From assembly GCA_041640075.1 (NCBI GenBank), contig JBEQAY010000019.1, positions 1 to 20,616 of the forward strand: a DNA stretch of 20,616 nt, written 5' to 3'. A program made the position numbers and the translations under genes. The first letter of the stretch is position 1, and each line of letters opens with the position of its first letter. The notes below the pieces were generated by a model. That model was not told the origin of the DNA. It ran no database searches and was given only the letters and a program-made list of their open reading frames with translations. Shown here piece after piece: positions 1 through 20,616 of the stretch. Origin of the DNA: Candidatus Nanohaloarchaea archaeon (GTDB taxonomy: Archaea; Nanohalarchaeota; Nanosalinia; Nanosalinales; Nanosalinaceae).

Positions 1-1
1 A

Positions 2-1300
2 GCCGTACTGTGCCGCGACTTTCTTCCGCCACGCCACGTCTTCAGGCACACCCATTTTCTCCGCAGCCTTCCTCAATACGTATTTCCTGTACTCATCCGT
101 CCTCTTCATCTCCACAGGTAAGGAGAGCGCATGCTCGATCAAATCTTCATCCAGGAACGGAACCCTTAGTTCTCGGCCATTCCTGAAACTGACAACGTTG
201 TCTCTGTACAGGTCTTCATGAAAAATACCTCTCAGATCTGAGAGACACTCTTTGTTCAGGTAGCCCTGCTGGCGAGCGTAACCTGCGTAGAGCTGTTCTG
301 AGCCGAAGCCTGTGAAAACTACCTGTTCACCCGAAGATTCTGTAGAATCTTCTTGACCTCCGCAACTTCCAGTTCCGCAGAGAGAAAAGTGGAAAGGCAA
401 GGCCACGCCCAGTTTCACGACATTCGTCGTCGACAGCCAGTCCACGAGTTCAGGTAAAGTTTCCTCTACTTCTTCCAGGCTTGCCTCGTATCTCTCCAGA
501 GGGAATCCCATCTCGTCCGCGACCTCTTTCGCTTTCTCGTAGTCCCGCGGCGCTGAAACATTTCCATGCTGGATTCCGGCAGTATAGGCTGTGAAATCTT
601 TTCCAAGTTCCTGTAACGCCGCGGCGACAAGAGTGGAATCCAGTCCACCGGAGAAAAGTAATCCAACTTCTCCTTCAGGAACTCTTTTCTCGACTGCGTC
701 CAGGAAAATTTCCTTTATCTCTTCTGCGGCCTCGTCAATCTCTATATTATCGTCATCATTTAATTCGAAGAATTCTCTCTGCTCGAACGATATTTTTTCT
801 TCCTCTAAATTATATTTGAGAATTTTCCTGGGATGAAGTTCTCTTATGTTTTCAAATCCTGCTTTTTCCAGTGCCTGTTTCTCAGATGCGAATGCGAAGT
901 TTTCCTCGTCATCAACGTACCAGATCGGGTTTACGCCGAGTCTGTCACGGGCTAAAATTATCTCGTCTTCATCCCTGTATGCGAAGGCAAAGATTCCGTC
1001 GAGTTCTTCCAGGGCATCTACTCCTTTTTTCTCCAGGATTTTCAGCAGTGTTTCTGCGTCGTTTTCTGTTTCCCAGCCGTATTTTTCGTTTATTTTTTCC
1101 CAGTTGTAGATTTCGCAGTTTGCGGATAGAATTTTTTCTTTTCCGATCGGTTGTTCGAGTTCGCCGACTACTGAGTGTAGTACGTGGCCAAGGGAAAAGT
1201 GTTTGGTTTCAAGAGTTTTGCAGCTCTGTCCTCTGTGGGTGAGGTTGTCTGTTATTTTTTCTACAGTTTCCTGTTCCCTGGCTCCGGCGATTCCGCACAT
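2..1300 (-). CDS. asnB: Asparagine synthetase B-like glutamine amidotransferase (partial, runs off left edge; not in ORF track)
   Basis: Manual translation from ATG at 1300: MCGIAGAREQ...THRG...ANCEIYNWE (Ntn amidotransferase N-terminal Cys), then RDRLGVNP, LFSGGLDS (PP-loop), FTGFGSEQLYAGY, ELRVPFLD, WRKKVAAQYG; frame open to the window edge. Confidence 0.9.
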   Translation of the reverse strand, partial: MCGIAGAREQETVEKITDNLTHRGQSCKTLETKHFSLGHVLHSVVGELEQPIGKEKILSANCEIYNWEKINEKYGWETENDAETLLKILEKKGVDALEELDGIFAFAYRDEDEIILARDRLGVNPIWYVDDEENFAFASEKQALEKAGFENIRELHPRKILKYNLEEEKISFEQREFFELNDDDNIEIDEAAEEIKEIFLDAVEKRVPEGEVGLLFSGGLDSTLVAAALQELGKDFTAYTAGIQHGNVSAPRDYEKAKEVADEMGFPLERYEASLEEVEETLPELVDWLSTTNVVKLGVALPFHFSLCGTGSCGGQEDSTESSGEQVVFTGFGSEQLYAGYARQQGYLNKECLSDLRGIFHEDLYRDNVVSFRNGRELRVPFLDEDLIEHALSLPVEMKRTDEYRKYVLRKAAEKMGVPEDVAWRKKVAAQYG

Positions 1301-1320
1301 TTTTCTATTGTTGTCTTGGA

Positions 1321-1337
1321 CCGGGAAAGCTTTTGAG
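1321..1337 (+). promoter_or_regulatory. Putative BRE/TATA promoter of the 66-aa gene
   Basis: CCGGGAAAGCTTTTGAG resembles a haloarchaeal BRE+TATA; SD-like GGTGA at 1360-1364 precedes ATG 1374. Confidence 0.4.
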
Positions 1338-1373
1338 ATTGGAGCACGGTTTATCCCGTGGTGAAACAGAATA

Positions 1374-1574
1374 ATGTATGAAAGATTGAAGTCAGCGGTA
1401 GATGAGTACGGGGAAGTTATGATTCAGACGGATTCAGGTGAGGAACACGAGCTTCACAAGCACAACTCCGAGTTCCTGGATGAACCAGGGCTTGTCAAGG
1501 TAGATGCGGACGACAGAACGCACTGGTTGAACCTTGAGAAAGTTGAGCGCTACTGGATCCACGAGGACTTCTAG
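1374..1574 (+). CDS. Small acidic hypothetical protein (66 aa)
   Basis: Acidic halophile-type composition, GGTGA SD 9 nt upstream, T-tract downstream (1590-1600). Confidence 0.75.
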   Translation: MYERLKSAVDEYGEVMIQTDSGEEHELHKHNSEFLDEPGLVKVDADDRTHWLNLEKVERYWIHEDF

Positions 1575-1608
1575 AACCCTCTGAATCAATTTTTTATTTT
1601 ATCTAAAC

Positions 1609-2406
1609 CTAATCAGTCGAGTAATCTGCTCCAAAGTCGCTTAAACCTTTCTGACTGTTATCGATCGCCTCGTAGCTTGCGATAACATCCTCCATATCAA
1701 CTTCCACGAACTCCAGATCCCTATCCTCGAGATAGTCCAGTATTTTATCCGTCATCTTAGGAGCAACAAGGATGCCTCGTATATCTCCGTTGTATTCCTC
1801 TTCTATCTCGTCGACGTATCTCTGAAGCTGTAGAACAGTGTTGTAGTCCGGGTTTCTCTTGACCTCTATAACAACCCAGTTATCGTCCGAGTCGCGGGCG
1901 AAGACGTCTATGAAACCGGCCGGTGTCTCTTTCTCTCGCTCTACAACTTTCATCTCTTCCTCAACTATTTCCGGGTCTTCTTCGATCGATTCATGTATAT
2001 CTACTTCGTGCCCGCGTATCTTCAGATCTGACTTGTCAACCATCTTATCGACTGTAACGAGGTCCACGTCCTCGAACTGTATATCCACGACTTCGTCCGG
2101 GTTGGTTCTTTTCGCCTCCAGAACCAGGATTTCCGAGCCATCGTCGATCTCCTCGATCTCTACAGAGTACGAGTCGACCTCCGGCTGCCAGTTCTTCGGC
2201 TGATAATTTTCAGGTCCGTGAACCAGTATCGCGGAGTCCTGCTTCTTTATGACAAGTCGTTCCCCACGGTCGAGCTTTGACTTGGCTCTTCCCTGGTAGT
2301 TGACGGTGCAGAGACCGTTGATCTGGACAGTGAAATCTCTTTTCAGGTACTCCTCCAGTATTTCTCTGGATTCCTCTAGCTCCGGGTTTTTCAGTATCTC
2401 CTTCAT
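1609..2406 (-). CDS. nucS: Mismatch/branched-DNA endonuclease NucS (EndoMS)
   Basis: C-x-V-x-Y-x-GRAKS, K-x-D...HGPENYQPKNWQP, E-K-E-T-P-A-G-F-I-D...VIEVKR, QLQRY, RGILVAP motifs; C-terminal PIP-box-like QKGLSDF. Confidence 0.95.
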   Translation of the reverse strand: MKEILKNPELEESREILEEYLKRDFTVQINGLCTVNYQGRAKSKLDRGERLVIKKQDSAILVHGPENYQPKNWQPEVDSYSVEIEEIDDGSEILVLEAKRTNPDEVVDIQFEDVDLVTVDKMVDKSDLKIRGHEVDIHESIEEDPEIVEEEMKVVEREKETPAGFIDVFARDSDDNWVVIEVKRNPDYNTVLQLQRYVDEIEEEYNGDIRGILVAPKMTDKILDYLEDRDLEFVEVDMEDVIASYEAIDNSQKGLSDFGADYSTD

Positions 2407-2442
2407 ATTTTTAGGTAAGGAGAAGTGAAACTCTAAAGTATT

Positions 2443-2458
2443 CCCGAAAAACTTTTAG
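2443..2458 (+). promoter_or_regulatory. Putative BRE/TATA for the 2482 gene (probably leaderless)
   Basis: CCCGAAAAACTTTTAG about 25-30 nt upstream of ATG 2482; no SD. Confidence 0.45.
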
Positions 2459-2481
2459 TGGTGACAAGTCAGTAACAATAT

Positions 2482-3030
2482 ATGGGGAGTAGTGAAAGGG
2501 TTTCAGTTGACCGGCTTCTGGAAGGTGGACTTTCTGAAGAAGATTACGTAGATACCTCGGCCTCGCTTATCTGCAAACTCCACGATAAGTCCCAGGAATG
2601 GAGAACTATGGTTAGAGAGGAGGAGAATCCGAGAGATGTACGAAGGAAAGCCCGACAGGTTGCAAAAGTTGCTAAAACTCTGGAGACTTTGCAGGAGCAT
2701 TACCGTACACCTCATGCTGTGAGTCAAAGTCCAAGGGGCAGAGAAAAATTTGATGGTGATGACTCGGAAATACTGGTCAAGTCAAACCTGGCGCTGAGTT
2801 ATGTAAACGATCTTGGGACCTCAGAATTTTACGAGTTCGACGAACCAGAAGATATAGATGAGGGGGAATTCTGCGTCTGGAATGGTGCTGATGAAAGATA
2901 CATTACCCCTAGTGAAGTATTAGATGAAATGCCTGACAACTATACGGAGGGCATGCTTAGACTGAATTTTTCTGGTGGTCTAGATGAACTCCCTGATTTC
3001 GAGAAGTATTCGACTTTCCCTGAAATTTAA
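2482..3030 (+). CDS. Hypothetical acidic protein (182 aa)
   Basis: Long ORF with acidic composition filling the gap between nucS and radC; no motif recognised. Confidence 0.75.
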   Translation: MGSSERVSVDRLLEGGLSEEDYVDTSASLICKLHDKSQEWRTMVREEENPRDVRRKARQVAKVAKTLETLQEHYRTPHAVSQSPRGREKFDGDDSEILVKSNLALSYVNDLGTSEFYEFDEPEDIDEGEFCVWNGADERYITPSEVLDEMPDNYTEGMLRLNFSGGLDELPDFEKYSTFPEI

Positions 3031-3060
3031 ACTGAACTCTTTCGAAAATTCTGTTAAGTA

Positions 3061-3726
3061 ATGGACTACACTATTAAAGAGCTGCCAGAGAGCGAAAGGC
3101 CTAGGGAGAAACTTGAACAACACGGTGCTGATGATCTTACAGACGTTGAACTTCTCTCGATAATACTGAGGACAGGAACACAGGGAAAGAATGTCAAAGA
3201 ACTCTCCTCTGAAATCCTGAACACTTACTCTCTGGATCAGCTTGCGAGCCGTGAACTTTCCGACCTGAAGGAGTTTGAGGGAATTTCTCGTGTCAAGGCA
3301 GGTCAGCTACAGGCGGTAGGAGAACTTTCCCGGAGGTTGAAGAAGTCCAAGAAAGAGAAAATTGAGTCTCTGGGAGATGTGAAATCGGTCTGCGGAGACA
3401 TGAAGTTCCTGGAAGAGGAGATACTCAGAGTCTTCTATCTTTCCTCAGGGAACGAAGTACTGGCGAAGAAATCATTTGATGGAAACGTTGATTCTGTCGG
3501 GCTAGAACCTAGAGAAGTCTTTAAACCAGCATTAAACGCTAATGCCGCTGCACTTATACTTGTGCACAATCATCCTTCCGGTAAATCCGAGGCTACAGCC
3601 CAGGACATCGAAACTACCCGTGAAATGATTGATTTGGGTGAAAGTCTTGGAGTGGAGGTTCTGGATCACGTTGTTGCCGGTGAGAGCTTTTATTCGATGC
3701 GTGAAGCTTCAGAACTGTCTTTCTAG
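3061..3726 (+). CDS. radC: RadC family (UPF0758) JAB/MPN-domain protein
   Basis: ERPREKL, ELLSIILRTG, HhH-like GISRVKA, PREVFK, LVHNHPSG...AQD JAMM motif, VLDHVV. Confidence 0.93.
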   Translation: MDYTIKELPESERPREKLEQHGADDLTDVELLSIILRTGTQGKNVKELSSEILNTYSLDQLASRELSDLKEFEGISRVKAGQLQAVGELSRRLKKSKKEKIESLGDVKSVCGDMKFLEEEILRVFYLSSGNEVLAKKSFDGNVDSVGLEPREVFKPALNANAAALILVHNHPSGKSEATAQDIETTREMIDLGESLGVEVLDHVVAGESFYSMREASELSF

Positions 3727-3774
3727 AGTTTTCCACTGGTATTAATCAGGCTCTCTTTAAGTAAGTTTCGACGT

Positions 3775-3793
3775 CCGCACTACCCTTTTAAAG
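3775..3793 (+). promoter_or_regulatory. Putative promoter of the rpo operon
   Basis: TTTTAAAG TATA-like box at 3786-3793 preceded by CCGCACTACCC; SD-like GAGTGA at 3846-3851. Confidence 0.55.
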
Positions 3794-3859
3794 TTTACTT
3801 GTCTTGACTTAATTATCTAAGAGCAAGTTTCTCTGCCTGCTCAAAGAGTGATTTAAACC

Positions 3860-4093
3860 ATGGCTATGGATGTACGCGAACACCGGCTTGTCCCAGAACA
3901 CCGCAAAATGAGTGAAGAAGAGGTCGAAGAACTTCTCGAGAAGCATGATATAGAGAAGCAGAATCTACCTAATATCAAGAGCAACGACTCTGCGTTAAAG
4001 CAGAAGGAGTTTGAGATTGGGGATGTTTTCGAGATAACGCGTGAAAGCCCTACAGCAGGCGAAACCACATATTACAGAAGAGTAGTCGAATAG
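3860..4093 (+). CDS. rpoH: DNA-directed RNA polymerase subunit H (Rpo5)
   Basis: HRLVPEH, LPNI..ND, GDVFEITRESPTAG..YYRRV; first gene of the archaeal rpo cluster. Confidence 0.97.
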   Translation: MAMDVREHRLVPEHRKMSEEEVEELLEKHDIEKQNLPNIKSNDSALKQKEFEIGDVFEITRESPTAGETTYYRRVVE

Positions 4094-4106
4094 AGGTAAA
4101 ACTATA

Positions 4107-5564
4107 ATGAAAGAAGAATTCCTGGAGCAACTAATAGACCGAAATCTGGTTAAGCACCAGATCGAATCCTACAACCACTTTGTAAACGAGAGAATCAAAG
4201 CAATACTTAACGAAGTTGAATCGATCGAACCAGAGCTCCCTGAAGGAGAAGATCTGGTTATCAAGATCGTTGACGTTGATATAAAGAAGCCTAAGATACA
4301 TGAGGCAGATGGCTCAGTCAGAAAAGTCATGCCTCGTGAAGCACGTATGCGAGATCTAACCTATTCTTCACAGATCGAAGTTACACTAACACCTATCTTC
4401 GAGGGAGTCAAACAGGAATCCGAAGAAGTTACGATCGGAGAAATCCCTGTCATGGTCGGCTCAGAACTTTGCTGGACCAACGACATGGACGAAGAAGAGA
4501 TGAGAGAGAACGGAGAGGATCCAAAGGATCCAGGAGGATACTTCATCATCAACGGTTCAGAGAAGACCATCATCGCTATGGAGGAACTGGCGAACAACAA
4601 ACCAGTATACCAGCACGATGACGAAGAACAGAAATGCCGTATCAACTCAGAGAACCAGGGATACGTTCAGAGACATATCCTGAGGAGGAAGAAGGATATC
4701 GTAAACATCAGCTTTGCTAACGTCAAGAAGACGCCTGCAGTAGCTCTCATCAGAGCTCTAGGTATGGAAACAGATAAGGAAATTGTCGAAGCGATCGGAG
4801 ACGACTACGCTTCAGACGTCTACCTGAACCTTTACGAAGTAGACGCTTCAAACAAAGAAGAAGCCTATGAATACATTGCAAACCGTGCAGGAATCACGAA
4901 CGACGTTGAAGACCGTGTAGAAAACATCCTGGACGAATACCTTCTACCACATCTTGGACAGGAGGAAGATGTCCGTGAAGAAAAGGCCGAGTTCCTTGCG
5001 AAGATGATCAGGAACACTATCGCACTAGGTAAAGGCGACATTGAGGAAGACGACATCGACCACTACGCCAACAAGAGGATGAACCTGGCAGGACAGCTTC
5101 TGGAGATGCAGTTTAGAAGCGTTTTCCTCGGAAAATGGGGTCTTGTCGCAAGAATGAAGTACAACTTCCAGAAATCCGCCAAGAGAGGGCGGCTACCAAG
5201 CCTCCAGTCCACAATCGTTTCCGACAAGCTCACCTCACAGATCATGGGAGCCATGGCGACAGGAAACTGGGTAGGAGGCAGAACAGGAATCTGCCAGAGA
5301 CTGGAAAGAAACAACCGTATCAAAACACTTTCACACCTCAGAAACATTGTATCTCCGCTTTCAAGCGACAGACAGCACTTCGAGGCAAGAGACCTTCACC
5401 CAACACAGTGGGGACGTGTCTGCCCGATCAAAACACCTGAGGGAATGAACATCGGGCTCAGAACCCACCTCGCTATGTCCGCAGACGTTTCTACAGGTAT
5501 GACCTCAAAGGAAAGAAACTCCCTGAAGGCAAAGCTTGAGGAAGCAGGTATCGACGCAAGGTGA
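4107..5564 (+). CDS. rpoB2: DNA-directed RNA polymerase subunit B'' (Rpo2N)
   Basis: HQIESYN, PREARMRDLTY, DPGGYFIINGSEK, DDIDHYANKR, LSHLR, EARDLHPTQWGRVCP.KTPEG; SD GAGGT 4093-4097. Confidence 0.97.
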   Translation: MKEEFLEQLIDRNLVKHQIESYNHFVNERIKAILNEVESIEPELPEGEDLVIKIVDVDIKKPKIHEADGSVRKVMPREARMRDLTYSSQIEVTLTPIFEGVKQESEEVTIGEIPVMVGSELCWTNDMDEEEMRENGEDPKDPGGYFIINGSEKTIIAMEELANNKPVYQHDDEEQKCRINSENQGYVQRHILRRKKDIVNISFANVKKTPAVALIRALGMETDKEIVEAIGDDYASDVYLNLYEVDASNKEEAYEYIANRAGITNDVEDRVENILDEYLLPHLGQEEDVREEKAEFLAKMIRNTIALGKGDIEEDDIDHYANKRMNLAGQLLEMQFRSVFLGKWGLVARMKYNFQKSAKRGRLPSLQSTIVSDKLTSQIMGAMATGNWVGGRTGICQRLERNNRIKTLSHLRNIVSPLSSDRQHFEARDLHPTQWGRVCPIKTPEGMNIGLRTHLAMSADVSTGMTSKERNSLKAKLEEAGIDAR

Positions 5565-5642
5565 ACCAGAAAATGATAATGAAACGATTCAAACAGGATA
5601 AGACGACAGAAAACACTGAAAATATGGAACAGGTGATTAATC

Positions 5643-7439
5643 ATGACTGAAGTATTCCTTGACGGAGAGATAATGGATGAGCTTGAGTCTCCAGAGGAAG
5701 TCAGAGAGGAACTCATCGAGAAAAGAAGAAACGGAGAGCTTGACAAAGAAGTCTCTGTTTATTACAACGAGAACCGTGACGAGATCAGGGTCAACACTGA
5801 TTCTGGAAGAGTCATGCGGCCAGTAGTTATTGTGGAAGACGGTGAACCAAGATTAACTGAAGAACAGGAGGAAAAACTAGAGGAAGGAGAAATCAGTCTT
5901 GAAGACCTTGAAGATCAGGGAATCATCGAATACCTGGATGCAGAAGAGGAAGAGAACGCTTACGTTTCTCTGAGCGAGGAAGAAGTCACAGACGAGCATA
6001 CTCACATGGAGATCGACCCGGAAATCATCAACGGGCTTTCAGCTTCTCTAACAGTTTACCCTGAGCATAACCGAGGAGACCGAGTTAACTTCGGTGCAAA
6101 GATGGCAGGACAGGGATTAGGAATGCCTACAAGAGAGTTCCACCAGAGATTCGACACTCAGGGCAACGTACTGACGTACGCTCAGAAGCCTGTAGTCGAA
6201 ACAAATACTTACGATACTCTTCTAGGAGATCACCCGATCGGACAGAACATGGTTATCGCCCTCGCATCCTTCGACGGATACAACATCGAGGACGCCGTAA
6301 TCATGAACAAGGCCTCACGTGAGAGAGGAATCGGCCGATCAACCTACATGAGAACCTACCAGACAGAAGCAAAGCGCTTCTACGGAGGACAGAAGGACAG
6401 AATCTCCATCCCTGACAAAGACGTCAGAGGATACAGAAGAGAAGAAGCATACGAACATCTCGACGAAGACGGAATCGTCAACCCAGAGACAGAAGTTGAC
6501 TCAGACGACGTAATCGTCGGAAAAACAAGCCCTCCAAAGTTCCTTGGAGGAGGCGGAGAAGAAATGAAGATGGGGCTGGCAGAAAGAAGAGAAACAAGCC
6601 TCACAGTAAGACACGGAGAACAGGGAGTTATCGACAAAGTCATGCTCTCTGAAACCGGAGACGGAGACAAACTCATCAAGGCAAAAATGCGTGAATACCG
6701 TGTACCAGAGCTTGGAGACAAGTTCGCAACAAGACACGGACAGAAGGGAGTCGTAGGAATGATCGCACCGGAGGAAAACATGCCATTCACAAAAGACGGC
6801 ATCACACCGGACATGATCCTATCTACACACGCAATTCCTTCCCGTATGACCGTGGCGCAGATAATCGAACTTATCGGAGGAAAAGTCGGAGCCCTACGTG
6901 GAGAGAAAGTAGATGCAACAGCCTACCACAACGAGGACAAAGACGAGCTAAGAGACCAGCTTGAAAAACTTGGTTTCGAATCCTCAGGAAAGGAAACCAT
7001 GTACAACGGAGTAACAGGAGAAGAGATGGAGGCAGAAATCCTTATCGGACCAGGTTACTACCTCAAGCTAAGCCACATGGTTGGAGACAAGGTCCACGCA
7101 AGAAGCAGAGGACCAGTAACACTCTTAACCAAGCAGCCAACTGAAGGAAGAAGCCAGGAAGGAGGACTCCGACTTGGAGAGATGGAAAAAGACGTCTTCG
7201 TGGGACATGGAGCCTCACTTCTACTCAAGGAGCGGTTCGGTGCTGACTCCACGAAGATCCACGTCGACAAGGATTCCGGGGACATCGGATACCTTGACCG
7301 TGAGAACAACAAGGTTGTCAAACAGTCAGGAGAAGAAGGAGACTTCGAGGAAACAGAGATTCCTCACGCGATGCTTCTACTGCTTGACGAGCTGAAATCA
7401 CTGATGATAGATACGGACATAGACGTGGAGGACGAATAG
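5643..7439 (+). CDS. rpoB1: DNA-directed RNA polymerase subunit B' (Rpo2C)
   Basis: GYNIEDA, GDKFATRHGQKG, HAIPSRMT, HMVGDKVHAR, QPTEGRSQEGGLRLGEMEKD; SD AGGTGA 5631-5636. Confidence 0.98.
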   Translation: MTEVFLDGEIMDELESPEEVREELIEKRRNGELDKEVSVYYNENRDEIRVNTDSGRVMRPVVIVEDGEPRLTEEQEEKLEEGEISLEDLEDQGIIEYLDAEEEENAYVSLSEEEVTDEHTHMEIDPEIINGLSASLTVYPEHNRGDRVNFGAKMAGQGLGMPTREFHQRFDTQGNVLTYAQKPVVETNTYDTLLGDHPIGQNMVIALASFDGYNIEDAVIMNKASRERGIGRSTYMRTYQTEAKRFYGGQKDRISIPDKDVRGYRREEAYEHLDEDGIVNPETEVDSDDVIVGKTSPPKFLGGGGEEMKMGLAERRETSLTVRHGEQGVIDKVMLSETGDGDKLIKAKMREYRVPELGDKFATRHGQKGVVGMIAPEENMPFTKDGITPDMILSTHAIPSRMTVAQIIELIGGKVGALRGEKVDATAYHNEDKDELRDQLEKLGFESSGKETMYNGVTGEEMEAEILIGPGYYLKLSHMVGDKVHARSRGPVTLLTKQPTEGRSQEGGLRLGEMEKDVFVGHGASLLLKERFGADSTKIHVDKDSGDIGYLDRENNKVVKQSGEEGDFEETEIPHAMLLLLDELKSLMIDTDIDVEDE

Positions 7440-7448
7440 GTGGTTCAA

Positions 7449-9923
7449 ATGAAGAGTATTACAGAACTTGACTTCGGAATCCTGAGTTCGGAAGAACTCA
7501 GGGAAAGAGCAGCAAAAGAGATCGACAAGGCAGAGGTCTACGACGCAGACGGATACCCGGTAGAGGGAGGCGTCATGGACCCGGCACTGGGAGTTATCGA
7601 CCCAGGAATGACCTGCCAGACTTGCGGAGGTCAGATGCGTGAATGCCAGGGACACTTCGGAAAGATCACACTTTCCCGCCCGGTAGTCCACTCACTTTAC
7701 GCGAAGAAAGTCAGAAACCTTCTCAGATTCACAAACATCAACGAGAACGACGAAGTTACCTGTCTTCTCAAGAACGAGGACAAACCCCTGAGAAAGTCAA
7801 ACAGGATGACAGAAGACCCTGAAACAGGTGAGGAAGTGCCTGATATCGACTTTGACAAACCTTACACATACTACGAAGACGGCGATAAAATCACGCCAAG
7901 CGAGATCAGGGAACGATTCAAGCGAATCCCTGAAGAAACGGCTGCAAAGCTTGGAGTAGAAGGATGTCGTCCTGAAGATCTTATCATCACACATGTGCCG
8001 GTTCCACCGGTAACGATGAGACCTTCAATCACCTTGGAAACAGGAGAAAGGTCGGAGGACGACATCACTCACAAGCTCGTCGACGTCATCAGGATCAACA
8101 AACGCCTCCAGAACAACATCGAAATCGAGGCACCTGACTTCATTATCGACGACCTGCACGAACTTCTGCAGTACCACGTTGCGACACTGTTCTACAATGA
8201 CATGAGCAACGTACCGCCGGCAAGACACAGATCCGGACGCTCACTCAAGTCACTGATCGAAAGAGTGCAGGGTAAGGAGGGACGTTTCAGACAGAACCTG
8301 ATCGGTAAACGTGTCAACTTCTCCGCCCGAACAGTAATTTCCCCGGACCCAAACATTGGGATCAACGAGGTCGGAGTACCGTTCATGATCGCGAAGAAAC
8401 TCTCCATCCCTGAAGAAATCACTGAGAGAAACTTCGACGAGATGAAGCAGAGGATCGAAAACGGCCCTGACACGCACCCAGGAGCCAACTACGTCTACCC
8501 GCCAAGCGGGAAGAGAAAAAGAATAACGGAAGAAAATCAGGAGGAAATCCTTGAGGAAATCGCACCTGATGAAGGTTGGAGAGTCGAGAGACATCTCAAC
8601 GACGGCGATACAGTACTGTTCAACCGTCAGCCATCACTTCACAGAATGTCTATCATGGCACATGAAGTCCGTGTACTTCCTTACCGAACCTTCAGATTGA
8701 ACCTGAACGTTTGTGCGCCTTACAACGCAGACTTCGACGGGGACGAGATGAACCTGCACGTACCACAGACAGAGGAGGCACGTGCCGAAGCAGAGGAACT
8801 GATGAAGGTCCAGGAGCACATCAAATCCCCGAAGATGGGAGGACCGATCGTCGGTATGCTTCAGGACTACGTATCAGGACTCTACCTCCTGACACAGGAA
8901 GACAGAACAGTCTCCAGAGAAAAAGCATTCAACCTGCTCGCAGAAGCAGGAGAGTACGAGGCAGACCTACCTGACAAGGAAGAAATCACAGGTAGAGAAC
9001 TTGTATCACTTTTCATACCAGAGGACATCTCCCTGACAATCAACGAGGGAGAAGACAACGAAGTAGTGATCGAAGAAGGAGAACTCATCAAGGGAGTTCT
9101 TGACGAGGACGCACTCGGAGACTACGGAGGAGAAATCATCCAGCAGCTCTCGATCGAATACGGAAGTGACAAAGTTGCAGAGTTCCTCAACCGTGTCTCA
9201 AGAGTCGGGGCAATCTTCCTGACAAAGAGAGGATTCTCAATTGGACTCGAGGACCTAGAAGTCTCAGACGACGCAACAGCACAGATCAAGGAGATGATCT
9301 CAGAGACGGTAGGAAAGGCTGAAGACCTTCTTGACGAGTACGAGGCAGGAGAGATGGAAGCGATTACAGGAAAGACACTTGAAGAGACAAGAGAGATCAG
9401 GATCACTAAGACCCTGAACGAGGTATTCGCAGACATTGGAGATCTTGTCTCCGAAAACTTCAGCGAAGAATCATCGGCTTACGTCATGGCAGACTCCGGA
9501 GCAAGAGGATCCATGCAGAACGTTACAACGATGGCAGGGCTTCTTGGACAGAACTCCGTAAGAGACCAGAGGATCCAGAGAGGGTACAAGAACAGAACAC
9601 TCTCGCACTTCAAATCTGGAGAGATGAGTCCACGAAGCAGAGGATTTGTTTCCTCCAGCATCCTGGAAGGACTAGACCCTGAAGAGATGTTCTTCCACCA
9701 GATGAGCCAGAGAAAGGCACTGATGGACAAGTCACTCCGTACCAAGACATCCGGATACATGTACAGAAGAGTAGCAAACGCACTTCAGGACTTGAATGTA
9801 GAGTACGACCAGACGGTCCGAAACGCTCAAGGCGACATCATCCAGTTCAGAGCTGGAGAAGACGGAGTCGACCCACAAAAATCTGATAGAGGAAGAATAT
9901 CAACCTCTATCGACTTAGAGTAG
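7449..9923 (+). CDS. rpoA1: DNA-directed RNA polymerase subunit A' (Rpo1N)
   Basis: Catalytic YNADFDGDEMN, CQTCG...CQGHFG, GKRVNFSARTVI, NRQPSLHR. Start moved to ATG 7449 because AGGTGG (7438-7443) reads as its SD. Confidence 0.98.
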   Translation: MKSITELDFGILSSEELRERAAKEIDKAEVYDADGYPVEGGVMDPALGVIDPGMTCQTCGGQMRECQGHFGKITLSRPVVHSLYAKKVRNLLRFTNINENDEVTCLLKNEDKPLRKSNRMTEDPETGEEVPDIDFDKPYTYYEDGDKITPSEIRERFKRIPEETAAKLGVEGCRPEDLIITHVPVPPVTMRPSITLETGERSEDDITHKLVDVIRINKRLQNNIEIEAPDFIIDDLHELLQYHVATLFYNDMSNVPPARHRSGRSLKSLIERVQGKEGRFRQNLIGKRVNFSARTVISPDPNIGINEVGVPFMIAKKLSIPEEITERNFDEMKQRIENGPDTHPGANYVYPPSGKRKRITEENQEEILEEIAPDEGWRVERHLNDGDTVLFNRQPSLHRMSIMAHEVRVLPYRTFRLNLNVCAPYNADFDGDEMNLHVPQTEEARAEAEELMKVQEHIKSPKMGGPIVGMLQDYVSGLYLLTQEDRTVSREKAFNLLAEAGEYEADLPDKEEITGRELVSLFIPEDISLTINEGEDNEVVIEEGELIKGVLDEDALGDYGGEIIQQLSIEYGSDKVAEFLNRVSRVGAIFLTKRGFSIGLEDLEVSDDATAQIKEMISETVGKAEDLLDEYEAGEMEAITGKTLEETREIRITKTLNEVFADIGDLVSENFSEESSAYVMADSGARGSMQNVTTMAGLLGQNSVRDQRIQRGYKNRTLSHFKSGEMSPRSRGFVSSSILEGLDPEEMFFHQMSQRKALMDKSLRTKTSGYMYRRVANALQDLNVEYDQTVRNAQGDIIQFRAGEDGVDPQKSDRGRISTSIDLE

Positions 9924-9933
9924 GTGATTAACA

Positions 9934-11049
9934 ATGACAGAAGAACTTGACTGGAAGGAACGCGCAGAAGAACTCCCACAAAAATACCAGGGCAGAGGCC
10001 TATCACAGGACGAGAAAGAGGAACTGCTTGAAAGATACAGGCAGATGCAGTACGAACCTGGAGAATCCATAGGAGTAGTGGCAGCACAGTCACTTTCCGA
10101 GCCTGCCACACAGCTTACGATGGAAACATACCACCAGGCAGGAGGAGCACAGGTCTCCCTGACAGCAGGACTACCACGTCTAATTGAGATCGTCGACGCG
10201 CGTAGAAACCCGAAGACACCGGCAATGGACGTCTACCTACATGAAGACTATAATTCAAAGGAAGACGCTCTCCGCGTCGCACGAAAGCTGCGGCAGGTAG
10301 TATTCGAGGACCTGATCACACAGGACACGATCGACATCATGCAGCTACAGGTGGAGTACAAGCTGAACAAGGATCTACTCGAAGACTACGACATCGACAT
10401 GGAGGACGTTAAACAGAGAGTAGGTGAATCCGTCAGAAAGTCCAAGATAAGTATTGACGGCGATAACCTGATCCTTGAATCATCCAAGGACGACTACGAC
10501 CTTAAAGATCTGAAGAAGATCAAGAACAAGGCTGAAGAAGCCCGTATCAAAGGTCTAAAAGGTATTGAACAGGTCGTTGTCAACGAAGACGATGGAGAGT
10601 GGAGACTGCAGACTGCAGGAACAGCTCTCAGAAAGACACTGAAGATACAGGAAGTGGACGAAAACAGGACAATTTCCAATGACCTGTTTGAGATCCTAAG
10701 CGTCCTCGGTGTCGAAGCACTTCGACAGTCTATCATCGACGAGGTAAACGAGACTCTGGAGGCCCAGGGAATCGGAGTCGACGACAGACACATCATGCTT
10801 CTCGCAGACATGATGACAAAGGAAGGAGAACTCAACGGAACCACTCGTTACGGAATCATGGGTAACAAGGAATCACTACTGGCACGTTCCGTATTCGAGG
10901 AGACAAAGAAGCATCTCCGTGAAGGCTCTCTAAGAGGAGAGACGGACGAGCTTGACGGAGTTATCGAGAACATCCTCGTCGGACAGCCGGTACCTGTGGG
11001 AACAGGTGCAGTCGACCTGAAGCCAAAGTTCACACCTCAGGACGACTAA
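9934..11049 (+). CDS. rpoA2: DNA-directed RNA polymerase subunit A'' (Rpo1C)
   Basis: PGESIGVVAAQSLSEPATQ, GLPRLIEIVDAR, RHIMLLADMMT, GVIENILVGQPVPVGTG; SD AGGTGA 9922-9927. Confidence 0.97.
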   Translation: MTEELDWKERAEELPQKYQGRGLSQDEKEELLERYRQMQYEPGESIGVVAAQSLSEPATQLTMETYHQAGGAQVSLTAGLPRLIEIVDARRNPKTPAMDVYLHEDYNSKEDALRVARKLRQVVFEDLITQDTIDIMQLQVEYKLNKDLLEDYDIDMEDVKQRVGESVRKSKISIDGDNLILESSKDDYDLKDLKKIKNKAEEARIKGLKGIEQVVVNEDDGEWRLQTAGTALRKTLKIQEVDENRTISNDLFEILSVLGVEALRQSIIDEVNETLEAQGIGVDDRHIMLLADMMTKEGELNGTTRYGIMGNKESLLARSVFEETKKHLREGSLRGETDELDGVIENILVGQPVPVGTGAVDLKPKFTPQDD

Positions 11050-11051
11050 AA

Positions 11052-11091
11052 ACTCTTTCTTTATTTCCTATTTTCTTACTCTCATATTTTT
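11052..11091 (+). terminator. Putative pyrimidine/T-rich terminator after rpoA2
   Basis: CTCTTTCTTTATTTCCTATTTTCTT...ATTTTT immediately after the stop codon. Confidence 0.5.
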
Positions 11092-11245
11092 GTGAATTCA
11101 GGTATCTCATGGCTTAACTGCACGGTAAGCTTATTCTTAGGAGAACTTCTTTACAGGGGAAAAACCTAAAAACAGGCATTTCATATATAAAGTTAACCGT
11201 CGTGATTACTACTACGAGCAAACATTTTTCGAAGTGTAGATACCT

Positions 11246-11656
11246 ATGACAACAGCGACTTATGACACGGAAATGATCAGAAACATCAACCTCTTCGAAT
11301 CAATCACTGATGTCGAGGTTAGAGACGCCATCATCAAGGAGGACGAGGCTTACTTCGTCGTCCCTGAAGGAAAGGCAGGAATGGCAATTGGAAAAGGCGG
11401 AAAAGTTGTTCAGAAAGTACAGAACAAGCTTGACAGAGATATCAAGATCTACGAGTACAACGACAATCTTGGAGCCTTCATCAACAACCTAGTACCAGCA
11501 GACATCAGAGGAGTAGACATCGAAGGAGATACTGTCCAGATCGATGTTCCACGAGACAACAAAGGAAGAGTTGTCGGGAAAGACGGGAACAAGATTGAAT
11601 CCATCCGCGAGATCCTTGCAAGAACTCACGGAGTCGAAGAGGTCAAGGTAGAATAG
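11246..11656 (+). CDS. nusA: Archaeal NusA-like transcription factor (two KH domains)
   Basis: FESITDV...D, AGMAIGKGG and RVVGKDG GxxG KH loops; conserved position after rpoA2. Confidence 0.95.
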   Translation: MTTATYDTEMIRNINLFESITDVEVRDAIIKEDEAYFVVPEGKAGMAIGKGGKVVQKVQNKLDRDIKIYEYNDNLGAFINNLVPADIRGVDIEGDTVQIDVPRDNKGRVVGKDGNKIESIREILARTHGVEEVKVE

Positions 11657-11768
11657 ATCATCTTCTAGAAACTGCAGAAACCTGATAGAACTCCTAGCAC
11701 CAGCTATATCATCATACTGACCTTGAAGGTGCTCATGTTTTAATTACAGAAAAATTCATCTCTAACAC

Positions 11769-13352
11769 ATGGGCATCGTCGACAAAGAGATCAGGGATGT
11801 AAAGAGGTTCGACGAGATAGTCCGCACGCTGGCAGACCAGGAAATGGGGATAATACTTGACCGACTTGACCTCAAGCACCGACTACCGTTCTCCAAGAGA
11901 TTCAAGCCCAGAAAGAAGGAACCAAAGCCGGAAAGGCTCAGAGATACGCTTGAAGAGCTCGGACCGACTTTCATCAAGTTCGGACAGATCATGGCACAGA
12001 GACCTGACATAGTTCCGCAGAGATACATAGAGGAGCTACAGGGTCTGGAGGATTCTGTCGAACCGTTTGACTCGACAGATGCGAAAAGGATAATTGAAGA
12101 AGAAGTCGGTGACATAGATAAATACTTCTCGGAGTTCGATGAAGAACCTATGGCAGCTGCATCCATTGCACAGGTGCATCAAGCTACTCTGAACTCTGGT
12201 GACGAGGTTGTTATCAAGGTGCGTCGGCCCGGTATCAAGGAGCAGGTGAAGACAGACCTTGAAATCCTCAAGTTCTTGGCCAGAAGAGGAGAAAAACACC
12301 TGGAGATATTCCAGCAGGTAAGACTGGTTAAACTTGTTGAAGAGTTCGAGAAGTGGATTAAAGAAGAGATGGATCTGGAAAACGAAGGTAGAAACGCTGA
12401 GATAATCCAGGAAAACATGAAGGATCTGGAAAAGGTCAAGATACCCGATATATACAATGATTTCACCTCTGAACGCGTACTTGTCATGGAGAAAGTAGGA
12501 GGGGTCAAGTGTACGGAGACCGAGAAACTGGACGAGATGGATATAGATGTCTCGGACTTGACCAGGAGAGGAATCAGGATGGGTCTGAACCAGGTTATCA
12601 GAGATGGTTTCTTCCACGCCGATCCCCACCCGTCGAACTTTTTCATAGACCAAGACGGCAGCATAATTTTGATCGATTTTGGAATGACCGGAAAGCTGAC
12701 CAAGAAGACCAGGAGACGCATGGGACTCCTCTTTCTGCACATAGCCAATGAAGATGTTGATTCAGCAGTAGATGTGATCACTGATATAGGACGTGTCTCA
12801 GATGACGCGGATGTTGAAGGATTCAAGGAAGTAGTTGAGGACATGGTTCTCACCTTGAGAAATTCGAAGATAGAGGATCATAGCTTGACGAAGACGGCGT
12901 TCCAGACAGTTGTGAAGGCATCAAAGAAAGGAATCTACCTGCCGACCAACCTGGTGCTCTCAGGGAAGGCCCTTGTCACGCTTGAAGGCATACTTTTGAC
13001 TGTCAACCCTGAGGCCAGGATCACACAGGATTACAGAAAGGAAGTAGAGAAGATTCTGAAGGAGGAGCACTCTCCGAAGCAGATGGGCAAGTCGTTCATG
13101 ATAGACATGCTCCAGAACAAGGAACTCTTCACAAAGGCACCTTCCAAGATAAACGAAGCAATACAGAGTGAGGAAAACCATAACACAGAGGTCAAGGTTG
13201 AGACCTCGGACGAACACGAAGACATCGTTACAGCAGGACTTATACTGGGTGCTACATTTCTGCTTTCGCAGGTTCTTCCGAATAAATCACTGCAGATACT
13301 GGGTGTAGTGTTCCTGCTTGCAGCTGCAGTACTCTTCAGCAAGAAGATATAA
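11769..13352 (+). CDS. ABC1/AarF/UbiB family atypical protein kinase-like protein with two C-terminal TM helices
   Basis: LEELGPTFIKFGQ (KxGQ), AAASIAQVH (A-rich loop), VVIKVRRP, FFHADPHPSN, LIDFG; hydrophobic C-terminal hairpin. Confidence 0.93.
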   Translation: MGIVDKEIRDVKRFDEIVRTLADQEMGIILDRLDLKHRLPFSKRFKPRKKEPKPERLRDTLEELGPTFIKFGQIMAQRPDIVPQRYIEELQGLEDSVEPFDSTDAKRIIEEEVGDIDKYFSEFDEEPMAAASIAQVHQATLNSGDEVVIKVRRPGIKEQVKTDLEILKFLARRGEKHLEIFQQVRLVKLVEEFEKWIKEEMDLENEGRNAEIIQENMKDLEKVKIPDIYNDFTSERVLVMEKVGGVKCTETEKLDEMDIDVSDLTRRGIRMGLNQVIRDGFFHADPHPSNFFIDQDGSIILIDFGMTGKLTKKTRRRMGLLFLHIANEDVDSAVDVITDIGRVSDDADVEGFKEVVEDMVLTLRNSKIEDHSLTKTAFQTVVKASKKGIYLPTNLVLSGKALVTLEGILLTVNPEARITQDYRKEVEKILKEEHSPKQMGKSFMIDMLQNKELFTKAPSKINEAIQSEENHNTEVKVETSDEHEDIVTAGLILGATFLLSQVLPNKSLQILGVVFLLAAAVLFSKKI

Positions 13353-13375
13353 CAAAAATAATGTAATTTGAGGTT

Positions 13376-14032
13376 TTAATTTTCTCCAGTAATTTCTTTC
13401 ATGAGTTTGTTAACAGCTTTGTCATTCCTGTACAGGAATGTACTCATTTCTTCTTCTCTTTCTTCTATCTCCTCGAGTTTTGTAAGTTCAGAGGCCTCAT
13501 CTCCTAATGTATCCTTTATGTCGCTAGTCATATCTTCTATTTTTTCCAGGTTCTGATGGACCTCTCTTGCTGCTCTTGAATATTCCTGGATGAGCTCTCT
13601 TCCTTCTTCTGAAATTTTTTCTGTTAATTCTCTTTCGTTCTCTGCAGATTCTCTTGCCTGTGATTTTTGATCATCAGCAATTAAATCAAGGGTGTTTGTC
13701 TGTTGAAGCCCTTTGGCTTCCCTTGCATCTTTTTCTGCCTCTGTTGATTCTTCCAATTTACGCTTTGCTCTTTTTCTTACACTTCTGAGTCTCCTTTCCA
13801 AATCCTCTGGAACATCCCCTGATTTCTTTCTAATTTGCTGACATTCTCTTAGAGTTGAATTTGTTAATTCCCTCAATTCTTCAATTTCTTTCCCGGTTTT
13901 CTCGTGCATCTCCTCAATCTTTTCGAGTTCTTCTTCCATTCCTGAGAACTTTTCGGCTATTTTGTTTAATGTACCTTCTTCTTTTTCAATATCCTCTTCA
14001 ATTTCCTCTAAAGCTGTTATGAGTGGCGCCAT
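13376..14032 (-). CDS. Hypothetical coiled-coil protein (218 aa)
   Basis: E/K-rich heptad-like helical sequence throughout; TATA-like TTTAAAA about 25-30 nt upstream on the minus strand. Confidence 0.8.
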   Translation of the reverse strand: MAPLITALEEIEEDIEKEEGTLNKIAEKFSGMEEELEKIEEMHEKTGKEIEELRELTNSTLRECQQIRKKSGDVPEDLERRLRSVRKRAKRKLEESTEAEKDAREAKGLQQTNTLDLIADDQKSQARESAENERELTEKISEEGRELIQEYSRAAREVHQNLEKIEDMTSDIKDTLGDEASELTKLEEIEEREEEMSTFLYRNDKAVNKLMKEITGEN

Positions 14033-14102
14033 GGTGTGATTTTATTATATTTTAGATTTTAAATCGTTTTGCCGACTTCTGTTACAAAATTAGCGAATGG
14101 TC

Positions 14103-14122
14103 GTACACCACCCGTATAAAAA
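14103..14122 (+). promoter_or_regulatory. Putative rps12 promoter (leaderless or near-leaderless)
   Basis: TATAAAAA at 14115-14122, ending 24 nt before ATG 14147; no SD. Confidence 0.6.
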
Positions 14123-14146
14123 GTTTAACTTAAACTGTATCCTTGT

Positions 14147-14569
14147 ATGGGACTGTATAGTGCACGTAAAATGAGGAAAAATAGCCAGCAGTACCGCTGG
14201 AGTGACAAATATTACAAGCGAAGAATGCTGAACTTGAAGGAACAGGCAGACCCTCTAGAAGGTTCTCCACAAGGTAGAGGAATAGTACTAGAAAAACGTA
14301 TAATTGAGGCAAAGCAGCCTAACTCAGCGCTGCGAAAATGTGTACGTGTACAGCTCCTTAAAAACGGTAAACAATTAACAGCTTTCGTTCCAGGAGACGG
14401 AGCGATTGACCACATCGACGAGCACGACGAAGTAATGATCGAAGGAATCGGAGGAGCAGACTCCGGACCAAAAGGAGATATTCCAACGGTTCGTTACAAA
14501 GTAATCAAAGTCAACGGCGTAAGCCTTGAGGAACTCGTCGCAGGAAACAAGCAGAAACCAACACGGTGA
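14147..14569 (+). CDS. rps12: 30S ribosomal protein S12 (uS12)
   Basis: [41 protein letters not shown]. Confidence 0.98.
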
Positions 14570-14576
14570 TAAAATA

Positions 14577-15203
14577 ATGACAGAAGCAGCAACAATTGAA
14601 CTTGACGACGAAGTCCTGACCATGGGACGCTGGGACGCATCAGAGGTAGAAGTAAACGACGATGGTCTCGTAAGATACATCAACCTGGAAAATATCGCAG
14701 CTCCACGCTCAAAGGGGCGCCACAGCGAGAAACAGTTCTACAAAGCTGAAGTATCCATAGTTGAGAGACTTCTCAACAGGATGTACGTCGCAGGACACTC
14801 AGGACAAAAACACCTGGTCTCATCCGGACACAACGTTGGACACTCGGAAAGACTGTGGAACATAATTGAAGACGCATTCGAACAGATCGAAGAAGAAACA
14901 GGAGAGAACCCAATCCAGGTTCTTGTAGATGCAATTGAAAACTCTGCACCTGTTGAAGAAGTAGTCACGTACCAGAGAGGAGGAGCAAGAGCAAGAAAAG
15001 CAGTTCTAGTCGCTCCACAGAGAAGAGTAGACCTGGCTGTAAGACTTCTCGTACAGGGAAGCTACCAGGACAGACTGACCTCAGCAGATGAGGCAGCAGA
15101 AGTTCTCGCAGACGAAATCATGGCTGCAGCAGACGGAGACAACAATGTCAAAGCAGTCCGTGAAAAGGAAAGACGCGAGAGAGAAGCAGAAGGAGCACGA
15201 TAA
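14577..15203 (+). CDS. rps7: 30S ribosomal protein S7 (uS7)
   Basis: IVERLLN, ENPIQVLVDAIENSAP, APQRRVDLA; start at ATG 14577 after SD GGTGA (14565-14569), not 14526. Confidence 0.96.
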   Translation: MTEAATIELDDEVLTMGRWDASEVEVNDDGLVRYINLENIAAPRSKGRHSEKQFYKAEVSIVERLLNRMYVAGHSGQKHLVSSGHNVGHSERLWNIIEDAFEQIEEETGENPIQVLVDAIENSAPVEEVVTYQRGGARARKAVLVAPQRRVDLAVRLLVQGSYQDRLTSADEAAEVLADEIMAAADGDNNVKAVREKERREREAEGAR

Positions 15204-15213
15204 GCTCCACAAA

Positions 15214-15268
15214 CTTTCTCTTCCACATTTTCCCTGCCTGTTTTACTTTTGTTCTTCGATACTTTTCC
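15214..15268 (+). terminator. Putative pyrimidine/T-rich terminator after rps7
   Basis: CTTTCTCTTCCACATTTTCCC...TTTTACTTTTG tract. Confidence 0.45.
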
Positions 15269-15308
15269 TACCCCCAAAGACTTGAACTTTTACTTTGTAT
15301 ACAACTCT

Positions 15309-15608
15309 ATGGATGATTCCAGATTCTGCCCCGATTGCGGTTCTGAAAACGTGGAACCGGATTTTCGCAGGACAAATGTGTTAGGTGAGATGATCTTCAA
15401 CCAGAACAAATGGGTCTGCAACGACTGCGGTTACACGGGTATAATGCCTTCAGGCGAACCAGATGAGGACACAGAGTTCAAGGATGCTGACGAGGAATCC
15501 GGAAAGAATGATGTTGTGGATGGCTCAGCTGGCAGAGCATACGTTAAATATATCTCCTATGTCTTCATCCCTCTAACTATTCTCTACATCCTGTATCTGA
15601 TTATCTAG
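15309..15608 (+). CDS. Small zinc-ribbon protein with C-terminal membrane anchor (99 aa)
   Basis: CPDCG...WVCNDCGY knuckles, acidic linker, C-terminal YISYVFIPLTILYILYLII; ATG 15309 preferred because 15249-15308 is terminator/promoter-like. Confidence 0.8.
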   Translation: MDDSRFCPDCGSENVEPDFRRTNVLGEMIFNQNKWVCNDCGYTGIMPSGEPDEDTEFKDADEESGKNDVVDGSAGRAYVKYISYVFIPLTILYILYLII

Positions 15609-15650
15609 TAGCAGTTTTTGAAGGTTGGTGTGAAGTGTTCTGTTGATTAG

Positions 15651-15670
15651 CTGTATCACCCTTTTTTAAA
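15651..15670 (+). promoter_or_regulatory. Putative fusA promoter
   Basis: CACCC-TTTTTTAAA; SD GGTGA at 15701-15705. Confidence 0.5.
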
Positions 15671-15714
15671 TCTTGTAAAGAATTCCACGGTATAAACTTT
15701 GGTGAATTCAAAAT

Positions 15715-17904
15715 ATGTCCGATAAAGAGCTTGACGCAATTAAACAGGTAATTAATCATCCTGACCAGATCAGGAACATTGCGATTGCCGCACACATCGA
15801 CCACGGAAAAACAACACTTACTGACAATCTTCTAGCCCGAGCAGGGATGATCTCGGAGAAACTTGCTGGAGATCAACGTTTCATGGACTTCGACGACCAG
15901 GAAGCAGAAAGAGGAATCACAATTTACTCTGCAAACATCTCGATGGTCCACGAGTACGAGGGAGACGACTATCTTGTCAATCTTATCGACACTCCAGGGC
16001 ACGTTGACTTCGGAGGAGACGTTACAAGAGCCATGCGAGCTGTCGACGGAGTGGTAGTACTTGTAGATGCTGTCGACGGAGTAATGCCTCAGACAGAAAC
16101 CGTCATGAAACAGGCGATGAACGAAGGAGTAAAACCGGTACTGTTCATCAACAAAGTAGACCGTTTAATTGAAGAGATGCAGTTGACACCTGAGGAGATG
16201 CAGGAAAGATTCACAGATATCATCAGGAAGGTCAACAACATCTTGAGAAAGTACGCAGATGAGGAAACAGCTGAAAGATGGTCGATGGCTGTAAACGATG
16301 GAACAGTCGCATTCGGTTCAGCACTGAAGAACTGGGCTATCTCAGCTCCGTACATGCAGAAAACCGGGATCACCTTCGGAGACATAATCGAAAGAGTAAA
16401 CGAGGGAGACCACGAAGGTCTCGCAAACGACGCACCGATTGAAGAAGTCGTACTTGACATGGTTGTCAAGCACCTTAACAACCCTCAGGAATCCGCACAG
16501 TACCGAATCCCGGCAATCTGGCCTGGAGACGCAGACTCAGAAGTCGGCCAGTCAATGGCACATCAGGACGCTGACGGACAGACAGTAGGAGTCGTAACCA
16601 ATGTTGAAGACGACGAACACGCAGGAACGATCGCAACCGCCAGACTGTTCTCCGGAACCATCGAGGAAGGAGACGAACTTTACGGAATCGAATCTCACAA
16701 GACTGAAAGAGCACAGCAGGTCGGGATCTACTCCGGACCAAGAAAGCTGACAGTTGACAGTGTCCCAGCAGGAAATATCGTGGCAATCACAGGACCTGAC
16801 TTCTCAACAGGAGAAACAATCATCGCAGACGAAGCAGAAGAAATCCAGCCGTTCGAACAGATCGAGCACGTATTCGAACCAGTTGTTACAAAGGCAATCG
16901 AACCAAAGAGAACATCAGACCTTCCAAAACTGATCGAAGAACTGCGTAAGCGCTCCAAAGAAGACAACACAATTCAGGTGGACATCGACGAAGAAACAGG
17001 AGAAACAACTGTTTCAGGACTCGGAGAACTACACATCGAGGCCAAGGTTGAGAGACATCTTGAAGAGGAAGGAATCGACATCGAGGTCTCCGAACCGATC
17101 GTTGTATTCAGAGAGGGAATCACCGAGGCTTCACCAGAGGTCACAGGAAAGTCTCCAAACCGTCACAACAAGCTTGAGATGAGCGTAGAACCTATCAGTG
17201 AACCTGTAAGAAAGTTCCTGAAGGAAGATTACGAAGAAGTCGAGAGAAACGCTGACGAGGACCATGAAGTCCGAGACGCACTCATCGAAGCCGGAATGGA
17301 CGATGAAGAAGCAGACAACATCATGGAAGTATACGAGGAGAACGTTTTCGTTAACGCATCCAGAGGAATCAAGAACCTGCGAGAAATCCAGGAATACCTG
17401 CTTGACGCATTCAAGGAGTTCTGCGACGAAGGACCACTTGCCGGCGAACCTGTAATCGGATTTATGGTCAAGCTTCACGACGCGAAGCTGCACGAGGACG
17501 CGATCCACAGAGGACCATCACAGATGATCCCGACAACAAAGGACGCGATGAGAAAAGGATTCCTCCAGGCAGGACCAGAACTCATCGAACCAAAACAGAA
17601 GCTAAGAATCGACACACCGACAGACACGATGGGAGACGCAATGACAGAAGTCTCCAACAGAAGAGGAGACGTCATCGACATGAGCGAGGAAGGAGACTCA
17701 TCGGTCATCAAATGCAAGCTCCCGGTAGAAGAACTGTTCGGCTTCGAAGCCGCACTCAAGTCCGCCACAAACGGACAGGGATTCTTCAGCCTGATCGACA
17801 TCATCTTCGAACCACTCCCAATGAACCTGCAGGAAGAGAAGATCCTGCAGATCCGGGAGAGGAAAGGCATGAAACAGGAAATGCCAAGTCTCGAAGAAGA
17901 ATAA
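15715..17904 (+). CDS. fusA: Translation elongation factor aEF-2
   Basis: AHIDHGKTT, RGITI, DTPGHVDF, NKVD, GLGELH, KSPNRHN, diphthamide loop HEDAIHRGP. Confidence 0.98.
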   Translation: MSDKELDAIKQVINHPDQIRNIAIAAHIDHGKTTLTDNLLARAGMISEKLAGDQRFMDFDDQEAERGITIYSANISMVHEYEGDDYLVNLIDTPGHVDFGGDVTRAMRAVDGVVVLVDAVDGVMPQTETVMKQAMNEGVKPVLFINKVDRLIEEMQLTPEEMQERFTDIIRKVNNILRKYADEETAERWSMAVNDGTVAFGSALKNWAISAPYMQKTGITFGDIIERVNEGDHEGLANDAPIEEVVLDMVVKHLNNPQESAQYRIPAIWPGDADSEVGQSMAHQDADGQTVGVVTNVEDDEHAGTIATARLFSGTIEEGDELYGIESHKTERAQQVGIYSGPRKLTVDSVPAGNIVAITGPDFSTGETIIADEAEEIQPFEQIEHVFEPVVTKAIEPKRTSDLPKLIEELRKRSKEDNTIQVDIDEETGETTVSGLGELHIEAKVERHLEEEGIDIEVSEPIVVFREGITEASPEVTGKSPNRHNKLEMSVEPISEPVRKFLKEDYEEVERNADEDHEVRDALIEAGMDDEEADNIMEVYEENVFVNASRGIKNLREIQEYLLDAFKEFCDEGPLAGEPVIGFMVKLHDAKLHEDAIHRGPSQMIPTTKDAMRKGFLQAGPELIEPKQKLRIDTPTDTMGDAMTEVSNRRGDVIDMSEEGDSSVIKCKLPVEELFGFEAALKSATNGQGFFSLIDIIFEPLPMNLQEEKILQIRERKGMKQEMPSLEEE

Positions 17905-17909
17905 AAAAC

Positions 17910-17954
17910 AGGGGTTTAACACCCTTTCAACATTTTCTTTCACTATTTCATTTC
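17910..17954 (+). terminator. Putative terminator after fusA
   Basis: AGGG(GTTTAACA)CCCT hairpin followed by TTCAACATTTTCTTTCACTATTTCATTTC. Confidence 0.5.
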
Positions 17955-18016
17955 ACAGCGGAACGCGGCTCCGCACACGTTAAAAAAATTCCCGCACCAC
18001 ACCAATTTACACACAC

Positions 18017-18091
18017 GGACCGGTAGCTTAGCCAGGTTAGAGCGCCACGCTGATAACGTGGAGATCCCCAGTTCAAATCTGGGCCGGTCCA
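18017..18091 (+). tRNA. tRNA-Ile (anticodon GAU), intronless, CCA not encoded
   Basis: Acceptor GGACCGG/CCGGTCC, D arm GCTT..GAGC, anticodon arm CCACG-CTGATAA-CGTGG, T arm CCCAG-TTCAAAT-CTGGG, discriminator A. Confidence 0.97.
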
Positions 18092-18100
18092 AATTTTCTA

Positions 18101-18448
18101 CTATTTGAGGAAGAGGTAAGTTTCCACGTCTGTAAATTCCTCATCTATTTGATCGGCTAGCTCACGTGCTTCATCGTGGAATTCTTCGTTGTACCCTGTT
18201 ACACAGTAGAAGGGATCTTTGATAGATTCTTCTCCAGGCATAGGGATTTCGGTTCTACCGGTATTGCCGTGTGTGGATATGAGGTATAAATCTGATTTGA
18301 GAGGATTCCATCCTCCTTGCTCTTGCCTTAGATTCACGTTCGTGTCGTTCCTAAGTTCCGTGTACAAGTTTTCGTTTTCATCTGCAATATCCTTCAATAT
18401 TTGATAGGAAAATTCTGTAAGATCTTGATAAGGCGTCTCTCGAACCAT
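18101..18448 (-). CDS. Hypothetical acidic protein (115 aa)
   Basis: ATG start, acidic composition, AT-rich promoter-like region upstream; converges on the tRNA. Confidence 0.7.
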   Translation of the reverse strand: MVRETPYQDLTEFSYQILKDIADENENLYTELRNDTNVNLRQEQGGWNPLKSDLYLISTHGNTGRTEIPMPGEESIKDPFYCVTGYNEEFHDEARELADQIDEEFTDVETYLFLK

Positions 18449-18515
18449 GATTACGTCTAAGTAACAATTAATTTAATCATGTTGGTGGACTTGGATAAGA
18501 GATTTTCTTAACGGA

Positions 18516-18707
18516 TTACTGCGTTTTGTCTGTATCGTCATAGGTCACTATTCCTTGCGTCTCTGGTATCAGGCTGTCGGCTTCGGACATCAATCCTACA
18601 GTGTCTCTGAGGCATCTTTGTTCTGGGTTCTGGTCTTCTATTTCCTCTTCTAGTTCAATTTTGAAGGAGATGCTGTGTGGTTTGTACTGGTTTTCGATAT
18701 CCCACAA
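18516..18707 (-). CDS. Small acidic hypothetical protein or gene remnant (63 aa, TTG start)
   Basis: Acidic composition; GGTGA 6 nt upstream of TTG; short acidic reading-frame fragments further upstream. Confidence 0.4.
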   Translation of the reverse strand: MWDIENQYKPHSISFKIELEEEIEDQNPEQRCLRDTVGLMSEADSLIPETQGIVTYDDTDKTQ

Positions 18708-18844
18708 GTTGTCTCACCATTTTGTTTATCTTTCTCAGGATCTCAACAGCACCTGGTTTACTTCTTGCTCTACTTCCTGGGTCTCCCAGATTTCGGATTT
18801 AATTTACCGAATAATTGTTAATTCTTGGTTTCTGTGATCGGGTT

Positions 18845-19366
18845 ATGGTGAGATCCCAGCATGAGGAAGAAGTCGATGAGTTATACGAAAATTTTGAGGA
18901 TGTTATAGGTTCTGAAGAGGTGCGCTGGGATGATGTCCGGCGTAACCAGCAGGTAGTGCTGGATGACGGTCGTTCCACGGATGCTGATGTTGTATTATTA
19001 AATGAAGATGATATGCAGGTTCTTTCAATTGAGGTAAAGACCTCCAGTGAAGCTGTAGGGAAAGCCGGTCGTCAAATGGACAAAGTTGAAGAGTTTTACG
19101 AAGACCAGGGCTACGATGTACGGACAAGATGTTATGTGGTGGAAAGAGATGATCATATGGAGCATGATGACTTTGTTGAAACTGTACGGAGGAATCTGGA
19201 GGAACCATTCAGTAAAAGGGATCTTGAGACAGTTATAGATTACAGTAGGTCCTGGGCGACTTTTGGTTGCCTCTACGGACAGGGAGTAGTGAAAGAGGAG
19301 GGACCGGATGCTTACGTACTCGATGAATCAGCTTACCAGGAGTTCTGGGGTTCAGCTGCAGATTGA
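18845..19366 (+). CDS. PD-(D/E)XK nuclease-superfamily-like protein (173 aa)
   Basis: TDADVVLL...VLSIEVKTS followed by helix KAGRQM resembles the D...ExK...Q core; ATG 18845 preferred over 18815. Confidence 0.6.
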   Translation: MVRSQHEEEVDELYENFEDVIGSEEVRWDDVRRNQQVVLDDGRSTDADVVLLNEDDMQVLSIEVKTSSEAVGKAGRQMDKVEEFYEDQGYDVRTRCYVVERDDHMEHDDFVETVRRNLEEPFSKRDLETVIDYSRSWATFGCLYGQGVVKEEGPDAYVLDESAYQEFWGSAAD

Positions 19367-19448
19367 AGTTTTCTACAGCAGGTGGACGTTCTAATTTTAG
19401 TCATGAATTCTCCAAAATTTTATTACAGAGTCTTTTTAGTTTTAATTT

Positions 19449-20015
19449 ATGGCAGATGATGAAGGTCACGGTAAGGAGCTTTCTGAGGAGTCTCAGTTGG
19501 ATGAGCAAATTTCGAGTATTGAGGAGACTTTTGGTGAGGTGATTCCTCGGCATAGAAAGGTTCTTCAGGAGGAAGAGGATGTTGTAAAGAAGCTGGAGGT
19601 TGCTCACAGGATTATCCATAATTCTGAGGCTGTTACAGAGAAGCTTACGCACTACGGTAAAGGCAGCGGTGATATGAATGATTTTATTGAGGACGGCTTC
19701 AAGAACTTGGTTGGTCTTCTGAGGGCTGTTGAACTGGAGATTCAGGATATCCGTGAAGAGTTACAGGAGGAGAACAGTGAGATCGCTAATCTTCAGCAGA
19801 TGGAGGATAAAGTTAGGGAGGAAGCTGATTTCATGCTGGATCAGCATGAAGCCATGTTTGGTGACAGATTAGGCGATGAAAGACACAGCGATATCGACCA
19901 ACTGGCAAACGAGTTCCAGAGAAAGGATGCGGAGGAAGTGAAGAACACTCTTGGTAAAAGATTGGATCATTACTGGAATGATCTTAACCTTGATGAGCTA
20001 GGAGTCTCCTACTGA
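19449..20015 (+). CDS. Hypothetical acidic helical/coiled-coil protein (188 aa)
   Basis: Long acidic ORF with heptad-like pattern. Confidence 0.8.
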   Translation: MADDEGHGKELSEESQLDEQISSIEETFGEVIPRHRKVLQEEEDVVKKLEVAHRIIHNSEAVTEKLTHYGKGSGDMNDFIEDGFKNLVGLLRAVELEIQDIREELQEENSEIANLQQMEDKVREEADFMLDQHEAMFGDRLGDERHSDIDQLANEFQRKDAEEVKNTLGKRLDHYWNDLNLDELGVSY

Positions 20016-20084
20016 TTAAAGACTTCCTAAGGTGATAGGTTCGAATATAGGGGTTAGAGATTCTCTGAATTTCTTCCTATTTTC

Positions 20085-20305
20085 TTATATTACAAGTGTT
20101 ACTCCTACCAGGATTATCGGTGCCCCTATGTTTTCCTGATAGGGTCTATTTCCCTGAAGGATTTGTCGCCGATAAGTACGGAGAATGTGGCAGATATCTG
20201 TTTGATTACTGTGGTTTCGGAAGCTGTAATGAATGAGTACGCTTAGATACTTTTCAGTGAGGAGAAAAGTGCGGCGGTCAAGCCGGGTAAAGTGCTCGGT
20301 TCCAT
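20085..20305 (-). pseudogene. Decayed C-terminal fragment of an EamA/DMT family transporter
   Basis: Manual translation: MEPSTLPGLTAALFSSLKSI* AYSFITASETTVIKQISATFSVLIGDKSFREIDPIRKT /frameshift/ IGAPIILVGVTLVI*; in-frame TAA 20245-20243, 1-nt frameshift near 20129. Confidence 0.7.
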
Positions 20306-20402
20306 GCAGAGCTAACCTCGGCGTGTCTATTTCAGGTTTTACACAGAGAAAAATTCCTTTGTTACAAAAAAGTAATAAAATTTTATTCTTGTTTTTCTCT
20401 AT

Positions 20403-20616
20403 ATGTCGGACTTGGAGATAGATCTTGATCCTGAATCCTACGACTCCATGCAGGAGTATGCTTCCGCGATCTTTGAATGTGATGATTTGGTGGATCCGTT
20501 GATCAACAGGCTTGCGAAAGGCTTGATGGCCGGTGTGCATGACAGTCCTTCAGAGGAGGTTTTCGATGAGCACACGACTGTCAGGTACGATGAAGATAAG
20601 GCTCTTCACTATGAGG
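20403..20616 (+). CDS. Hypothetical acidic protein (partial, runs off right edge; not in ORF track)
   Basis: ATG 20403 gives MSDLEIDLDPESYDSMQEYASAIFECDDLVDPLINRLAKG..., open to the edge; AT-rich promoter-like region upstream. Confidence 0.75.
   Translation, partial: MSDLEIDLDPESYDSMQEYASAIFECDDLVDPLINRLAKGLMAGVHDSPSEEVFDEHTTVRYDEDKALHYE

Follow-up and report, generated by a model that had tools for sequence, protein, structure and literature searches.

We show here that the bridge helix of a nanohaloarchaeal RNA polymerase has lost all three glycines of its N-terminal hinge, and that this rewritten helix is real and fixed throughout the family to which the organism belongs. The helix is part of RpoA' (Rpo1N), which is encoded in a stretch of 20,616 nucleotides that was analysed as a whole and is called the window in what follows. 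The canonical hinge has glycine at positions 819, 820 and 823 (yeast Rpb1 numbering, used throughout for helix and trigger loop); in the 50 genomes of the window's family, glycine was found at none of the three positions (0/50).

The glycine-free helix and its fixation in the family

The window carries a normal archaeal polymerase operon, rpoH-B''-B'-A'-A''-nusA, in which rpoH (3860..4093) is the first gene and is followed by rpoB'' (4107..5564), rpoB' (5643..7439), rpoA' (7440..9923) and rpoA'' (Rpo1C; 9934..11049), all on the + strand. RpoA' is an 827-aa protein that lies above the cut-offs of TIGR02390 and PRK08566, passing the NCBIfam curated cut-offs for RpoA' in the profile comparison, and it has the metal-A Asp triad and the nucleic-acid-contacting helix residues of an archaeal Rpo1N. 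The 371-aa product of rpoA'' matches TIGR02389 (E 2.7e-113), under the curated cut-off of that model. The NucS endonuclease (1609-2406, − strand) and a RadC-family gene (3061-3726, + strand) lie directly upstream of the operon, and in the region that follows it (11050-14146 of the window) the nusA-rps12 run is broken by two genes, one for a kinase of the UbiB family (11769-13352) and one, on the opposite strand, for a coiled-coil protein (13376-14032). Between rpoA'' and nusA, a place where an L30e gene is usual, no ORF of at least 60 aa was found.

The bridge helix region (9678..9791, + strand; RpoA' 747-784, corresponding to yeast Rpb1 810-847) has a stop-free translation, and positions 9642-9839 align gap-free to yeast Rpb1 798-863 (PDB 1i3q_A). 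In this alignment the seven substitutions named in the original prediction (S819, Q820, K822, A823, K827, K832 and Y838) are at the positions given for them, and A817Q, A828S and V829L can be added to the list. The hinge reads S819-Q820-R821-K822-A823 (9705..9719), with R821 retained; in the central and C-terminal helix (9729..9764), K827, S828, L829, K832 and Y838 are altered and T831, S834, G835, Y836 and R839 retained. That the GG pair is the N-terminal hinge of the helix is borne out by the literature on the M. jannaschii and yeast enzymes, in which the canonical glycine hinge is termed BH-HN (Weinzierl 2010) or H3-H4 (Kireeva 2012). The catalytic metal-A motif, which had been described as intact, is so at 8724..8744.

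Matches to RpoA' were obtained in 67 of the 70 Nanohaloarchaeota genomes searched. Within the window's family, Q820, R821, K822, A823, K827, S828, L829, K832 and Y838 are each present in 50/50 genomes, residue 819 is Ser in 39 and Ala in 11, and R821, T831, G835, Y836, R839 and the trigger-loop residues Q1078 and H1085 are likewise retained in all 50. Across these genomes the changed helix residues are encoded by two to four codons each. The single copy and the purifying selection suggest that the polymerase is active in transcription. The helix motif shares its degree of conservation within the family with about half of the RpoA' columns (319/643). Positions 825 and 830 switch jointly six times inside the family (10/50 genomes; 5/5 independent pairs, p=0.0625, in a test that cannot reach 0.05). 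All of the 87 nearest database proteins share the motif; the nearest named one, from Ca. Nanosalina (P0007), is 90% identical over A' 600-827, and Nanohalococcus, Nanohalovita and Nanohalobium proteins with the motif are also among the matches, which places the window with the Nanosalina-containing family. The motif is therefore not peculiar to one assembly. Nor does it belong to ordinary Euryarchaeota: 85 of 91 distant matches have GG and the other six have G820, and named Halobacteria (P0118, P0119) retain GGREG.

The source assembly is 89% complete and in 58 contigs, which leaves some room for an assembly error or for a decayed second copy of rpoA', but we consider either to be vanishingly improbable. 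Only one rpoA' match was found in the 0.98 Mb of this assembly and it lies in a normal operon, the 50 relatives agree with it, and the variation is synonymous. In addition, the helix is covered by contigs of four sequencing runs from four studies, one of which may be the source sample; among the differences listed for these contigs the only one within 9678-9791, at 9788, is synonymous. The listed runs matching the window's DNA included no RNA datasets.

Stepwise origin and distribution among archaea

A tree of A' and A'' was calculated with the helix and loop columns masked (FastTree, 177 rows; IQ-TREE, 33 rows). The Nanohaloarchaeota adjoin a small phylum, which we take to be EX4484-52, with KGREG at the hinge in 33/33 loci, and then the Aenigmatarchaeota (named via P0110 and P0120). 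When placed on the tree, the hinge forms a ladder that leads from canonical GGREG, via NGREG or NSREx in Aenigmatarchaeota and KGREG in the sister phylum, to SQREG in basal nanohaloarchaea, SGREG in two nanohaloarchaeal families (14 genomes, with G820 and G823 kept) and S/AQRKA in the window's family. In the neighbouring phyla G819 is already gone and 832 already basic, this last residue being Lys in 50/50 genomes of the family and Arg in 17/17 other nanohaloarchaea as well as in the sister lineage. In neighbouring lineages K827 was likewise there before G820 and G823 were lost, although the basal nanohaloarchaea have Gln or Thr at this position. The motif thus appears, from the tree, to have arisen stepwise across sister lineages. 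Since a single clade of Q820 bearers was rejected (AU p=0.0009), Gly820 was most simply regained once, the alternative being three separate gains of Q820. In one basal nanohaloarchaeal family, A' and A'' are in one reading frame (a 1187-aa open frame in L043/G001 and a 1170-aa protein, P0100).

The original prediction spoke of three new lysines, which is overstated: K827 and a basic residue at 832 are found in neighbouring lineages, and K822 is the invariant Lys781 of bacteria. K822 is present in 0/97 mixed archaeal, 0/77 Woesearchaeota-type, 0/33 sister-phylum and 0/47 Aenigmatarchaeota loci (samples with an overlap of a few genomes), and is the only feature of the motif that is unique among the archaea read. 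Loss of hinge glycines is more widespread: of the 97 mixed archaeal loci, which come from 66 families, 35 are without G819, six without G820 and three without any of the three glycines. Two of these three sit in a clade with relatives named Korarchaeum, and 23 of 24 Korarchaeum-type proteins are without all three hinge glycines and also have K827 and Y838. These proteins (L195 and L196, from G111 and G088; P0121-P0144) combine a fused A'A'' with a glycine-free hinge that arose independently and a rewritten trigger-loop tip. In Aenigmatarchaeota, from which 47 loci were read in 61 genomes searched, all three glycines are gone in 16 loci, one of them with Q820/A823, and K827 is present in 40. 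Korarchaeum-type and some Aenigmatarchaeota polymerases therefore resemble the window's in having none of the hinge glycines, but differ from it in an acidic residue at 822, in having no trigger-loop E1082 and in their separate branches. In S. pombe Rpb1, residue 819 is Ala. Among 80 viral_contigs loci (34-41% identity) the helix was caught in 30, all with G820 and none with K822.

A relation to the unusual N. equitans polymerase had also been suggested. Divergent polymerases of N. equitans, Woesearchaeota and Pacearchaeota have indeed been described (Nottebaum and Weinzierl 2021; PMC8204694), and they are, like the window's, DPANN enzymes in which helix, trigger loop and fork loop 3 have changed together. 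The likeness does not extend to the helix itself. Woesearchaeota-type loci share with the window the absence of G819 (77/77), for the most part the absence of G823, and Y838, but they have P832 and G820 in 77/77 loci, D822, and Asn or Asp at trigger-loop 1082. Proline at the 832 equivalent, which marks the Nanoarchaeota type, is replaced by Lys in the window's family and by Arg in other nanohaloarchaea, and the metal-B motif is altered in N. equitans, known here by its published description, but intact in the window. The proline helix of Nanoarchaeota is thus, judged from these residues, a different solution from the nanohaloarchaeal helix. The E. coli beta' hinge (778-GARKGL-783) is like the window's in a non-glycine 820, Lys822 and Leu829, as is its trigger loop in Leu/Met at 1079/1081; it is unlike the window's in that two of the three glycines are kept and that the trigger loop has R933/F935. 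The flanks of the window's helix are archaeal, and we therefore read the bacterial likeness as convergence. Among the matches listed, which are mostly outside subscription journals, no description of a nanohaloarchaeal or korarchaeal bridge helix was found, and the available parts of PMC7289017, PMC3959191 and PMC5127505 do not discuss the nanohaloarchaeal one.

Changes in the partners of the helix

The original prediction overlooked three changes in elements that work with the helix: trigger-loop E1082, a Glu-to-Lys exchange in beta-D loop II and a Tyr-to-Phe exchange in the link. The trigger loop (10087..10197, + strand) has S1073, L1079, M1081, E1082 (10123-10125), Y1084 and Q1086, with Q1078 and H1085 kept. 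E1082 and Y1084 are present in 65/65 Nanohaloarchaeota genomes read, and Glu1082 was seen in 0/94 mixed archaeal, 0/74 Woesearchaeota-type, 0/33 sister-phylum and 0/46 Aenigmatarchaeota loci (0/247, in samples that overlap by a few genomes); several trigger-loop reads, such as three Aenigmatarchaeota with Asp1082, resemble intein starts and were not counted as residues. The trigger-loop glycine G1073 is also lost in 38 of the 50 family genomes. A candidate rule by which glycine loss in the helix needs a small trigger-loop residue at 1086 was rejected, since F1086 is still present in six loci with an NSRES hinge.

In rpoB'', beta-D loop II, or fork loop 3 (5421-5459), has Lys (5430-5432) where Glu is usual; the residue is Lys in 24/24 nanohaloarchaeal loci and Glu in 36/38 others. 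The link motif of rpoB' (6060-6119) is rewritten and has Phe (6090-6092) against Tyr in archaeal structures, with Phe in 19/19 family loci and Tyr in 8/8 basal nanohaloarchaeal loci. This Phe is equated with yeast rpb2 Y769 by position only, yeast Rpb2 not being among the matches. The metal-B motif (6282-6299, + strand) is intact in the window, and its Glu-Asp pair is retained in all nanohaloarchaeal loci listed. The residues that contact nucleic acid or metal, as far as described in PMC2776397, are all kept, namely both metal motifs, R821, T831, G835, Y836, R839, Q1078 and H1085. The cleavage factor TFS is encoded with an intact acidic hairpin in the source genome, and TFS family matches were obtained in 67 of 70 Nanohaloarchaeota genomes. 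Lower Pfam scores had hinted at TFS degeneration, a possibility that was discarded, as the hairpin is intact and the drop in score goes with the C-terminal zinc ribbon, into which a short acidic stretch is inserted in several genera (G000:C26:3977-4099).

Compared with canonical Rpo1N/Rpo1C and Pol II Rpb1 (PDB 4qiw, 8cro, 2waq and 1i3q), the window's polymerase is alike in operon order, domains, metal-A and metal-B motifs, the gap-free length of the helix, T831/G835/Y836/R839, trigger-loop Q1078/H1085 and TFS. It differs in having no glycine at 819, 820 or 823, in K822, K827, S828, L829, K832 and Y838, in trigger-loop E1082/Y1084 and in its rewritten link and beta-D loop II.

Two further regions of the enzyme have diverged. 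RpoB'' (5100-5480) has dense fixed changes at otherwise conserved sites, at about residues 339-356, 396-423 and 442-454, mostly common to the basal families. In the clamp-head region of RpoA' (7720-7860) the second zinc site is without its cysteines in the window; across the family this site has at most one Cys in 39 of 76 parsed proteins and four or five in 37, and four are kept in the 12/12 others parsed.

An ordinary or an altered nucleotide-addition cycle

Published mutagenesis would lead one to expect a severe defect from such a hinge. In M. jannaschii, any non-glycine residue at G809 or G810 has been reported to reduce activity severely, G813 being less sensitive (PMC2988716). In yeast, the single exchanges G819A and G820A slow the enzyme, whereas G823A seems to speed it up, and replacing all three glycines by Ala is lethal; the trigger-loop exchange G1073A makes the enzyme very slow and impairs its fidelity, and hinge mutants of helix and trigger loop are additive and not coupled (PMC3533926). 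The retained residues T831, G835, Y836, R839 and R821 have been described as essential in model enzymes (PMC2776397, PMC3533926). The nanohaloarchaeal family lives without the glycines that mutagenesis found to be needed.

The reading that we favour, and regard as probable though well short of certain, is that this sole polymerase, with its family-fixed glycine-free helix, runs an ordinary nucleotide-addition cycle in which a likely stiffer helix is offset by activating changes in neighbouring elements that accumulated stepwise. A stiffer helix would follow from helix propensity, since on a propensity scale residues 816-826 favour the helix by some 2.2 kcal/mol over the canonical hinge, a rough and sequence-based figure. 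Compensation could come from K827, whose M. jannaschii equivalent Q817K is superactive (PMC2988716), and from A823, given the faster yeast G823A. It may also come from the link Phe: in yeast, N1082E is loss-of-function alone and shows positive epistasis with rpb2 Y769F (+2.83), the likely equivalent of this Phe, and L1081M is lethal alone and viable with Y769F or T834P (PMC12391331). K822 would restore, in bacterial fashion, contacts with the F loop and the beta-D loop; the corresponding E. coli Lys781 has been reported to be invariant in bacteria, and its loss gives the strongest defect (PMC3077646). Fast DPANN evolution followed by entrenchment may then suffice for the origin of the helix, with no need for new chemistry. 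We favour an ordinary cycle on the grounds of fixation, the kept contact residues, the intermediates in sister lineages, the changes that trigger loop, link and beta-D loop II underwent in parallel, and the retention of TFS. Compensation is argued here by analogy with other enzymes and their single substitutions, whose effects depend strongly on context, and some data speak against it: none of Y769F, T834P and S713P rescues yeast F1084Y from lethality (PMC12391331), the basal families pair E1082 with a link Tyr (8/8), the yeast hinge mutants of helix and trigger loop are additive, and the six tests listed, of nine, gave no support for glycine loss co-varying across archaea with K827, Y838 or 832 (p 0.6-1).

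It has also to be considered, as the original prediction proposed, that the cycle itself is changed, the kink being gone and a charge network of K822, E1082 and the beta-D-loop Lys gating trigger-loop closure, with a shift in speed, fidelity or pausing. This would fit the finding that K822 and E1082 are in none of the other archaeal loci read and that the beta-D-loop Lys is in every nanohaloarchaeal locus, as well as the gain in helix propensity. It would also fit published enzymes: broken helix-beta contacts in E. coli have been reported to give fast, error-prone and pause-blind polymerases (PMC3959191), and the N. equitans polymerase, which works in vitro, has unusual properties there that include stimulation by fluoride (PMC8204694). 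A supposed gain-of-function precedent, E. coli beta E562, was left unused, as the term was not found in the available text of PMC3959191. Yet all residues of catalysis and substrate contact are kept, as is TFS, and the helix shows no significant clustering of changes. Of the sites in four polymerase subunits that are conserved in non-DPANN archaea, 17% are altered; the helix goes just marginally beyond this share (7/20 against 107/635 sites, p=0.064) and is not significantly singled out for rewriting, nor are five mobile elements together significantly enriched (19/78, p=0.12); G819 and trigger-loop 1082 are outside this count, being less than 90% conserved in the outgroup. A changed cycle thus seems unlikely to us, and compensation accounts for the data as well as an altered cycle does.

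The lethality of the window's trigger loop in yeast was rejected as a sign of oddity. Residues 1076-1106 bear all 15 substitutions of a haplotype that is lethal in yeast Pol II (fitness -9.3), but most archaeal loops are also lethal there: in the part of the dataset examined, 18/18 archaeal-type haplotypes are below -6.5, and only about 2% of prokaryotic trigger-loop haplotypes with a lethal substitution have been reported to be viable in yeast (PMC11631520).

A third explanation is salt adaptation, in which the steps taken by nanohaloarchaea would adjust the dynamics of helix and loop to a salt-in cytoplasm with molar KCl. The best runs for the window's DNA come from hypersaline lakes, brine and salterns; every nanohaloarchaeal family read has E1082 and the beta-D-loop Lys as fixed residues, and E1082 is in neither neighbouring phylum. 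However, the canonical hinge of the named Halobacteria weakens this reading; Aenigmatarchaeota and Korarchaeum-type proteins also show G819 loss, basic residues at 827 and 832 and even total glycine loss, G820 and G823 are still present in two nanohaloarchaeal families, and the helix gains lysines (7 K/R against 1 D/E) inside an acidic protein (153 D/E against 100 K/R). We consider salt adaptation to be distinctly improbable as the explanation.

Whether the bridge helix must kink in its N-terminal stretch, or whether its glycines just give neighbouring loops room, is an open question, and the natural ladder GGREG, SGREG, SQREG, SQRKA points to candidate suppressors and suggests in what order they could be tested. 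A bolder proposal, which we put forward tentatively and with more doubt than conviction, is that the glycine hinge, for long regarded as essential, is dispensable in nature, that it was given up independently in three or more archaeal lineages, and that in the window's family the bacterial-type K822, the phylum-specific E1082 and the beta-D-loop Lys form a charge-swapped gate that sets the catalytic rate without a kink. If this were true, structural and kinetic work could turn to co-cultured nanohaloarchaea for the first multisubunit polymerase that is hinge-less by nature. The significance of the helix is tempered by the divergent DPANN active sites already published (PMC8204694), by the recurrence of the glycine-free state and by the fast evolution of the whole enzyme, and the family-wide glycine-free hinge is a variant of already known divergent archaeal active sites. 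Two kinds of polymerase came up besides. L206, from a 0.5-Mb, 77%-complete genome (G073), has an extremely divergent enzyme with a glycine-free hinge, a proline-containing helix and a trigger loop without the usual hinge motif. Seven Aenigmatarchaeota loci with an NSREN hinge (among L409-L455) have Thr for the catalytic trigger-loop His1085, plus a loop insertion, and these may be more striking than the glycine-free hinge.
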